Shown here one piece after another: positions 1 through 64,000 of a DNA stretch of 64,000 nucleotides. Under the pieces are notes generated by a model, which was given only the letters and a program-made list of their open reading frames with translations, was not told where the DNA came from and searched no databases. The position numbers were made by a program, and so were the translations under genes. The stretch lies in IMG/VR virus record IMGVR_UViG_3300042691_027241, positions 1 to 64,000 of that record; one strand, given 5' to 3'. This DNA comes from a virus. Position 1 is the stretch's first letter, and each line of letters starts with the position of its first letter.

Positions 1-625
1 ACATGTTCTCACGAGCAAGTTGGATGTCTTCTTTGAGTTGAGTCATTTCTGACTCCAGTTTTCTGGTAATTGATTCTTTAACAAGTTCTGCAGAACGAGC
101 AATGAAATTCTGTTGCAGTTCGGCAAGTTTATCTTTAGCACCAGCAATTAGACGAACTTTTGTCTCAACTACTGCTTGCTTGTCTTGCTCAAACTCTTGA
201 ATTTCTTCTGCGAGTGATTTGATCACAAATGATTCAAGCTTACTAACACTGTTTTCATATTGTTTACGATCTTCACGTAGTTCTTTAATTTCTTCGGCTA
301 ACTTACCAACTAAGAAATTGTTGAACCTTTCGCTGCTTTCCATCATGTGAACTTTGAATTTCGCACGATCTTCTGCTAATGCTTGTTTCTCTGCTGCAAA
401 CTCTTCAAGTTCACTGTGTAGAGATTCAGTTACCATTTTGTCCAGAGCTTCAACCATAACTTGTTTGTCATGCTGATAGCGAGTAGCAAATTCTTCACGA
501 AGTTCTGCACGAACACTTTCACGAGCTTCAAGAAGCTTTGCTTCCCACGCTTCCGTGATCGCCTGTTGCGTATCTTCGTTTATGATGCCGCTGTCTACCA
601 ATGGTTTGATAGCATCTAATAACAT
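1..625 (-). CDS. Prohead core scaffold protein (T4 gp22-like), truncated by window edge
   Basis: Not in ORF track. ATG at 625 with AGGAGA RBS (632-637); reads MLLDAIKPLVDSGIINEDTQQAITEAWEAKLLEARESVRAELREEF..., Glu/Ala-rich helical, directly downstream of the prohead protease as in T4-like gene order. Confidence 0.75.
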   Translation of the reverse strand, partial: MLLDAIKPLVDSGIINEDTQQAITEAWEAKLLEARESVRAELREEFATRYQHDKQVMVEALDKMVTESLHSELEEFAAEKQALAEDRAKFKVHMMESSERFNNFLVGKLAEEIKELREDRKQYENSVSKLESFVIKSLAEEIQEFEQDKQAVVETKVRLIAGAKDKLAELQQNFIARSAELVKESITRKLESEMTQLKEDIQLARENM

Positions 626-635
626 CAGGTTTCTC

Positions 636-1277
636 CTATTTTAACTTAAGGTCTTTGATAAGGCGTGTAATGCCTTCTTTCAGGTACTTCTGTACTTTTT
701 GATCTTGTGTGGCATCACGAGCCACATCTAACACTCGGTGTCCGTGACGCATATTCATCAAGCCCTCATAGATTGCTTTGGGATATGCATTTGGAGCCGA
801 AGGCTGCGCTACAATGTCAACGGTAATAATATCAAAACCACTAACATGTCCTGTACTTTCGTTTACTTCACCGCTTCCGCGACTGCTAACACCTAACTTT
901 ACACCAGAAGTAATCATAGCTTCAACCAGTTTGCCCATTGGTGTTGGTAAAATTTTTAGCTTGCCGAATCCGCACGGACCGTCCATCCACATACCTTCAA
1001 TCATGTGGCTTACACGATCCAAATTAATCTTTAAGTCATCAGGGTGATCAACTTCACCAAGAACACTGTGTCCTTCTTTGATTTGGTCATTGATCTGATT
1101 CACGGCTTTAGAAATTTCATGAAGGGGATAAACACGTTGGTTGGCATTTTTAACGCCTCCTTGAATGAATATCCCTTTCATATACAACTTCTTACCTTCG
1201 CCCAGCTCGGAATCTTCAGTCAAGACTTCCATTTTTGCATGGTCAAAGGTAAGATTCTCTTTTAGGTACAAAGCCAT
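636..1277 (-). CDS. gp21: Prohead core protease (T4 gp21 family)
   Basis: Motifs GIFIQGGVKNANQRVYP, LGEVDHP, INLDRVSH, LGVSSRGSG, DIVAQPSAPNAY typical of gp21. Confidence 0.95.
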   Translation of the reverse strand: MALYLKENLTFDHAKMEVLTEDSELGEGKKLYMKGIFIQGGVKNANQRVYPLHEISKAVNQINDQIKEGHSVLGEVDHPDDLKINLDRVSHMIEGMWMDGPCGFGKLKILPTPMGKLVEAMITSGVKLGVSSRGSGEVNESTGHVSGFDIITVDIVAQPSAPNAYPKAIYEGLMNMRHGHRVLDVARDATQDQKVQKYLKEGITRLIKDLKLK

Positions 1278-1291
1278 ATTATTGCCCTAAC

Positions 1292-2245
1292 TTAGTTGCC
1301 ACCTGGTTCAATGCTTTTCTTCTGAACTGGAACTGATCCATCAGTAGTTTGGCCTTCACCAGATTTAGCTTTAGCTTTGTTGCTATACCAGTTTTGTGCG
1401 CCTTTGTTACCGCCTGGCTTGTTAACATTGCGTTTTGCTACATCAATTTCTTGTGCACCTTTAAGAAAGCCGCCGGCTTTGCCATGCGGACGTTGACCAT
1501 CTGGTGCACTTTCATTTCCGCCTTTTGCAATATTAGCTGCGCTACCACCCATGTCGTTTTTACCAGCAAGTGGGTTCTTGGTGTTGCCAGCTGGCTTGTC
1601 GCCACCTGCACCAGTGCCTACTGGAGTAAATTCAGTGTTGCTGTGTGTGTTGATTTTCTCTACGTATTCACGCATTAGATCAACTGCTGTTTTTTGCATA
1701 GGACGACGGCTTTCGGTCATTTCTCTATCTTCTTCGTTGTCATCATCGGCTTCCATCATTTTAAATTCATCATCGGCTTCCATGTCGTTATCATCGCCCA
1801 TGTCGCCCATGTCGTTATCATCGCCCATGTCGCCCATGTCGTTATCATCGCCCATGTCGCCCATGTCGCCTTCGTCATCGCCCATTAGTGCTTCAAATTC
1901 GGCTTTTAGAGCTTCTAATTCTGACTCGAGATCCATAACTTTTTGTTCAAGGTCGCCTTCGTCGCCCATGTCGCCCATGTTGTCCATTGGATCTTCGTCG
2001 CCCATGTCTAAATCGCCGTCATCTTCGTCGTTGCCTTCACCGATGCCGTCAGTTTCGTCCATAGCGATTTCGTCTACCAAGCCTTGAACTTGATTCCCAC
2101 CAATGTCTTCTTCGGTATACTCTTCGTCCATTAAGCTTTCGTAAATGTCTCGGCTTTTTTCTACTACAATGTCGTGAAACAATGCACGAGCTTTCGCTTC
2201 GTCATCGTTTATAATGTGTTCTATTAGCTGTTCATATTTGTTCAT
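1292..2245 (-). CDS. Acidic low-complexity head-module protein (putative prohead core/internal protein)
   Basis: Between portal and protease; D/E/M/G-rich middle, basic Gly-rich C-terminus; AAGGAG RBS and TAAATA promoter upstream. Confidence 0.6.
   Translation of the reverse strand: MNKYEQLIEHIINDDEAKARALFHDIVVEKSRDIYESLMDEEYTEEDIGGNQVQGLVDEIAMDETDGIGEGNDEDDGDLDMGDEDPMDNMGDMGDEGDLEQKVMDLESELEALKAEFEALMGDDEGDMGDMGDDNDMGDMGDDNDMGDMGDDNDMEADDEFKMMEADDDNEEDREMTESRRPMQKTAVDLMREYVEKINTHSNTEFTPVGTGAGGDKPAGNTKNPLAGKNDMGGSAANIAKGGNESAPDGQRPHGKAGGFLKGAQEIDVAKRNVNKPGGNKGAQNWYSNKAKAKSGEGQTTDGSVPVQKKSIEPGGN
1781..1870. repeat. Three exact 27-bp tandem repeats (CATGTCGTTATCATCGCCCATGTCGCC) plus a 9-bp partial, encoding (GDMGDDNDM)n
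   Basis: Units at 1781-1807, 1808-1834, 1835-1861 read directly. Confidence 0.95.
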
Positions 2246-2277
2246 TAGGAACTCCTTATAATAATATGGCTGTATTT

Positions 2278-2285
2278 TATTTACT
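2278..2285 (-). promoter_or_regulatory. T4-type late promoter (AGTAAATA)
   Basis: TAAATA core ~33 nt upstream of the 2245 start; overlapped by inverted repeat GTATTTTA/TAAAATAC (2272-2292). Confidence 0.6.
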
Positions 2286-2337
2286 AAAATACGTAGATTA
2301 TGGGGTTAAATGGTGTTTTTTTGAAGAATTTTCAGGA

Positions 2338-2562
2338 CTATACTGGTCCTGCGGCAGCTACTGGAGGTTTATACTGCTTGGTGATTTTTTCTAACTTGTG
2401 TTCGTGTTCGACTTTGCGTACATCACTGGCCATACGTAGGCGATTGAGATCGCCTAATGTTAATCTTGTTTTACGTAGATCAGACAGCTTGAGTGGAGTA
2501 TTATCTTCTGCTGAAGAATGGTAGCCAGGTTTTGCAGGATCGTATAGTTCGTTAAGTAGCAT
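2338..2562 (-). CDS. Small hypothetical head-module protein
   Basis: 74 aa, co-oriented between portal and core genes, own TAAATA motif, starts MLLNE (L-x-E, gp21-type site). Confidence 0.65.
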   Translation of the reverse strand: MLLNELYDPAKPGYHSSAEDNTPLKLSDLRKTRLTLGDLNRLRMASDVRKVEHEHKLEKITKQYKPPVAAAGPV

Positions 2563-2567
2563 AGTAT

Positions 2568-2575
2568 TATTTAAC
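2568..2575 (-). promoter_or_regulatory. T4-type late promoter (GTTAAATA)
   Basis: TAAATA core just upstream of ATG at 2562. Confidence 0.55.
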
Positions 2576-2587
2576 CAAAATACCTAA

Positions 2588-4303
2588 TTAAGCCGGCGCT
2601 GCTGCGGGTACTGGTGCTACTCCTGCTGCCGCTCCTGGTTGGGGGCCGCCCATTGGACTCATTCCTTGCATATCACCCGGGGCAACTTCGCCTGTTGGTG
2701 TAGGCGGTTCAACTGCTTCTAAATCGCCTGCAATTCCCCCAGGGCTTATCCCCACACTACGCAAGTTTGGATCTTCCACTGGTGCTTGTTCTATATCGCC
2801 TTGCTCTTCGGCCCACATGGTTTCATTCTCATTCATTTCTTGCTCAGTCATACCCAGATAACGTTTCATTAAGAAACGCTTGCTCATGTAAGGATATGCT
2901 TCAAGCTGTGTAAATGTGGCAATTCTTGCACTATCAACGTCGGCTTGGCGGTACTGAGCAAAATTCTGCGGCTCTTCGAATATTAAATCAAATAGCTGTC
3001 CATCAATGTTAATACCGCGCCAACGCATAAACAGTTTAAATTCTTGATCTAATTTATCTACAATCATTGATTGTAATCGTTTACAATATTGGTTAAAACG
3101 CCATTCTTGAATTAGTGCTGTACCTACGCGACCATCAGTCACTGAACGCGACCCGTCGTCAAGTTCTGTGGGCAAATAGCTGCTTGGGATACGCAATCCT
3201 CGGAATAATTTGTTAGTAAAGAAGCGTAAATCTGTTATTTCACCAAGATTTTGACCGCCAGGAAATACGTCAATGCTGGAACCTCTGCCCTCAGCAGTTA
3301 CCGGAAAGAAATAATCTTCCATCATGCTCAAAGGATTGTAAGTGGCATCCATCATGTTGGTGCCACCACCTGTTTGTGTAGGAATTCTACGTTGATGAAT
3401 TTCGTTTTTAATACGTTCTACGTAGGCCATTGCCATGTGACTTGGCATATTACCTACATCAATTTTGAATACTCTACGTTCTGGTGCACGTTGTATGCGA
3501 TAGATAATAATGGCGTCTTCAAGCAATTCTTTCTGTTTAAACACTTTGAATATATTTTCAAGAACGCTGTTTCCAAAAGGCCAGTAAATGTCTAAGCCTT
3601 CGGTTAAACTCATATGCACAACATGTTCTGCATTGATAGCACTTTCATTTTGCGCTCGAGTAAATCTTGTGCCTCCAGAATATGGAGTTGCTGGTTGAAT
3701 ATAACTACCGCTTGGCCCGCCCACTTGCGGATGATTGATGTATGTATCCGATGTAGACACTGCGGTCACAGTTAAATTTTCAAAATTTGGATTTAAATCT
3801 TTAAGAATATATTGTTCAGGTTTTTTACCTTCGGCTTCGTTAACAATGACCTTGACCACTTTACTCATTTCTACCCAGAACATTTTGAATGTTTCTGGAT
3901 CTCTTACAAATACTTGATCTCCGTATTTGATAGTGTTACGTACAATTTTAAATATACGTTTGTTTAATTCATTCAAAGCCACCCATTGTTGTAGCTGTTC
4001 TTTGATGATTTTAACTTCGTTGTCTGTAGGCTTTTCTTTAAAATGAATGTCAAATGCTGTATTATTTGCTTCATTTTTTTGTGTCATAAACTCCGCAAGA
4101 ATATCTAATGCTGCGTTAATTTCTGAATCCATATCCATTTGTTCGTACTGATTGTACCGCTCAACACGATTTGGATGACCAATATAAACTTCAGGTAGAT
4201 TGCTTTGATAGTTTTTAAAGCCAGGATCAGGGCTGCGTCCACTGCCCAAAGGACTTACATTGCTGGGTAAATTAGACGATTTAAAGTATTTTTTCCAAGA
4301 CAT
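2588..4303 (-). CDS. gp20: Portal vertex protein (T4 gp20 family)
   Basis: LLEDAIIIYRIQRAPERRVFKIDVGNMP, MEDYFFP, PGGQNLGEITDLRFF, LFRGLRIPSSYL hallmark motifs. Confidence 0.96.
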   Translation of the reverse strand: MSWKKYFKSSNLPSNVSPLGSGRSPDPGFKNYQSNLPEVYIGHPNRVERYNQYEQMDMDSEINAALDILAEFMTQKNEANNTAFDIHFKEKPTDNEVKIIKEQLQQWVALNELNKRIFKIVRNTIKYGDQVFVRDPETFKMFWVEMSKVVKVIVNEAEGKKPEQYILKDLNPNFENLTVTAVSTSDTYINHPQVGGPSGSYIQPATPYSGGTRFTRAQNESAINAEHVVHMSLTEGLDIYWPFGNSVLENIFKVFKQKELLEDAIIIYRIQRAPERRVFKIDVGNMPSHMAMAYVERIKNEIHQRRIPTQTGGGTNMMDATYNPLSMMEDYFFPVTAEGRGSSIDVFPGGQNLGEITDLRFFTNKLFRGLRIPSSYLPTELDDGSRSVTDGRVGTALIQEWRFNQYCKRLQSMIVDKLDQEFKLFMRWRGINIDGQLFDLIFEEPQNFAQYRQADVDSARIATFTQLEAYPYMSKRFLMKRYLGMTEQEMNENETMWAEEQGDIEQAPVEDPNLRSVGISPGGIAGDLEAVEPPTPTGEVAPGDMQGMSPMGGPQPGAAAGVAPVPAAAPA

Positions 4304-4324
4304 TAGTTATTCCGAGTATGCTAC

Positions 4325-4332
4325 TATTTACC
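4325..4332 (-). promoter_or_regulatory. T4-type late promoter (GGTAAATA)
   Basis: TAAATA core ~22 nt upstream of portal ATG. Confidence 0.6.
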
Positions 4333-4335
4333 GTG

Positions 4336-6609
4336 TTATGCAAGCTCGTTAGCTAATCTTTCGCTATACCGAACATTTTCTTGCATGGTATCAACCAGCT
4401 TGGTTAAGCTTTCTATTTGCTGCTGCATCATTTCCATTTGCATTCTGTTGTCGTCGGCTATCTGTGTTTTGACTTGTGTCATTGTCTGAACCAAACCAGC
4501 CGGACCGGATAGTACAGTTTCCAAAGCTGAACTTAATGCGGTTGGTAATTCTTGTATTTGCTCTTTGGCTGCTGATTTGTATTCTTGTGGTGCTGCTGGT
4601 GCAGATTTGGCTGCTGCCACTGCTGTAAATGTAGACTGCATCTGCTGTACCACATTAGACAAATCGGGTACACCGGTTGTACCAAAATCTACTGGTATAC
4701 TTTTACCATTTTTTAACGGAATCACTGCTTCTTTGCCATGCAGCATGGCTAACTGTCCTTGTCCAAAATCTCCCACACCCCCGGTTTGATATCTTGGCGC
4801 TTGGCTCAAACGAACCAATATTCCATCCAGCCCATCAATCAAGGGCTTGACATAGTTCCCATAGAATCTGGCCATGTCGGCTTCGTATTGATCTAACGTG
4901 TACTTTTCAGTGGGTTCTGTTCCCGGCGGCGATCCCTTTGGTGCTGTTTTGCCCGTAATCAGTTTGGTAAGAGCAAAAGTAAAATCATTGGTTGCACGTA
5001 TCACCTCACGTAATGCTGTTGCGTATTCTGGCAGAAATGTACCTACCACTTTTGACATTTCCACTGCAAATGTTTGTGCATCGCCTTGAAAACCTACTAC
5101 ACTGTTAGTGAGCTTGTCTCGGCCTTCGGATAACTTTTTACCATTTTTTATAGATGCGTCAACGTCCTCTTTTGAGTAGAGTCCGGTGCTTAAAACCGAG
5201 TTTATTCCACTCCTTATTTCTTCTAACCCTTGTGCGCCCATTCTTGCAGCAGTTGCGATTGCAGCACCACCACCCTGTTTTACCAATCTCATTTGTTCTC
5301 TATTGACGTCTACTGCACCATACAGCACTTCTTTTTGAACGTCTTGAGCACTTTTACTGGCATCTTTCATACTACTGTAACCGCCTTTAATCAATCTTTC
5401 AATTTGTTGATTTTGACTCATCAAGATGTTAGTAGTGGCATCAACAATTGCTGTGCCACCACTTGATACATATTCAAGAAATCCTTTTTTGGCATAATCT
5501 GGCATGTTGGCATAAGCTGCTTTAAATTTTTCAGCTTCTTCAGGACTCAGCTGTGCAATGATATCTGCTTCCATGGCCTTGGCTCGTGCTTCTTCCATGG
5601 CTGCTTTTGCATTCTTACCAGTTATGTCTTGTAATACTTTGAGATCTTCGGCGTACTGTCGTGTGCGTTCGGCCACTTGTTTATCGGTTGTTTGTCTGAA
5701 TTTTTCAGCAGTCATTTCAGAACGCATGTTTGCCAACACTTGTGCCGAAAGTTCAACTTGTTCTTCAGTGGAATATCCTAAAAGACGCATTTCTTCTCTA
5801 AAAGTTTTTCCTGTTTTTGCATTTACTTGATCAAATTCTTTTGCAGTACCTGACACTTTACTCATTGCGCTGGCCATGTTCATGCCCATGGCTCGCAGTT
5901 GTGGTTCTACCTTTACCATGCTCGCTGCGAACTGATCAACTGTGAGCCCAGATGCAAATGCTTTATCTCTCATGCCAGTCATGCTGTCTGCAAAACTTGC
6001 ACCCATTTTGTTCAACTGCGAATACGCCTTGATATTGGTGTTCAATTCGTTAGCCAGCACACCAACACTTGTTTTCAGACCCATTTTTACTACTGCTGTA
6101 CCGGCTTCGGGCAATTTTTCAAATGCTTTAGGTAGAATTTTTTTCAGACCGGTCCCCATGCCATCACCAACTGCGTCAATGGCAGTGGCAATTAATCCAG
6201 TGGCTTGTTTAACGGGATTGGTTGGCAATTCACCAAAGTTTTTGGCCCATAAGGCACTAACTTCCACAGCAGTGGCGCCCAACTGTTTGAGATAGGTTGC
6301 CACTCCGGAATCTTTGATATCACCACCAGCCATACTGACTCGATTGATATTTTCAGACAGATTAGAAAACAAACTACGAGCAGCACTTTCGCTTGATTTG
6401 GCGCTGGCGGCCATTTGACCCATGCTGTCCGCTGCACGATCTGCAAAGCCGGCCTGCTGCCTCGATGCTGCTGCTGTTTCACTATCGGCCCGGCGCTGGC
6501 GCCCTTGCGCGGCTGTCATAGCCTGCAACAAAGCTCTTAGTGTGGTTTCAGTTGCTGCATTATCAGCACTGACTACCCCAACTCCAGGTATCCGAACATT
6601 TACTGACAT
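4336..6609 (-). CDS. Tape measure-like protein
   Basis: 757 aa Ala/Gln/Met-rich helical protein; C-terminal YQTGGVG...LAMLHGKEAVIPL motif typical of tape measure proteins; adjacent to gp26/gp51-like genes. Confidence 0.7.
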   Translation of the reverse strand: MSVNVRIPGVGVVSADNAATETTLRALLQAMTAAQGRQRRADSETAAASRQQAGFADRAADSMGQMAASAKSSESAARSLFSNLSENINRVSMAGGDIKDSGVATYLKQLGATAVEVSALWAKNFGELPTNPVKQATGLIATAIDAVGDGMGTGLKKILPKAFEKLPEAGTAVVKMGLKTSVGVLANELNTNIKAYSQLNKMGASFADSMTGMRDKAFASGLTVDQFAASMVKVEPQLRAMGMNMASAMSKVSGTAKEFDQVNAKTGKTFREEMRLLGYSTEEQVELSAQVLANMRSEMTAEKFRQTTDKQVAERTRQYAEDLKVLQDITGKNAKAAMEEARAKAMEADIIAQLSPEEAEKFKAAYANMPDYAKKGFLEYVSSGGTAIVDATTNILMSQNQQIERLIKGGYSSMKDASKSAQDVQKEVLYGAVDVNREQMRLVKQGGGAAIATAARMGAQGLEEIRSGINSVLSTGLYSKEDVDASIKNGKKLSEGRDKLTNSVVGFQGDAQTFAVEMSKVVGTFLPEYATALREVIRATNDFTFALTKLITGKTAPKGSPPGTEPTEKYTLDQYEADMARFYGNYVKPLIDGLDGILVRLSQAPRYQTGGVGDFGQGQLAMLHGKEAVIPLKNGKSIPVDFGTTGVPDLSNVVQQMQSTFTAVAAAKSAPAAPQEYKSAAKEQIQELPTALSSALETVLSGPAGLVQTMTQVKTQIADDNRMQMEMMQQQIESLTKLVDTMQENVRYSERLANELA

Positions 6610-6618
6610 AATTTAACC

Positions 6619-6648
6619 TATAAATATAGTATATCAATTATATTTATG
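6619..6648. promoter_or_regulatory. Pair of opposed late promoters: TATAAATA (+, 6619-6626) and CATAAATA (-, 6641-6648)
   Basis: Perfect T4 late consensus on + upstream of 6661 start; near-consensus on - upstream of 6609 start. Confidence 0.8.
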
Positions 6649-6660
6649 GGATCAAAAAAC

Positions 6661-7497
6661 ATGGCAAATCCTGCTAACAATCCGTTATTCAAACATTTTA
6701 GACAACCGGCAATCTATTTAAAACTGCCCGGACAAGGCAAATTTTGGCCCGAGGATGCTATTGACATACCACCAACTGGCGAAATACCTGTGTATCCAAT
6801 GACTGTCAAAGATGAAATCACCCTCAAGACACCAGATGCACTAATGAACGGAGTAGGGGTAGTAGACACCATACAAAGCTGTTGCCCGAATATTAAAAAC
6901 GCCTGGAAGATTCCTGCATCAGATTTAGATGCTATCTTGATAGCAATACGTGCAGCCAGTTATGGATCCGACATGGATATCGAAAGTGTGTGTCCTGAAT
7001 GCAAAGAAACCACTGTGAATGTGGTAGACTTGCGTGTGTTATTGGATAATTTGAAAATTCCCAATTATGAACCAACAGCAATCAATGGCCTGACATTTAA
7101 CTTCAAACCGCAAGCTTATGATACCATGAACAACACCAATCTCATGGTGTTCGAGCAACGTAAATTGCTCGACGCTATAACCAGCAGCACGTTGTCAGAT
7201 GAAGAAAAAACCACACAATTCAATTTAATTTTTCCTAAATTAACTGAAATGAATGTGATGGCTCTTGTGTACTGTATAGAATCAATTTTTACCGAAGAAG
7301 GCAAAGAAGTCACAGAAGAAAGACATATCAAAGAATTTATTGAAAATTGTGATAGAAATGTTTATGCCAAAATTAAATCGCAAATTGAAAAATTTGTACA
7401 ATCAACCAAACCAGACTCATTGGAAATTGAGTGCAGTGAATGTCATAAAACTTACAGCACAGAACTAAACTTCGATAACGCTAATTTTTTCGGATAA
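6661..7497 (+). CDS. T4 gp26-like baseplate hub / tail assembly chaperone
   Basis: YPMTVKDEITLKTP, DLDAILIAIRAASYG, two CxxC (CPEC, CSEC), terminal NFFG; start moved to second Met (6661) because 6646 overlaps promoter region. Confidence 0.8.
   Translation: MANPANNPLFKHFRQPAIYLKLPGQGKFWPEDAIDIPPTGEIPVYPMTVKDEITLKTPDALMNGVGVVDTIQSCCPNIKNAWKIPASDLDAILIAIRAASYGSDMDIESVCPECKETTVNVVDLRVLLDNLKIPNYEPTAINGLTFNFKPQAYDTMNNTNLMVFEQRKLLDAITSSTLSDEEKTTQFNLIFPKLTEMNVMALVYCIESIFTEEGKEVTEERHIKEFIENCDRNVYAKIKSQIEKFVQSTKPDSLEIECSECHKTYSTELNFDNANFFG
7485..7491 (+). promoter_or_regulatory. Candidate -1 programmed ribosomal frameshift heptamer T_TTT_TTC
   Basis: X_XXY_YYZ pattern in correct phase, one codon before the stop; -1 frame is open into 7503-7721. 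Confidence 0.6.
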
Positions 7498-7502
7498 GGC
7501 TT

Positions 7503-7721
7503 TTGACTATGTCCACGGAGGACATGATAGCTTACTTTGACAAACTTGAAGCACAGTCAAAAGCCATGAAAGAAGAAGTGTTAAGATTATGTTGGTACAT
7601 GCGTGGCGGGTTAGACTACGACAGTGCCATGTTGTTAAGTCTTGAAGAAAGAAAGATTATTGGCAAAATAGTTAAAGATAATTTAGAAACTGCTAAGAAA
7701 TCAGGAATGCCATTCTTCTAA
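7503..7721 (+). CDS. gp51-like small baseplate/tail assembly protein (possibly C-terminal part of frameshift product)
   Basis: 72 aa right after gp26-like gene; LCWYMRGGLDYDSAMLLSLEERKII pattern resembles short chaperone extensions. Confidence 0.65.
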   Translation: MTMSTEDMIAYFDKLEAQSKAMKEEVLRLCWYMRGGLDYDSAMLLSLEERKIIGKIVKDNLETAKKSGMPFF

Positions 7722-8127
7722 GACTAACTTCGTTAGTCTATTGATTTCGCTTACGCTCATCAATGTTTTTTTAAGTTTCATCCAGATTAATCAGTCACTC
7801 TTTGCCCAGGGCGGGCAAAAAATATATGCGCTTCATCCGAGTAGCACAGTCACTGATATTAGAGCATTACAGAGGCGGTTGTCCGGTACCTCGAGCTCCG
7901 TTCTTTTACAACGGCGATTTGTTAAACATATATCAGCATATCTAACAAACGTGTACGATCGCTCGTACGTCTTTTTAGCCTTTACAAATCCTATTCAAAC
8001 AACTAAATCGCGGCATTTGCGATCTTCATCCTTGCGGGTAGTAGTTGAGTGCTTCTTGCAGCGAGAAGGCTTCCGTCCCTGTGTATTTCTACCAGGTATA
8101 GGGCACACGATATTAGCCTGTGCCAGC
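7721..8127 (-). ncRNA. Putative ~400-nt highly structured non-coding RNA (family unknown)
   Basis: About 10 stems by eye, GNRA loops (GCAA, GCGA, GUAA) and G-U pairs that work on the minus strand, 8-bp pseudoknot, 3x GGAUGAA motif; only long intergenic gap in the window. Confidence 0.7.
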
Positions 8128-8562
8128 TTAACTGCTTAATTTGCCTTTGATATGGGAGCCATGGACACGGACTTGTATATGTCCGTTATAATAATCATCT
8201 GATTCTAAGACTTGGTGTCGGAATTGTTCTCTTGCTTCAATATATGAACATTCAGCTTTTGATTTGCAGTAAAAAAGTATTTCTCTTGTAAAATTTTCTG
8301 GGCCAAGTGTTTGTATGTCTTTTTTAAGTTCGTCGTTTGAGCCATAATATAATTGCCAATCGCTATCTATTTTGCTTCTGATCTTCTTTTTCCGTTTGGT
8401 GCCGTTTTTAAGTTTTACTGTTTTTACTGTAGTTTTTGAAAATTTGGCCAGTTTTTTTCCTATGTACTTGCGCCCAGATACAGTATTTGTTATCAAATAC
8501 ACAAATCCCACGCAATCTTCAGGAAGTGATTCCACAAGAGTGGATTCGAATAGCCATGACAT
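8128..8562 (-). CDS. GIY-YIG endonuclease, T4 endonuclease II (DenA)-like
   Basis: GFVYLITN...RKYIGKK, WQLYYGSN, FTREIL, YIEAREQ, YYNGHI; standalone 144-aa catalytic domain. Confidence 0.85.
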   Translation of the reverse strand: MSWLFESTLVESLPEDCVGFVYLITNTVSGRKYIGKKLAKFSKTTVKTVKLKNGTKRKKKIRSKIDSDWQLYYGSNDELKKDIQTLGPENFTREILFYCKSKAECSYIEAREQFRHQVLESDDYYNGHIQVRVHGSHIKGKLSS

Positions 8563-8568
8563 ACAGCA

Positions 8569-9156
8569 TTAGTTATGCTTGTAATCTAAATTACAATAAA
8601 ATGTTATTTCTTCAATACAAGTATTTGCTACCAATCCAGTGGCATACTTGATAAAAGTAGCTACATCTCCCAATAACATGCCATTTCCTGTCCAATTTGC
8701 TCTACTACGACTAAGATCTGTGTCCAAGCGATCAAGTGTAATTAAGGTAGTTTTAAATGGTACATAATTGGCCTTGAATGATGCCGTGCATTGTTTACTT
8801 GCATGTGACAGTGCTGCCTTGGCCACTCGGTAAGTTTCAAATCCAGGCTCACGGGCAACAATATTTTTTTCTCCGACACTACCTATATTAAAAATATATC
8901 CTGATTTACCAGCTTGTTTCCATTCGTCATACACTGCTTCAAGCACTTGTATCTGTCCAAAATTAGCCCAAGATTCTTGAGGAGGACCATCGAATGCATT
9001 GTTTACAAATATATCATAATTCAAACTTTGCTTTGCAATTTGGTCTACATTTTTAGTAATATCAAACCCCGATGATCTACTGGCACTGTCTGCGCCAAAT
9101 GCAGTGCATAAAAATTGTCCAAGCCCTCTGTTACCACCTGTAACTAACATCTTCAT
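8569..9156 (-). CDS. Short-chain dehydrogenase/reductase (SDR)
   Basis: LVTGGNRGLG Rossmann motif, FVNNA, IFNIGS, catalytic YRVAK (YxxxK). Confidence 0.88.
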   Translation of the reverse strand: MKMLVTGGNRGLGQFLCTAFGADSASRSSGFDITKNVDQIAKQSLNYDIFVNNAFDGPPQESWANFGQIQVLEAVYDEWKQAGKSGYIFNIGSVGEKNIVAREPGFETYRVAKAALSHASKQCTASFKANYVPFKTTLITLDRLDTDLSRSRANWTGNGMLLGDVATFIKYATGLVANTCIEEITFYCNLDYKHN

Positions 9157-10268
9157 CTAATAGATCCTCCTTGATCCCATACTTTAGTAAACTTTTCACC
9201 ACATGTCATAGCACATTCCATTATTCTATTATTATCTGCCCAACTGTCAACTAAGTCGCGCCAAAAATGACTTTTAAAAATATCTGACAGATATTTTTTG
9301 TTTATGTCTAATTCATTTTTATATTGATCTATAAATTCTTTAACTTGTACTTTACCAGTGGCAGTAAAACTTGCTTGATTAGCTCCCGGCCTGGCAAAGC
9401 TGTAAAATCTTGCATCATACAGATTGTGTTCAAAAAAGTTGCAAGGCAATACCAACCCTTCGGCTGTGATTACAACTTTATTACCTAATAGTGCATCGCA
9501 TCGTATTGGTGTTGTTTTTAGATATTCTTTAAAACTGCCATGCATTTTTTTAATTACATCAATTTTTTGCACACTGGGATTACGCCATTGGTCGCTTACA
9601 GGTTCTTCCAACACATATTCTGTACCTCCTGCTCGGTCATGAACAGGCCAATTTGGATACGCACACTCGTTGGTATGATCATAAAAACGCCCAGTTTTTC
9701 TTGGTAGAAAGTTAAAAAATCCGTATTCTTGACTTAATAATTTTGCCTGTTCAACCTGATGTTCGTTGTGTTTAAACACAATATAATTCCATTGTGCTCT
9801 ACCTCCTGCCTTGATAAATGCACGAGCATTACGCATAGCAACAGCATATTTTACGTTACGTCTGTACAGATGTAAAGTATCTTCTAAGCCATCGAAGCCA
9901 AAATCAATCTGACCATAACCATTCATTATTGTGGCTATTTCTCGCCAATAAGCTTCATCATGTACCCCACCGTTGGTGTGTATATATAACCACAACGTGG
10001 GATTTTTATTTCTAAAATCTTGTAGAATGTCTAATAAATCCGGGTGCATGATAGGATCACCATAACTACCACAAAAAAATATACGTTCTACGTGATTGCA
10101 TAGATCAACATCAAAAGTGACGTCAATTGATTCTCTACTTAGATGTAATAGTGGCATGTGAGGATTTATACCACCACCCTGAATATTTCGAGGACATTGC
10201 GGACATGCAGCATTACAGTGCGTTGTGATTTCTAATTGGTATTCTTTAATTTTTTTGTAATCAAACAT
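9153..10268 (-). CDS. Radical SAM protein with C-terminal SPASM/twitch-like cysteines
   Basis: CNAACPQC motif, GSYGDP, HTNGG, DGLEDT; C-terminal RCD..PCN..ECAMTCG; likely start MFDYKK at 10268 coupled to upstream stop. Confidence 0.9.
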   Translation of the reverse strand: MFDYKKIKEYQLEITTHCNAACPQCPRNIQGGGINPHMPLLHLSRESIDVTFDVDLCNHVERIFFCGSYGDPIMHPDLLDILQDFRNKNPTLWLYIHTNGGVHDEAYWREIATIMNGYGQIDFGFDGLEDTLHLYRRNVKYAVAMRNARAFIKAGGRAQWNYIVFKHNEHQVEQAKLLSQEYGFFNFLPRKTGRFYDHTNECAYPNWPVHDRAGGTEYVLEEPVSDQWRNPSVQKIDVIKKMHGSFKEYLKTTPIRCDALLGNKVVITAEGLVLPCNFFEHNLYDARFYSFARPGANQASFTATGKVQVKEFIDQYKNELDINKKYLSDIFKSHFWRDLVDSWADNNRIMECAMTCGEKFTKVWDQGGSIR

Positions 10269-10776
10269 CAGGTAAATCTTTAAAAAAGTTTTTTGCTTCC
10301 TCGAGTATACTTGCATTGGTTTGGAAAATAGTATTAGCCAATTTAGGTCCTTGATTTCTACTGGCAATCAGCCACGGTAGTACCGGGGTAACAAATTCAT
10401 ACTTCCATGTGCCGTTGTGCCCAAGATATAAATTAGGGCAAATAAAGTATGGTTCATTATCAGCCTTGTGCATGTACACCGGATAAAATTTTCCGTCCCA
10501 GAGTTCTCTTTCTAAATTGACTTTGTCTAAGGCAATGCGTTTTATTTCAATGTGCCGATCTATTACAATGTTACCATAAGGATCATGTACATGATGCTCG
10601 GGTTTTTTATCGTAATGAATAATTTTTAAATCGTGCCCACCATTGGTTAAGTCTATATCAAAATCAAATTGGTCAAGGGCGTCGCCATTATACAATGTTA
10701 TGTAATCATCCACAATTATTTTAATTTGGGGATTACCTAATCTACGCTCTACAGCAAAATTAATTTCCAACTTCAA
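10261..10776 (-). CDS. Hypothetical protein, paralog of 13731-14294
   Basis: Shared pattern IIHYDK...GNIVIDRHIEIKRIALD...LYLGHNGTWKYEF; translationally coupled. Confidence 0.7.
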   Translation of the reverse strand: MKLEINFAVERRLGNPQIKIIVDDYITLYNGDALDQFDFDIDLTNGGHDLKIIHYDKKPEHHVHDPYGNIVIDRHIEIKRIALDKVNLERELWDGKFYPVYMHKADNEPYFICPNLYLGHNGTWKYEFVTPVLPWLIASRNQGPKLANTIFQTNASILEEAKNFFKDLPDV

Positions 10777-12275
10777 TGAATAACTCCGGCCAACTTTGCT
10801 AAACGCTCCTGATATTTGTCCATCATGATTTTCATTTGGTCGTCACCTTTCCAAAAAGTGTAACCTAAATTTACAGCATGTTCTTGTGCTTGAATTCTAC
10901 GCATGATTCTTTTTTTGTATGTGAGGTCGGAATTATCTTCACATATCCATTCGGTACCCTGCGGTCGTTTACCATCTACACCAATGATTTTAAGAGTATT
11001 GGGTTGATTGTACATTTCTGTACCTTCCTCGATAGTTAGTGTGGTTCCAAGATTAACACCAATAATAGTACCATCAGCTACATATCGTTGGTATTTTGTT
11101 AACATATCCAATGTGTCTTGAAAATCTTCATCGGTTTCTGTAGGAAAACCTACAATGATCAACAAGTATACCTGCATTTTGTTCAGACTGTATTGTTCCA
11201 TGTTATAATCAAGATCTTCGCCGACATAGCCTTTTTTCATATGCCTGCGTATACGATCACTGCCAGTTTCTACTCCTATTACAAGTGTCTCGGCTCCGGC
11301 ACGAGCCATTAACTCAAAATCTATTGGTTTCATTGCCTGCTTGCTATGTACTATAGCATGACTACTATAAGTCAAATAACGTTCTGGTAAATTGTGCTTT
11401 TGATAATAATCCACCAGAGCTTGATTGAATTGTCTAAAATCTCTTACGCTTCCGTTACATAATGCGTCATGGAAAAAGTAATTTCGTACCTGATAAGTTT
11501 CGTAGTAATGAATCATTTCTGAAGCCAAGCGATCTCCACGCTTGAATCTAAATCCTCCTGCCATTGTGGGTATATCACAAAACACACAGTGCCTAACACA
11601 ACCCCTACTGGTTTCCATTGGTAATACACCAGTTTCGTATCCACTTTGATATTTTAAAATATCAAAATCTGAAAAATCCATATAAGTATGATCTTGTACC
11701 ACGCTACGTTCTGCTAAAAAATCGGTGTCAACTCCGGCAACATCGTAGTTTCCTTTGACAATCTCAGGTATAGTAGTTTCGGCTTCGCCGCGTATCCAGT
11801 GATCAATAAGACTGCGGTCTTTTAAATAGTGTGCAAACTCTGGACGAGTACTATAACTCCCGTTTTCCTCTCTTATCAAGCCCTGCCCACCAATTATAAT
11901 TTCAGCACTACAACTTGTTCTAAAAATTTTTAGAAATTCTTCCGCAAATTTTTGTGCCTGCCAACTAAACACACTGATAAACAATTTTTTAGGAGCATAA
12001 GAAATTATTATGTTGGTCCATTTTTTAAGAAATTCTTCAAAAAGTTCACGACATTGATTATCAAGGTTTTTATTTTTTACAAATAAAAATTCATCTATCT
12101 GTGAAAATAAATTTGGATCAACACTGTTTTTAAAATTTGTAAAATAATCTAAATTAATATCAAGAACTTTACTTTCTAAATCTAAGTTCGTCAGTATACT
12201 TTTGATAATGGCTGGTGCTGCTGCTGGTCGTAATGCAGCTACTCTTGGAATAGTAAGGATTACAGCATAAGTCAT
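10773..12275 (-). CDS. B12-binding domain radical SAM enzyme (class B-like)
   Basis: N-terminal cobalamin-binding-type motifs (KVLDINL, ISVFSWQ, IIIGGQG, IRGEAE); ETSRGCVRHCVFC; IGVETGS; IIVGFPTET. Confidence 0.9.
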   Translation of the reverse strand: MTYAVILTIPRVAALRPAAAPAIIKSILTNLDLESKVLDINLDYFTNFKNSVDPNLFSQIDEFLFVKNKNLDNQCRELFEEFLKKWTNIIISYAPKKLFISVFSWQAQKFAEEFLKIFRTSCSAEIIIGGQGLIREENGSYSTRPEFAHYLKDRSLIDHWIRGEAETTIPEIVKGNYDVAGVDTDFLAERSVVQDHTYMDFSDFDILKYQSGYETGVLPMETSRGCVRHCVFCDIPTMAGGFRFKRGDRLASEMIHYYETYQVRNYFFHDALCNGSVRDFRQFNQALVDYYQKHNLPERYLTYSSHAIVHSKQAMKPIDFELMARAGAETLVIGVETGSDRIRRHMKKGYVGEDLDYNMEQYSLNKMQVYLLIIVGFPTETDEDFQDTLDMLTKYQRYVADGTIIGVNLGTTLTIEEGTEMYNQPNTLKIIGVDGKRPQGTEWICEDNSDLTYKKRIMRRIQAQEHAVNLGYTFWKGDDQMKIMMDKYQERLAKLAGVIH

Positions 12276-13753
12276 TTAGCTACAATCTCCAACACTCGCC
12301 GAGAATTATAGGTTCGCGAAAGTTGAGAAAAGATAAAACTAAATTCATCATATACTCGCGGCTGAGGATAGCGTAAAAGTTTTGTGACCTTATGCAATTC
12401 CATACGCCTTCTAATTCGTTCTGCAAACGTAAGCTGTGCGTTTGATAAATTAACCCAATCAAATTCGCCGTATAAGTATTCGTCATTATCTAATTCGTTT
12501 ATTAAAGGCAATTTTTCGCGGTATTTTACATCTAACGGGGAGCCTTTTAATATTCCGGTAGTAAAGCCCCATCTTATTAATTTGATAACTCTTGATAATG
12601 CATATTTTTGATAACGATAAAGATATTCAATATTTGTTTGATGATCAGTTAATGTTTCTGTTGGATAACCAACCTGCATTAAAAACGTATTTGATACTCC
12701 ATATTTTCCAGAACAGTACAGATGAAAATCAACGTCGTTATTGTCAAATTTTTTGCCCATATGATACCGTACTGGTACACTAAATGATTCTATACCCACA
12801 ACCAAATCCGTACCTCCAGCTTCAACCATTGTTCTAAAATCTTCTTCGCTAAATTGATTTTTTGGACGACAAATATAATCTCCTCTATATCTAAGTTTTT
12901 TTAAACTTGGATAGGTTGATTGTGCATTAACGAGTAATTTGTTAAATTTTTTAAATTCTGACAAACTTCCATTGATTAAATTATCAGTAAATTCAATTAG
13001 TGTAACACCATATTCTAAGTGATGATGTAAAATTTCATTAAACAGATGTTCTGCTGTTCTAAAGCGATATTTGGTCCAAATGTAACCAACATCACAAAAA
13101 GTGCAATCTCTGACACAACCTCGACTTCCAGTAACATATGCACTCATAGTACCGTTTTTACAATATGTACTTGGAAGAATTTTGTCATAGCAGGCAAAAG
13201 GTATTTGATTAAGATTATCTACAAAAAATTTTTGATCTGTAGAAATCCAATCATCAGGATTTTTTATATAGGCTTGAAATGCTAAATCAGCTTCACCTAA
13301 AATATAATGATCTATGATCTGTTTGGCAATTGCATGTTTATAAAAAGGTACGCCATTGTTATCATTGTCCGGAGATGTAGCACCATGACCACCAATAACA
13401 ATCTTGCTTTTAGGATATTTTTGTCTTAACAGCGGCAGCACTATATTTGCTGCTCTTAGGGTTTCAAATGTAAACAGACTTACAGCAATAATCTTATAAT
13501 GTTTATCTGGTAAGTTTTTTGTGACTAAATCAATAAAATCATCAATATATAGACTGGTTTTTTTATAGTAAACCAGATAATCCTCAAAATCTTTTCTTAC
13601 AGCAGCCGGCATTGTAACTATAGCAGCCAAATTTAGATCAAGCACATCATAATCAATGTTGGCAGACTTACACATGCCAGCCAGGCCAGCAATTACAGCA
13701 GGAGGCCTTTCGGCCTCTTGTCTTGGTAAGTTAATTAGTAATGCTGTATCCAT
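12272..13753 (-). CDS. B12-binding domain radical SAM enzyme (class B-like), paralog
   Basis: DVLDLNL, AVSLFT, IVIGGHG, ILGEAD; GSRGCVRDCTFC; VGIESFS; QVGYPTET. Confidence 0.9.
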   Translation of the reverse strand: MDTALLINLPRQEAERPPAVIAGLAGMCKSANIDYDVLDLNLAAIVTMPAAVRKDFEDYLVYYKKTSLYIDDFIDLVTKNLPDKHYKIIAVSLFTFETLRAANIVLPLLRQKYPKSKIVIGGHGATSPDNDNNGVPFYKHAIAKQIIDHYILGEADLAFQAYIKNPDDWISTDQKFFVDNLNQIPFACYDKILPSTYCKNGTMSAYVTGSRGCVRDCTFCDVGYIWTKYRFRTAEHLFNEILHHHLEYGVTLIEFTDNLINGSLSEFKKFNKLLVNAQSTYPSLKKLRYRGDYICRPKNQFSEEDFRTMVEAGGTDLVVGIESFSVPVRYHMGKKFDNNDVDFHLYCSGKYGVSNTFLMQVGYPTETLTDHQTNIEYLYRYQKYALSRVIKLIRWGFTTGILKGSPLDVKYREKLPLINELDNDEYLYGEFDWVNLSNAQLTFAERIRRRMELHKVTKLLRYPQPRVYDEFSFIFSQLSRTYNSRRVLEIVAK

Positions 13754-14294
13754 GCTTTGTGAGAAAATCTATAATTTGTTCTTCTATTTCAACCTCTTGC
13801 GTGCTGCCAAAATATTTTAAAGAATCATAATTATTAGAAATAAATTCATTATCTTTGTTAATAAAATAGCTATCTAAAAAATTAAAATAATTCTTTATAA
13901 AAAAATATCTAATGGTTCCATTAAAATATAAACTACGTTCATGATAAGTTTCCGGGGGAACCTCTTTAAGAGAGGTCAGATACCCAATTGAATAAATTGG
14001 CGTGACCTCGCCATAATGCAAAGCATCAGGTAAAAGAATATCGTCTATCCAGATATGATTAATCCTTACAAATTTGTCTGCAATAATTTTATTATTCTCT
14101 AAAACGGTGTCTTGCTCAGTTTTATTTTTGTGTTTTACAATAATAAACTTGTCATAGCTGTCAGATGTATCAATCGAAATAATTTCTGTTGCAGTTGCAA
14201 CAAAGTCCTTTACAAGGACTTCATTGACCCAGATTTCTAAGCACGGTCCCTTATCATCAACTGTTCCGCACACAAGTTCAAATGTAATAATCAC
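13731..14294 (-). CDS. Hypothetical protein, paralog of 10261-10776
   Basis: IVKHKNK...NKIIADKFVRINHIWID...LYFNGTIRYFF; overlaps gp46 stop. Confidence 0.7.
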   Translation of the reverse strand: MIITFELVCGTVDDKGPCLEIWVNEVLVKDFVATATEIISIDTSDSYDKFIIVKHKNKTEQDTVLENNKIIADKFVRINHIWIDDILLPDALHYGEVTPIYSIGYLTSLKEVPPETYHERSLYFNGTIRYFFIKNYFNFLDSYFINKDNEFISNNYDSLKYFGSTQEVEIEEQIIDFLTKHGYSITN

Positions 14295-16060
14295 TTTATT
14301 TCGACATCGGTGTTGTAGGTGGTGAAGCCATTTTCTTTGATTACACTTAACACATTATTCACACGACCAGCTAATTCATCTTTGTGACTTACTAACCAAA
14401 CACTACGATTACCTTCTCTTGACATTTTCTTAAGAACGGCCAAGCTGTTTTCGACGCCCGAGCTATCCATTCCGGTATCAATGACTTCGTCAATAAACAA
14501 CAAGTTAATTGGTTGATATAAACTTTCCCAGACATCACGGAATGCCCAACTTAGGCTTAGAATTAATCTATTGCGTTCTCCTCTACTTAAATTATCGAAG
14601 TCTAATTCTCGACCCAGCTCTTCAATACTTACCGACAAATCATTTAAGAATTTGACAGTATGCGGAAGCCCGATTCGATCTAAATATTGACTTAGTCTGG
14701 AATTAAGGTAACTCAAATTTTGATCAATTATACGTTTACGAATAAAACTGTCTTTGTTGGTTAATAGTTTAAGTAAAAACTCTTGGTGTTCGCGCACATT
14801 AGCAAGATCATTTATTAAATTGTAATCTATTTCTTCTACTGCTTTTGTTTCCATTTCTTTGATCTGTTCTTCATAAGGATCAGGTTCGGCTTGCTTTGTT
14901 GCCAGTTGTTGTTTTAAATTGGCCACGGTGTTTCTATGATTGATGGCATCTTCTTTGTTATCGTAAAACACTCGTGGCGCAGCACCTGTTGTACCTAATA
15001 AATTTAATGCATCAATATGCGACATTAATTGTTCGTCATTGGCAAGATACTGTAGTGAAGTTTCTTTTAATGTATTACGTTTTTCTGTTAAAACTTCCTC
15101 ATGTTTGGTATCGTGCAGAGCTTGTCCACAAGCATAACATTCATGTTTTTCAAGTTTTTCAATTTCAGATTTTAATTTGTCAAGTTGCTTTAATATTCGA
15201 ACTTGTTCTGTTTCGCAGGCCACTCGCCAACGAGATATTTCTTTAATTTTATTTGATTTTTCGTTGTACTCATCGAGTAAGTTGTGATTGTGTAATTCTT
15301 GATCAATATCCAAATCGCCTACTACTGCAAGAGCTTGTTCTAATTCTACTAATTCGTTTACCTGTTTATTTCGCCATAAATTTTGTCTACGACGAGTTGC
15401 TTCAATTTGTTCTTGAATACGAGCATTGGCGTCTGTTACTGCTTTAATTCGATATTCTTCTTGTGTTATAGCATCTCGAGTTGCCTTTAATTGCTCTTTA
15501 AGTGCATCAGCCTTTTCACTGAGCATAGTAATACCAAGTAGCTGCTCGATGATGGTACGTTGATCGTTTGCTTTCAATGCAAGGAAAGGTTCTGTGTAAG
15601 TGTTGAGTGCAACAATGTGTTTGAACATGTCGTGACTCATGCCCAACATGCGTTCAATCTCTGCTTGTGTTTCTCTGCTATCGCCCTGGCTTTCGTCGGT
15701 AATCTGCTGCTCTTGGCCGCCTACATAAAAAGCCATTGTGTTAGGTTTACGGCCACGTTCAATTTTGTAGTCCGTGCCATCTTTTTCAAATTCAATAGTA
15801 ACCAACATGTTCTTACCATTTGTTTTGTTGATAAGATTATCTTTTTTAATGTTGGTTAAAGCTGAACCATATAGCGCATAGCTGAGTGCATTGATAATGG
15901 TTGTTTTGCCAGTTCCATTTCTTGCTCCCGTGTCATCTCCGCCAAGATCTAAATTTTGCCCCAATACAAGAGTCAGATCCTTGCGATCAAACTGAACAGC
16001 CTGGGTAGCATTGCCCACGCTCATAAAATTTTTAACTGCGAGTGTTTTAATTTTAAACAT
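14291..16060 (-). CDS. gp46: Recombination endonuclease ATPase subunit (gp46 / SbcC-Rad50)
   Basis: KNFMSVGN, Walker A NGTGKTT, zinc hook CYAC, signature LSRGE, Walker B LLFIDE, LVSHK. Confidence 0.95.
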   Translation of the reverse strand: MFKIKTLAVKNFMSVGNATQAVQFDRKDLTLVLGQNLDLGGDDTGARNGTGKTTIINALSYALYGSALTNIKKDNLINKTNGKNMLVTIEFEKDGTDYKIERGRKPNTMAFYVGGQEQQITDESQGDSRETQAEIERMLGMSHDMFKHIVALNTYTEPFLALKANDQRTIIEQLLGITMLSEKADALKEQLKATRDAITQEEYRIKAVTDANARIQEQIEATRRRQNLWRNKQVNELVELEQALAVVGDLDIDQELHNHNLLDEYNEKSNKIKEISRWRVACETEQVRILKQLDKLKSEIEKLEKHECYACGQALHDTKHEEVLTEKRNTLKETSLQYLANDEQLMSHIDALNLLGTTGAAPRVFYDNKEDAINHRNTVANLKQQLATKQAEPDPYEEQIKEMETKAVEEIDYNLINDLANVREHQEFLLKLLTNKDSFIRKRIIDQNLSYLNSRLSQYLDRIGLPHTVKFLNDLSVSIEELGRELDFDNLSRGERNRLILSLSWAFRDVWESLYQPINLLFIDEVIDTGMDSSGVENSLAVLKKMSREGNRSVWLVSHKDELAGRVNNVLSVIKENGFTTYNTDVEIK

Positions 16061-17079
16061 TAAAGATTTCTATAGATATCAAGCAATAGGGTTTTATTAT
16101 ATTGGTCACTTTGAATGTTTGTAAGTTGATTGGTTACAATAGTATCTACACTTTCAAACATTATGTTTCCGGTGATATCGTAGTTGATATCTTCGGTAAT
16201 AGATTTTTGCGGAATAAGTGTAATTTCTCTTAGGCCGTAAGTATTTACAAATGTTTCTTTAATAAACGTAGCTTCTTCGTAGCTAATATCCACATCAAGA
16301 TTCACACGTACATGCATGTCTTTATGCAACAATGCATCCGTATTTTGTAATACATCACTTAGTTGATACACACGATATCGTGGTTGATTGGGCCACGCAT
16401 GATATTCAGGTTCTGCACCCCACTCCAGGATCATCATACCTCGTTCATCGTCGTGATTGTCGGCATAGTTGTGCGGGAAGCAGTTGCCAATATAAGTTAT
16501 ATTTTTTTGTGTTTGTCGTTTGTGAAAATGCCCAGTGAACACATGTTCAATACCGGTAAAGTCCTCACGCCGGACATCGCCATGATCGGGCATTTGTACC
16601 ATGGCATTCATGTAGAATGTTGGTAGTTCAAAATGCCCAAACATGTACTTGGCTGATAATTTTGGTATGCGTTTGTAGTCTTCGCCTACTAACCAAGGGG
16701 CCACAATAACATCACCGCTGTGTAGCCAATCATTACAAATGATGACATTCGGTAAATGTTTAGCCCACTCAACACTTTGGACATCACGCTTGTCGCGATA
16801 ATATAAGTCGTGATTGCCAGGGATAAAGTAAACACGATCGAAGTTATCGTTGAGATGTTCCAAAGCACGGAGACTATAGTTAAGAGTGACAATATTGATA
16901 CTGGCACGATTGTTATGCCAATCTCCAAGAAAAAACGCTGTTTCACATCCTTCTTCCTTTGCCTTAGCAGTGAACCATTTTATGAAGTTTAAGCAATCTT
17001 CATTGTGTGTTTGACTGTTGCTTTTTAGCCCAAAGTGTATATCTGTGCAGACTGCTGCTCGTTTAAATAGATTACTCAT
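16060..17079 (-). CDS. gp47: Recombination endonuclease nuclease subunit (gp47 / SbcD-Mre11)
   Basis: Metallophosphoesterase motifs TDIHFG, LGDW, GNHD, GHFE, GHFH. Confidence 0.95.
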   Translation of the reverse strand: MSNLFKRAAVCTDIHFGLKSNSQTHNEDCLNFIKWFTAKAKEEGCETAFFLGDWHNNRASINIVTLNYSLRALEHLNDNFDRVYFIPGNHDLYYRDKRDVQSVEWAKHLPNVIICNDWLHSGDVIVAPWLVGEDYKRIPKLSAKYMFGHFELPTFYMNAMVQMPDHGDVRREDFTGIEHVFTGHFHKRQTQKNITYIGNCFPHNYADNHDDERGMMILEWGAEPEYHAWPNQPRYRVYQLSDVLQNTDALLHKDMHVRVNLDVDISYEEATFIKETFVNTYGLREITLIPQKSITEDINYDITGNIMFESVDTIVTNQLTNIQSDQYNKTLLLDIYRNL

Positions 17080-17085
17080 CGTATT

Positions 17086-17115
17086 AGTTTACTATTTTCT
17101 AAACAGTAAAGTCAA
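17086..17115 (-). promoter_or_regulatory. Sigma70-like promoter TTGACT-N18-TAAACT for the gp47 operon
   Basis: Fills the 38-bp gp55/gp47 gap; spacer contains an inverted repeat. Confidence 0.55.
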
Positions 17116-17117
17116 AC

Positions 17118-17990
17118 TTAATCGTCGCTATAATCGCCAGATTGTGGATTACCGCCCCAAGATCCCATACCTTGTCTGGTATAACTTGGAGTAAGTCCGT
17201 TCATTTCAAGAATATCATCTCGAAGATTTTGGTTGCGCTTTTCAATGTTAAGCACTCGAGTAAAGGAATTAGTGATAGCAGCAGTATAATAAGCAAAAGG
17301 ATTTTGTGATTTGCTTTCATCAAATTGTAGTCCTATCTGAGAGAGTTGAAGTAATGCTTGACTACGCATTTCATCGTTGTAAGTGTAGCCGCGCCAGTTG
17401 CTACGTGTAGCATAACGCTCGCACAATTTCATAAACATATGAGCCAGCTTTTTGGTCATTGCACCGTGCTCTCGGCAAAACTCCCCATCAGATACATCTC
17501 CTTTCCAATGACTTTTGCCCACACAATAAGGAATTCCTTCGTCGTTAATTCGATAATGTTGGAAAGGAGGAAAATTACATTTAACATACTTGGCAGGAGG
17601 AGCGTCTGTTGACAAATCATCATACTCAGTAAGCACATTTTCCTCATCATCAATAACTTTTTTCTTTTTAGATGTATCCTGCGGAATATGATTCCAAGTC
17701 ATTATTCTGAATACTACATCTGTATCGGCAATCTTGCTGGGTTTTATAGCAAAATTTTCGAGCTTTAATTTTTCACTTGAAACGGACTGCGCTGCATCAT
17801 ATGCTGCTCTGGCCAGTCGTTCTGCACGTAGCTTACGCCCCTCTGTGATATTTTTTTTGTTTATTTTGTCTATACTTGGTAGTATGATATCGTAATCACC
17901 ATCTTCGGGCAACAAAAAACTACAGTAGGTAAGTTTGCTTTTGTGGATTTCTTTGAGAATATCGCGATTGTTTAGATAATTGTGTTTCAT
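17118..17990 (-). CDS. gp55: Late transcription sigma factor (T4 gp55-like)
   Basis: NYLNNRDIL N-terminus; RSNWRGYTYNDEM, FDESKSQNPFAYYT...NSFTRVLNIEKR; gp55-gp47-gp46 synteny. Confidence 0.88.
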   Translation of the reverse strand: MKHNYLNNRDILKEIHKSKLTYCSFLLPEDGDYDIILPSIDKINKKNITEGRKLRAERLARAAYDAAQSVSSEKLKLENFAIKPSKIADTDVVFRIMTWNHIPQDTSKKKKVIDDEENVLTEYDDLSTDAPPAKYVKCNFPPFQHYRINDEGIPYCVGKSHWKGDVSDGEFCREHGAMTKKLAHMFMKLCERYATRSNWRGYTYNDEMRSQALLQLSQIGLQFDESKSQNPFAYYTAAITNSFTRVLNIEKRNQNLRDDILEMNGLTPSYTRQGMGSWGGNPQSGDYSDD

Positions 17991-18022
17991 TAAGTTCCTT
18001 AAAATACGCTGTTAATTTAGCA

Positions 18023-18030
18023 AATAAATA
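18023..18030 (+). promoter_or_regulatory. T4-type late promoter (AATAAATA)
   Basis: TAAATA core upstream of AGAGGA RBS and ATG 18054. Confidence 0.6.
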
Positions 18031-18053
18031 ATAAAAAAGCAAGAGGAAAATAT

Positions 18054-18995
18054 ATGCCAGTAGTAGAAGATTCAAAAATTGGGCTTTTTGCGCCTAATAA
18101 AAACAGCCAATTAAATCCAACGCTGGATGCAGAAGGACGGGCTGCCTTTTTGGCACGCCAAAAAAGTGCAATAAGCGGCAGTGGAGACCCCAAGGAAAGT
18201 CGTTTGTTAAAAGCCGGTTTACAAGCAGACGGCACCGCAATTACATCTTCTATGGCCAACGGAACTCCCAGTGTTGGGTTTGATAAATCTGGTGAAGAAT
18301 GGCGTGTACGAGTCAGTGTTGCGCCCGCAGCAAAAATATTATATAGGGATCCCAATCCTGGGGTAATGTCGTTTCTTAAAGATACTGATGGAGTCATTTT
18401 TCCTTACGTGCCTCAGGTTACTGTTGCCTATCAAGCAAGATATGGGTCACAACCGCTTACACACTCAAACTATACAAATTATTTTTACGAAGCCAGCGAA
18501 GTACAAGCAATTCAAATTAACGGCGAATTTTCTGTACAAAACGAATTTGATGCACAGTATCTTTTAGGTGTCCTTTATTTTTTTAGAGCTGCTACAAAAA
18601 TGTTTTACGGAAATTCTGGAATATACCAAGGATCGCCGCCGCCTATCCTGTATTTAGATGGATACGGTGCTCATTATTTACCTCACGTTCCGTGCTTGTT
18701 AACTCAATTTTCTCATACGATGCCAAATGACGTTGACTATCTTGAGACGACATTTCAAGGTAAGGGCACCTCAAAAACAACAATAGACACAGTTACAAAA
18801 TTGCCTGTGACAAAAACAGAACCTGGCAGAAACTATATTACTACGGAAACAGGAGAATTACCGTCAAAAACAAGACTTCCTACAGTAAGCACGATTTCAA
18901 TCACCCTGCAACCGGTGTATAGTCGTACAAAACAAAGAGAATTTGACTTTAATGCTTTTGCAAGGGGCGATATGATAACCAAAGGAATGTTGTAA
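18054..18995 (+). CDS. Baseplate/tail-tube initiator-like structural protein (gp48/gp54-like)
   Basis: First gene of baseplate operon; GVIFPYVPQV, GSPPPILYLDGYG, PCLLTQFSHTMPNDVDY tube-fold pattern. Confidence 0.6.
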   Translation: MPVVEDSKIGLFAPNKNSQLNPTLDAEGRAAFLARQKSAISGSGDPKESRLLKAGLQADGTAITSSMANGTPSVGFDKSGEEWRVRVSVAPAAKILYRDPNPGVMSFLKDTDGVIFPYVPQVTVAYQARYGSQPLTHSNYTNYFYEASEVQAIQINGEFSVQNEFDAQYLLGVLYFFRAATKMFYGNSGIYQGSPPPILYLDGYGAHYLPHVPCLLTQFSHTMPNDVDYLETTFQGKGTSKTTIDTVTKLPVTKTEPGRNYITTETGELPSKTRLPTVSTISITLQPVYSRTKQREFDFNAFARGDMITKGML

Positions 18996-19300
18996 TGGCC
19001 AAAGTAGCTTATTCAAGTAACAGCCCATATGCCCAAACAAGTACGTTTGGGAATTTTTTAGACGTAATGACCAATCGACCAATTACAAAAAAAGACGACG
19101 ATGTGTTGTATGAAATTGATAAGGTGTACGAATTTAGGCCCGACATACTTGCATCTGACCTGTATGGCGATAGTGCGCTATGGTGGGTGTTTGCTATGCG
19201 TAATCCCAATGTACTGAAAGATCCGCTTTTTGATTTTCGTGCAGGGGTTCAAATTTTTATCCCCAAAAAGGCCACACTCCAACAAGATTTAGGAGTATAA
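18995..19300 (+). CDS. Baseplate wedge protein (gp53-like, LysM-type)
   Basis: YEFRPDILASDLYGDSALWWVFAMRNP...IFIP. Confidence 0.82.
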   Translation: MAKVAYSSNSPYAQTSTFGNFLDVMTNRPITKKDDDVLYEIDKVYEFRPDILASDLYGDSALWWVFAMRNPNVLKDPLFDFRAGVQIFIPKKATLQQDLGV

Positions 19301-19301
19301 C

Positions 19302-22300
19302 TTGCCAAAAGAGCTTAGATTTAGTCAGCAAAAACTTGACGAAGTTAACAAGTTAATCAAAGGCGGCTACAGTGAGGATGACGCTTTTAATCGTGCTGGT
19401 ATTACTGAGGAAGAGTATGACCTGTATCGACTGGATGATAAAGGTCGAGTCACAAAAGCATTTGATGTAATTGAAGTTAGAACCAAAGAGGAAGAAGAAG
19501 CGAGGATAGCCGAAGACCAGAGACGAGTAAAAGAAGCAGAAGAACGACGAGCACGTCGTGAAGAAGAAATCAGAGTCGACCGCGAGAAAAACTTAGAGCG
19601 ATTACGAAAAAAGAGAGAAGACGAAAAGGCCGCAGCTAAAAAAGGTTGGAGTGACGAAGAAGACAAAGCAGAAACTACCGGTCCATCAAACACTCGAGGG
19701 GAAGTAACAACAACCACAAGTGGCGGTGGGGTAAGAGAAACCAGAATGACTGCTGAAATGTCGGACTGGACAGGCAAAAACAATACTGCTCGCAAAGCAG
19801 ACGACGCAGCCACAACAGCAGCAAAAAACGAATATCTAAGATCTTTGGGCTTAGAAAACGCCAACTTCAGAGAGAAGAATAGGGCATTACGTGCTGCCGA
19901 AGCCGAGGGTAAAGATTTTAATGTCACTACAAATCGTGATGCACTGGGCCCGCCACCTCAAACGCAGTATGAAGACGTCACTATCAGACCAAATCAAACT
20001 AATGTTCAAGTAACCAACGACGGTGCACAGACAGCCAATCAAGCAGCAAAAAATCAAGCCGACGGTCAAACCGCAGAAGATAAATTAAAAAATGAAAATT
20101 TGTCTCCGCAACCAGGCGCCGGAAACAATCAACCAACCACAACCAATGACCCAAATCCTCTAATTGTACCTGCCGCGACTGTAAGCACAGCCGAAGCAGA
20201 CAAAATTCGAAACAATGCAAACAGAGGATCGAGCGCCGAAGAACTACCCCCGAACGCTTTTCCGGCTCCAGGCAGCAGCGAAAGCAATTCCGTTGAAGCC
20301 GGAAGAGACTTAGAAAAACGCAAACAATCAAGTATATCAGGAACTACCAGCAGTAGTAAACCAATTGATTCTGGCAAGTCAGATAGCGACAAACAAAAGG
20401 AGTTGTCGCTAAAATTAGCACAAGCCAAGAAAAATTTACTGCATGACTATACCAGCAGTACCTATAGACTTACTTTATATCTTCTGTCGGCCATGGATTA
20501 TACTGCCATGATAGAACGGCCCAGCAGCTTTGAACCTAAATTTGCTTTGATTTCAAGTGGTGGTGGTTTTCCTAACAAGCAGCCCCTAACAACTGTTGCA
20601 TCAGCAACAAAAACTGGACGCCACCCTGATTTCATGGAAGATTTCTTTATTGAAAATCTCAGTCTTACCACTGTGGTTGGTTTGAATGCAAAAACCAAAG
20701 CCAGTAACGCAATAGAAATAAGTTTTAATATAATTGAACCATATGGTATGACATTATTAGACAGGCTACAAAGTGCTTGCATGATGCCGCCTGTTGAATG
20801 CCCTAATTATATGGATCAGCCTTATCTATTAGAAATTGATTTCATATCAAATGTAAATGAAGCTACACCAACATCTAATAGAATTGATAGAAAACGTGTT
20901 GCCATCAAAATTATAGAAATGAAAATTAAACCTGGAACAGGTGGTACAGAATACAGATGTAGAGCTATTCCATACAACCACACTGCGTTTCAGGATTCGG
21001 TAGCTGGCCTACCTATTGCACTTAGCGTACAAGCAGGTACTGTGGGAGAATTCTTTGACAGTAATAAAGAAATAGAAAAAATATTTTCAGCCGAAGTATC
21101 ACAGAATGAAGAGCGAGTGGAAAGTGAATTAAAAAAATGGGTGGCAGATCAAGAAAGTAAAAATCAAGGAACCAAACCTACAGAAGCAGAAATAAATCAA
21201 GAAAGAGACCGTAGAAAAGCAGCTTTGGATTATGCAACCAAAAGTTATCCAGCTGGTTATAACGGTTTTATGCGCGGCGTGTCGGGCCCAGGAAGAACAT
21301 TTGGCTTACCTCCGTCGTTGATCACTTTTAATATTACAGACAGTAGGATACAGAAAAGCAAAATTGTTGATGAAAAGTTTGCTGAGGCACGCACAGTACC
21401 AATGTCAGATCCAGATGAATCAGTAAACTCTTCTCATAAGAGATCGCAACTTAAAGATGGTAAAACCAAACAAGGATTCAATATCAATCCAGGGATTAAC
21501 ATTGTGCAATTGATTGACCGAGTGATGCAAAGTAGCGAATACATATCAGGTCAAGTCAAGGAAGCCAAAGACGCAATAGAGAGAAACAGAGGAATAATAT
21601 CTGATAGGAGTAACTTGCTGAATGATGCAAATCAAACTCAAATTAACAGAGAACAGGCAGCAAAAGAGAGAAGAGAAGCTCAAGCCGAACTTAACAAATA
21701 CCAGTTTTTAGATTGGTACAAAATAATACCACAGATATATCTTAATGGATTTGATAATAGTACCAATGCTTACAGTAGAACAGCGGTGTATACAATTGTG
21801 CCTTATAAAGCAGCTAATGCTTACCATCCTGATTTTGCCAAAACAAGAATTAACAAAAGTAAAATTGTAAGAGCATACAATTATCTCTACACAGGGCTGA
21901 ATCAAGACATTATTAGTATAGAAATAGATTTTGATAGTTTATTCTATACCGGAATCACTGCATATCAAGACAGTAAAACTGCTGTGGCAGCAAGTTATAG
22001 TAATCCATTAGAGGATGAAGATAATGCAGCGAGAGATGCTGACCCTAATAGGCCGAATGCCAAAAGAAATTTAGATTTACCAACATCTTACAAGCCTCGA
22101 GGTGTAAACGCCAAAGGTTCAGGACAAATGAATAGAGCTGTTAAACCCGATGCAACTGCGGTTAGTGATATTGCTGACAGCATATATACCAGCAGTCGCG
22201 GCGATATGTTAAATGTGCAATTACGTATTATAGGCGATCCTGGATTTATTAAGCAGGACGACATATATTATAATCCTATGAGTCCCGATTATCAAAACAC

Positions 22301-23258
22301 TATTATTAGTAAAGTAGCAGGAGAAAACAACAGCGAAACGGTACCTATTAATCCAGATACAGGACAAATACTGTTTGACCAAGAACAAGTTTTTGTTCAG
22401 CTTTTAATAAAAAGTGCTGTAGATATTGATGATGCCACTGGCATTACTAACAAACAAATAAAACTATCTAATGGTAGAATGACCGATTCTACATTCAGTG
22501 GGGTGTACAAGGTTCTTAAAGTAAAAAGCGATTTTACAAAAGGTAAGTTTGAACAAACTCTTGATCTGGTTAAAATGCCAAACGACTTATTTTATGATGA
22601 TAGTCCCCGAACATCGCCCAAAGTAGAACTTCAAGCCACAGTGGCCGTTGGTGAACCTACACAGTCAACCCCGTTAGCACCAGTACAAGAGAATCAAGTG
22701 GTTGATAGTACAGGTTTAACATCAGATCAAATAAATGATTTAAAAACAGCAGCAGCTCAACCACCAACTAACCCAGTTCCGGTGTCTGCTGGTGCAGGAA
22801 CAGTGGCCACTGTTCCGCAACCTACAGCAGCAGCACCTTCTAATGCAGGGGATGCGTTGGCAGTTGCTCCAGAGCAATCAGTACCGCGCGATCCTCAAAA
22901 CGAGTTAGCAGAAATTGAAAGTGAAATAGATGATATATTGAGAACAAGAACTACAGAATTTAACTCATTCAACGCTACCATAACCAGCATTAAAAATGAT
23001 TCAAGCTTGACAAGAGAGCAAAAAGCAGATAAAACTATTAGATACAGAGAAGCTTTAAAAGAAGTTTTATCTGAACAGGCCACACAGCTACAACAAGTGG
23101 CCCTAAGATTGCTCAAGGTACAAGAAACAAGCAAAGGTTATACAGCGCAAATAACAAAACTGATAGGCAGGGCGGCGCCTTTACAAACACAAGCCACTCA
23201 GGTGTTTAAAGATCAAACAGAAAAAATCAAAAAAATTCAAGAAACAGGTTTAGTATAA
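19302..23258 (+). CDS. Large baseplate hub protein (gp27-like) with long low-complexity extensions
   Basis: Between gp53 and gp5; ISFNIIEPYGMTLLDRL, LRIIGDPGFI, FSGVYKVLKVKSDFTKGKFEQTLDL hub-type motifs; TTG start. Confidence 0.6.
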   Translation: MPKELRFSQQKLDEVNKLIKGGYSEDDAFNRAGITEEEYDLYRLDDKGRVTKAFDVIEVRTKEEEEARIAEDQRRVKEAEERRARREEEIRVDREKNLERLRKKREDEKAAAKKGWSDEEDKAETTGPSNTRGEVTTTTSGGGVRETRMTAEMSDWTGKNNTARKADDAATTAAKNEYLRSLGLENANFREKNRALRAAEAEGKDFNVTTNRDALGPPPQTQYEDVTIRPNQTNVQVTNDGAQTANQAAKNQADGQTAEDKLKNENLSPQPGAGNNQPTTTNDPNPLIVPAATVSTAEADKIRNNANRGSSAEELPPNAFPAPGSSESNSVEAGRDLEKRKQSSISGTTSSSKPIDSGKSDSDKQKELSLKLAQAKKNLLHDYTSSTYRLTLYLLSAMDYTAMIERPSSFEPKFALISSGGGFPNKQPLTTVASATKTGRHPDFMEDFFIENLSLTTVVGLNAKTKASNAIEISFNIIEPYGMTLLDRLQSACMMPPVECPNYMDQPYLLEIDFISNVNEATPTSNRIDRKRVAIKIIEMKIKPGTGGTEYRCRAIPYNHTAFQDSVAGLPIALSVQAGTVGEFFDSNKEIEKIFSAEVSQNEERVESELKKWVADQESKNQGTKPTEAEINQERDRRKAALDYATKSYPAGYNGFMRGVSGPGRTFGLPPSLITFNITDSRIQKSKIVDEKFAEARTVPMSDPDESVNSSHKRSQLKDGKTKQGFNINPGINIVQLIDRVMQSSEYISGQVKEAKDAIERNRGIISDRSNLLNDANQTQINREQAAKERREAQAELNKYQFLDWYKIIPQIYLNGFDNSTNAYSRTAVYTIVPYKAANAYHPDFAKTRINKSKIVRAYNYLYTGLNQDIISIEIDFDSLFYTGITAYQDSKTAVAASYSNPLEDEDNAARDADPNRPNAKRNLDLPTSYKPRGVNAKGSGQMNRAVKPDATAVSDIADSIYTSSRGDMLNVQLRIIGDPGFIKQDDIYYNPMSPDYQNTIISKVAGENNSETVPINPDTGQILFDQEQVFVQLLIKSAVDIDDATGITNKQIKLSNGRMTDSTFSGVYKVLKVKSDFTKGKFEQTLDLVKMPNDLFYDDSPRTSPKVELQATVAVGEPTQSTPLAPVQENQVVDSTGLTSDQINDLKTAAAQPPTNPVPVSAGAGTVATVPQPTAAAPSNAGDALAVAPEQSVPRDPQNELAEIESEIDDILRTRTTEFNSFNATITSIKNDSSLTREQKADKTIRYREALKEVLSEQATQLQQVALRLLKVQETSKGYTAQITKLIGRAAPLQTQATQVFKDQTEKIKKIQETGLV

Positions 23259-23259
23259 A

Positions 23260-24936
23260 ATGGCAGATTCAATTAATCCAAAAAAAGTTAATCCCAACTA
23301 CGACAAGGACGCCACACCCGGTATCAAAATTGATCCTGGACCATACATTGGGATTGTCAAAAACAATGTAGACCCTACCCGACTGGGTAGATTAGAAGTA
23401 TGGATAGCCGAATTGCAAGGAGAGGAAACAGGACCGTACATTACAGTAAGCTACGCAAGTCCGTTTTTTGGCAGCACTGTTGGTAAACCAGGGGTCGATG
23501 ATCCTACCACATTCGGAACAGAGGCTCAGACTTATGGTTTTTGGGCTGTGCCACCTGACTTAGAAAATCAGGTCCTGGTCACTTTTGTAAATGGAGATAT
23601 CAGTAGAGGATTTTGGTTTGCCTGCATACAAAATACAGAGTCTACTCATATGACGCCTGGTATTGCCAGACCCAGTGGCACTACACAGCTGACTCTTGAT
23701 CCTACCTTCGGCATCAATAGAGATGTTCCTGCAGATAACATATTTTTGCCAGGCAGCGAAGTAAACTTAGAGAGTGTTGGTAGAAACACAGCAAAAAATT
23801 ATCTTGAGTTAGATAGAGTGTTACACACTTACCAATCTAATATTGTAATTCAACAAGGATTAGAGTCTGATCCTGATCGTGGAACCATAACCAGTTCAAG
23901 TACCAGAGAATCTCCCAGCAGAGTATTTGGGTTCAGCACCCCGGGTCGCGGATTTCCAGATTTAACTGACAAATACCCAGATAGAGAATCATTAGACGAA
24001 GCCTTAAAATTAGGCAATCAAGGCGAAAAAATCTTTGATTGGCAACCCACTGAACGAAAAGGTGGGCATACCTTTGTCATGGATGATGGCGATCTATACG
24101 GCGACAGTCAGCTGGTAAGATTAAGATCAGCAGGCGGGCATCAAATATTGTTCAATGACACCAATGAAGTTTTATATATTATCAACAATAAAGGGACTGC
24201 ATGGTTAGAGTTTACTCCTAAAGGTAGTATTAACATTTATAGTGGTGACAGTCTGAATTTAAGATCTGAGATGGATTTGAATTTTCACGCCGACGGTAAT
24301 GTAAACATCAATGCAGGATCTACTATTAAAATGTATGCAGGAGCATCAATCGAATCACAAACATCTTTACAATTAATTACTGCCAAAGATTTATATAATA
24401 TCAATGCAGGTGTAGTGGGCTTACGCAGTGGAGGCAGTTTAGATATTAGAGCACTTAATGCCAGCATAGAAACTGCAGGATTGTTTAATATAAAAACTCA
24501 AGACACCATGATAACTTCATCAAGATGGGTTAATGTTAGATCGCAAGGTAATGTAACATTCAATTCACAGAGCGAATTTATAATAAGTTCAAACACAAAC
24601 GCAAGTTCAGGTGTTACAAGTGGTTGGAAAGTGGGATCCGGGGAACTATGGTTAAAAGGCGGAGATCAAGTGTATATAAACACAGCCGGAAAAGTACCAG
24701 AAAACCCAAAAATTCCACCTACACCAGTAGAGCCATTAGTAAATCCGCCAATGGAGTTATATCAACAGGAAAATGTAAGATTTAATCCAGACATTAAACG
24801 TTGGGAGTTAGATCCACAAAGTGGATTGGCAAGTATAGCACCGCTTACCCCCACGCACGAGCCTTGGACAAGACAAACAGGTAAGAAGAAATTGAGTAGC
24901 GGGTTAGCTGAACCAAATAAAGATCAGGAAGAATAG
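23260..24936 (+). CDS. Baseplate central spike (gp5 / VgrG-like, OB-fold + beta-helix)
   Basis: GIVKNNVDPTRLGRLEVWI, YGFWAVPPDLENQVLVTF, GHTFVMDDG, RSAGGHQILFND, beta-helix repeats. Confidence 0.85.
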   Translation: MADSINPKKVNPNYDKDATPGIKIDPGPYIGIVKNNVDPTRLGRLEVWIAELQGEETGPYITVSYASPFFGSTVGKPGVDDPTTFGTEAQTYGFWAVPPDLENQVLVTFVNGDISRGFWFACIQNTESTHMTPGIARPSGTTQLTLDPTFGINRDVPADNIFLPGSEVNLESVGRNTAKNYLELDRVLHTYQSNIVIQQGLESDPDRGTITSSSTRESPSRVFGFSTPGRGFPDLTDKYPDRESLDEALKLGNQGEKIFDWQPTERKGGHTFVMDDGDLYGDSQLVRLRSAGGHQILFNDTNEVLYIINNKGTAWLEFTPKGSINIYSGDSLNLRSEMDLNFHADGNVNINAGSTIKMYAGASIESQTSLQLITAKDLYNINAGVVGLRSGGSLDIRALNASIETAGLFNIKTQDTMITSSRWVNVRSQGNVTFNSQSEFIISSNTNASSGVTSGWKVGSGELWLKGGDQVYINTAGKVPENPKIPPTPVEPLVNPPMELYQQENVRFNPDIKRWELDPQSGLASIAPLTPTHEPWTRQTGKKKLSSGLAEPNKDQEE

Positions 24937-24937
24937 T

Positions 24938-26227
24938 ATGCCAATTAATGTTACCGAATTTGTTAATCAAATTGTGCAAAATAATCCACAGGCCAATGCT
25001 CAAGTGGCTGCAGGAGCAAGCACAGCAGCGGCCATGTTTAGCGCATTTGATTCAGGTGGAGTTAATGCGTCTACTGTTTTGACTTTGACTAACAATCTAC
25101 CTCCAGGTGTACAGGCTAATATTAACAACGCTGTGGGATCTATTACCGCCAACCTTGGTGCGTCCAGTGCTGCGCCTGGTCAACAGGCCACAAGTCAATC
25201 TAATAATGTTGGTATTGAAGAGGCCAGAAAACAGGCGTTTGGTCAAGGAGCCCCCAGAAGTCTTCTTGATGATCCGGCAGCACCAATTGGCGCACCTACA
25301 CCTAAAGTTAAAAAAGATATTCCTACATTGAGAGAAAGTGATATCAAGGCTCTTATGGTACAAATTGCATTTATGGAAACGAACAACGACAGCACATATA
25401 ATGTACCGCCAAGAATAGGTAGATACGCAGTTCATAACAAAACTTTAATTAATTATGGGTACAAATTTTCCAATGGAGCAGCATATACAGGAAAAGATGG
25501 GGTAACTACAGAGATTGAATTCGTGTTTGACGTAAATGTACAAGATCGCATAATGGAAAAATTTTTATTAGCACAGTATAACGCTGGTATAAAATCTGGA
25601 GCCATAAAAGATTACGACACCAAAGAATCAGTAGCAGGCATGCTGGCCGTCGCTTATCAATTCCAAGATGCCAATCCAACTTTGCAGCAAGGTTTGTCGT
25701 CTATTACAGGATTGATGAGTACTGACACAAGTAGTTTAGTATCAGCTGCATCAGGGCTGGCCGGTGACCTGGGCGGACTGTTGAGCACCGCAGCAGCGCC
25801 ACTACAGGCAGCTTCGCAACTTGCTCAAAGTGAAGTTTCGTCTATAGCACAAAACTTGCAGTCGGCTCTACCCACTGTCAGTGTTTCCGCCAGCGGAGTT
25901 GCAGTTGACACACAGGCACTATCCGGAATACCTAATATTACTGGCACTGCTACTGCCACTGCACAAAGTGTACAAACTGCGCTTGATCCTGCGCTGCAAG
26001 GGTCTGCAGCACAATTTAAGAAAGCCGCAGCCAAAGTTGATGTAAGCAAATTAAAAGCAACCGGCGATGATTATGCCAACTCGCTGCCAGCCGCCAAGGC
26101 AAAAGAGTGGCGTCAAAAAGGCAAAGAAAAAGACAGTCAAGGACGTCCTGGGGCTCTTTTTTATAATGCAGGAAAATATGCTATACAAAATTTAAATGCT
26201 GACGTTTCGACCGAATCACTTCCATAA
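24938..26227 (+). CDS. Virion protein with divergent lysozyme-like domain
   Basis: ALMVQIAFMET...YN...IGRYAV...LINYGY...VQDRIMEKF...AGMLAVAY resembles lysozyme-like folds; directly after gp5. Confidence 0.5.
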   Translation: MPINVTEFVNQIVQNNPQANAQVAAGASTAAAMFSAFDSGGVNASTVLTLTNNLPPGVQANINNAVGSITANLGASSAAPGQQATSQSNNVGIEEARKQAFGQGAPRSLLDDPAAPIGAPTPKVKKDIPTLRESDIKALMVQIAFMETNNDSTYNVPPRIGRYAVHNKTLINYGYKFSNGAAYTGKDGVTTEIEFVFDVNVQDRIMEKFLLAQYNAGIKSGAIKDYDTKESVAGMLAVAYQFQDANPTLQQGLSSITGLMSTDTSSLVSAASGLAGDLGGLLSTAAAPLQAASQLAQSEVSSIAQNLQSALPTVSVSASGVAVDTQALSGIPNITGTATATAQSVQTALDPALQGSAAQFKKAAAKVDVSKLKATGDDYANSLPAAKAKEWRQKGKEKDSQGRPGALFYNAGKYAIQNLNADVSTESLP

Positions 26228-26231
26228 TATG

Positions 26232-26239
26232 AGTAAATA
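26232..26239 (+). promoter_or_regulatory. T4-type late promoter (AGTAAATA)
   Basis: TAAATA core 5 nt before ATG 26245. Confidence 0.55.
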
Positions 26240-26244
26240 CTAAT

Positions 26245-26619
26245 ATGACAAGATACAAAGGCTTCAGTACTATTAATAATACTAAAAAATTCCGTATTAC
26301 TGATGCAGAATTAGTAAAACGAGACTTGATAAATCATTTTGGCATACGCAAAGGCCAAAAACTCATGAACCCAGACTTTGGAAGTATAATTTGGAACATG
26401 TTGTTTGAACCTCTCACTGCCGATGTTCAGTCAACAATCGTTGAGGATGTAAAAAGAATCGTGAGTTATGATCCGCGAGTATCTGTTGATAACGTGCTTA
26501 TAAACGAATTTGAACACGGTTTGCAAATACAAATTGACTTGACATTTTTACCGGGTAATTATAGCGAACAGCTTAAATTAGAATTCAATTCAGATTCAAA
26601 TATATTATTAGCATCATAA
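26245..26619 (+). CDS. gp25: Baseplate wedge subunit gp25
   Basis: LVKRDLINHFGIRKGQKLMNPDFGSIIWNMLFEPL...YDPRV. Confidence 0.92.
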   Translation: MTRYKGFSTINNTKKFRITDAELVKRDLINHFGIRKGQKLMNPDFGSIIWNMLFEPLTADVQSTIVEDVKRIVSYDPRVSVDNVLINEFEHGLQIQIDLTFLPGNYSEQLKLEFNSDSNILLAS

Positions 26620-26639
26620 AAATACCATATTATAATTGC

Positions 26640-26647
26640 CATAAATA
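26640..26647 (+). promoter_or_regulatory. T4-type late promoter (CATAAATA)
   Basis: In gp25/gp6 gap upstream of ATG 26668. Confidence 0.65.
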
Positions 26648-26667
26648 TTGAATAATAGGTATAAGAT

Positions 26668-29600
26668 ATGGCAATTACCACAAGACAAACCAGTTTATTA
26701 GTCCAGCAAGATTGGACTAAGATTTATCAGACTTTTAGAGAAGCTGATTTCCAAAGCTTTGATTTTGAAACACTACGCAAATCAATGATTGAGTATTTGC
26801 GTACATATTATCCTGAAGATTTCAATGATTTTACTGAAAGTTCAGAATACATTGCTTTAATAGATCTTATAGCTTTTTTAGGCCAAAGTTTGGCTTTTAG
26901 AACAGATTTAAACGCAAGAGAAAACTTTCTTGACACAGCCGAACGTCGCGACAGTATCTTAAAGTTAGCCAAACTTATAAGCTACAATCCTAAGCGTAGT
27001 ATACCAGCAGCAGGATTTTTAAAATTTCAAAATGTAAGCACATCAGAAATAATCTATGATAGTACTGGTACTAATTTAAGCAATCTTCTGGTAAACTGGA
27101 ACGATAATACTAACGAAAATTGGTTGGAACAATTTACAGCGATATTAAATGCTGTATTAGTTGGAACTCAGGCAATTGGAAAACCAGGAGCATCAAAAAC
27201 TTTAAGCGGAGTAAAAACAGACGAGTATGCTATAGATTTACTAAATGGAGTAATACCAGTACAACCCTATACCGCAAGCATAGCAGGAGTTACTTATCCA
27301 TTTGAAATAATAAGTGCAACATCAGCTGACCAAGCTTACATATATGAAAAATCACCTGCACCAAGCGGCGTTTTTAATTTTCTATATAAAAACGACAATC
27401 AAGGAAATGGGTCAAATAATACAGGATACTTTTTCTATTTCAAGCAAGGAGAACTTAGAAGTCTTGATTTTTCAATAACAGAAAGTTTGCCTAATCGTAT
27501 TGTTAATGTCAATTTTGACAATATCAACAACACTGATGTTTGGCTATATTCACTTAATTCAGCCGGCAGTCCTACTACTCTATGGACGCAAGTCCCGGCA
27601 ATAAATGGTATCAATGTAATCTACAATAATACCGAAGATAGAAATCTTTATAGTGTTAGCACCAGATCAAACGATCAAATTGATTTGGTGTTTGGTGATG
27701 GATCGTTCACTAATATTCCAATTGGTAATTTTAGAATTTATTATCGAGTTAGCAACAATCAAACCTACAAAATTACTCCTGAGGAAATGAGTGCAGTTAC
27801 TATCACTATTCCTTATAGAGGCAGAACAGGCAGAGCAGAAACTTTTTCTGTTCGTGCAAGTTTAGAATACACTGTAACTAATGCATCTGCCAGAGAAACT
27901 CTTGAAGAAATACGTATTAAAGCACCGCAACAGTACTATACTCAAAATCGAATGGTAACCGGTGAAGATTATAATATTCTTCCGTATACTACATTTGGTA
28001 ATATTTTAAAAGTCAAAGCCGTTAATAGATCCAGTTCAGGAGTGAGTCGTTATTTAGACGTAGTAGATGCTACCGGAAAATATTCAAGTACGAACATATT
28101 TGCACAAGACGGAATTATTTACTCTGAGCCAACAGTTGAAGTTGAAACATTTCAATTTACCAGCAGCAGTGAAGTAAATTATATTGTAAGAAATGTTATA
28201 ACTCCTTTGATTTCTCGCGTATCTACAAAACATCTATATTACAAAACAGCGACCAGATTTACTCCTACAGGTACATGGACACAATCTTCAAACAGTGGAG
28301 GTCGTAGTATTGGAACGTTTGATGCGTCCAGTTACATTTACATTACTCAAGGAGCCTTAATTAAATTTGTTGCACCAACCGGCAAATACTTTGATGCTCA
28401 AAATCAATTACAAACAGGCACCCCTGAGACAGAATTTCAACGCACAGAATTATGGGCCAGTGTTATTTCATATGTTACTCCTGGTGTAGGAAATGCAACA
28501 TTAAGTGTGGTAGTGCCAACTGGAGCACAAATAAGTGAAGTCATTCCGGTGTTCGCAAATGCCTGGCCATCATCTTTAATAACAGAAATTATAAACAATA
28601 TTTTAAGTTATAAAACATTTGCATTGAGATACGATATTGTCAATAAAATTTGGACCACAATTGATGAGGCGAACATTGGATCTGGAGATTTTAATTTAGC
28701 CAATGCAGGGAATACCTCAGGTTTAGGGTTAGATGACAGCTGGTTTTTAAAATTTGTGTTTGCTAACCAAGCATACACCGTGACAAGCAGAGGATTAAAT
28801 TATTTTTTCCAAAGCGAACGAGAAACAAGATTTTATTACGATCCTGATGTAAAAGTATATGATAGCAGAACAGCTACTACAAAATTAGACGAAATAAAAG
28901 TTTTACGTACAAATACACTACCTGACTCGGCTGATAGTTTGTTTTATAGTCAAATTTATCGTATAGCCAACCGTGTAGTAGAAGTTGATGGATTTGAGGA
29001 TAATAGGAAAATTTTAATTACTTTTCCTGACGATAACTTAGATGAGGTTCCTGACAATCCTGATTTATTTGATATATTAGTTGATCCAGAAACAAATCCT
29101 GAACATAAATTTGTTTATTTCATTGAAACTATTGACGAATTTAATTTTGAAAAATATGACCCTGTTGATCAAAATTTGATTGTATCAATTTATCCAGATG
29201 AAGCTGCAATTCTTACAAATATTACTCTATATCCTGTTGATACAATTTTTTATGCTACCGGCGAGGATAAATTTTATAAGTCGACCGGAAGCTCACTGAC
29301 TGTTGTGACAAATTATATTGCCAGGTTTGGAAGACAGGACATTATGTTTCAGTACACACACAATGCACCAAATAATCGTAGAATAGATCCAAGTCCAAAT
29401 AACCTAATAGATTTTTATATCTTAACAAGAACATACAGCGATCAATATTATGCTTATATCACTGATACAAGTAACAGATTGCCTCAACCGGTGCCTCCTA
29501 CCAGTGTAGAGTTACAAACAGAATTTGGATCAATTGAAAATTTAAAAACTATAAGTGATAGTATCATATATAATCCTGCTGTGTTCAAGCCATTATTTGG

Positions 29601-29952
29601 AAACAAGGCAATAGATTCTTTACGTGCTACTTTTAAAGTTATCAAGAACCCAAATGTAAATTTAAGCGATAATGATATAAAAAGTCAGGTCATTGCCGCA
29701 ATTAATACATATTTTGATATATCCAATTGGGATTTTGGCGAAACATTTTATTTTAGTGAACTAAGTGCTTATTTACATACATCGTTAAGCCCGAATGTTA
29801 GCAGTGTAATAATAGTACCGGCAGCTCAATTGAGCGGGTTTGGTGCATTATACCAAATTAATGCCGAACCAAACGAAATTTTAGTAAGTGCTGCTACTGT
29901 CGATAATGTACAAATTATCAGTGCAATCACAGCAGGACAAATTAACATTTAA
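26668..29952 (+). CDS. gp6: Baseplate wedge protein gp6-like
   Basis: DFETLRKSMIEYL, ENFLDTAERRDSILKLAKLISYNPKR, LVFGDG, TQNRMVTGEDY, WDFGETFYFSEL. Confidence 0.9.
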   Translation: MAITTRQTSLLVQQDWTKIYQTFREADFQSFDFETLRKSMIEYLRTYYPEDFNDFTESSEYIALIDLIAFLGQSLAFRTDLNARENFLDTAERRDSILKLAKLISYNPKRSIPAAGFLKFQNVSTSEIIYDSTGTNLSNLLVNWNDNTNENWLEQFTAILNAVLVGTQAIGKPGASKTLSGVKTDEYAIDLLNGVIPVQPYTASIAGVTYPFEIISATSADQAYIYEKSPAPSGVFNFLYKNDNQGNGSNNTGYFFYFKQGELRSLDFSITESLPNRIVNVNFDNINNTDVWLYSLNSAGSPTTLWTQVPAINGINVIYNNTEDRNLYSVSTRSNDQIDLVFGDGSFTNIPIGNFRIYYRVSNNQTYKITPEEMSAVTITIPYRGRTGRAETFSVRASLEYTVTNASARETLEEIRIKAPQQYYTQNRMVTGEDYNILPYTTFGNILKVKAVNRSSSGVSRYLDVVDATGKYSSTNIFAQDGIIYSEPTVEVETFQFTSSSEVNYIVRNVITPLISRVSTKHLYYKTATRFTPTGTWTQSSNSGGRSIGTFDASSYIYITQGALIKFVAPTGKYFDAQNQLQTGTPETEFQRTELWASVISYVTPGVGNATLSVVVPTGAQISEVIPVFANAWPSSLITEIINNILSYKTFALRYDIVNKIWTTIDEANIGSGDFNLANAGNTSGLGLDDSWFLKFVFANQAYTVTSRGLNYFFQSERETRFYYDPDVKVYDSRTATTKLDEIKVLRTNTLPDSADSLFYSQIYRIANRVVEVDGFEDNRKILITFPDDNLDEVPDNPDLFDILVDPETNPEHKFVYFIETIDEFNFEKYDPVDQNLIVSIYPDEAAILTNITLYPVDTIFYATGEDKFYKSTGSSLTVVTNYIARFGRQDIMFQYTHNAPNNRRIDPSPNNLIDFYILTRTYSDQYYAYITDTSNRLPQPVPPTSVELQTEFGSIENLKTISDSIIYNPAVFKPLFGNKAIDSLRATFKVIKNPNVNLSDNDIKSQVIAAINTYFDISNWDFGETFYFSELSAYLHTSLSPNVSSVIIVPAAQLSGFGALYQINAEPNEILVSAATVDNVQIISAITAGQINI

Positions 29953-29963
29953 TAGGAACAAGA

Positions 29964-32900
29964 ATGGCTGTTATAAAAACTCATCAATTTCTACCAGAAA
30001 TTTTTCAGACTGAAACAAATAAAAAATTCTTAAATGCCACCTTGGACCAGCTGGTAAATGAACCTGCCCTTAAAAAGATAAATGGTTATATTGGTAGAAA
30101 ACTGGCTCCTTCGTACAAAGTTAATGATAGCTATATTTTAGAAAATAATAAAGAAAGACAAAATTATCAGCTGGAGCCATCTCTTATTATTAAAAATAAT
30201 GTTACAAGCGAAATTGAATTTGCTACAACATATATTGACATTATTAATAAATTAAAATATCACGGCAGCCTAACTGACAATCATAATAGATTATTCGACA
30301 ACGAATACTACACATATGATCCTAAAATTGATCTTGACAAATTTGTTAATTTTAGTCAATATTATTGGTTACCAAACGGTCCAGATCCTGTAACTGTCAC
30401 TGCAAATGGAGTAAAACTACAGCAATCGTTTACTGTAACGTATGACAGCGTTCAAGGTATCTATAAATTTAGCGAATACGGAGAAACACCTAATCCTACG
30501 TTAACGCTGGCAAGAGGCGGAACTTATGACTTTGTCATTAACGAACCAGGAAACGAATTTTTTATACAAAGTCGCCCAGGCGCAAATGGATTAGATCCAA
30601 ATTTTCTAAACTTAACTACCAGACAAGTTTTAGGAGTGAGTAACAATGGAGCAGATGTTGGAACGATTAGATTCACAGTTCCTGCTTCTTCGGCCCAAAG
30701 CCAGTGGACTTCGATGCCATTGGTTGATACTGTAGATTATGCTACCACTCTTGGGTTTCATCAACTATTGGGCGCCAACCCTGAAGAACTAATCACTAAT
30801 TTTGGTGGCATTGATGGCCCAGTGCGATATCTTGACAATGCCTCGGTAGTATTCACTAACGTAGAATATATTGATGATACATTTTGGAACGACTCGTCGA
30901 GAGTAGACAACGGAGTAGTATATTTTGACGATCCTAAACTAATTCCTTTTTCTCAAAGAAATAGTATTTTTACAATAAAAATCGAAAGAGATCAAAACAA
31001 CGTAGAACGCATTGTATTATTTCCAAAATTGCCAGTTGCCAACGAACATAAAGTCAAAATCAAAGGTGGACAAACTTATGCTGGAAGAGAGTTTTACAGT
31101 AGATTAAATCTATTAACTTTAGTGCCATATGTTACTGCTCCTCAAGATTTTTTGTTTTATCAGAGCGGCGAAAATAATGATGCAAGTGGATTAATAAATT
31201 TAGTGGCACCAACCACAAGCACTATAGATCCTCAAACTGACATAGTTGGTAGAACAGATTACAAAAGTCCCAATGGGGTTACATTTACCAATGGTTTGAA
31301 AGTAAGATTTGATAGTAGTGCTCTTGAACAATGGCAAAATAAAAATTACTATGTAGAAGGCGTTGGATCTGCTATTAATTTAGTACCAGAAGATGAACTT
31401 GTTTCCATTGAATCTATTAATAGTAGCACCGTGCTCGAAGCAGGCCAAGGCTATGTGATAGGAGATAGATTAAATTTCACTGGCGGAACAGGCACTGCAA
31501 ATGCAACTGTTGTTATTAAAGACATTGTGTTAGACACCGCCACTGCCACAGCCACAATTAATTCAACAACTGGGGTAGTAAATAACATAACAATTGTAAA
31601 TGGTGGATCAGGATATCTATCAGCACCTGCAGTAACTATTGATTCAGCCCCAACAGGAAATCCCAGTGCATTTGCTCATGCTGTAATTAGCAATGGAGTT
31701 GTAACTAATATCATAATTGATTCTGCAGGCCTCAATTACGCATCCCCACCAACTGTTACTATAGCGCCACCTACCTCAGGTCCTATAAAAGATTTCTTTA
31801 TAAAGGATAGAGGAAACTATTCTGTCTTACCGCAAAACCCTATTAAATTAGAAGGAGGATTGGGTACCGAAGCACTTTTAAATGCATATCTTCAACCTGT
31901 GTTAGCAGATTACATCACGATAAAACGTTCAAGTATTGACAGAAACCCTTGGTCCAGAGCAAATAGATGGTTTCACATGGATGTGATTGAAAAAACTGCA
32001 GAGTACAATGGCGTCAATGCAATTTATAATCAAACCTCGAGAGCCAGTAGACCTATAATAGAATTCAATGAAAGTCTACAATTATTTAATTTTGGCGCAG
32101 AAGCCAAACGACCTGTTGATATATTAGACACAACTATACAAAATGCTTTTACACAAGTTCAAGGTGTTATCTGTATAGATGAAAAAATTCTCACAATAGG
32201 AAATTTAACTCTAACACATGGTGACAGAGTTATCTTTAGTAACGATATCAATAATGATGTACGAAATAAAATTTACAACTTTACTATAGAAGCAACAACT
32301 GAATTTCCTCCAGCTGTGACTTATAAAGCTTATATACAGGAAACCGAAGATACTAATATATCTGAAAGAAATACTGTGCTGGTGTTATCTGGCGACAACG
32401 GAGGAAAACAATGGTATTATAACGGAAACTCGTGGACGGCATCTCAAACTAAAACACAATATAGTCAAGAACCTTTATTTGATATCATCAACGACAATGG
32501 AATAAGTTTTGGAGATAACTTAAATTATTCAGGAACAACGTTTAACGGCACAAAAATATTTTCGTACAAAAAAGGTACAGGATCCGCTGATCCTGTGATA
32601 GGATTTCCGTTAAGTTATAAAAATTTTGTAAGTCAAGGTGATATCCAATTTGACAATAATTTTGACTTCGAGACATTCACCTACTTACTCAATAATGGAG
32701 CTGTAGAAACAATTAAAATTAACTCTGGGTATTTACAGAAAAATTTAAATGCCGAGACTAATCAACGACAAAACATATGGACTATCAATAGAGATTTTTC
32801 TAAACAATATCAAAACTATCAATTTACATATGATGGTGAGACCAATTTGTTTCCAATTGATAATCCTCCAGATACCAGTGTTATTAATCCTAATATAAAA

Positions 32901-35900
32901 ATTACTGTAAATAATCAAATTTTAAGTATAGGTAACTTCGCTATAACTAAAGTGGTAGATCAATATGCAGTATTAGTTAATCCTGATATTATTAAAAAAG
33001 ATGACATAATTTTTGTTAGTATTTTTAATAAAAATTTTGTGTCACCCAACGCCTATTATGAGGTTCCGTTAAATCTTGATATCAATGGACTTAACAGTAA
33101 TCTTACTACCTTAACTTTAGGACAATTACGCAATCATCTGATTACTCTAAAAAACAACAGTTTAAATGTTCAGGGTAGAGTGCCAGGTGACAGTAATTTA
33201 AGAGATATTCAGTATATTAATCAAGGAGGTAGTGTATTACAACACAGTGCTCCTGTAGTGTATGCTGGCTTATTTCTTAATCATCCTACGATGAATTTTG
33301 TAGATGCTATAAAATTAGCCAATAGAGAATATACAAAATTTAAAATTAAATTTATTGAGCTGGCAGGAAATTTAGAATTAGATCGAAATGATATCCCTGG
33401 TAGCGTTGATCAGATAATGTTGACTATTAATGCAGTAAAAAATGATAGTTTTCCGTGGTTCTACAGCGACATGTTGCCTTATGGGCCAAACGAACGAGTC
33501 ATTATTCCTACCTATACTGTGTTAGATCCTGATATCAAAACTTATGAAATAAACAATATATTCGTTGATACAGTTATTAGTAACAAAGCTGTGTTAGTCT
33601 ATCTAACAAGAACTATAAACAGTGTTGAACAAAAAACTCTTTTAATAAAAGATAGAGATTATTCTTTAAGACAGGACAGACCGGCAGTAGAAATTAAAGA
33701 AAGTTTTGGCTTGTTATACGGGGACAAAATTGATATTGTTGAGTATAACAACACCGATGGTTGTTATGTACCCGAAACACCTACAAAAATGGGCATGTAT
33801 CCAAAGTATTACCCTGAAATCTACAGCGATGACACCTATAGACAACCAATTGATGTAATTCAAGGACATGACGGTAGTATCATGCCGGCATTTGGTGATT
33901 TCAGAGATCAACTTATATTAGAATTAGAACGTCGCATTTATAATAATATTAAAGTAAATTATGATACAAACATTTTTAATCTTTATGATTATTTGCCAGG
34001 TAAGTTTAGAGTTACTGACTACTCCCTTGGGGAATTTAATCAAATTTTGAGTCAAGGGTTTTTATCTTGGATTGGTACTAATAGAATTGACTATACTACC
34101 AATAGCTTTTTCCAAGCTTCGGATCCTTTTACTTGGAACTATAAAAAATTTATTGATGCGGTAAATGGAGAAACTTCCCCAGGAACATGGCGAAGCATAT
34201 TCAAATATTTTTACGATACAGACAGACCTCATACGCATCCCTGGGAGATGTTAGGATTCAGTGAAAAACCAAGTTATTGGGAAGATAGATATGGCCCTGC
34301 GCCTTACACCGGTGGCAATAGTATTTTATGGAGTGATCTGAGTTTAGGTTATATTCACGCTGGACCACGAATTGGGTTTGATTTAAGATATCAGCGTCCT
34401 AATTTATCATTTATTATCCCAGTAGACGAGAATGGCAATTTAAAGTCGCCCACAGAAATTGGTGGTTATAATCCAGTAACTGGACAAAAATTTGGTTTAA
34501 TCGCTGATTTTGATAGTACAAAAGCAAATACCAGTTATGCTGTTGGTGACGTTGGACCCGTTGAACTGGCATGGCGTAGAAGTAGCGAATTTCCTTATGC
34601 TATACAGTTGGCATTGGCCCTATCCAAGCCAGCAAAGTATTTTTCTTTGATGGCAAATACACAAAATTATATTAGAAATCCAATTACTGGTCAATTTGAA
34701 ATCACTGCTACCGGACAGCACATAACACCAACTGCTTTATTGGTCCAAGGATACGACAATAATGGAATTATAGAAAGAAATTCTGGTTACCTAAATTGGA
34801 TAAGAGATTATGTCAAAAATTTAGGTATAGGTGATGCAGCTTCTCAAATCAAGGAAAATTTAACTGAACTTGATGTACAGCTTGCATACAAAATGGCCGG
34901 ATACACTGATAAAAGATTTATAGAGTTACTGGCTGAACAAAGTAGCCCAAGCAGTATCAACGATAGTGTGGTAGTGCCAGAAGAAAACTACAGGATAGAA
35001 CTGTATAAGGGCAGTCCGGTTAACAAGATTACATACAGTGCAGTGATAGTAGAAAAAAGCCCAAATGGATATACTGTGAGTGGCTTTGACTTAACTAACC
35101 CATACTTTTTTATTATTCCAAGTCAAGTGAATAATAATGCCTATTCTATAACATCAGGTAAAGAAAGAGGAATTGTTTACAAAGATTTTAAAAATGCAAA
35201 GTACACAGTGCCTTATGGATTTGAATTTAACTCTAAGCAACAAGTAGTTGATTTCTTAGTTAGCTATCAAAGGTATTTGTTAGCCCAAGGATTTATTTTC
35301 ATCGATAGAGATAATGATTTAAAAGAACAAAAAGACTGGATTTTGAGTGCCAAAGAATTTTTACACTGGAGTTCACAAGGGTGGAAAACAGGTAATATTA
35401 TTGTACTAAGTCCGGTGAGTACTCAATTAAAAGTTTTTGACGAATCTTCGGTGGTCGATGAAATCAAAAACACTCCGTATTCGAGTAGAGTGTTGGATAT
35501 AAATTTTAAACCAATAATTAAAAACAATTTTACTGTGTATAGAAGCAGCAACACATTTACTTTTCAATCAAACGCCAATCAAACAATTGGATTTGCAGAA
35601 TTAAATTTAGTTCAATTTGAACATCTTCTAATTTTAGATAATATAACGGTATTCAATGATATTTTGTACGTACCAGAATTAGGAAACAGACAATATAGAT
35701 TGAAACTGGTAGGAGCTAAAACAAGCAACTGGAATGGCAGTTTAGAATTACCAGGTTTTATATATAGCAGCGATAAAGTCGACGAATGGGTGTCAGGCCA
35801 AGATTACTTAAAAGGGTCAATAGTCAAATATAAATTTAGATTTTATACTGCTATTCAGAATGTAACTGCATCAGATCAGTTTCAAACAAATTTCTGGAAA

Positions 35901-38900
35901 TTAATAGCCTCATCAGAATTAAAATCTGGGATTATTAATAATTTGGCAACTAATGCCCAACAGGGAATAAATTTTTATGATATTGACAACCAACCAATAG
36001 CCGAAGATTTGCAATTGTTTAGTAACGGGCTAATAGGATTTAGAGATAGACAATATTTCAACAACTTGGGTATAGACAACGCTACACAAAGTAAATTTTA
36101 TCAAGGGTTGATTAAACAAAAAGGAACAATAAATTCTATCAATGCCCTTAAAGGAGCAAACTTTAATAATTTAGAAGCCAAAGTTAACTTTTACGAAAAT
36201 TGGGCTGTGAGAATTGGCGAGTATGGGGCCACTGATGTTAACAAATTTATAGAGATTGAATTAAATGAATCTGCATTTAGTAGTAACCCTACATCTTTAC
36301 AATTTGTCGACGATACAGTTGTACAGGAACCAGATGTTGTTACTTTTAATAAAAGTGACGTTTTTAAATCTGCAGGCGAATATGTTGCAAAACTCTTTGC
36401 TGCAGAGACCAATGATCAACCAAAAATTTACAAACCTTTACCAGTTGCGGGATTTGTAAATCTTGACGATATCGACGCCACTATTTTTGACTTAAATGAT
36501 TATGAAACACTAACAACTATTGTTAACAATATTGGCACAGGTTACAAAATTTGGGTAGCAAGAGACTTTACAAAAAACTGGAATGTTTACCGATCCAGTT
36601 TAATCGAGGGTTCGTTATTTGCCCTAAGATATATTGTAGACGATATTGTTGAAGTTTATTTTGATAGAGATCATGGATTGTCAGAAGATGCTCTAATTGT
36701 TATCAAAAATTTTGATTCAAGATACGACGGAGTTTATCGAGTTGAAAATATAGTAGACTCCAATAGATTTACTATCACAATGTATCAAAATTTGCAGAAG
36801 ATAAAAGATGAACAAGCAGTTGCTGGTTCGGGAGTGTTATTTCAGCTTACTTCAACAAAGATAAACGTAGCAAGTGATGTAGAATCTGTTCGGCCGGTTC
36901 AAGGGTGGGTAGAGAATGATAAAATTTGGGTTAACAATTTAGACAATCAACAAAACTGGGGAGTTTACAACAAGACCAGCCCTTGGAAATATATCAGCAA
37001 AGTTGAATTAGATCCAAGTAAGATGTCCGGAAATGATAATTTTGGGCAAGCAGTAAGTCTTGATCCGAGTACAGGCAGACTTTTATATGCTGGCGCACCA
37101 AATTCGGGTACGGGTCGAGCTGCAATTTTTGTGCGATCAGGAAACAACTCGTGGGTACCAAGTTCTTTTTTCTGGGGAAATAGCACAGGATTAGATAGTT
37201 ATGGTAAGGTAGTTGCCAATGGCAATGGATACTTTGCAGTAGCGGCCCCAGATAGTCAGTCTGGGACCGGGTACGTGTACATGTACAACGATGGGGTCTT
37301 AATACAGATTATCACCGATGATATGGGTGTTGCCAATGACTATTTTGGTAGTGCTATCGCAATGAGTCATGACGGGCGTTACATGTACATTGGTTCTCCG
37401 GGTGCTGATAAAGTTCTATGTTACGCAGTTGTAACAAGAACAGAGGAAGCACAAAGTATAGTAGGTACAGGCTCGGCTACAACTTATACTTTAACGTCTT
37501 CTTTAGACAAACCAAGCGATTTAGTTGTGTTTGCAACATTAAGATCGGCTGAATATATTCCTACTGTGGACTATACACTAACTCAAGCATCAAATGGTAT
37601 TATATCATTTAATCAGACCGGAAACGGTGCAGTAGGTGGCGGAACACTCACTTACAATAACTTAGCTGCCACTGGAGGCACTGGTTCCGGTGCTACATTC
37701 ACTGTAATTAATAGTAATTCAGGTGCCTATTCGGTCTCAAGAATCAATGGAGGATCAGGATATAGCAATGGCGATACTCTTACTATTCTTGGTAGTAGTC
37801 TTGGCGGCACTGCCCCGGCCAATAATCTTACATTGACTGTGTCGAGTAAAGGAACTATCGATAATATCAGTTTTGTTGCTGCCCCAGTAAATTTTGAACG
37901 CATTGATTTAATTAGAAGATCAAAGTTTTATAAATTGATAGGCACTATATCAGGACCAACTGCAGGCGCTAATTTTGGAACATCTGTTGTGACCAACAAG
38001 GACGGTTCTGTAATAGTAATAGGTTCAAATTTAGACACAAACTTTAATATTGATAATAATGGTAAAGTAAATGTCTATCAAAGAACAATTACTGAATTTA
38101 CAACTGATGGTGTATCAGGAACGTTTAATACTCCTCTTCCGGTAGCTGATGTTTTCAGAGTTACATTTAACGGTACTGAATTAGTGAATGGAACCGATTA
38201 TTATTTGGTTGGAAGTAGTGCGATACAGTTTCCTCCTTTTGCTACTCCTGTTATAGGACAAAAATTAGTAGTTGAAACTAATAATTTTTTACCAACCCAA
38301 GATTTGTATCCTTCACTAAGTGGTGTAATTGGACAAAAATTTGGTAGTGCATTGGCAGTATGTAATACAGGTTGTAATGTTTATGTAGCAAGTCCGTATT
38401 ACGCAGAATCACATTACAGTGAAGGACTGGTTACTCGTTTTGTTAATAATGGCAGAGTATACGGAGAAGTAACAGGCACAGTCGAAAATCCTACAGTGAT
38501 ACCAGGAGATACTTTTGTTATCAATGATAGAACTCTGACAGTAAACGGAACAACTTTAGCAAGTGTGATATCATTGATAAATGCAGCCAGCATTCCAGGA
38601 GTTCAGGCAGAAAATTTTGATAATAAGTTAAAAATTACAAGTGATAGTGCAGTTGCTAACAATAAACTTGATATCAAAATGGGCATAGGATCCGTTATAT
38701 ACGATTTAGGAATAGAAATTTATTCTGTTGCTCAGACAATAAAACATCCAAATTTAAACGGAGAAAGATTTGGTACAGCACTGGCACTTTCACAAGCCTC
38801 TGGAATGTTGGCTGTAACAAGCGATGGTGCCGATATTTCTGTACCAACAACCTTTGATACTTCATTTACTTTAACAACTTTTGATAGCAATAGCACAACA

Positions 38901-41900
38901 TTTGTTGCTTTGGCTCAAGATTCTGGTGCCGTCTATATATATGATTTAATGGAAAATCCTTTTGAATCGCAACAAAATCCAGCAATTTTTGCATATACTC
39001 AAAAACTTGTAGGTCCAGATTTAGATACAGGATTCAATTTTGGTGCAAGTACAAGTATATTCAACGGTACACTTGTAGCCGGTGTAACCAATGACTACAA
39101 TATTGTACCAGGTGGAGGAAGTATCTATGCTTACTATAATGAAAATAACACAGGCGGCTGGGATTTAATAAGATACAAAGACAAACAAGTTGATCCGGCA
39201 ACTATAAATTCGGCTTTCATATACAACAATAAGCAACAACAAATCATTTCTTTCTTTGATATTTACGATCCTGCAAAAGGAAAATTGTTAGGCGTTGTGG
39301 ATCAAGAATTAGACTACAAAGAAGAATATGACCCGGCTGCTTATAATGTTGTACAAGGTTCTGATCAAATTCAAAATTCTACTTTTTATTGGTCATCTCG
39401 GCACGTTGGTAAAACATGGTTTGACACCAGCAAGGCCAGTTTTATTGAATACGAACAAGGATCTTTACAATACCGAGAAAAAAATTGGGGATCTCTCTTC
39501 CCTGGAAGCCAGGTAAAAATATATGAATGGGTTGAGAGTAATTTTCTTCCAAGTCAATATGCAAATTCTGGCCAAGATGGAGTTCCAAAATATCCAGATA
39601 ATTCGGCTTATACAAGTGTAACTATTGTTGACCCATCAACTGGAATAATATCACAAAAGTATTATTATTGGGTAGGAAATAAAACTTCTGTTGATGTATT
39701 GAAATCTAAAAGATCTTTAAGTATTCAATCATTGGAAAAATACATTAGCAATCCAAAAGACCAGAATATACCTTACATTGCTGCGTTATCACAAAATAGT
39801 GTGGCTCTATACAATATTGCAAATAATTTATCAGCCAATGACGTAGTTTTACACATTGATACTGCTACTTCAAGAAATAAGAATATTATTCATAACGAGT
39901 ATCAATTGATACAGCAAGGTAACCCTGACCAAACAATACCTGCCCGTGTGCTTAAAAAAATGAAGGATAGTTTTGTAGGCTTTGATGACTCGGGTAAAAT
40001 CGTTCCAGATCCTAATCTTCCTCCTGAAAATAGTATCGGTCTTTTAATCAGACCAAGACAAGGAATTTTTGTTAATAGATTAGCAGCTTTGAAAAATTTT
40101 GTTTTACAATTAAACACAATATTCAAAAAGAACCCAACTCTGCTAATTTCGAACCCATCTACAATGTATTCCGAGGACCCTCTTCCTGCCACATACGACT
40201 CTGAAGTAGGCTCCTTTACTGAAATTGAATATTTGGATGTTGACGCATTTGCTGATGGGTACACTATTTTAATTAGAAATGATTCTCGTTATAATGGAAG
40301 ATGGACACTTTATGAGTTCAATGGTCAGACCAAGAAATTTGAACTGCTGTTGATTCAAAGTTATAAGACACCAATTTGGTGGAGTAAAATAGATTGGTAC
40401 AGCGAAGAATACGAAACCGGTAAAGAAATAAAATACGTAGTTGACACCTATGGTCAGATTTTGTCGCTAAATTTAATACCAGATGATTATGTAAAAATTT
40501 TAGATGATGGAATAGGCAATTGGTTAATATTCAGAGTCGAAAATGATCTAAGTTTAACTTTACTTGCCGCTCAAAATGCCTCTATAGAGATTAAAGATAC
40601 TATATATGAATTAAAATACGGTGCAGGCTTTGATTCAACTGTGTTTGACATTGTAGATTTTGACCCAGCAGCAGCTAAAGAAGTTGGTCAAATTTTTGAG
40701 AGTGTGTACAAAGAAATTTTAATCAACAGTTTAGCAATTGATTTTAACAATTTATTTTTTGCAATAGTTAACTTTATCATAGCCGAACAAAAAAACCCAG
40801 ACTGGATTTTTAAAAGTAGTTTCATTGATGTTTATCACAGTCTACGAAATTTAGAACAATTGCCTAATTATATTAAAGATAATCAAAGTTTTTATGAAGA
40901 TTATATTAAAGAAATCAAACCATATAGAACAATAATAAAAGAATTTGTTCCACAATACAGTAAAACTGATGAGGCAACAGGTAATTGGGCAGATTTTGAT
41001 TTACCAGCAAGATATTTCTCGACAGAGGCAATCTACAGATCCCCGGACGTCATTAACTCAACCGATGCTTACTTATTCGAAGACGTTCCGGTTTATTCAA
41101 CCTATGCCGAAAACTACAAATTTAAAATATCAGGCTATCTATTAGGAAATGTTGGCCAGAATTATATTCTACCTCCTAATGTCGAAATAGTCGGCGGCGG
41201 AGGCACAGGTGCCGCTGCTATTACAACTATAAATTCCACTACCGGCAAATTAACAGGAATTTATGTAACCAATCCCGGATCTGGTTACACCAGTACTCCC
41301 AGTGTTTTTATAAACGGTGTAGGCGAAGGCGCTACAGCATATCCATTACTTAAAAACGAATATGATAGGGAAGGTAGTTACAATACTGTGCGTGGTATCA
41401 CAACAAACTTAAAATTTGATAGAATTACTTACTCAAGTAATATAGCTGAATGGCAACCTAATACAGCATATCAGCCCACAATCGTTGTAGATGGCAACAA
41501 AGCTAATGCATGGAATTTAAATAGATTGCGTTATGCAGAGGCTACAGTTATAACTTCTCAAGACAATGATGTTACTGAAGTGTTCTTCAAGAGTGACGGT
41601 ACTGCTATGTATGTGGTTGGAAATTCCACTGATAGAATTTATCAATATGCTCTTGGGATACCGTGGGATGTAACAACAGCTTCAAATATTGGAGCAGCCA
41701 ATTTAGCTCCACAAGACACAAATGTACAAGGATTGTACATCAAAGATGATGGCACAAAAATGTTCACAGTTGGAACGAGTACTGATTCAATTTATCAGTA
41801 CCGCTTGGCTACAGCATGGATGGTGAATACTGCTTCGGTTATATCTTCTGTAGATATTAGTTCTGAAGAATCAAGTGCTCGAGCCATTGAGTTTAGTCAA

Positions 41901-44156
41901 GACGGATTCAATTTGTATATATTAGGTACATTAAATGATACGGTGTATCAATATGAATTGACCATACCATGGGAAATAACAAGTGCAAATTACTCTGGAA
42001 AATCATTGGTCGTACTTCCAAAAGATAATTTTCCAACCGCACTCAGATTCAAAACAGACGGTTCAAAATTATATGTAGTTGGCCAGCAAAATGATAAAAT
42101 CAATGAATATACATTAACCACCAATTGGGACGTTTCAACTGCCGTATTTACTAACAGTTTTGACCTTGAAACAAACACCCCTACAGGCATGTTTGTAAGT
42201 TATGATGGCACAAAAATTTATGTGTCAGATTCGGGCACAGACGAAATTAGACAGTACAATTTTAATTCTGATGGTATTATTCCTATTGACTCAAATGTCT
42301 ATATTGCCAGTGGCAATCTCATTTATTACAACAATGAAGCATACCTTGCAACTAATGCTAATATTAGTTCACAATCAACCTTTGATTTTACAAGATACAA
42401 CAAAGTAGATAGTGGAAATGTATTATTGAATGCGGCTGATAGAATATCCGCGTACTATTTTCCGGAAGTTGGAAGACCAGGTAAAGACTTGGAACAGTTG
42501 ATGTTTGGTGCAGGATTTCCGGGCAATAAAATTCAAGGAAAAACATTTGATGCCAATAGCTTTACTTTAACAAGTAATATAATTGGATTCAATTATACTG
42601 GAATGAAAATTACCAGTGCAAACATTCAGGCAGTTGATTTTCTTGACAGCGGTTTTGAATTAAACGATACTATTCGTATAAAGGGACAATATAGTTTTGA
42701 TTTTAAGAATGATGCTGATTTTAAAGTAATCAGCGTTGATCATACTGAAATGATGTTGTCTGGACCACCAATTGAAACTATCTATACTATCACTTTAAGT
42801 TCAAATATAACTAACGTCCAGGCTGGTGATTATATAACTCAGGCTAATACCTCCGCTAATGCATATATTTTACATGACTATGCTGATGCCAATGTGATTC
42901 AAATAATACACAGTGTTACAGGATTTACAGTTTCTGCTAATACAATTAGAATCAATGGAGTAAGTAATGCTGCCGGTATATCTGAAATTATTACTGGCGG
43001 CACAGCCAATGTAAAAATTACCAATCTAACAATTGACAACCTATTAGATTCTAATATTGCAAGTTTTTACAAAGATACCGCACTTGGTACAAGACCTGAA
43101 GATATCAATATTGTTGGTGGAAGTTACGTTGATGGGTATCACAGTCATGCACCTGAAGAATTGATTCCTGGAAGAATTTATGATGCGTTAGAAATAAAAA
43201 CATTCACTAATAATAGTTCAAACACCGCTACTTATGGATTCAGAGAATTCAAACCAATGCGGGGCAATATTGAGTTTTATAGAATTAGTGCCAATTCCAC
43301 CACTTATCTAAGTGCCAATTTAAACATTGCCGATGTTGATATTTTTGTAAGTAATGCAGCTATTTTACCTGATCCCGGGACAGCAGCAGGAATACCAGGA
43401 GAAATTTTCATTAACGGCGAACTTATTCATTACTATCAAAAGTATGATAGCGTCAAAATATCTGCGGCCACGTCGTGGACAGCAAATACTTTTTATAATA
43501 CTGACACATTAATTGCTTACAATAGCAATACATATTTGGTATTGGGCAATGTTTACGCCAACGCTACATCATATATCAGTAACAGTAGCGTGAGACAAGT
43601 TTTTGTAAATACTTTGTCGCAGTTGCGTAGGGGGGTTGACGGCACAGGAGTAGCCACGCAACACCTTACCAATTCTAAAGTTGTTGATACAAGTTTGGTT
43701 CAGGTATTGCCCGATGTTGGTCCTAAGCTTGCTACAGTTACTGGAAATTATAATACTACAGCTAACGTAACTTGGAGAATAACATTAGGTAGTCCAATTA
43801 CAGCAAATATTGGCAATTACCTTGTACAATCTGGAAATACAGCAAATGTAAGACTGCTTGGTAACGTAATTTCTTCAAACACAGTAGCAGTCCATTTTGT
43901 GGTTGGTAACTTAACCATTGGGTCTGATGTGCTTACTATTTTTAATCAGCTTAATAATACTTACATTGGCACAGTAGCTAACGTTACAGCCATGGAAATT
44001 TTAGGAAAAGTAGATGCAAATGGTAATGTAGCTTTGGTAAATGAAACAATAACCCAGAGTAATTTATGGATCCCGCTTAATACCGGAGTGGGATTAGAAG
44101 GCAGCACCGCACTTGCAGCTGAGTTTATAAGAGAGGAACCTAGTTATATACCATGA
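29964..44156 (+). CDS. Giant (4730 aa) baseplate wedge/adhesin protein (gp7-like position)
   Basis: Follows gp6; GSGYxxxPxVxI repeats, FG-GAP-like propeller motifs (FGQAVSL, FGSAIAMS, FGTSVVT, FGSALAV, FGTALAL), WDVxTA propeller repeats, CBM-like motifs. Confidence 0.7.
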   Translation: MAVIKTHQFLPEIFQTETNKKFLNATLDQLVNEPALKKINGYIGRKLAPSYKVNDSYILENNKERQNYQLEPSLIIKNNVTSEIEFATTYIDIINKLKYHGSLTDNHNRLFDNEYYTYDPKIDLDKFVNFSQYYWLPNGPDPVTVTANGVKLQQSFTVTYDSVQGIYKFSEYGETPNPTLTLARGGTYDFVINEPGNEFFIQSRPGANGLDPNFLNLTTRQVLGVSNNGADVGTIRFTVPASSAQSQWTSMPLVDTVDYATTLGFHQLLGANPEELITNFGGIDGPVRYLDNASVVFTNVEYIDDTFWNDSSRVDNGVVYFDDPKLIPFSQRNSIFTIKIERDQNNVERIVLFPKLPVANEHKVKIKGGQTYAGREFYSRLNLLTLVPYVTAPQDFLFYQSGENNDASGLINLVAPTTSTIDPQTDIVGRTDYKSPNGVTFTNGLKVRFDSSALEQWQNKNYYVEGVGSAINLVPEDELVSIESINSSTVLEAGQGYVIGDRLNFTGGTGTANATVVIKDIVLDTATATATINSTTGVVNNITIVNGGSGYLSAPAVTIDSAPTGNPSAFAHAVISNGVVTNIIIDSAGLNYASPPTVTIAPPTSGPIKDFFIKDRGNYSVLPQNPIKLEGGLGTEALLNAYLQPVLADYITIKRSSIDRNPWSRANRWFHMDVIEKTAEYNGVNAIYNQTSRASRPIIEFNESLQLFNFGAEAKRPVDILDTTIQNAFTQVQGVICIDEKILTIGNLTLTHGDRVIFSNDINNDVRNKIYNFTIEATTEFPPAVTYKAYIQETEDTNISERNTVLVLSGDNGGKQWYYNGNSWTASQTKTQYSQEPLFDIINDNGISFGDNLNYSGTTFNGTKIFSYKKGTGSADPVIGFPLSYKNFVSQGDIQFDNNFDFETFTYLLNNGAVETIKINSGYLQKNLNAETNQRQNIWTINRDFSKQYQNYQFTYDGETNLFPIDNPPDTSVINPNIKITVNNQILSIGNFAITKVVDQYAVLVNPDIIKKDDIIFVSIFNKNFVSPNAYYEVPLNLDINGLNSNLTTLTLGQLRNHLITLKNNSLNVQGRVPGDSNLRDIQYINQGGSVLQHSAPVVYAGLFLNHPTMNFVDAIKLANREYTKFKIKFIELAGNLELDRNDIPGSVDQIMLTINAVKNDSFPWFYSDMLPYGPNERVIIPTYTVLDPDIKTYEINNIFVDTVISNKAVLVYLTRTINSVEQKTLLIKDRDYSLRQDRPAVEIKESFGLLYGDKIDIVEYNNTDGCYVPETPTKMGMYPKYYPEIYSDDTYRQPIDVIQGHDGSIMPAFGDFRDQLILELERRIYNNIKVNYDTNIFNLYDYLPGKFRVTDYSLGEFNQILSQGFLSWIGTNRIDYTTNSFFQASDPFTWNYKKFIDAVNGETSPGTWRSIFKYFYDTDRPHTHPWEMLGFSEKPSYWEDRYGPAPYTGGNSILWSDLSLGYIHAGPRIGFDLRYQRPNLSFIIPVDENGNLKSPTEIGGYNPVTGQKFGLIADFDSTKANTSYAVGDVGPVELAWRRSSEFPYAIQLALALSKPAKYFSLMANTQNYIRNPITGQFEITATGQHITPTALLVQGYDNNGIIERNSGYLNWIRDYVKNLGIGDAASQIKENLTELDVQLAYKMAGYTDKRFIELLAEQSSPSSINDSVVVPEENYRIELYKGSPVNKITYSAVIVEKSPNGYTVSGFDLTNPYFFIIPSQVNNNAYSITSGKERGIVYKDFKNAKYTVPYGFEFNSKQQVVDFLVSYQRYLLAQGFIFIDRDNDLKEQKDWILSAKEFLHWSSQGWKTGNIIVLSPVSTQLKVFDESSVVDEIKNTPYSSRVLDINFKPIIKNNFTVYRSSNTFTFQSNANQTIGFAELNLVQFEHLLILDNITVFNDILYVPELGNRQYRLKLVGAKTSNWNGSLELPGFIYSSDKVDEWVSGQDYLKGSIVKYKFRFYTAIQNVTASDQFQTNFWKLIASSELKSGIINNLATNAQQGINFYDIDNQPIAEDLQLFSNGLIGFRDRQYFNNLGIDNATQSKFYQGLIKQKGTINSINALKGANFNNLEAKVNFYENWAVRIGEYGATDVNKFIEIELNESAFSSNPTSLQFVDDTVVQEPDVVTFNKSDVFKSAGEYVAKLFAAETNDQPKIYKPLPVAGFVNLDDIDATIFDLNDYETLTTIVNNIGTGYKIWVARDFTKNWNVYRSSLIEGSLFALRYIVDDIVEVYFDRDHGLSEDALIVIKNFDSRYDGVYRVENIVDSNRFTITMYQNLQKIKDEQAVAGSGVLFQLTSTKINVASDVESVRPVQGWVENDKIWVNNLDNQQNWGVYNKTSPWKYISKVELDPSKMSGNDNFGQAVSLDPSTGRLLYAGAPNSGTGRAAIFVRSGNNSWVPSSFFWGNSTGLDSYGKVVANGNGYFAVAAPDSQSGTGYVYMYNDGVLIQIITDDMGVANDYFGSAIAMSHDGRYMYIGSPGADKVLCYAVVTRTEEAQSIVGTGSATTYTLTSSLDKPSDLVVFATLRSAEYIPTVDYTLTQASNGIISFNQTGNGAVGGGTLTYNNLAATGGTGSGATFTVINSNSGAYSVSRINGGSGYSNGDTLTILGSSLGGTAPANNLTLTVSSKGTIDNISFVAAPVNFERIDLIRRSKFYKLIGTISGPTAGANFGTSVVTNKDGSVIVIGSNLDTNFNIDNNGKVNVYQRTITEFTTDGVSGTFNTPLPVADVFRVTFNGTELVNGTDYYLVGSSAIQFPPFATPVIGQKLVVETNNFLPTQDLYPSLSGVIGQKFGSALAVCNTGCNVYVASPYYAESHYSEGLVTRFVNNGRVYGEVTGTVENPTVIPGDTFVINDRTLTVNGTTLASVISLINAASIPGVQAENFDNKLKITSDSAVANNKLDIKMGIGSVIYDLGIEIYSVAQTIKHPNLNGERFGTALALSQASGMLAVTSDGADISVPTTFDTSFTLTTFDSNSTTFVALAQDSGAVYIYDLMENPFESQQNPAIFAYTQKLVGPDLDTGFNFGASTSIFNGTLVAGVTNDYNIVPGGGSIYAYYNENNTGGWDLIRYKDKQVDPATINSAFIYNNKQQQIISFFDIYDPAKGKLLGVVDQELDYKEEYDPAAYNVVQGSDQIQNSTFYWSSRHVGKTWFDTSKASFIEYEQGSLQYREKNWGSLFPGSQVKIYEWVESNFLPSQYANSGQDGVPKYPDNSAYTSVTIVDPSTGIISQKYYYWVGNKTSVDVLKSKRSLSIQSLEKYISNPKDQNIPYIAALSQNSVALYNIANNLSANDVVLHIDTATSRNKNIIHNEYQLIQQGNPDQTIPARVLKKMKDSFVGFDDSGKIVPDPNLPPENSIGLLIRPRQGIFVNRLAALKNFVLQLNTIFKKNPTLLISNPSTMYSEDPLPATYDSEVGSFTEIEYLDVDAFADGYTILIRNDSRYNGRWTLYEFNGQTKKFELLLIQSYKTPIWWSKIDWYSEEYETGKEIKYVVDTYGQILSLNLIPDDYVKILDDGIGNWLIFRVENDLSLTLLAAQNASIEIKDTIYELKYGAGFDSTVFDIVDFDPAAAKEVGQIFESVYKEILINSLAIDFNNLFFAIVNFIIAEQKNPDWIFKSSFIDVYHSLRNLEQLPNYIKDNQSFYEDYIKEIKPYRTIIKEFVPQYSKTDEATGNWADFDLPARYFSTEAIYRSPDVINSTDAYLFEDVPVYSTYAENYKFKISGYLLGNVGQNYILPPNVEIVGGGGTGAAAITTINSTTGKLTGIYVTNPGSGYTSTPSVFINGVGEGATAYPLLKNEYDREGSYNTVRGITTNLKFDRITYSSNIAEWQPNTAYQPTIVVDGNKANAWNLNRLRYAEATVITSQDNDVTEVFFKSDGTAMYVVGNSTDRIYQYALGIPWDVTTASNIGAANLAPQDTNVQGLYIKDDGTKMFTVGTSTDSIYQYRLATAWMVNTASVISSVDISSEESSARAIEFSQDGFNLYILGTLNDTVYQYELTIPWEITSANYSGKSLVVLPKDNFPTALRFKTDGSKLYVVGQQNDKINEYTLTTNWDVSTAVFTNSFDLETNTPTGMFVSYDGTKIYVSDSGTDEIRQYNFNSDGIIPIDSNVYIASGNLIYYNNEAYLATNANISSQSTFDFTRYNKVDSGNVLLNAADRISAYYFPEVGRPGKDLEQLMFGAGFPGNKIQGKTFDANSFTLTSNIIGFNYTGMKITSANIQAVDFLDSGFELNDTIRIKGQYSFDFKNDADFKVISVDHTEMMLSGPPIETIYTITLSSNITNVQAGDYITQANTSANAYILHDYADANVIQIIHSVTGFTVSANTIRINGVSNAAGISEIITGGTANVKITNLTIDNLLDSNIASFYKDTALGTRPEDINIVGGSYVDGYHSHAPEELIPGRIYDALEIKTFTNNSSNTATYGFREFKPMRGNIEFYRISANSTTYLSANLNIADVDIFVSNAAILPDPGTAAGIPGEIFINGELIHYYQKYDSVKISAATSWTANTFYNTDTLIAYNSNTYLVLGNVYANATSYISNSSVRQVFVNTLSQLRRGVDGTGVATQHLTNSKVVDTSLVQVLPDVGPKLATVTGNYNTTANVTWRITLGSPITANIGNYLVQSGNTANVRLLGNVISSNTVAVHFVVGNLTIGSDVLTIFNQLNNTYIGTVANVTAMEILGKVDANGNVALVNETITQSNLWIPLNTGVGLEGSTALAAEFIREEPSYIP
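41570..42265 (+). repeat. About five ~50-aa beta-propeller-type protein repeats inside the giant protein
   Basis: FKSDGTAMYVVG, IKDDGTKMFTVG, FSQDGFNLYILG, FKTDGSKLYVVG, VSYDGTKIYVSD, each followed by D-x-I/V-x-Q/E-Y and mostly W-x-V/I-x-T/S-A. Confidence 0.85.
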
Positions 44157-44166
44157 CAATACCACA

Positions 44167-44174
44167 GCTAAATA
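44167..44174 (+). promoter_or_regulatory. Possible late promoter (GCTAAATA)
   Basis: TAAATA core 5 nt before in-frame ATG 44180, same spacing as at gp25. Confidence 0.5.
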
Positions 44175-44179
44175 CTAAA

Positions 44180-44854
44180 ATGGATGACACAGACGTAACA
44201 GAGAACGAATTTATGGAAACTGATAAAAAACCCGATGAAACCAATGGAGTACATGTACAAGGACATATTAAAATCTTTGATCCTAATTCTGGGGAAATAT
44301 TTGTTAATAAACGAAATGCTATTCACTACGAAAATATCAGTGAAGCAATTGCTTACACACTTGCAAATAAAGGACAAAGTTACATCTATGAAATGCATTT
44401 TGGTAACGGTGGTACCAGTATAGATCCTACTGGCGTTATTAACTATTTGCCGTCGAATGTAAACACCAGTAACAGTAATTTATACAATCCAACCTTTGCA
44501 AAAATTGTAGACAACACAAGCGCACTTAATACAGACCCAACAAGAAACAAAATTGAAGTGAGACATGTACCCGGAAGAATTTATTCTGATTTGGTTATAA
44601 GTTGTTTGTTAGATTACGGGGAACCCACAGGGCAAAGTGCTTTTGATAATTCAACAAGATTAGATGATACATATACTTTTGATGAGTTAGGATTAAAAGC
44701 ACGTAGTTTAGATGGAACGTCAGGACTGACTACTACAGGAAAATTGTTAACTCATGTAGTTTTTCATCCGGTGCAAAAAAGTCTCAACAGATTAATACAG
44801 ATTGATTACACTGTAAGAATTCAAACTTTAACTAATTTAAGCAGTTTAGGATAA
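44180..44854 (+). CDS. Conserved-looking baseplate/tail structural protein
   Basis: VQGHIKIFD..KRNAIH, MHFGNGG, FDELGL, HPVQKSLNRLIQIDYTVRI; start may be 44153 or 44180. Confidence 0.6.
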   Translation: MDDTDVTENEFMETDKKPDETNGVHVQGHIKIFDPNSGEIFVNKRNAIHYENISEAIAYTLANKGQSYIYEMHFGNGGTSIDPTGVINYLPSNVNTSNSNLYNPTFAKIVDNTSALNTDPTRNKIEVRHVPGRIYSDLVISCLLDYGEPTGQSAFDNSTRLDDTYTFDELGLKARSLDGTSGLTTTGKLLTHVVFHPVQKSLNRLIQIDYTVRIQTLTNLSSLG

Positions 44855-44858
44855 CACT

Positions 44859-45968
44859 ATGTCATATTTTGTAACAAAAACAGATGGTACAACTATTATT
44901 GTATTGGATGGAACCAAAGATACTACCAGCACAAGCCTAACACTATTTGGTAGATTAGTTCAAAATTATGGTGATCAAACAAACGAAAATTTTGTACGAC
45001 TATTAGAAAATTTTGCTTTTGACAATAGTCCGCCGTTTCCTACTAAAGGGCAACTATGGTATGATACAAATGTTAATAACATAAAAGTATACACGGGAGA
45101 CCAGTGGATTACTGTTGGCTCTGAGATAGTAGGTAATGTTGATCTTACTGGAAATCTGAATATAGGACCAAATGATTTTCAAATAAAAGATTTAACCGGT
45201 AATGTAGTTATAAACAATCAGTACAACAATGGAAATATAAGTTTATTTGCAAATGTCAATGGTGTTAGCACCAATGTATTAAACATTAACGGAAGTAGTG
45301 GATTAATAACAGTTTTAGCTAATGCAACAAATAACTTTGGAATACCTACAAAAGTTTATTTAGATAGTGAAATACAAAATCTAAGATTTTATACCACGTC
45401 TGCTATATCATCAAATGTTGCAGTAATTAATGCCAACTTGGTGCAGAGAATTAGTGAAGAAAATCAACTGCGAGCAAATTTAACAGCAGCAAACGCACAA
45501 ATAGCAATTCGAGCAACCAACAATAGAGTTGACCAAATCAACCTTGATACTTATGTAGCAATCACCGGAAACGTTGATACATTAACTGGAAATATTTTAG
45601 CTGTCCAGGCACAAACAGTGGCAGTAGAAAATGCTATGTTGGCCAATGTTACCGTAATTAACGCCAATGTATCATCGGCAAACGCTAATATTATTTCACT
45701 GAACAATAAAATAAATTCTGTAAATTTAGCACAATCTGCAGCATTGGTAGCAAATGTAAATTTAAAAGCAGATAAAGACAGTCCAACATTTAGCGGAAAC
45801 GTAATTGCCCCGACTCCGGAATTTGGAGCCAACAACACACAGGTAGCAACTACTCAATATGTTATGACCAGATCAGTATTTTGGGATGGTAGTAGAAAAT
45901 ATGTCAGCACTGCTGATCCAGATGACACTATTGGTAATGATGGAGATATTTGGTTTAAGTACACCTAA
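44859..45968 (+). CDS. Tail fibre-like protein
   Basis: N-terminal SLTLFGR..NYG..NENFVRLLENFA..GQLWYDT attachment domain shared with 49701; coiled-coil; SPTFSG..APTP..NNTQVATTQYV; GNDGDIWFKY. Confidence 0.75.
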   Translation: MSYFVTKTDGTTIIVLDGTKDTTSTSLTLFGRLVQNYGDQTNENFVRLLENFAFDNSPPFPTKGQLWYDTNVNNIKVYTGDQWITVGSEIVGNVDLTGNLNIGPNDFQIKDLTGNVVINNQYNNGNISLFANVNGVSTNVLNINGSSGLITVLANATNNFGIPTKVYLDSEIQNLRFYTTSAISSNVAVINANLVQRISEENQLRANLTAANAQIAIRATNNRVDQINLDTYVAITGNVDTLTGNILAVQAQTVAVENAMLANVTVINANVSSANANIISLNNKINSVNLAQSAALVANVNLKADKDSPTFSGNVIAPTPEFGANNTQVATTQYVMTRSVFWDGSRKYVSTADPDDTIGNDGDIWFKYT

Positions 45969-45970
45969 TT

Positions 45971-48900
45971 ATGGCAGAGAGACAACCAATTGTAAATGTA
46001 TTTGGAATTTCTGGTCCAAGCGGAAACCCAGTACAGAGCCCAGCAGTTCTATATCCAAGAACGGATCCAAACTGGAATAAATTCTTAAATCAATATGCTG
46101 TATGGCCAACCACATCGGGTAATTTTGAAAAATATACCATTTACAGGATTTTTGATGCGCCTTATACCGGAGAGTATTTTGTAAACTCAAGTGCAGATAA
46201 CATTGCTACTGTTTATATCAACGATCTTAAAGTTGGCGGAACTACTCACACAATAGAATATCACCATTGGTGGTGGTGGGGAGGTTGGTGGGGTTACTAT
46301 CATCCTTGGTATTACAATAATTATTCAGAATACGGAATCTATGGACCTTATGGTTGGGGTTGGGGTTGGTATTACCCGTGGTATGGTTATAACGGATACT
46401 GGGGATATTGGGGACATATCACTACCAATTTTTCAACACTTCCTGTTCCTACTAAAATTACTTTAGCCAAAGGTATCAATCAAATCAGAATAGAAGCCGC
46501 TCAAGCACGTGGATCTGCTGGCTTTGCAATGAATATCACTGACTTGGAAAGCAATGTGGTATGGGATACCAGAAGCACAGCAGTGGTGTCAGAGTATACT
46601 CAAACTTGTGGTAGATATAGGTTAACCTCTCCTATAAATGCAGATATAGTTGCTTACCTGTGGGGAGGTGGTGGTGGCGGTGGTGGTAATGACGCAGGAA
46701 GCCTTGGCGGACTCGGTGCCCCAGGACAATTTCATAAGACAAGATTCAGTGTTGAAGTTGGTGATGTAATTGAGGTAGTAGTCGGCGACGGCGGAACCGG
46801 TGGCGGCAGTAGTGCAGGAAGTGCCGCCGGAGGAAGAGGAGGCGCCAGTAGATTAAACTTGGAAGGATTTCCAAGTTTTAGCGGAGCAGATGGACATCCT
46901 GCAGGCCCAAGAGGGTCATCAGGTGGTGGCGGTGGCGGTGGCGGAGCGTCTCTTGTAATCGTTAACGGAAAAGTAGTAGCTGTAGCCGGTGGCGGTGGTG
47001 GCGGCGGCGGAGCAGGAAATGATGGAAATAATGCAACTTTATACAGTATACGAAACGCTACAACAGCATATCCTGATATCGCACAAATTTATTCAGGTGC
47101 ATCGGCGGTAGAAGCATCTGATATAGATAATCCGCTACATCCAAGCTACAACACAACAGCAGGACAACGTGGCCAGGGTGTTGTAAATGACGGGGGCGGC
47201 GGAGGTGGCGGTGGCGGTGGTTGGGGTGGCGGTGCTGGCGGAACTGTACGAGGTGGCGATTCAAGCACGTATGGAGGTCAGTCCGGGGGTAACTATCCAT
47301 TTAACCAATTGTTCAAACATACTGCCGGAAATGTAAGTTTTATAGCACCAAGCGGTGTTAATTCAATAACATTAGTGTCAGCCACTGGTGGCGGTGGTGG
47401 CGGTGGTAGCGGAAATCTAACACAAGGTGGTGCCGGTGGCGGTCAAGGTGCGGTTGTATCAAATAGAACATATTCTGTAGTGCCCGGAAGACTGTATGAA
47501 GTATGCATTGGTCAAGGTGGTCAAGGAGGTGTAACACAGTTGACTCCGTACACTACAGGAACAATTACAGATGCAAACTTAACATTAACACCTGCTGTTT
47601 CTGGCGGATTTACCTCTATTAGAGATACTGTAACAAATACATTTTTATTAAAATTAGAAGGCGGAGCAGCAGGAAATGTAACACATGCTGGCTCAGGAGG
47701 AACAGTAACTACAGCAGCCGGATCAGGTGGATCAACTAATTCAGGCGCCGCAGGTGTTACTCCGACAACAAACAACACAACAGGAACAGCCGGCGGCGGA
47801 CCTGGTGCCGGCCAGTCATTGGGTCAAAATGCAATTGCACAAACCGATAAAGGATCAAATTTAGGTTGTGGTAGTGGTGGCGCCGGAGCAGCAAAGCCCT
47901 CAATTTTTGCTGCTAACCCAAGTGATCAGACCAGACCACAACAACTGCAATCTTCAATAGGAGGAGCTGGCACGGCCGGTGCAGTTTTAATAAGGTGGAG
48001 ACAGGATCAAAGAGTCGGTTCTGATGGTGAGCTATCGCCAGTGAATAACGCTAATTGGAGCCAATTCCTAAATGATTATGGAATGTGGTTTACCAATGCA
48101 GGGCAAGGCGCAGGAACAGTTACACGACAATTTGAAACAGTATATTCTGGAGAATATAAACTAAGAGCAGCTACTACAGGCACTATGGATGTGTTTATAG
48201 ACGATGTTTTAATTACAACAGTTACACAAAACAGTAATAGTACTCCTACTGCTATTAGTTTAAATTTCGGAAAAGGCGTAAGACAACTTAAATTTAATTT
48301 ATACAATTCGCCAGTTAACAAAGGTTTTGCTGTTAGTATAAGCGATTCAGCAGACAAAGTTTACTGGGATACTCGCGACAATGTTGGTACTGATCCACCA
48401 GGTAGTAATTTAAGGTATTACGTTGCTCCTTTTGCCAAGGGAGGAAAACAGAGTGCTGAAGGAGCCAACGGCTCCGTGGCACTTGAGATGTATCCAACTG
48501 GTTTATCCACAATTAAAGTCAATGGTAACTGGCGATCAGTTAGTGACGCAGCAGTTAAAGTGTCAGGAGACTGGAGATATGTTGATGAAATGTTTGTAAA
48601 AATTAACGGACAATGGAGAACAACCAATTCAGCTGGTAACTTGACTACTTTAAGATTTCAACAACAATTTGGCAACTACGGAAAATTACAAAGAACCGGG
48701 TTACCTCCCGGACCTGGTGGTACTGGCCGCGGGTGTAAAATCATATGTCAGAAGTTGGCAGAATTAGGGTATTTTGATTCAGCAATGAACAAAGCTGATC
48801 AGGCTTTTGGTGTCATGCTTCGCGATAACGACCCAGATGCGTATAATGGATATTTACGTTGGGCCGGTCCAGTTGTTGATCTATTAGAAGGTGGCGGAAG

Positions 48901-49258
48901 CCCAACATTTAGAAAAATAGTTTTTCCATGGATTAGAGACGAACAAAAACGTAAAGATTTACAAACAAAAATTGTTGCACATTATTTAGATGTTATAGCC
49001 CGTCCATGGGCCGAAGAAATGGCTTTCAGAATGAAGGCCGATGGTTATACTAAATCAAATCCGGCTGGTAAATTTGTTATGGATATAGGATTACCTCTTT
49101 GCAGAACAATTTCAAAATTTGGAAAAGGTAAGCAACTGCCTATGTGGGCCAAAACTGCACTAATTTGGGGAACCACTACTGGGTTATTACTTACAGTAAC
49201 TGGTATATCTACTGCTGATAAAATTGTTAGGAAAATTGGAAAACTCTTAGGAAAATAA
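45971..49258 (+). CDS. Glycine-rich tail fibre/adhesin with duplicated PA14-like domain, W/Y-rich insert and CKIIC C-terminal domain
   Basis: Poly-Gly tracts, internal duplication ending in WDTR, IKVNGNWR repeats, GCKIICQKL...GYLRWA..VV C-terminus. Confidence 0.7.
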   Translation: MAERQPIVNVFGISGPSGNPVQSPAVLYPRTDPNWNKFLNQYAVWPTTSGNFEKYTIYRIFDAPYTGEYFVNSSADNIATVYINDLKVGGTTHTIEYHHWWWWGGWWGYYHPWYYNNYSEYGIYGPYGWGWGWYYPWYGYNGYWGYWGHITTNFSTLPVPTKITLAKGINQIRIEAAQARGSAGFAMNITDLESNVVWDTRSTAVVSEYTQTCGRYRLTSPINADIVAYLWGGGGGGGGNDAGSLGGLGAPGQFHKTRFSVEVGDVIEVVVGDGGTGGGSSAGSAAGGRGGASRLNLEGFPSFSGADGHPAGPRGSSGGGGGGGGASLVIVNGKVVAVAGGGGGGGGAGNDGNNATLYSIRNATTAYPDIAQIYSGASAVEASDIDNPLHPSYNTTAGQRGQGVVNDGGGGGGGGGGWGGGAGGTVRGGDSSTYGGQSGGNYPFNQLFKHTAGNVSFIAPSGVNSITLVSATGGGGGGGSGNLTQGGAGGGQGAVVSNRTYSVVPGRLYEVCIGQGGQGGVTQLTPYTTGTITDANLTLTPAVSGGFTSIRDTVTNTFLLKLEGGAAGNVTHAGSGGTVTTAAGSGGSTNSGAAGVTPTTNNTTGTAGGGPGAGQSLGQNAIAQTDKGSNLGCGSGGAGAAKPSIFAANPSDQTRPQQLQSSIGGAGTAGAVLIRWRQDQRVGSDGELSPVNNANWSQFLNDYGMWFTNAGQGAGTVTRQFETVYSGEYKLRAATTGTMDVFIDDVLITTVTQNSNSTPTAISLNFGKGVRQLKFNLYNSPVNKGFAVSISDSADKVYWDTRDNVGTDPPGSNLRYYVAPFAKGGKQSAEGANGSVALEMYPTGLSTIKVNGNWRSVSDAAVKVSGDWRYVDEMFVKINGQWRTTNSAGNLTTLRFQQQFGNYGKLQRTGLPPGPGGTGRGCKIICQKLAELGYFDSAMNKADQAFGVMLRDNDPDAYNGYLRWAGPVVDLLEGGGSPTFRKIVFPWIRDEQKRKDLQTKIVAHYLDVIARPWAEEMAFRMKADGYTKSNPAGKFVMDIGLPLCRTISKFGKGKQLPMWAKTALIWGTTTGLLLTVTGISTADKIVRKIGKLLGK

Positions 49259-49260
49259 AA

Positions 49261-49665
49261 ATGGGAATCAGTTTAGAAGAATATTTAAGGAACAGAGAAT
49301 CGTGTGAGGTTTGCGATGCTAACGGTGATACCGATCATTGTAAAACAACTATGTTGAGCAGGACTGATAATTGTTTAATTTATAACAGTATCCTTCTAAA
49401 TGACGATCCTCACGACGATAATGATGTGCTTTTGTTACAAAATTTAAGATCAGAGTCACGAGAAGAGAAGATAATCGAGTACTACATTAGATCTGAAAAA
49501 TTAGTTAAACACGCTAAATTTGTTTATGATCGATCTTTTTGGGTAGCAAATTACAACAATTTTGTAAAAAGTATAGTTATATCATTAAAAAACAATGATA
49601 AAGCAGCAGCAATTGAGGGTATCTTTACAATGCTCGAAACATTAGAACAAGAATTTCGCTTATAA
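49261..49665 (+). CDS. Hypothetical protein resembling a standalone CFI-box-CTERM-like domain
   Basis: CLIYN...DDNDVLLLQNLR...IIEYYIRSEKLV pattern; extra N-terminal CEVC. Confidence 0.45.
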   Translation: MGISLEEYLRNRESCEVCDANGDTDHCKTTMLSRTDNCLIYNSILLNDDPHDDNDVLLLQNLRSESREEKIIEYYIRSEKLVKHAKFVYDRSFWVANYNNFVKSIVISLKNNDKAAAIEGIFTMLETLEQEFRL

Positions 49666-49671
49666 AAACGT

Positions 49672-49679
49672 CATAAATA
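49672..49679 (+). promoter_or_regulatory. T4-type late promoter (CATAAATA)
   Basis: Upstream of GGAGA RBS and ATG 49701. Confidence 0.65.
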
Positions 49680-49700
49680 ATAGAGTCGGAGAACACTTAA

Positions 49701-51350
49701 ATGGCATACAATATTACATTATCAAATGGTGGGCAATTAATTACAGGAGGACTACCTGATGGCACCATTGATCAAACCAGTTCAAGCTTAACACTTGTTG
49801 GTAAAAATTACCCTGGTTATGGTACTTTTTTAAACGAAAATATGATTCGTTTGGTTGAAAATTTTGCAAATGGCGCAGCTCCTACTGCTCCTTTACCAGG
49901 ACAGCTATGGTGGGATACTGCTGGAAAATATTTAAAGATTAACACATCATCTACTAAAGGAACAGCAGCAAGCGCATGGAAAACCATGGCCACAATGACT
50001 TCCGGGTCAAGTCAGCCAAACAATCCTATTGTCGGCGAGCAGTGGTGGGATACCTCAAATGTGCAGTTAAAAGTTTGGAACGGAACATCATGGACCGCAG
50101 TGGGCCCACTTACTACCAGTGCCACTGGTAATACCGGGGCAGTCCCTGATACCATTGTTGCAACCAGCCCATCTGCCACTTACGTTGTTCTAAAATTTTA
50201 TATAGACAATGCTCTTGTGGGCATTTGGAGCAAAGAAGCAACATTTAGCACAGCAGTTACAGGATTTGCAACTGTTAAAACCGGATTAAATTTGGCCACT
50301 AATATTACAAACCAAGCTTTCCAGGGTACCGCCGATGTAGCAAACAATCTTTATGTAAGTGTTGGATTCCCGAGCGTACCTGGAAGTTCTTTCTTACGTA
50401 ATGATGTAAGCGGCACTTTGAACGGTGCGCTAACTATTACAAACGATACTGGTTTAAAAGTTGGTGTTGCAAGCGATTTTGAAGCCACCGTAACAAGTGG
50501 CGAAGTCACACTAAGAAACGTTACTAACAACAAAGATTTGCATCTAAGTATAAAAAAAGCCGGTGCACAAACAGTTTTTCTTAAAGGAAACGCCATTTCA
50601 GGGCTACCAGAGGCGATTGCCAGTCCAACAGCTTCATCAAATGGGTTTACACTGACAACTAAAGATTATGTTGATACACTTTTAGGCGGCGGAGTAGGCA
50701 CCACATCGTTTAGTGCAAACGTAAATCCAAGCGCCAACTTAACTTATACACTTGGTAATGTTACTAATCGGTGGAGCAACATTTTTTTACAATCAAGTTT
50801 AATTGGCAATGTATTTGCAGCTAACGTAAACACAACAAGAGCCAATCTTGCCACAGTATATGTGTCTGATACTATTTTACCAACTGCTAATACCACAGTC
50901 AATCTTGGCAGTACTGGCATGTGGTTCAATACTTTCTATGGAGTATCGGTTCAAGCTAAATATGCTGACTTAGCAGAAAGATTCAGCAGTGATCAACCCT
51001 ATCCGGCCGGGACTGTAGTTGCACTTGGCGGTGTTAAAGAAATTACAGCAGCAGACGAAGAATTAAGTGACGATGTTTTTGGTGTAATTAGCACAAGAGC
51101 TGCATATCTAATGAACGGTGCAGCTGGAGACGACGTTACTCATCCACCAGTGGCAGTAAATGGCAGAGTGCCTGTACGTGTAATTGGAAAAGTCAAAAAA
51201 GGTGACAGACTGGTGGCGGCAGGAAACGGATTAGCTCGCGCCGGTGCAAAGAATGAAATTTCAGCATTTAACGTAATTGGCAGGAGTTTAGAAGATAAAT
51301 TTGATACGGCCGAGGGAACTATTGAGGCTATCGTTAAGTTAAATAGTTAA
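49701..51350 (+). CDS. Tail fibre protein with C-terminal intramolecular chaperone/autocleavage-like domain
   Basis: SLTLVGKNYPGYG..NENMIRLVENFA..GQLWWDT; C-terminal YADLAERF..GTVV..GVIST..PPVAVNGRVPVRVIGKVKKGDRLV (peptidase G2/IMC-like). Confidence 0.8.
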   Translation: MAYNITLSNGGQLITGGLPDGTIDQTSSSLTLVGKNYPGYGTFLNENMIRLVENFANGAAPTAPLPGQLWWDTAGKYLKINTSSTKGTAASAWKTMATMTSGSSQPNNPIVGEQWWDTSNVQLKVWNGTSWTAVGPLTTSATGNTGAVPDTIVATSPSATYVVLKFYIDNALVGIWSKEATFSTAVTGFATVKTGLNLATNITNQAFQGTADVANNLYVSVGFPSVPGSSFLRNDVSGTLNGALTITNDTGLKVGVASDFEATVTSGEVTLRNVTNNKDLHLSIKKAGAQTVFLKGNAISGLPEAIASPTASSNGFTLTTKDYVDTLLGGGVGTTSFSANVNPSANLTYTLGNVTNRWSNIFLQSSLIGNVFAANVNTTRANLATVYVSDTILPTANTTVNLGSTGMWFNTFYGVSVQAKYADLAERFSSDQPYPAGTVVALGGVKEITAADEELSDDVFGVISTRAAYLMNGAAGDDVTHPPVAVNGRVPVRVIGKVKKGDRLVAAGNGLARAGAKNEISAFNVIGRSLEDKFDTAEGTIEAIVKLNS

Positions 51351-51363
51351 TAGGATTTAAAAC

Positions 51364-52296
51364 ATGGCATACGCACAGTCAGGTCTGATTGAAGCAGCAG
51401 ACTATAACAACTTTATAAATGGAACTAATCAACTTAACAGAGTATGGGGCACAGGTAACGGTGATGCTGGTTATGGTCAAACTGCTGTATCGACTGTTGC
51501 AGCAGGAAATACTGTAACTGCTACACAGTGGGCAAGCTTGATTAATACTTTGAACAGTGCATTAACACATCAAAGCGGATCAGGTTCTGGTATTTCTGCC
51601 GTTGTCTCCGGAGATAGAATAAATCATCTGTCTACACTTGCTACAAACATTAATACCAGTTACACAAACAGACTAAATTTTGCTACACAAGGTACAACTA
51701 CTACCGGAGCCACTACTAATTCAGTTCTTAATGTAACAGGCGCAGCAGCACAATCACTAACAATTACACGTACAGCTACTTTTTCTTCCGGGGACGCAGC
51801 AAGGTATTTTTTTAACAGTGGCGGTCAATTAAATTTAATTATTGGTGCTGGTACAAATACTGGAGCAACAGGTCGAGGCGCAGGCTTAATTACCATGGCA
51901 ACTGCTGCTGGCGGAGTAACTGCTTTTAGATCAGTAACCAATGGCGGGCGATCAGGATCAGGTCAGACACAAAACACCAATAACACGTCTATTGGATATT
52001 ATGATTTAACCACACTTAATCAAACTATTGTGAGTTTGACAGCAATATCCAGCCCCTATACTGCGTACCCAAGCGACACCGTCACAATCGTTGCTCGATC
52101 AAATGGCGTCCAAGGTGCCAATTCTGATAATGGAACAATTATAACCTTTGTGATAACGCTTACATCAGCAGCTCAAGCAACCTTAGACGGTGGATATAAC
52201 GATACTATTAATATTACTATTCCTAATAGAATTGATATAATATATCCAGAAACAACAAATTTGACCAATTCCTGGGGTACAGTAACTCTTGGATAA
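51364..52296 (+). CDS. Thr/Gly-rich virion structural protein
   Basis: GLIEAADYN, GDAGYGQ, VTATQWASL, AARYFFNSGG; last gene before terminator. Confidence 0.65.
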   Translation: MAYAQSGLIEAADYNNFINGTNQLNRVWGTGNGDAGYGQTAVSTVAAGNTVTATQWASLINTLNSALTHQSGSGSGISAVVSGDRINHLSTLATNINTSYTNRLNFATQGTTTTGATTNSVLNVTGAAAQSLTITRTATFSSGDAARYFFNSGGQLNLIIGAGTNTGATGRGAGLITMATAAGGVTAFRSVTNGGRSGSGQTQNTNNTSIGYYDLTTLNQTIVSLTAISSPYTAYPSDTVTIVARSNGVQGANSDNGTIITFVITLTSAAQATLDGGYNDTINITIPNRIDIIYPETTNLTNSWGTVTLG

Positions 52297-52311
52297 TTAG
52301 CAACTAATTAT

Positions 52312-52340
52312 TTGACTTTATTATGGGTAGAATGTAAAAT
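52312..52340 (+). promoter_or_regulatory. Sigma70-like promoter TTGACT-N17-TAAAAT
   Basis: -35 at 52312-52317, -10 at 52335-52340, 17-bp spacer. Confidence 0.7.
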
Positions 52341-52363
52341 AACATCTACCCATTTCTTTTTTT
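52323..52363 (+). terminator. Intrinsic terminator ending the late tail operon
   Basis: Stem ATGGGTAG-A-ATGT / ACAT-CTACCCAT followed by TTCTTTTTTT. Confidence 0.7.
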
Positions 52364-52366
52364 ACT

Positions 52367-52681
52367 ATGAACGAATTAGATGACTTAGTTGCCGAAATCA
52401 AGCAGGCAACCGACTACCAGGCCAATAAAAGAACTCTTCGAGAAAAGATTCAAACTGACCTACACATGACGCATAATGGTGGATTATTTAAAATTACACC
52501 AGAATTATTAGCTTTTGTTAAAACTTGGTCTATTGATGAATTATACTTGGAAGATGTTTATGAAAATCCTATCAAAATTGACAGACAAGTTTTTTTAGTA
52601 ACTGCACAACAACATTATCAAACGGTCATGAATGAGTGGCATCAACAACATGAATATCTCAAGAAACAGCGAAGAATCTAA
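52367..52681 (+). CDS. Hypothetical protein
   Basis: 104 aa, HNGGLFKITPELLAFV...LEDVYENPI; first gene after promoter. Confidence 0.65.
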   Translation: MNELDDLVAEIKQATDYQANKRTLREKIQTDLHMTHNGGLFKITPELLAFVKTWSIDELYLEDVYENPIKIDRQVFLVTAQQHYQTVMNEWHQQHEYLKKQRRI

Positions 52682-53465
52682 AGGCGTTGTATTATTTGCT
52701 TTTAATACGGATTCAGTTGATTACGTTGCTATAGCAGATAGGTGTGCTTTGCTTGTTTCTAAGTTTTTAGAACTACCTGTAACTTTAATAACAGATAAAA
52801 CTTCTTCTCCAGAATTCGAGTATGATCATATTATACGATTAGATTACACTGGTGCTAATCAGCGCACTGATGTCGTGACAAAAAAACAAGTCCAGTGGAA
52901 AAATTTTCATAGGCATAGTGTTTATCAACATACGCCTTATGATAATACTCTCATGATTGATACAGATTATGTGGTATTAGATACCTCATTGCTAAAACTA
53001 TTTGATCAGACGTATGATTATTTGATACAGGGCAAGAGTAACGATTTTAAACATTCAATGCCTGCGCGAATGGGAAATATTGGACTACCGTATGTTTGGG
53101 CTACAGTAGTTTTATTTAGAAAGACACCTAAAAGCAAACTATTTTTTAATCTGGTTGGACGTATACAAAGAAACTGGGGCTATTATAGAAGTTTGTTTAA
53201 TGTCGATGGCGCACAATACAGAAACGACTTTGCATTTGCAATGGCAAATATTATACTTAATGGGTATAGTCTTGACAAACGAAATCTCATTCCGTGGCAC
53301 ATGCTTACTATATCCGAAGAAATCACTGCAATAAACATAAAGGATAACATGTTAATAATACGAACTCCCGACAAAGCTTACATGATTCCGAAACATAATA
53401 TACACGTAATGCACAAGCAATATTTGTTAACTGAAAATTATTTACAACTGATTAATAATGTTTAA
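52632..53465 (+). CDS. GT-A fold glycosyltransferase-like protein
   Basis: KGVVLFAFN..VDY, TPYDNTLMIDTDY (DxD), WATVVLFRK, YRNDFAF, HVMHK. Confidence 0.65.
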   Translation: MSGINNMNISRNSEESKGVVLFAFNTDSVDYVAIADRCALLVSKFLELPVTLITDKTSSPEFEYDHIIRLDYTGANQRTDVVTKKQVQWKNFHRHSVYQHTPYDNTLMIDTDYVVLDTSLLKLFDQTYDYLIQGKSNDFKHSMPARMGNIGLPYVWATVVLFRKTPKSKLFFNLVGRIQRNWGYYRSLFNVDGAQYRNDFAFAMANIILNGYSLDKRNLIPWHMLTISEEITAINIKDNMLIIRTPDKAYMIPKHNIHVMHKQYLLTENYLQLINNV

Positions 53466-54291
53466 TCACAAAGAACAACAAGGATTTTTAACTTTAGCCT
53501 ACAATTCAAATAAAGTAGATTATTTAGAATTGGCTTATCTACAGGCAATGAGTATCAAGACGACTATGCCTAATGCCAAAGTTGCTGTGGTTGTTGATTT
53601 TAAGACCAAGAAAAATGTAACCTCTAAAATTGAAAAAGTATTTGATTATATAATAGAAGGTAAAGACAGTGAATGGCCAATGCAAGTCGAACCAGATTTA
53701 TTTTGGCTTACTCCGTTTAAGGAAACTATTAAACTTGAATCAGATTTATTAATTACACGTAATATAGAACACTGGTGGCATGCTTTAAGATTGCGTAACG
53801 TGGTGCTAAGTACTCATTGTCGTAATACAGAGGATACAGTTGTTGTTGACACCGAATATAGAAAATTTTGGTCAGACAACAATTTGCCAAACATATACAA
53901 TGGAATGATGTATTTTAGATATTCGCAAGAAGCCGCACTTTTTTTTAATACAGCTAAAAAACTGTACAGGCATTATGATTATCTCAGAGATAACGTTTTG
54001 AAAAATTGTAGAGAAGAACACCCAAGTACAGATGTAATTTATTCAATCGCAGCAAAAATAGTTGGCATAGAAAATTGTACTATTCCCAGTTTAGATTTTT
54101 TTAATTTTGTACACATGAAAACACATATACAAAATTGGCCGGGACAAGTAGAATGGAATGAATTGGTAGTATGTGAAATAGATCCGCCGGTGATTAGAAT
54201 TAATAATCTCAATCAGTATAATCCTGTTCATTATCATGTTAAACACTGGCCAACAGACAGCATAATAAATAGATATGAACACACCTCCTGA
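53458..54291 (+). CDS. GT-A fold glycosyltransferase-like protein, paralog of 52632
   Basis: QGFLTLAYN..VDY, TPFKETIKLESD (ExD), YNGMMYFRY, STDV, FVHMK, VHYH. Confidence 0.65.
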   Translation: MFNHKEQQGFLTLAYNSNKVDYLELAYLQAMSIKTTMPNAKVAVVVDFKTKKNVTSKIEKVFDYIIEGKDSEWPMQVEPDLFWLTPFKETIKLESDLLITRNIEHWWHALRLRNVVLSTHCRNTEDTVVVDTEYRKFWSDNNLPNIYNGMMYFRYSQEAALFFNTAKKLYRHYDYLRDNVLKNCREEHPSTDVIYSIAAKIVGIENCTIPSLDFFNFVHMKTHIQNWPGQVEWNELVVCEIDPPVIRINNLNQYNPVHYHVKHWPTDSIINRYEHTS

Positions 54292-54631
54292 ATTAATTGA
54301 AGCCATTGGCTTAATTCGAGAAATTCCGCAGCCAAAAATAGAGTACAGAATACATTACGACAGTAAAGGATTTATTGTAAGTTGTACAATGATTGACCAT
54401 CCAGACGATTCTAATTACATTGTAGTAGATCAAGAGACTTATGACAATTACTTTAGATATGACAGAGTGATAAACGGAAAATTAAGAAAAATAATTCATG
54501 ATCCGGGATATAGAGTACAATTACATCCAAGCACAAGCGGTTATAAAGTGATTAAAAATCACGCAGCTTTACTTTTAGAAGAGAATGAACAATACAATGA
54601 CACAGAATTCTACAATGGTTCAAATAATTGA
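54275..54631 (+). CDS. Hypothetical protein
   Basis: 118 aa, overlapping both neighbours. Confidence 0.6.
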   Translation: MNTPPELIEAIGLIREIPQPKIEYRIHYDSKGFIVSCTMIDHPDDSNYIVVDQETYDNYFRYDRVINGKLRKIIHDPGYRVQLHPSTSGYKVIKNHAALLLEENEQYNDTEFYNGSNN

Positions 54632-55541
54632 TATAGCAGATTTAGATTGTATATTTTTAACTTATGACGAACCTAAAAAAGAAGAGTTTTGGATCAAGAT
54701 TCAAAACATGGTGCCGTGGGCAAAGAGAGTTGATGGAGTTAAAGGGTCTGATGCAGCGCATAAAGCAGCCGCCGCCGCCAGCGACACAGACCGTTTTGTT
54801 CTTGTTGACGGAGATAATATTCCGGACCCAGAATTTTTTAACTTACAACTATCGCTGGATGAAAGAAATCATGATCACGTTTTTAGATGGAAAGCACGTA
54901 ACGTTATAAATGGTCTTAGATACGGAAACGGCGGCCTAAGCTGTTGGACAAAAGATTTTGTAAACAACATGCGTACACACGAAGCCAGTCTTGGCGATGA
55001 AGAAACTGCCGTTGAATTTTGTTTTAATCCAAAATACACAGCTATGCACAATTGTTATAGCACAACCTATCCCAATGGTAGTGCTAAACAAGCATGGCGT
55101 GCAGGATTCAGAGAAGGTGTAAAAATGTGTCTTGACAGAGGACACAAACCTTCGTTGCAAGAATTTGAAGAAGGTGTGAACAAACGTAATTATGATCACT
55201 TGTGTATCTGGCAAAGTGTGGGCGCAGATGTAGAAAATGGTTATTGGGCAATGTACGGTGCAAGATTAGGAACATACATGATTATGTTGGAAGGATGGGA
55301 TTATCATCAGGTACAGGACTTTGATACACTGGAAATGTTATGGAATAGTTTCAGTAAGGAAGATCCCAAAGAAGGATGCGAGAGAATCGAAAGTTCGTTA
55401 ACAACAAGATTAGGATTACCTATCGTTACTTACACTCCCAAGCAAAGTCAATTTTTTAAGCATCATTATAGTATTGGTCAACGCAACAGCGAGATTATGA
55501 TGACCGAAATAGATGTTATACGTAGGATCGAAGGATGGTAA
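54615..55541 (+). CDS. Glycosyltransferase family 2-like protein
   Basis: DCIFLTYDEP, RVDGVKGSDAAHKAAA, FVLVDGDN (DxD), YGNGG, AWRAGFREGVK; start probably 54615. Confidence 0.7.
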   Translation: MVQIIDIADLDCIFLTYDEPKKEEFWIKIQNMVPWAKRVDGVKGSDAAHKAAAAASDTDRFVLVDGDNIPDPEFFNLQLSLDERNHDHVFRWKARNVINGLRYGNGGLSCWTKDFVNNMRTHEASLGDEETAVEFCFNPKYTAMHNCYSTTYPNGSAKQAWRAGFREGVKMCLDRGHKPSLQEFEEGVNKRNYDHLCIWQSVGADVENGYWAMYGARLGTYMIMLEGWDYHQVQDFDTLEMLWNSFSKEDPKEGCERIESSLTTRLGLPIVTYTPKQSQFFKHHYSIGQRNSEIMMTEIDVIRRIEGW

Positions 55542-56570
55542 GTGTATAGACATGCCGAAATAGTGCATTGGATGCACAATAAAGAAACTCACGCAATCAT
55601 ACCGCAGCAGGTAGATATTGATCTGACTAATATTTGCAATCAAGATTGTTTCTATTGTAATTCCGCAGAACATAGAAAATTAGCACCTGTACAAAAACAT
55701 TATACAGAATATATTCGATTACTTGATAAACTTGCTGCCTGGCGTGAGCATAGTCCACAGAGTTTTGGTAGCTTACATACTATTACCTACCCTGGTGGCG
55801 GCGAACCTACATTATTGCCCGGCTATGAAAATGTTATTGAACATACTATCAACTTAGGTTTCCTGACAAGTCTGACTACAAACGGTACGCAACTGGAACC
55901 ACTAATAGAAAATGTTTCTGTAGATAAGTTACGTCAAATGGCATGGATTGGGATAGACATCGACGCCGGCACTGAGGATCTATACGAAAAGATTCGACGC
56001 AGCATACCCAAGCGATCGCCATTTAGTAAAGTAATGCGTAATGCACAAGAATTAGTTCGCTTAGGTGTGAATGTGGATTTTAAAGTTTTATTAAATGAAT
56101 ATAACAATAATAAAAAAGCTATTGAAGATATTTTTAAACAATGTAAAGACGTTGGTGTTAGATTACTTTACTTTAGACCTGCAATTATTAATAATCAGGC
56201 ATATCCATGGGGCGAGGCAGAATGGAGCATGATAAATGAACTTTCTGCACAATACAAAGTAGAGTCTAAGTTTAATAAAACTAAAACAGAAACTAGGAAC
56301 TACTCGCGATGTCACCAAATGTTTCAATTTCCGGTATTTTGTGCTGACGGTTACATTTATACATGCTGCGACAACAAAGGTAATCCCAACTTTGCCCTAG
56401 GTCGATGGGATGAGATGGATTTTAGAGATATATGGCTTAACGATCGTCATTACAACATTTATGATAAAACAAATACTCATTTATGTCCGCCCTGCCGACC
56501 AAACAAACATAATATTGAAATTCAAAAAATTATTGACCAAAATAGTTTAATGGAAAATTTATACACATGA
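55542..56570 (+). CDS. Radical SAM/SPASM protein
   Basis: CNQDCFYC, GGGEPT, TTNG; C-terminal RCH..ADGYIYTCCD..CPPC. Confidence 0.9.
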   Translation: MYRHAEIVHWMHNKETHAIIPQQVDIDLTNICNQDCFYCNSAEHRKLAPVQKHYTEYIRLLDKLAAWREHSPQSFGSLHTITYPGGGEPTLLPGYENVIEHTINLGFLTSLTTNGTQLEPLIENVSVDKLRQMAWIGIDIDAGTEDLYEKIRRSIPKRSPFSKVMRNAQELVRLGVNVDFKVLLNEYNNNKKAIEDIFKQCKDVGVRLLYFRPAIINNQAYPWGEAEWSMINELSAQYKVESKFNKTKTETRNYSRCHQMFQFPVFCADGYIYTCCDNKGNPNFALGRWDEMDFRDIWLNDRHYNIYDKTNTHLCPPCRPNKHNIEIQKIIDQNSLMENLYT

Positions 56571-56923
56571 CTTTCTTTCCTGTAGTTGAATTAGTTGATC
56601 GTTATTCGATAGCTTGTTTAAAGTATGATAAAACTCATGCTAATCAAGAAGAAGTAGAATTTTATAAAAGCCAATTGAGCAATTACGATATTAGCTCTAT
56701 AAACAGCGAGATTACAGAGTTATATAATATACATAGCCAAATATGGGATTTAGAATCTCAGTTAAAATCTGGAAAAGAACACGAACTACCACTAGACGAA
56801 CTTGGACGCCGAGCAATCGCAATTAGAAATCTAAACAATAAAAGAATTAAGTTAAAAAACATCGCAGCAGAAAAACTAGGATGTGTAGTAAGAGAAATTA
56901 AGAAGGACCATTTAAGTGAATAA
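56567..56923 (+). CDS. Small helical protein (DUF4254/DUF6165-like)
   Basis: ELVDRYSIACLK...IWDLE...IRNLNNKRIKLKN pattern. Confidence 0.5.
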   Translation: MTFFPVVELVDRYSIACLKYDKTHANQEEVEFYKSQLSNYDISSINSEITELYNIHSQIWDLESQLKSGKEHELPLDELGRRAIAIRNLNNKRIKLKNIAAEKLGCVVREIKKDHLSE

Positions 56924-57857
56924 GTTTACTATTATCCCTGCTGATATGTTTATTTGGAATAAAATTGAATTGTTACAATTTTTAATTAGCAATCAAAATA
57001 ATCATATTTCTATTGACACAAATGAAGAAGGCTGTTGTGCCTATTCAATAGGTTTATATAAATTATTAGATTTATTTGAATTTAAGTCAGTTACAATCAA
57101 TACAAATAATATTTTAGAACATCACAAAAAATATAATATAACCGGTAGCAAATTTTTCAAATTTTTTAACATAGGCAATAATAGTTACAAGGAATATCAT
57201 GCTTGGAATGGAAATGCAGTATTCGGAGCATTTTATAATAGACCAATCTGGCACCGTCTTGGTTTAGCTGCCGAATTGTACGAACATAAAACTTTATTAA
57301 ACTTTAGGGCCAATCCGCACAATGAAGATAATCGTGCTCTTTTTGAATTACAAAAACTATTTGAAGTGAGTCCAGAGTCTGCTAAAAAGTTGTTAAACCT
57401 TGCAAATAATTTTCCTAAACAGTTAGAAAGTTCAGATGGGTATACAGTAGGGGCTACGACACAACAACACACCGATCAACTGTGCCAGTTTTACCCTAAT
57501 ATTTTTATTGATATAGTGGCAGAAACATTTGTCAACGGCCGTACTTTTTTTGTAACAGAAAAAACAGTTCGTCCTATGTTACTTAAAAAACCATTTATTA
57601 TAATGGGTTCAAAAAATTTCATGATATATTTAAGGCAAATGGGATTTAAAACTTTTTACGAATACTGGGATGAGGATTATGATGGCTTTGAAGGAAAAAA
57701 CAGATATTTAAAAATACTAGATATAATTGACATGCTGGCCAAAAAAACACCAAATGAACTAGAAGAAATGTACAAATCAATGCAGAATATATTAGATCAT
57801 AATTATAATTTGTTGGTCAATCAAATTTATAGTAAAAATATAACGCATGTCAATTAA
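56916..57857 (+). CDS. Putative glycosyltransferase-like protein (TEKT family)
   Basis: IDIVAET...FFVTEKTVRPMLLKKPFIIMG..YLRQMGFKTF..WDEDYD, reminiscent of GT10/GT-B C-terminal motif. Confidence 0.5.
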   Translation: MNKFTIIPADMFIWNKIELLQFLISNQNNHISIDTNEEGCCAYSIGLYKLLDLFEFKSVTINTNNILEHHKKYNITGSKFFKFFNIGNNSYKEYHAWNGNAVFGAFYNRPIWHRLGLAAELYEHKTLLNFRANPHNEDNRALFELQKLFEVSPESAKKLLNLANNFPKQLESSDGYTVGATTQQHTDQLCQFYPNIFIDIVAETFVNGRTFFVTEKTVRPMLLKKPFIIMGSKNFMIYLRQMGFKTFYEYWDEDYDGFEGKNRYLKILDIIDMLAKKTPNELEEMYKSMQNILDHNYNLLVNQIYSKNITHVN

Positions 57858-58704
57858 ACCAACGCTGCCTTTTGTTGAAACAATGATTACACAGGCCTGC
57901 AATATCAGCTGTTTGGGCTGTACTAATTATAGCGATCTCAAGCATAACGGATATGTAAGTTGGAGGGAAGGAAAAAAACAAATTGAGGCTTGGTTAGATA
58001 GAATCAATATTCCAGATTTTGGAATAATGGGAGGAGAACCATTAATCAACCCTGAAGTAAAAGAATGGATCAAAGGTTGCAGAGAACTTTTACCAAATGC
58101 CCAAATTAGATTTACTACGAACGGCATACTGTTATCAAAACATTTTGATATAATAGACTTAATGGCTGACATAGGAAACTGCGTATTTAAAATCACAGTA
58201 CATACCGAGAGTGCAATTGTTCAAGAACTGATTGATAAAATTTTATCAAAATATACATGGAGTCCAGTAGTCGAACACGGAATTAATAGGTTTAAAACAG
58301 ACAATAATTTAAGATTTCAAATTAGTCGTCCAGTTAGATTCGTTAAGACGTACCAAAACTCTTACAACAATATGCTTCCTTACAATAACGATCCTGTTAG
58401 TGCTTTTGATAATTGTTGTCAACAAACTTGCCCTCTTCTTTATAATGGCAACATATATAAATGTAGTACATCAGGTTTACTTAAAGGAGTTTTAGAGAGG
58501 TTCAATTACCCAAATAAAGATTCTTGGGATCCTTATATCACAAACGGAATTTCTCCGGACTGCGATAATATTGAGTTACAGAAATTTATTGACAATTTTG
58601 GAAAACCACACTCGTTATTATGTGGACAATGTCCGACAGCTAACGATAGTAACATTGTTCATTTAGAAAATGTTTATACAAAAAATGCACAGTTTAATTT
58701 CTGA
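57847..58704 (+). CDS. Radical SAM protein
   Basis: CNISCLGC, MGGEPLINP, TTNG; C-terminal CC..CP..YKC..CGQC. Confidence 0.88.
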   Translation: MSIKPTLPFVETMITQACNISCLGCTNYSDLKHNGYVSWREGKKQIEAWLDRINIPDFGIMGGEPLINPEVKEWIKGCRELLPNAQIRFTTNGILLSKHFDIIDLMADIGNCVFKITVHTESAIVQELIDKILSKYTWSPVVEHGINRFKTDNNLRFQISRPVRFVKTYQNSYNNMLPYNNDPVSAFDNCCQQTCPLLYNGNIYKCSTSGLLKGVLERFNYPNKDSWDPYITNGISPDCDNIELQKFIDNFGKPHSLLCGQCPTANDSNIVHLENVYTKNAQFNF

Positions 58705-59725
58705 AGATACAAAAATTCATAACGAATATAAATTGGTAATTTATCTTTACCAATGCTTTGTTGAAGATAAAGATATCGTTATTGATTTTCATTTGGAAGG
58801 ACCGTGTTGCTCTCGGAATAATTTATATAATATACTGGATGAATTTTGCAATGCTACAAAATTTAATAAATCACGCATTAAAATTTATACAGGAAACGCC
58901 CTAGAACGTCACAGCGAATATGAAATAATTTTTAAACCTGAATATTGGTACGAGATCAAATTAATAAATGATTGGCTTAAAAACAATAGGTTAAACATTG
59001 ATACAAAACCTCTAAAACATTTTGGTATTTTTATTGGACGATCATCCTGGTCTAGACTTTGGGCTTCGACTATACTTTATCGATATAAAGATAAAACATT
59101 ACAAACTTTTCATAGTGGGTACGATCAGAACTATGTTGTTTCCAAATCTAATAATACTACAGATTTTTTAGAACTTGACGAACTAAATAGATTTCGTTGT
59201 GATATTATTCCAGAAGTTACTCAATTTTTAAATCATTGTCCAATTAATCAAATAAATGATCTTGATGTAATTAAAAATACAAAAATGTTTATTGCAGCAA
59301 ACAATAATTATTGTTTTCCTATTCAACACCCTGCTAATTTAAATATTCTAAAATGGTATAACGATATTTGCATTGATGTAATTTGTGAAACCAGAACCGT
59401 TGGCAACGTATTTTTTGTAACTGAAAAAACATGGCGTTGCATAATAGCCAAGAAACCGTTTATAATAGTAGGAGCCCCTCATTTTTTAAACAATCTAAAA
59501 AAATTAGGATTTAAAACATTTAATGATTATTGGAATGAAGGGTATGACGAATATCCACCTAGTCATCGAATAAAAGAAATAGAAAAACTTATAAACACAC
59601 TGGCAAAAAAACCAATAATAGAAATGCATAATCTTTTAACACAAATGCAACCAACATTAGAACACAATTATCAAACGTTTGTGTCTTTGACTTACAACAA
59701 AATACAGGAAATCTTCAATGAATAG
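58670..59725 (+). CDS. Putative glycosyltransferase-like protein (TEKT family), paralog of 56916
   Basis: EGPCC, IDVICET..FFVTEKTWRCIIAKKPFIIVG..LGFKTF..WNEGYD; start may be 58685. Confidence 0.5.
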   Translation: MFIQKMHSLISEDTKIHNEYKLVIYLYQCFVEDKDIVIDFHLEGPCCSRNNLYNILDEFCNATKFNKSRIKIYTGNALERHSEYEIIFKPEYWYEIKLINDWLKNNRLNIDTKPLKHFGIFIGRSSWSRLWASTILYRYKDKTLQTFHSGYDQNYVVSKSNNTTDFLELDELNRFRCDIIPEVTQFLNHCPINQINDLDVIKNTKMFIAANNNYCFPIQHPANLNILKWYNDICIDVICETRTVGNVFFVTEKTWRCIIAKKPFIIVGAPHFLNNLKKLGFKTFNDYWNEGYDEYPPSHRIKEIEKLINTLAKKPIIEMHNLLTQMQPTLEHNYQTFVSLTYNKIQEIFNE

Positions 59726-60536
59726 ATTTTTTGCATTTGGTTGCAGTTTTACTAAATCTAATAGAGATTCAACTTGGGCAGACATTCTTGGCGCTCAATT
59801 TGATTATTATGAAAATTGGGGACAACCAGGTGCAGGAAATAGTTTTATATTTTATAGTCTAATAGAATGTTGTAAACGCAACAAAATTAACAAAGATGAT
59901 ACAGTTGCAATTATGTGGACTAGCATTGGAAGAGAAGATAGATTTATACAAGGGAAAGGATGGATCACCCCGGGCAGTATTTATAATCAGAATGTTTATC
60001 CAATTGACTTTGTAAAACAATTTGCAGATCCTACAGGATATTTACTTAGAGATTTGGTACATCTATCTGCGGCGAGAAAAATTCTACAAGAGATTGGTTG
60101 TAAATATTATTTTTTTAGTGTTGTGCCTTTGAAAATTTTTGATGACAATACGCATAACTATTTTGACATTGAAACTAGTATAATTGAGCTGTATAAGGAT
60201 GATTTGTTTGAGGTAAAACCTAGTGTATATGAGGTCGTATTCAACAATAATTGGTACAGCCGTCCGGGAAAAGTTGATATTGATTTAGTTAAGAATGAAT
60301 ATATAAATCTTAGAGGCAACGAATGGCCCTCGTGGGAAAAATTTGTACTAAGAGAATTTGACGGCGTTTCTAAAACAATATTAAAAGAGATCGATGAAAA
60401 GTATAATTTGTCAAACAAACTTTTAATTAGATCAGATACGCACCCTACTGCCAATGAAAGTCATGAATATCTATTAAAAGTTTACGGTAAGTTAGAAAAA
60501 AAATTTAGTAAATCACGTGAGGTCATCAGATTCTAA
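59718..60536 (+). CDS. SGNH/GDSL-like hydrolase or acyltransferase
   Basis: FAFGCSFT block I, NWGQPGAGN block II, C-terminal DTHP. Confidence 0.6.
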   Translation: MNRFFAFGCSFTKSNRDSTWADILGAQFDYYENWGQPGAGNSFIFYSLIECCKRNKINKDDTVAIMWTSIGREDRFIQGKGWITPGSIYNQNVYPIDFVKQFADPTGYLLRDLVHLSAARKILQEIGCKYYFFSVVPLKIFDDNTHNYFDIETSIIELYKDDLFEVKPSVYEVVFNNNWYSRPGKVDIDLVKNEYINLRGNEWPSWEKFVLREFDGVSKTILKEIDEKYNLSNKLLIRSDTHPTANESHEYLLKVYGKLEKKFSKSREVIRF

Positions 60537-61918
60537 TGTCAAAAAGTATTTTTATGTCAGCAGCAGAGACTATGAAGGACCAGTTAGGACCTAGTCTTTG
60601 CTTGGCTAAATGGCAACAAGTTAGTTTGCATCTTCCTACAGGCCTGAACAATAGTTGTTATCATCCTCCTTTACACGAAATAGATTCTTCGTTATTAAAA
60701 AACAATCCTGGTGCTTTACATAACACTCCATATAAAAAAGAACAACGTAAAATCATGTTGCGGAATGAAAGACCACAAGAATGTAGTTATTGCTGGACGC
60801 AGGAGGATTTGGGGAATTTAAGTGATAGACATTACCGATCAGGTGAGCCTTGGGCAGCCGAACACTATGAAAAAATTTCAAATGCAACAGGCGATGAAGA
60901 TAGTATTCCTTCCTATGTGGAAGTCAATTTTAATCATGCTTGCAATCTCAAGTGCTCCTATTGTAGTCCTCAGTTTAGTAGTAGCTGGGATGATGAAATT
61001 AGACGTTATGGAGGATATCCCACCAGCACTACTCATAATGATGCTTCCCATTTTAGCGGTCGCAGACGACCTATCCCTGTTCGAGAAGATAACCCTTATG
61101 TTGATGCATTCTGGGAATGGTGGCCCAGTTTATATCCACGACTAAAACATTTTAGAATGACTGGCGGCGAACCCCTAATGGATCGTAATACATATCGAGT
61201 GTTTGACTATGTGTTGGCCTTTCCTAAACCTGATTTGCATATTGATGTGACCAGCAACTTTAGTGTAGAAGAAAAATTGTGGGAACAATATTTTGATTAC
61301 GTAAGCCAATTATGTAACACAAATATTGAACACTTCATGCAGTATGTGAGTTTGGATACCGGAATAGCCGAACATGCCGAATATATCAGACATGGAATGG
61401 AATATAAAAGAGTTTTAGCAAGAGTTGATTATTTTTTAAGACACATTCCTTATCGTAACAGTCTTACGTTCATTATAACAATGAATAATCTAAGTGTGTT
61501 AGGTTTAAAAAGACAATTAGAAACTGTTCTTGCTTTACGAAGATTACACAGTACAACATATCAACGAGTTTGGTTTGATACACCCATACTCAGACAACCT
61601 ACCTGGCAAAGCTTACAGATATTACCACCTGTATATGCAAAACGATTACAAGATGTGGTCAATTGGATGCGGGCCAATTTAGAAACTGAAGATAACCCAT
61701 TTCAAGGATTCAAAGATTACGAAGTGCAAAGAATGCAACGAGTTTTGGATTGGATGCAAGAAGGTAGCAAATTAGATCAAGAATATGTTATAATGCAACG
61801 TGCTGATTTTTATAGATTCTTCAATGAGCACGACAAACGTAGAGAAACAGACTTTTTAAAAACGTTCCCGGAAATGCGAGAGTTCTGGGATGAATGCCGA
61901 TATCATGCACACACATAA
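60536..61918 (+). CDS. Radical SAM protein with N-terminal Cys-rich (twitch-like) domain
   Basis: CLAKW..SCYH..ECSYCW then CNLKCSYC, TGGEPLM, TSN. Confidence 0.9.
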   Translation: MSKSIFMSAAETMKDQLGPSLCLAKWQQVSLHLPTGLNNSCYHPPLHEIDSSLLKNNPGALHNTPYKKEQRKIMLRNERPQECSYCWTQEDLGNLSDRHYRSGEPWAAEHYEKISNATGDEDSIPSYVEVNFNHACNLKCSYCSPQFSSSWDDEIRRYGGYPTSTTHNDASHFSGRRRPIPVREDNPYVDAFWEWWPSLYPRLKHFRMTGGEPLMDRNTYRVFDYVLAFPKPDLHIDVTSNFSVEEKLWEQYFDYVSQLCNTNIEHFMQYVSLDTGIAEHAEYIRHGMEYKRVLARVDYFLRHIPYRNSLTFIITMNNLSVLGLKRQLETVLALRRLHSTTYQRVWFDTPILRQPTWQSLQILPPVYAKRLQDVVNWMRANLETEDNPFQGFKDYEVQRMQRVLDWMQEGSKLDQEYVIMQRADFYRFFNEHDKRRETDFLKTFPEMREFWDECRYHAHT

Positions 61919-62786
61919 AATATTATGTATAGGTAATAATACTATCGAGACGGATTACCTGGCAAGGAAAACAGCATTAAAATTAGGTGTTCCATTTAAT
62001 GGAATTGTTAATATAACCAGTGTAGAACCAACAACTGGATTATATCATACCAGCATAGAAGATTTATCAATCAAAGGTATTAATAAAATTATTAACAAAT
62101 TTGATAGTATTAAAATATTTGAACAATCAGACTCTCAGGATCAAGAAGCATATTTTCAAAGAATGACACTAAAAAATCAAATTGAATTTCAAGATGCTGA
62201 TTACCCATATCCGAGTGAACCTCTGTTATTTGTTGGTTGCAGTCATACTGCCGGAACGGGACATACCACAGTTGATACAGTATATACAACATTGTTTTCG
62301 TCATTTTTAGATAAGAAATCAGTAATACGCAGTAACCCAGGCAAAGGCAATTGGTTGTTTGGGCAAATATTAAATCAATACAGATTAAAAAATACCTGTG
62401 TAGTGATACAATTCACAGACATTTTTAGAACACGATACTATAACGCTATGGGTACCCTTGTTGAAAAACAAGGAAAAGATTATAGTAAAAATGAAATAGA
62501 ATTTTTCTCAGAAGAGAAATTAACAAAAGATTTTTTAGAGTTAGTTAATGCTATTGTTATTAGATTGCGAGATGCTGATGCAAAATTTGTATTTTTCCAA
62601 TTATCACGTCAGCATGCAAACACTTGTTTAATTGATTATGAATTATCAAAATACAAAGAATTTTGTTGGATTCCTGATGTCCAACAAGATTTTGCTAATG
62701 ATGGCATTCACTTCGGAGTAAACAGTCATCGATTAATTGCAGATAAGTTATTTGAAACCTGGAACAAATTGTATGCCCAAAATTAA
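61890..62786 (+). CDS. SGNH/GDSL-like protein
   Basis: LFVGCSHT, PGKGN, DGIHFG..SH. Confidence 0.6.
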   Translation: MNADIMHTHKILCIGNNTIETDYLARKTALKLGVPFNGIVNITSVEPTTGLYHTSIEDLSIKGINKIINKFDSIKIFEQSDSQDQEAYFQRMTLKNQIEFQDADYPYPSEPLLFVGCSHTAGTGHTTVDTVYTTLFSSFLDKKSVIRSNPGKGNWLFGQILNQYRLKNTCVVIQFTDIFRTRYYNAMGTLVEKQGKDYSKNEIEFFSEEKLTKDFLELVNAIVIRLRDADAKFVFFQLSRQHANTCLIDYELSKYKEFCWIPDVQQDFANDGIHFGVNSHRLIADKLFETWNKLYAQN

Positions 62787-64000
62787 TAACGAAACAGATT
62801 TAGAATACAAGCGCAGAGTGATAGACATCAAGTCAGAATCATTCTGTGGAGCCAAATGGTATAATGCCACTATTTGGTTAGGCTCGGGTATGACAACCAG
62901 TTGTCATCATCCATTGCCTCATAAAGTCGAAATAGCAGATGTTGAAGCCAATCCTAGGGCCTTACATAATACTCCTAAAAAGAAGTCAGAACGCTTGATG
63001 ATGCAATCAGGAGAAAGACCGAGTGGGTGTGAATACTGCTGGAAAATAGAGGACATTGGTCGAGACAATATCAGCGATAGAGTTTATAAAACAGTTTTAT
63101 TTTCAGATGAGGATTTAAACAATGCATTCAACGCAGACCCCAGCGAAGACTTCAATCTTCGCACTCTTGAAATCAGTTTTGATCGTACTTGTCAGTTTGC
63201 TTGCTCTTATTGCAATCCTGCATTCAGTAGTACTTGGGTCAAAGACATCAATAATAATGGGCCCTATGTGGACTTGGTGTCTGACGGTAGGAATCATTTT
63301 ACTCATAGCCATGACAGTTCGCAGCTTTTTAAATTTGGTGAAAATAACCCCTACATCGACGCCTTCTTTAAATGGTGGGAGTCAGACCTTCACAAAACAT
63401 TAACTGAGTTAAGAATTACGGGTGGAGAACCTCTTATGTCTGGGTACACTTGGCAACTGCTTGATTGGTTTAAAACTAATAAAGGTAAGAGTAAAACAAG
63501 ACTTGCAATCAATTCTAATTTGGGAACACAAGTTGATATCGATCGTTTATTTGATAGTGTGGATGCACCCATTGACCTATATACAAGTAATGAATCTGTT
63601 GGTTTACATGCAGAGTATATTAGAGATGGATTGGTTTGGGAGGATTGGGCTAATACTATAGAACTCATATGTGATAATTTTGCTGATTACAAATTGCGAG
63701 GATTACACATAATGTGTACTATAAATGCGCTGTCTCTGGAAAGCTTGACAGAATTTTTAGATTGTATCGTACAGTGGAAAACCTGTTATGGTAAAAATTA
63801 TCCTTTTTTTACATTAAATATATTACGATTTCCAAGTTTTCAAAGCCCTTTAGTTTTGCCAGACGAACTAAGAACAAAGTACAAAACTCAATTACAAAAT
63901 TGGTATAATAGTAACAAGACAAATAAGCTGATTCATGAAATGGAATTTAATCAATTACAAAGACTAATTGATTATTTAGATGTAGTAAAGACTCCACACT
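62773..64000 (+). CDS. Radical SAM protein (paralog of 60536), truncated by window edge
   Basis: Not in ORF track. ATG 62773: MPKINNETD...FCGAKW..SCHHP..GCEYCW...RTCQFACSYCNP...ITGGEPLM; no stop seen before the edge. Confidence 0.88.
   Translation, partial: MPKINNETDLEYKRRVIDIKSESFCGAKWYNATIWLGSGMTTSCHHPLPHKVEIADVEANPRALHNTPKKKSERLMMQSGERPSGCEYCWKIEDIGRDNISDRVYKTVLFSDEDLNNAFNADPSEDFNLRTLEISFDRTCQFACSYCNPAFSSTWVKDINNNGPYVDLVSDGRNHFTHSHDSSQLFKFGENNPYIDAFFKWWESDLHKTLTELRITGGEPLMSGYTWQLLDWFKTNKGKSKTRLAINSNLGTQVDIDRLFDSVDAPIDLYTSNESVGLHAEYIRDGLVWEDWANTIELICDNFADYKLRGLHIMCTINALSLESLTEFLDCIVQWKTCYGKNYPFFTLNILRFPSFQSPLVLPDELRTKYKTQLQNWYNSNKTNKLIHEMEFNQLQRLIDYLDVVKTPH

What the first reader, a model, noticed from the sequence alone, without database searches (positions are those of the whole stretch)
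7721..8127. Ornate ~400-nt pseudoknotted RNA starting immediately after a GIY-YIG nuclease gene
Seen: this is the only long gap in a densely packed window. Read on the minus strand it is almost wall-to-wall stems, starting 3 nt after the nuclease stop. These are GGCACA/UGUGCC (8124-8102); CUUCU/AGAAG (8068-8052); a 3-way junction closed by CAACU/AGUUG (8047-8000) holding CC-GCAA-GG and AGAUCGC/GCGAUUU; GUACGA-GCGA-UCGUAC (7968-7953); and a 13-bp stem with three G-U pairs (7950-7917) whose 8-nt loop GCUGAUAU (7937-7930) is complementary to AUAUCAGU (7859-7852), i.e. a pseudoknot. Further stems are CCGUU/AACGG (7914-7898), nested GAGC/GAGG/CGG-ACAA-CCG (7898-7862), UUUGCCC/GGGCAAA (7819-7801) and two terminal hairpins (7764-7721). 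GNRA loops and G-U wobbles (A-C mismatches on +) fix the polarity as the same strand as the nuclease. I do not recognise RNase P, tmRNA, group I/II intron or tRNA hallmarks. Inference: an undescribed large phage ncRNA, possibly forming an RNP with the adjacent GIY-YIG protein (by analogy with HEARO/OMEGA nuclease-RNA pairs), or alternatively a replication-origin primer RNA.
Basis: partly seen in the sequence, partly recalled or inferred. Interest (0 to 1): 0.9.

Follow-up and report, generated by a model that had tools for sequence, protein, structure and literature searches.

The report
Full-length Polynucleobacter-1 phage RNA
The 400-base gene-free stretch behind a small nuclease gene of this uncultured giant freshwater phage encodes a real, knotted non-coding RNA. 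It is not new: its first third is a motif catalogued in 2010 and most of the rest was drawn in that paper's supplement. Its function, and the short word it carries twice, remain unexplained.

Summary
Verdict: a real RNA, but not a new one.

- **Known part.** Window 7997-8128 (minus strand) is a full-length match to Rfam RF01718, Polynucleobacter-1 (107 bits, cut-off 37).
- **Conservation.** The 270 nt downstream are conserved in more than 100 viral contigs. On 70 diverse relatives, 88.5% of cells pair (74% in shuffles), and 82 of 108 pairs show compensatory changes.
The pseudoknot holds (96% paired, 6 of 8 pairs covary). The CCGUU/AACGG stem does not. Two further pseudoknots appear.
- **Prior art.** The supplementary alignment of Weinberg et al. 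2010 already draws the "tail" and this pseudoknot. It also notes the upstream gene family: PSSM2_218 is a homologue of this GIY-YIG gene.
- **Undrawn part.** Only the last ~130 nt are not drawn there. They hold two identical 7-nt boxes (GGAUGAA), identical in 136 of 144 relatives across 11 words, with no complement found nearby.
- **Nuclease link: unsupported.** Relatives of the nuclease in cultured phages lack the RNA. The RNA also sits beside a PD-(D/E)XK nuclease, beside inserted genes, and in bacteria beside a small tyrosine recombinase.
- **Origin-primer idea: unsupported.**

This scan has reported the same RNA family many times on other DNA. Function is unknown. My best guess is a stand-alone trans-acting scaffold RNA.

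The parts
8128..8562 (-). 144-aa stand-alone GIY-YIG nuclease gene (context; its stop codon abuts the RNA)
   Evidence: Pfam PF19835 SegE_GIY-YIG, E 9.2e-34; phrog_447. AF2 model pLDDT 86.2 with a weak Foldseek match to the I-TevI catalytic domain. Homologue of P-SSM2 PSSM2_218: 37% identity, E 7e-20.
7997..8128 (-). 5' domain, equal to the Rfam RF01718 Polynucleobacter-1 motif. Helices: P1 8123-8119/8107-8103; P2 8095-8090/8085-8079; P3 8070-8064/8056-8051; three-way junction 8047-8043/8004-8000 with arms 8041-8036/8031-8027 and 8025-8019/8011-8005.
   Evidence: cmscan 107.1 bits (cut-off 37), model positions 1-141 of 141. Covariation, helices 2-10.
8115..8128 (-). Pseudoknot PK0: 5' leader 8128-8126 pairs with P1-loop bases 8115-8117
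   Evidence: helix 1. Pair 8127:8116 is GC in 57 and AU in 13 sequences, with none unpaired. Pair 8128:8115 is GC 30, AU 15, GU 11. Pair 8126:8117 is invariant CG.
7953..7968 (-). Hairpin GUACGA-GCGA-UCGUAC
   Evidence: helices 11-12; searches show GC/UA/CG/AU exchanges at 7967:7954 and 7966:7955.
7917..7950 (-). 13-bp hairpin. Its 8-nt loop (7937-7930) is the 5' strand of pseudoknot PK1.
   Evidence: helix 13: all 13 pairs change on both sides.
7852..7859 (-). 3' strand of pseudoknot PK1 (AUAUCAGU), pairing with loop 7937-7930
   Evidence: helix 14: 96.4% paired, 6 of 8 pairs compensatory. Example word pairs are UGAUAU/AUAUCA, UAGCGU/ACGCUA, UAGUGU/ACACUA and CUCUAAU/AUUAGAG. Drawn as SS_cons_1 in the 2010 alignment.
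7862..7898 (-). Nested helices GAGC/GCUC (7898-7895/7865-7862), GAGG/CCUC (7892-7889/7875-7872) and CGG/CCG (7885-7883/7878-7876), with loop ACAA (7882-7879)
   Evidence: helices 16-18: 97.1%, 95.7% and 92.4% paired. The CGG/CCG helix is invariant, so it is untested by covariation.
7908..7911 (-). Pseudoknot/kissing interaction PK2: UUGU pairs with loop ACAA (7882-7879).
   Evidence: helix 15: 97.1% paired, 3 of 4 pairs compensatory (UA 54/CG 16; GC 58/AU 12; UA 54/GC 6/AU 4). rejects the rival stem.
7832..7853 (-). Module A: GUGAC (7853-7849), a variable 6 nt, ACUC, then box A GGAUGAA (7838-7832). Box A probably lies in a loop closed by 7848-7843/7832-7827.
   Evidence: The closing stem is only weakly supported: mean longest helix 4.34 against 3.83 +/- 0.08 with swapped partners. 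It is not resolved on the fixed alignment.
7801..7819 (-). Hairpin UUUGCCC-GCCCU-GGGCAAA between the two modules
   Evidence: helix 20: 95.1% paired, 2 pairs compensatory.
7777..7798 (-). Module B: GUGAC (7798-7794), a variable 6 nt, AUCU, then box B GGAUGAA (7783-7777), exactly 55 nt after module A
   Evidence: Identity of box A and box B at the variable positions: 7838=7783 (GG 62, AA 25, GA 1), 7834=7779 (GG 50, AA 38), 7832=7777 (UU 62, AA 25, GG 1), and 7842=7787 (AA 79, GG 6). 136 of 144 unique relatives have 7/7 identical boxes, across 11 words.
7740..7764 (-). Hairpin T1: AUUGAU / GA-GC-GUAA-GC-GAA / AUCAAU
   Evidence: helices 21-23; (7762:7742 to 7759:7745).
7721..7739 (.). Hairpin T2, the last element of the RNA or a two-way terminator. 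It starts at the stop codon of the convergent 72-aa gene.
   Evidence: helix 24: 97.5% paired, 7 of 8 pairs compensatory. Scored as terminator-like on the plus strand. GU/AC counts do not fix the strand.

Best explanation
Window 8128 to about 7721-7740 (minus strand) encodes a full-length member of the Polynucleobacter-1 RNA family, a non-coding RNA of about 390-410 nt.

Shown:
- The 5' 132 nt are the Rfam motif.
- The whole length is conserved and covaries.
- It folds into about 15 helices tied by three loop-to-strand pseudoknots.
- Its last third carries two 22-nt modules (GUGAC-N6-AYYY-box), 55 nt apart, whose 7-nt boxes are always the same word.

Inferred:
- It is made as the 3' end of the minus-strand gp46, radical-SAM cassette, SDR and GIY-YIG transcription unit. 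No promoter-like site lies in front of it, and the nuclease's stop codon touches it.
- It probably persists as a stable RNA ending at or before the hairpin that also closes the convergent baseplate genes.
- It most likely works on its own in trans, not as a leader, not as a mere terminator and not as an obligate subunit of the neighbouring nuclease. A compact knotted core would hold out two copies of one short single-stranded word to a two-sited partner that tells G from A. That partner is a co-evolving nucleic acid or the other box itself, and it is still unknown.
For: - **Family membership:**
- **Conservation of the 3' 270 nt:** 111 of 122 pattern-found regions, and 71 of 80 loci found through the protein alone. 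Eight of the nine without it have under 230 nt of flank.
- **Structure and pseudoknots:** (88.5% against 74.0% paired; 82 of 108 pairs compensatory; 0 of 500 shuffles).
- **Non-coding:**
- **Strand:**
- **Twin boxes:**. At least 43 parsimony changes of the word on a tree built with the boxes masked.
- **Independence from the GIY-YIG gene:**
  - Unrelated genes are inserted between gene and RNA in at least 7 loci.
  - A PDDEXK_15 nuclease replaces it in 3 loci.
  - In Polynucleobacter and Limnohabitans genomes the RNA sits between DUF6641 and a ~190-aa tyrosine recombinase.
  - GIY-YIG homologues in Melnitz, P-RSM4, P-SSM2, phiM7 and Moby have no RNA.
- **No promoter-like site in 7400-8700:**
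Against: - No experiment or read-level data show the transcript, its ends or its stability. The only RNA-library signal over the RNA itself is one 158-nt contig of a relative.
- The partner of the boxes was not found, so "two-sited display" is an inference from sequence pattern alone.
- The RNA is still next to a small DNA enzyme in nearly every context, which a fully independent RNA does not explain.
- RNA-linked GIY-YIG proteins carry a basic beta-hairpin 6-11 residues longer than RNA-less homologues.
- The structure around box B is unresolved.
Confidence: 0.5

Rival explanations
1. RNA-protein machine. The RNA is the targeting or scaffolding subunit of the adjacent minimal DNA enzyme (GIY-YIG here; PD-(D/E)XK or a catalytic-domain-only tyrosine recombinase elsewhere). 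The twin boxes read two identical 7-nt sites.
For: - The neighbour is almost always a small enzyme that lacks a DNA-binding domain: GIY-YIG in 106 of 122 regions, PDDEXK_15, and a 188-199-aa Phage_integrase-domain protein in bacteria.
- RNA-linked GIY-YIG proteins have a longer lysine-rich beta-hairpin than RNA-less homologues.
- The boxes evolve fast, as guides do.
Against: - Three unrelated enzyme folds would have to use one RNA.
- Genes are inserted between enzyme and RNA.
- The phrog_447 family is widespread without the RNA.
- No complement of the boxes lies in the RNA, within +/-4 kb, or enriched in the window.
- No nuclease column tracks the boxes (only 6-11 independent contrasts).
- Seven nucleotides is very short for a guide.
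Confidence: 0.12
2. Cis-acting 3' end. The element only stabilises or terminates the gp46-to-nuclease transcript, acting as an exonuclease block and two-way terminator at a convergent gene junction.
For: It lies at the 3' end of a transcription unit, facing convergent genes. Hairpin T2 is terminator-like on the plus strand. No own promoter-like site was found.
Against: About 400 nt, three covarying pseudoknots and dozens of invariant unpaired bases are far more than a terminator needs. In bacteria the same RNA stands upstream of a gene behind a divergent intergenic region. The twin boxes are unexplained.
Confidence: 0.1
3. RNA-only function: a ribozyme, or a self-assembling ornate RNA like GOLLD/ROOL. 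The boxes would touch each other (for example by parallel like-with-like pairs) or a second copy of the RNA.
For: Its size, the pseudoknots and many invariant unpaired nucleotides. Identity rather than complementarity of the boxes, with no third partner column in the RNA. Large phage-borne RNAs are known to form RNA-only assemblies (bioRxiv 10.1101/2024.12.08.627333, listed; its abstract only was read).
Against: No match to any ribozyme or large-RNA family in Rfam at E <= 10. Like-with-like pairing over 7 nt has no natural precedent that I know of. Nothing here tests assembly or catalysis.
Confidence: 0.1
4. Replication-origin primer RNA.
For: Structured primer RNAs exist (ColE1 RNA II; my own knowledge). 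T4 origins use transcripts (my own knowledge).
Against: Cumulative GC skew shows no turn at 7.7-8.1 kb. The same RNA occurs inside bacterial chromosomal islands next to a recombinase. No AT-rich unwinding element or repeat array was seen beside it.
Confidence: 0.03

Closest known systems
Polynucleobacter-1 RNA motif (Rfam RF01718; Weinberg et al. 2010, Genome Biol 11:R31, PMC2864571)
   Same: The 5' 132 nt are a full-length match (107 bits). The gene context is the same, downstream of a PSSM2_218-like gene. The habitats are the same: freshwater metagenomes and Polynucleobacter.
   Different: Neither Rfam nor the 2010 consensus covers the last ~130 nt (twin-box modules, GCCC hairpin, two terminal hairpins). 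The leader/P1-loop pseudoknot and the UUGU:ACAA kissing pair are also not in the consensus lines I read. In 2010 no copy had been seen in a phage genome; here it lies in a 75.5-kb viral contig with T4-like genes.
HEARO / OMEGA RNAs (IscB, TnpB omega-RNAs)
   Same: A large structured RNA encoded next to a small nuclease gene in a mobile genome.
   Different: The nuclease is a 144-aa GIY-YIG domain, not RuvC/HNH. The RNA is not tied to the nuclease family. No variable guide with a matching target was found. There are no transposon ends.
GOLLD / ROOL and other large ornate phage-associated RNAs
   Same: An orphan, several-hundred-nt, pseudoknotted RNA carried by phages and islands, function unknown, found by comparative genomics.
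   Different: No sequence or structure match in Rfam. It is smaller. Multimer formation was not tested.
Bridge RNA of IS110 recombinases (Durrant et al. 2024, PMC11208160)
   Same: In the bacterial copies a structured RNA sits beside a small recombinase and carries two short specificity-like segments.
   Different: The recombinase there is a tyrosine-recombinase catalytic domain, not DEDD/Tnp. The two boxes are identical, not target and donor guides. No matching DNA sites were identified. The phage copy has no recombinase.

Membership tests
Polynucleobacter-1 RNA (RF01718) | Covariance-model score above the curated gathering score over the whole model | tested here: met
   107.1 bits against 37; model 1-141 of 141; E 3.1e-22.
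Polynucleobacter-1 RNA (RF01718) | Consensus helices of the motif (P1, P2, P3, three-way junction with two arms) kept by compensatory change | tested here: met
   helices 2-10: 84-100% paired. The junction stem is 100% paired, with 4 of 5 pairs compensatory.
Polynucleobacter-1 RNA (RF01718) | The "tail" of the 2010 alignment: a 6-bp hairpin, a long hairpin, nested helices, and a 7-bp pseudoknot from the long hairpin's loop | tested here: met
   SS_cons and SS_cons_1 in the 2010 Stockholm file. The same elements sit at 7968-7852 and covary (helices 11-18).
Polynucleobacter-1 RNA (RF01718) | Lies downstream of a GOS11034 / PSSM2_218-like gene | tested here: met
   2010 supplementary text. The window's GIY-YIG protein against PSSM2_218: 37% identity, E 7e-20. 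GOS11034 itself could not be looked up.
HEARO/OMEGA-type RNA-guided nuclease system | The nuclease family is consistently coupled to its RNA | tested here: not met
   Five cultured-phage homologues have no RNA. The RNA occurs with PDDEXK_15, with inserted genes or with a recombinase.
HEARO/OMEGA-type RNA-guided nuclease system | A variable guide segment complementary to a target site | tested here: not met
   No complement of the variable boxes in the RNA or within +/-4 kb. The word is not enriched in the window: 8 found, 8.08 expected. Targets elsewhere (host, other phages) could not be searched.
HEARO/OMEGA-type RNA-guided nuclease system | Physical binding of the RNA by the nuclease and RNA-dependent cleavage | not testable with these tools
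   Needs biochemistry.
Group I intron with GIY-YIG homing endonuclease | Match to the intron model, and flanking exons of one interrupted gene | tested here: not met
   No Rfam hit other than RF01718 at E <= 10. The nuclease ORF is preceded 7 nt upstream by a complete SDR gene, and the RNA is followed by a convergent gene.
Intrinsic terminator / 3'-UTR element | GC-rich hairpin followed by a U run at the end of the unit | tested here: inconclusive
   T2 (7721-7739) scores as terminator-like on the plus strand only. On the minus strand no U run follows it.

The most novel reading that the evidence does not exclude
The RNA is the shared specificity subunit of minimal, DNA-binding-domain-less DNA enzymes. 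These are a GIY-YIG or PD-(D/E)XK nuclease in phages and a catalytic-domain-only tyrosine recombinase in Burkholderiales islands. Its two always-identical 7-nt boxes would select two identical short DNA sites, such as the two crossover or nick sites. That would make it a new kind of RNA-guided DNA cutting and joining.
Probability: 0.05. Interest if true: 0.95.

Novelty: new member of a known kind. Interest (0 to 1): 0.42.

Why it matters
Polynucleobacter-1 has been an orphan motif since 2010, with no copy seen in a sequenced purified phage at that time. This window places a complete copy inside a T4-like giant freshwater phage contig, at a fixed spot behind the gp46 recombination-nuclease operon. 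The catalogued 141 nt turn out to be only the first third of a ~400-nt, triply knotted RNA. The last third carries two identical boxes that change together. That pattern is unusual and testable: it demands a base-discriminating, two-sited reader. If a culturable host-phage pair or the Polynucleobacter island were used, the RNA could be deleted, its boxes swapped and its partner pulled down. For the catalogue, the practical gain is a better family model (full length, pseudoknots, divergent 5' variant) rather than a new class.

Tried and rejected
- **Similar DNA in cultured phages:** none (blastn).
- **Other Rfam families** in 7300-8700 at E <= 10: none.
- **RNA libraries.** Only assembled contigs of relatives (85-95% alike) were available.
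  - They cover mainly the nuclease gene.
  - One X4 contig spans 7994-8133 with adapter-like letters at both ends. This is a hint of a ~140-nt fragment at most.
  - Lack of cover over 7722-7993 shows nothing.
- **Partner of the twin boxes.**
  - No complement at a fixed place within +/-4 kb.
  - Within the RNA, only a G/U-rich strand already used in helices pairs by wobble.
  - No third covarying column.
  - No enrichment in the window, and no tRNA genes in the window.
- **Motif ideas checked by eye and dropped** because the variant words do not fit: CsrA GGA sites (about a third of phage boxes read AGAU, and the bacterial boxes lack GGA), anticodon-loop mimicry or complement, hammerhead core, kink-turn C/D boxes, and short ORFs starting at the AUG in the box (variants have AUA).
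- **Stem closing box A, and a helix between the two variable 6-mers.** Neither is resolved on the fixed alignment. An alignment-free test supports only the first, and weakly.
- **Co-variation between box words and GIY-YIG residues:** none, but only 6-11 independent contrasts.
- **Recombinase homologue in this phage record:** none. The record is about 22% complete, so this shows little.
- **Protein structure.** Foldseek of the nuclease model against PDB gave only weak rows. phmmer against PDB sequences found nothing.
- **Literature.** No paper in the held library other than Weinberg 2010 names the motif. A 2023 survey of viral structured RNAs discards regions overlapping Rfam and reports motifs of at most 151 nt.
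Full report
**1. What is in the sequence.**
Between the stop codon of a 144-aa gene (8128-8562, minus strand) and the stop codon of a convergent 72-aa gene (7503-7721, plus strand) lie 406 bases without a credible ORF. A 132-aa antisense ORF happens to be open in this window. It is not kept in relatives: the median longest stop-free stretch in 144 unique homologous regions is 62 aa. The minus strand folds to -126.9 kcal/mol (z = -3.06; 0 of 100 shuffles as good). The plus strand gives z = -1.40.

**2. It is a known family.**
A scan of the whole window against Rfam gives one hit: RF01718, Polynucleobacter-1 RNA, at 7997-8128 on the minus strand. It scores 107.1 bits against a gathering score of 37 and covers model positions 1-141 of 141. 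Nothing else in Rfam matches 7300-8700 even at E <= 10.

**3. How much was already described.**
The motif comes from Weinberg et al. 2010 (PMC2864571). The supplementary text says four things:
- The motif occurs in environmental samples and in Polynucleobacter sp. QLW-P1DMWA-1.
- Most copies lie downstream of genes of family GOS11034, with possible homology to PSSM2_218 of cyanophage P-SSM2.
- No copy was seen in a purified phage.

I read the raw Stockholm file. After the part that became the Rfam seed, its consensus line continues with a 6-bp hairpin, a long hairpin and three nested helices. A second structure line draws a 7-bp pseudoknot from the loop of the long hairpin to just behind the nested helices; the file labels these parts "tail" and "tailpknot".

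PSSM2_218 (annotated "NAD synthetase", T4-GC 213) is a homologue of the window's nuclease: 37% identity, E 7e-20. So about two thirds of the element, its pseudoknot and its gene neighbour were on record in 2010.

Not drawn there are the last ~130 nt. Two further pseudoknots are also absent from the consensus lines I read.

**4. Conservation and structure, tested here.**
A core pattern of the motif finds at least 120 viral contigs.
- The 270 nt downstream of the Rfam part are similar in 111 of 122 regions.
- In 80 loci found through the protein alone, the 3' part is present in 71. Eight of the nine without it have under 230 nt of flank.
- About 30 of these have a 5' domain too divergent for my profile but of the same build. 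The 3' part is therefore the more widely kept half.

On 70 diverse full-length sequences (A1) I counted 108 pairs in 24 helices:
- 88.5% of cells pair, against 74.0% in shuffles and 35-41% with slid partners.
- 82 pairs have compensatory changes.
- 0 of 500 shuffles reach any of the observed measures.

The 13-bp stem covaries at all 13 pairs. The pseudoknot is 96.4% paired, with 6 of 8 pairs compensatory.

Two details fail:
- Pair 8124:8102 is particular to this window.
- The CCGUU/AACGG stem has no compensatory change (84 of 500 shuffles do as well). It collides with two covarying pairings, 7898:7862 and UUGU (7911-7908) with the loop ACAA (7882-7879).

Three pairings are additions:
- that UUGU:ACAA kissing pair (97.1% paired, 3 of 4 compensatory);
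- a 3-bp pairing of the 5' leader with the P1 loop;
- pair 8041:8027.

**5. The twin boxes.**
Earlier agents of this scan reported "twin boxes" in this family, and I re-tested the claim. The last third holds two modules 55 nt apart:
- Module A: GUGAC-N6-ACUC-GGAUGAA (7853-7832).
- Module B: GUGAC-N6-AUCU-GGAUGAA (7798-7777).

At every variable position the two boxes agree: GG 62/AA 25/GA 1; GG 50/AA 38; UU 62/AA 25/GG 1; and position -4, AA 79/GG 6. Of 144 unique relatives, 136 have boxes identical in 7 of 7 positions, using 11 words. On a tree built with the boxes masked, the word changes at least 43 times by parsimony (a FastTree, so this is an upper-leaning count). Bacterial copies use quite different words: AACAAAA, AUCGAA and GCAAAU.

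A G-to-A change would be neutral against a U partner. The strict identity therefore implies a reader that tells the bases apart. I found no such reader:
- no complement at a fixed place within +/-4 kb;
- none in the RNA apart from wobble to a G/U-rich strand already in helices;
- no third covarying column;
- no enrichment of the word in the window, 8 found against 8.08 expected;
- no tRNA genes in the window.

**6. Is it tied to the nuclease?**
The protein is a stand-alone GIY-YIG domain: PF19835, E 9.2e-34, and phrog_447, whose label "NAD synthetase" does not fit the GIY-YIG match. The AF2 model has pLDDT 86.2 and a long lysine-rich beta-hairpin. In 106 of 122 regions a homologue (56-100% identical) ends 0-55 nt before the RNA.

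The tie is nevertheless loose:
- In at least seven loci one or two unrelated genes sit between nuclease and RNA.
- In three loci the neighbour is a PDDEXK_15 nuclease directly after a Rad50-like gp46.
- In two loci (L019, L114) no ORF on the RNA's strand lies within about 400 nt upstream, and in one (L112) two Cys-rich proteins of 347 and 365 aa precede it.
- In Polynucleobacter, Limnohabitans and related genomes the RNA stands between a divergent DUF6641 gene and a 188-199-aa tyrosine recombinase that is only a catalytic domain.
- Homologues of the nuclease in the cultured phages Melnitz, P-RSM4, P-SSM2, phiM7 and Moby (37-50% identity) are followed at once by other genes and have no RF01718 match.
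- No column of the nuclease tracks the box words, though only 6-11 independent contrasts exist.

Two things keep the idea alive. The neighbour is nearly always some small DNA enzyme without a DNA-binding domain. The RNA-linked GIY-YIG proteins have a basic hairpin 6-11 residues longer than the RNA-less ones. That last comparison is confounded by relatedness.

**7. Expression.**
Public RNA libraries offered only assembled contigs of relatives. They cover the nuclease gene. One 158-nt contig covers 7994-8133, with adapter-like letters on both sides. That fits a short insert equal to the Rfam domain, but it is a single low-depth record. I count it as a hint only. No sigma-70-like promoter is predicted between 7400 and 8700. 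The last hairpin is terminator-like on the plus strand.

**8. Other readings.**
- An origin primer has no support. There is no GC-skew turn at the locus, and the RNA also lives in chromosomal islands.
- A group I intron is excluded. There is no model match, a complete SDR gene ends 7 nt before the nuclease gene, and a convergent gene follows the RNA.
- A bare terminator or stabiliser does not need 400 nt, three pseudoknots and dozens of invariant unpaired bases.

**9. Verdict.**
The claim of an undescribed RNA is not. This is a full-length member of the Polynucleobacter-1 family in a T4-like giant freshwater phage (a 75.5-kb record, about 22% complete). Its 3' third and twin boxes are not in the 2010 record or in Rfam.

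The same family has been reported many times by this scan on other DNA, and I re-tested those claims rather than relying on them.

Function remains unknown. My best guess, at about even odds, is a stand-alone trans-acting scaffold RNA that presents two copies of one word. An RNP with the neighbouring enzyme stays at roughly one in eight.

Noticed in passing
window 8380-8455 (residues ~37-62 of the 144-aa protein): The RNA-linked GIY-YIG proteins carry a lysine-rich beta-hairpin (modelled at pLDDT ~87-91). It is 6-11 residues longer than in five RNA-less homologues from cultured phages. It could be a nucleic-acid-binding arm.
   Followed up: partly
L151, L153, L157, L163, L168, L203-L211 and others: A second subfamily keeps the 3' two thirds of the RNA but has a divergent 5' domain of the same build (hairpin, CCC..GAGGAACGGUG..CCCGGUC..GGA). 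My profile of the Rfam-type domain does not detect it.
   Followed up: partly
L137 (Polynucleobacter genome G097, RNA at 10812-~11350), L138, L139: In Burkholderiales genomes the RNA sits between a divergent DUF6641 gene and a 188-199-aa tyrosine recombinase consisting only of the catalytic domain, inside an island with a larger integrase and a DNA methylase. The twin boxes there read AACAAAA, AUCGAA or GCAAAU.
   Followed up: partly
L058, L105, L113: In three phage contigs the slot between gp46 (Rad50-like) and the RNA holds a 171-172-aa PDDEXK_15 endonuclease instead of the GIY-YIG gene. A non-homologous small nuclease occupies the same place.
   Followed up: partly
window 8109-8116 and 7855-7862: CUAAUAUC occurs both in the P1 loop and at the 3' strand of the pseudoknot in this window. 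Only L017 and L056 share this, so it is not the conserved twin box and is probably coincidence.
   Followed up: yes
window 8025-8031: A third GGAUGAA lies in the 5' domain. It is part of the conserved GGAYGAAGAU stretch and does not change with the twin boxes in relatives.
   Followed up: yes
window 8569-10367: An SDR-like gene and a radical-SAM gene lie between the nuclease and the genes upstream. A first-stage note on this genome, which I did not test, places gp46 further upstream with a B12/radical-SAM cassette in between.
   Followed up: no
window 7994-8133: One metatranscriptome contig of a relative (run X4) ends at both sides in adapter-like letters. It spans almost exactly the Rfam domain, which may mean a stable or processed ~140-nt fragment.
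   Followed up: no
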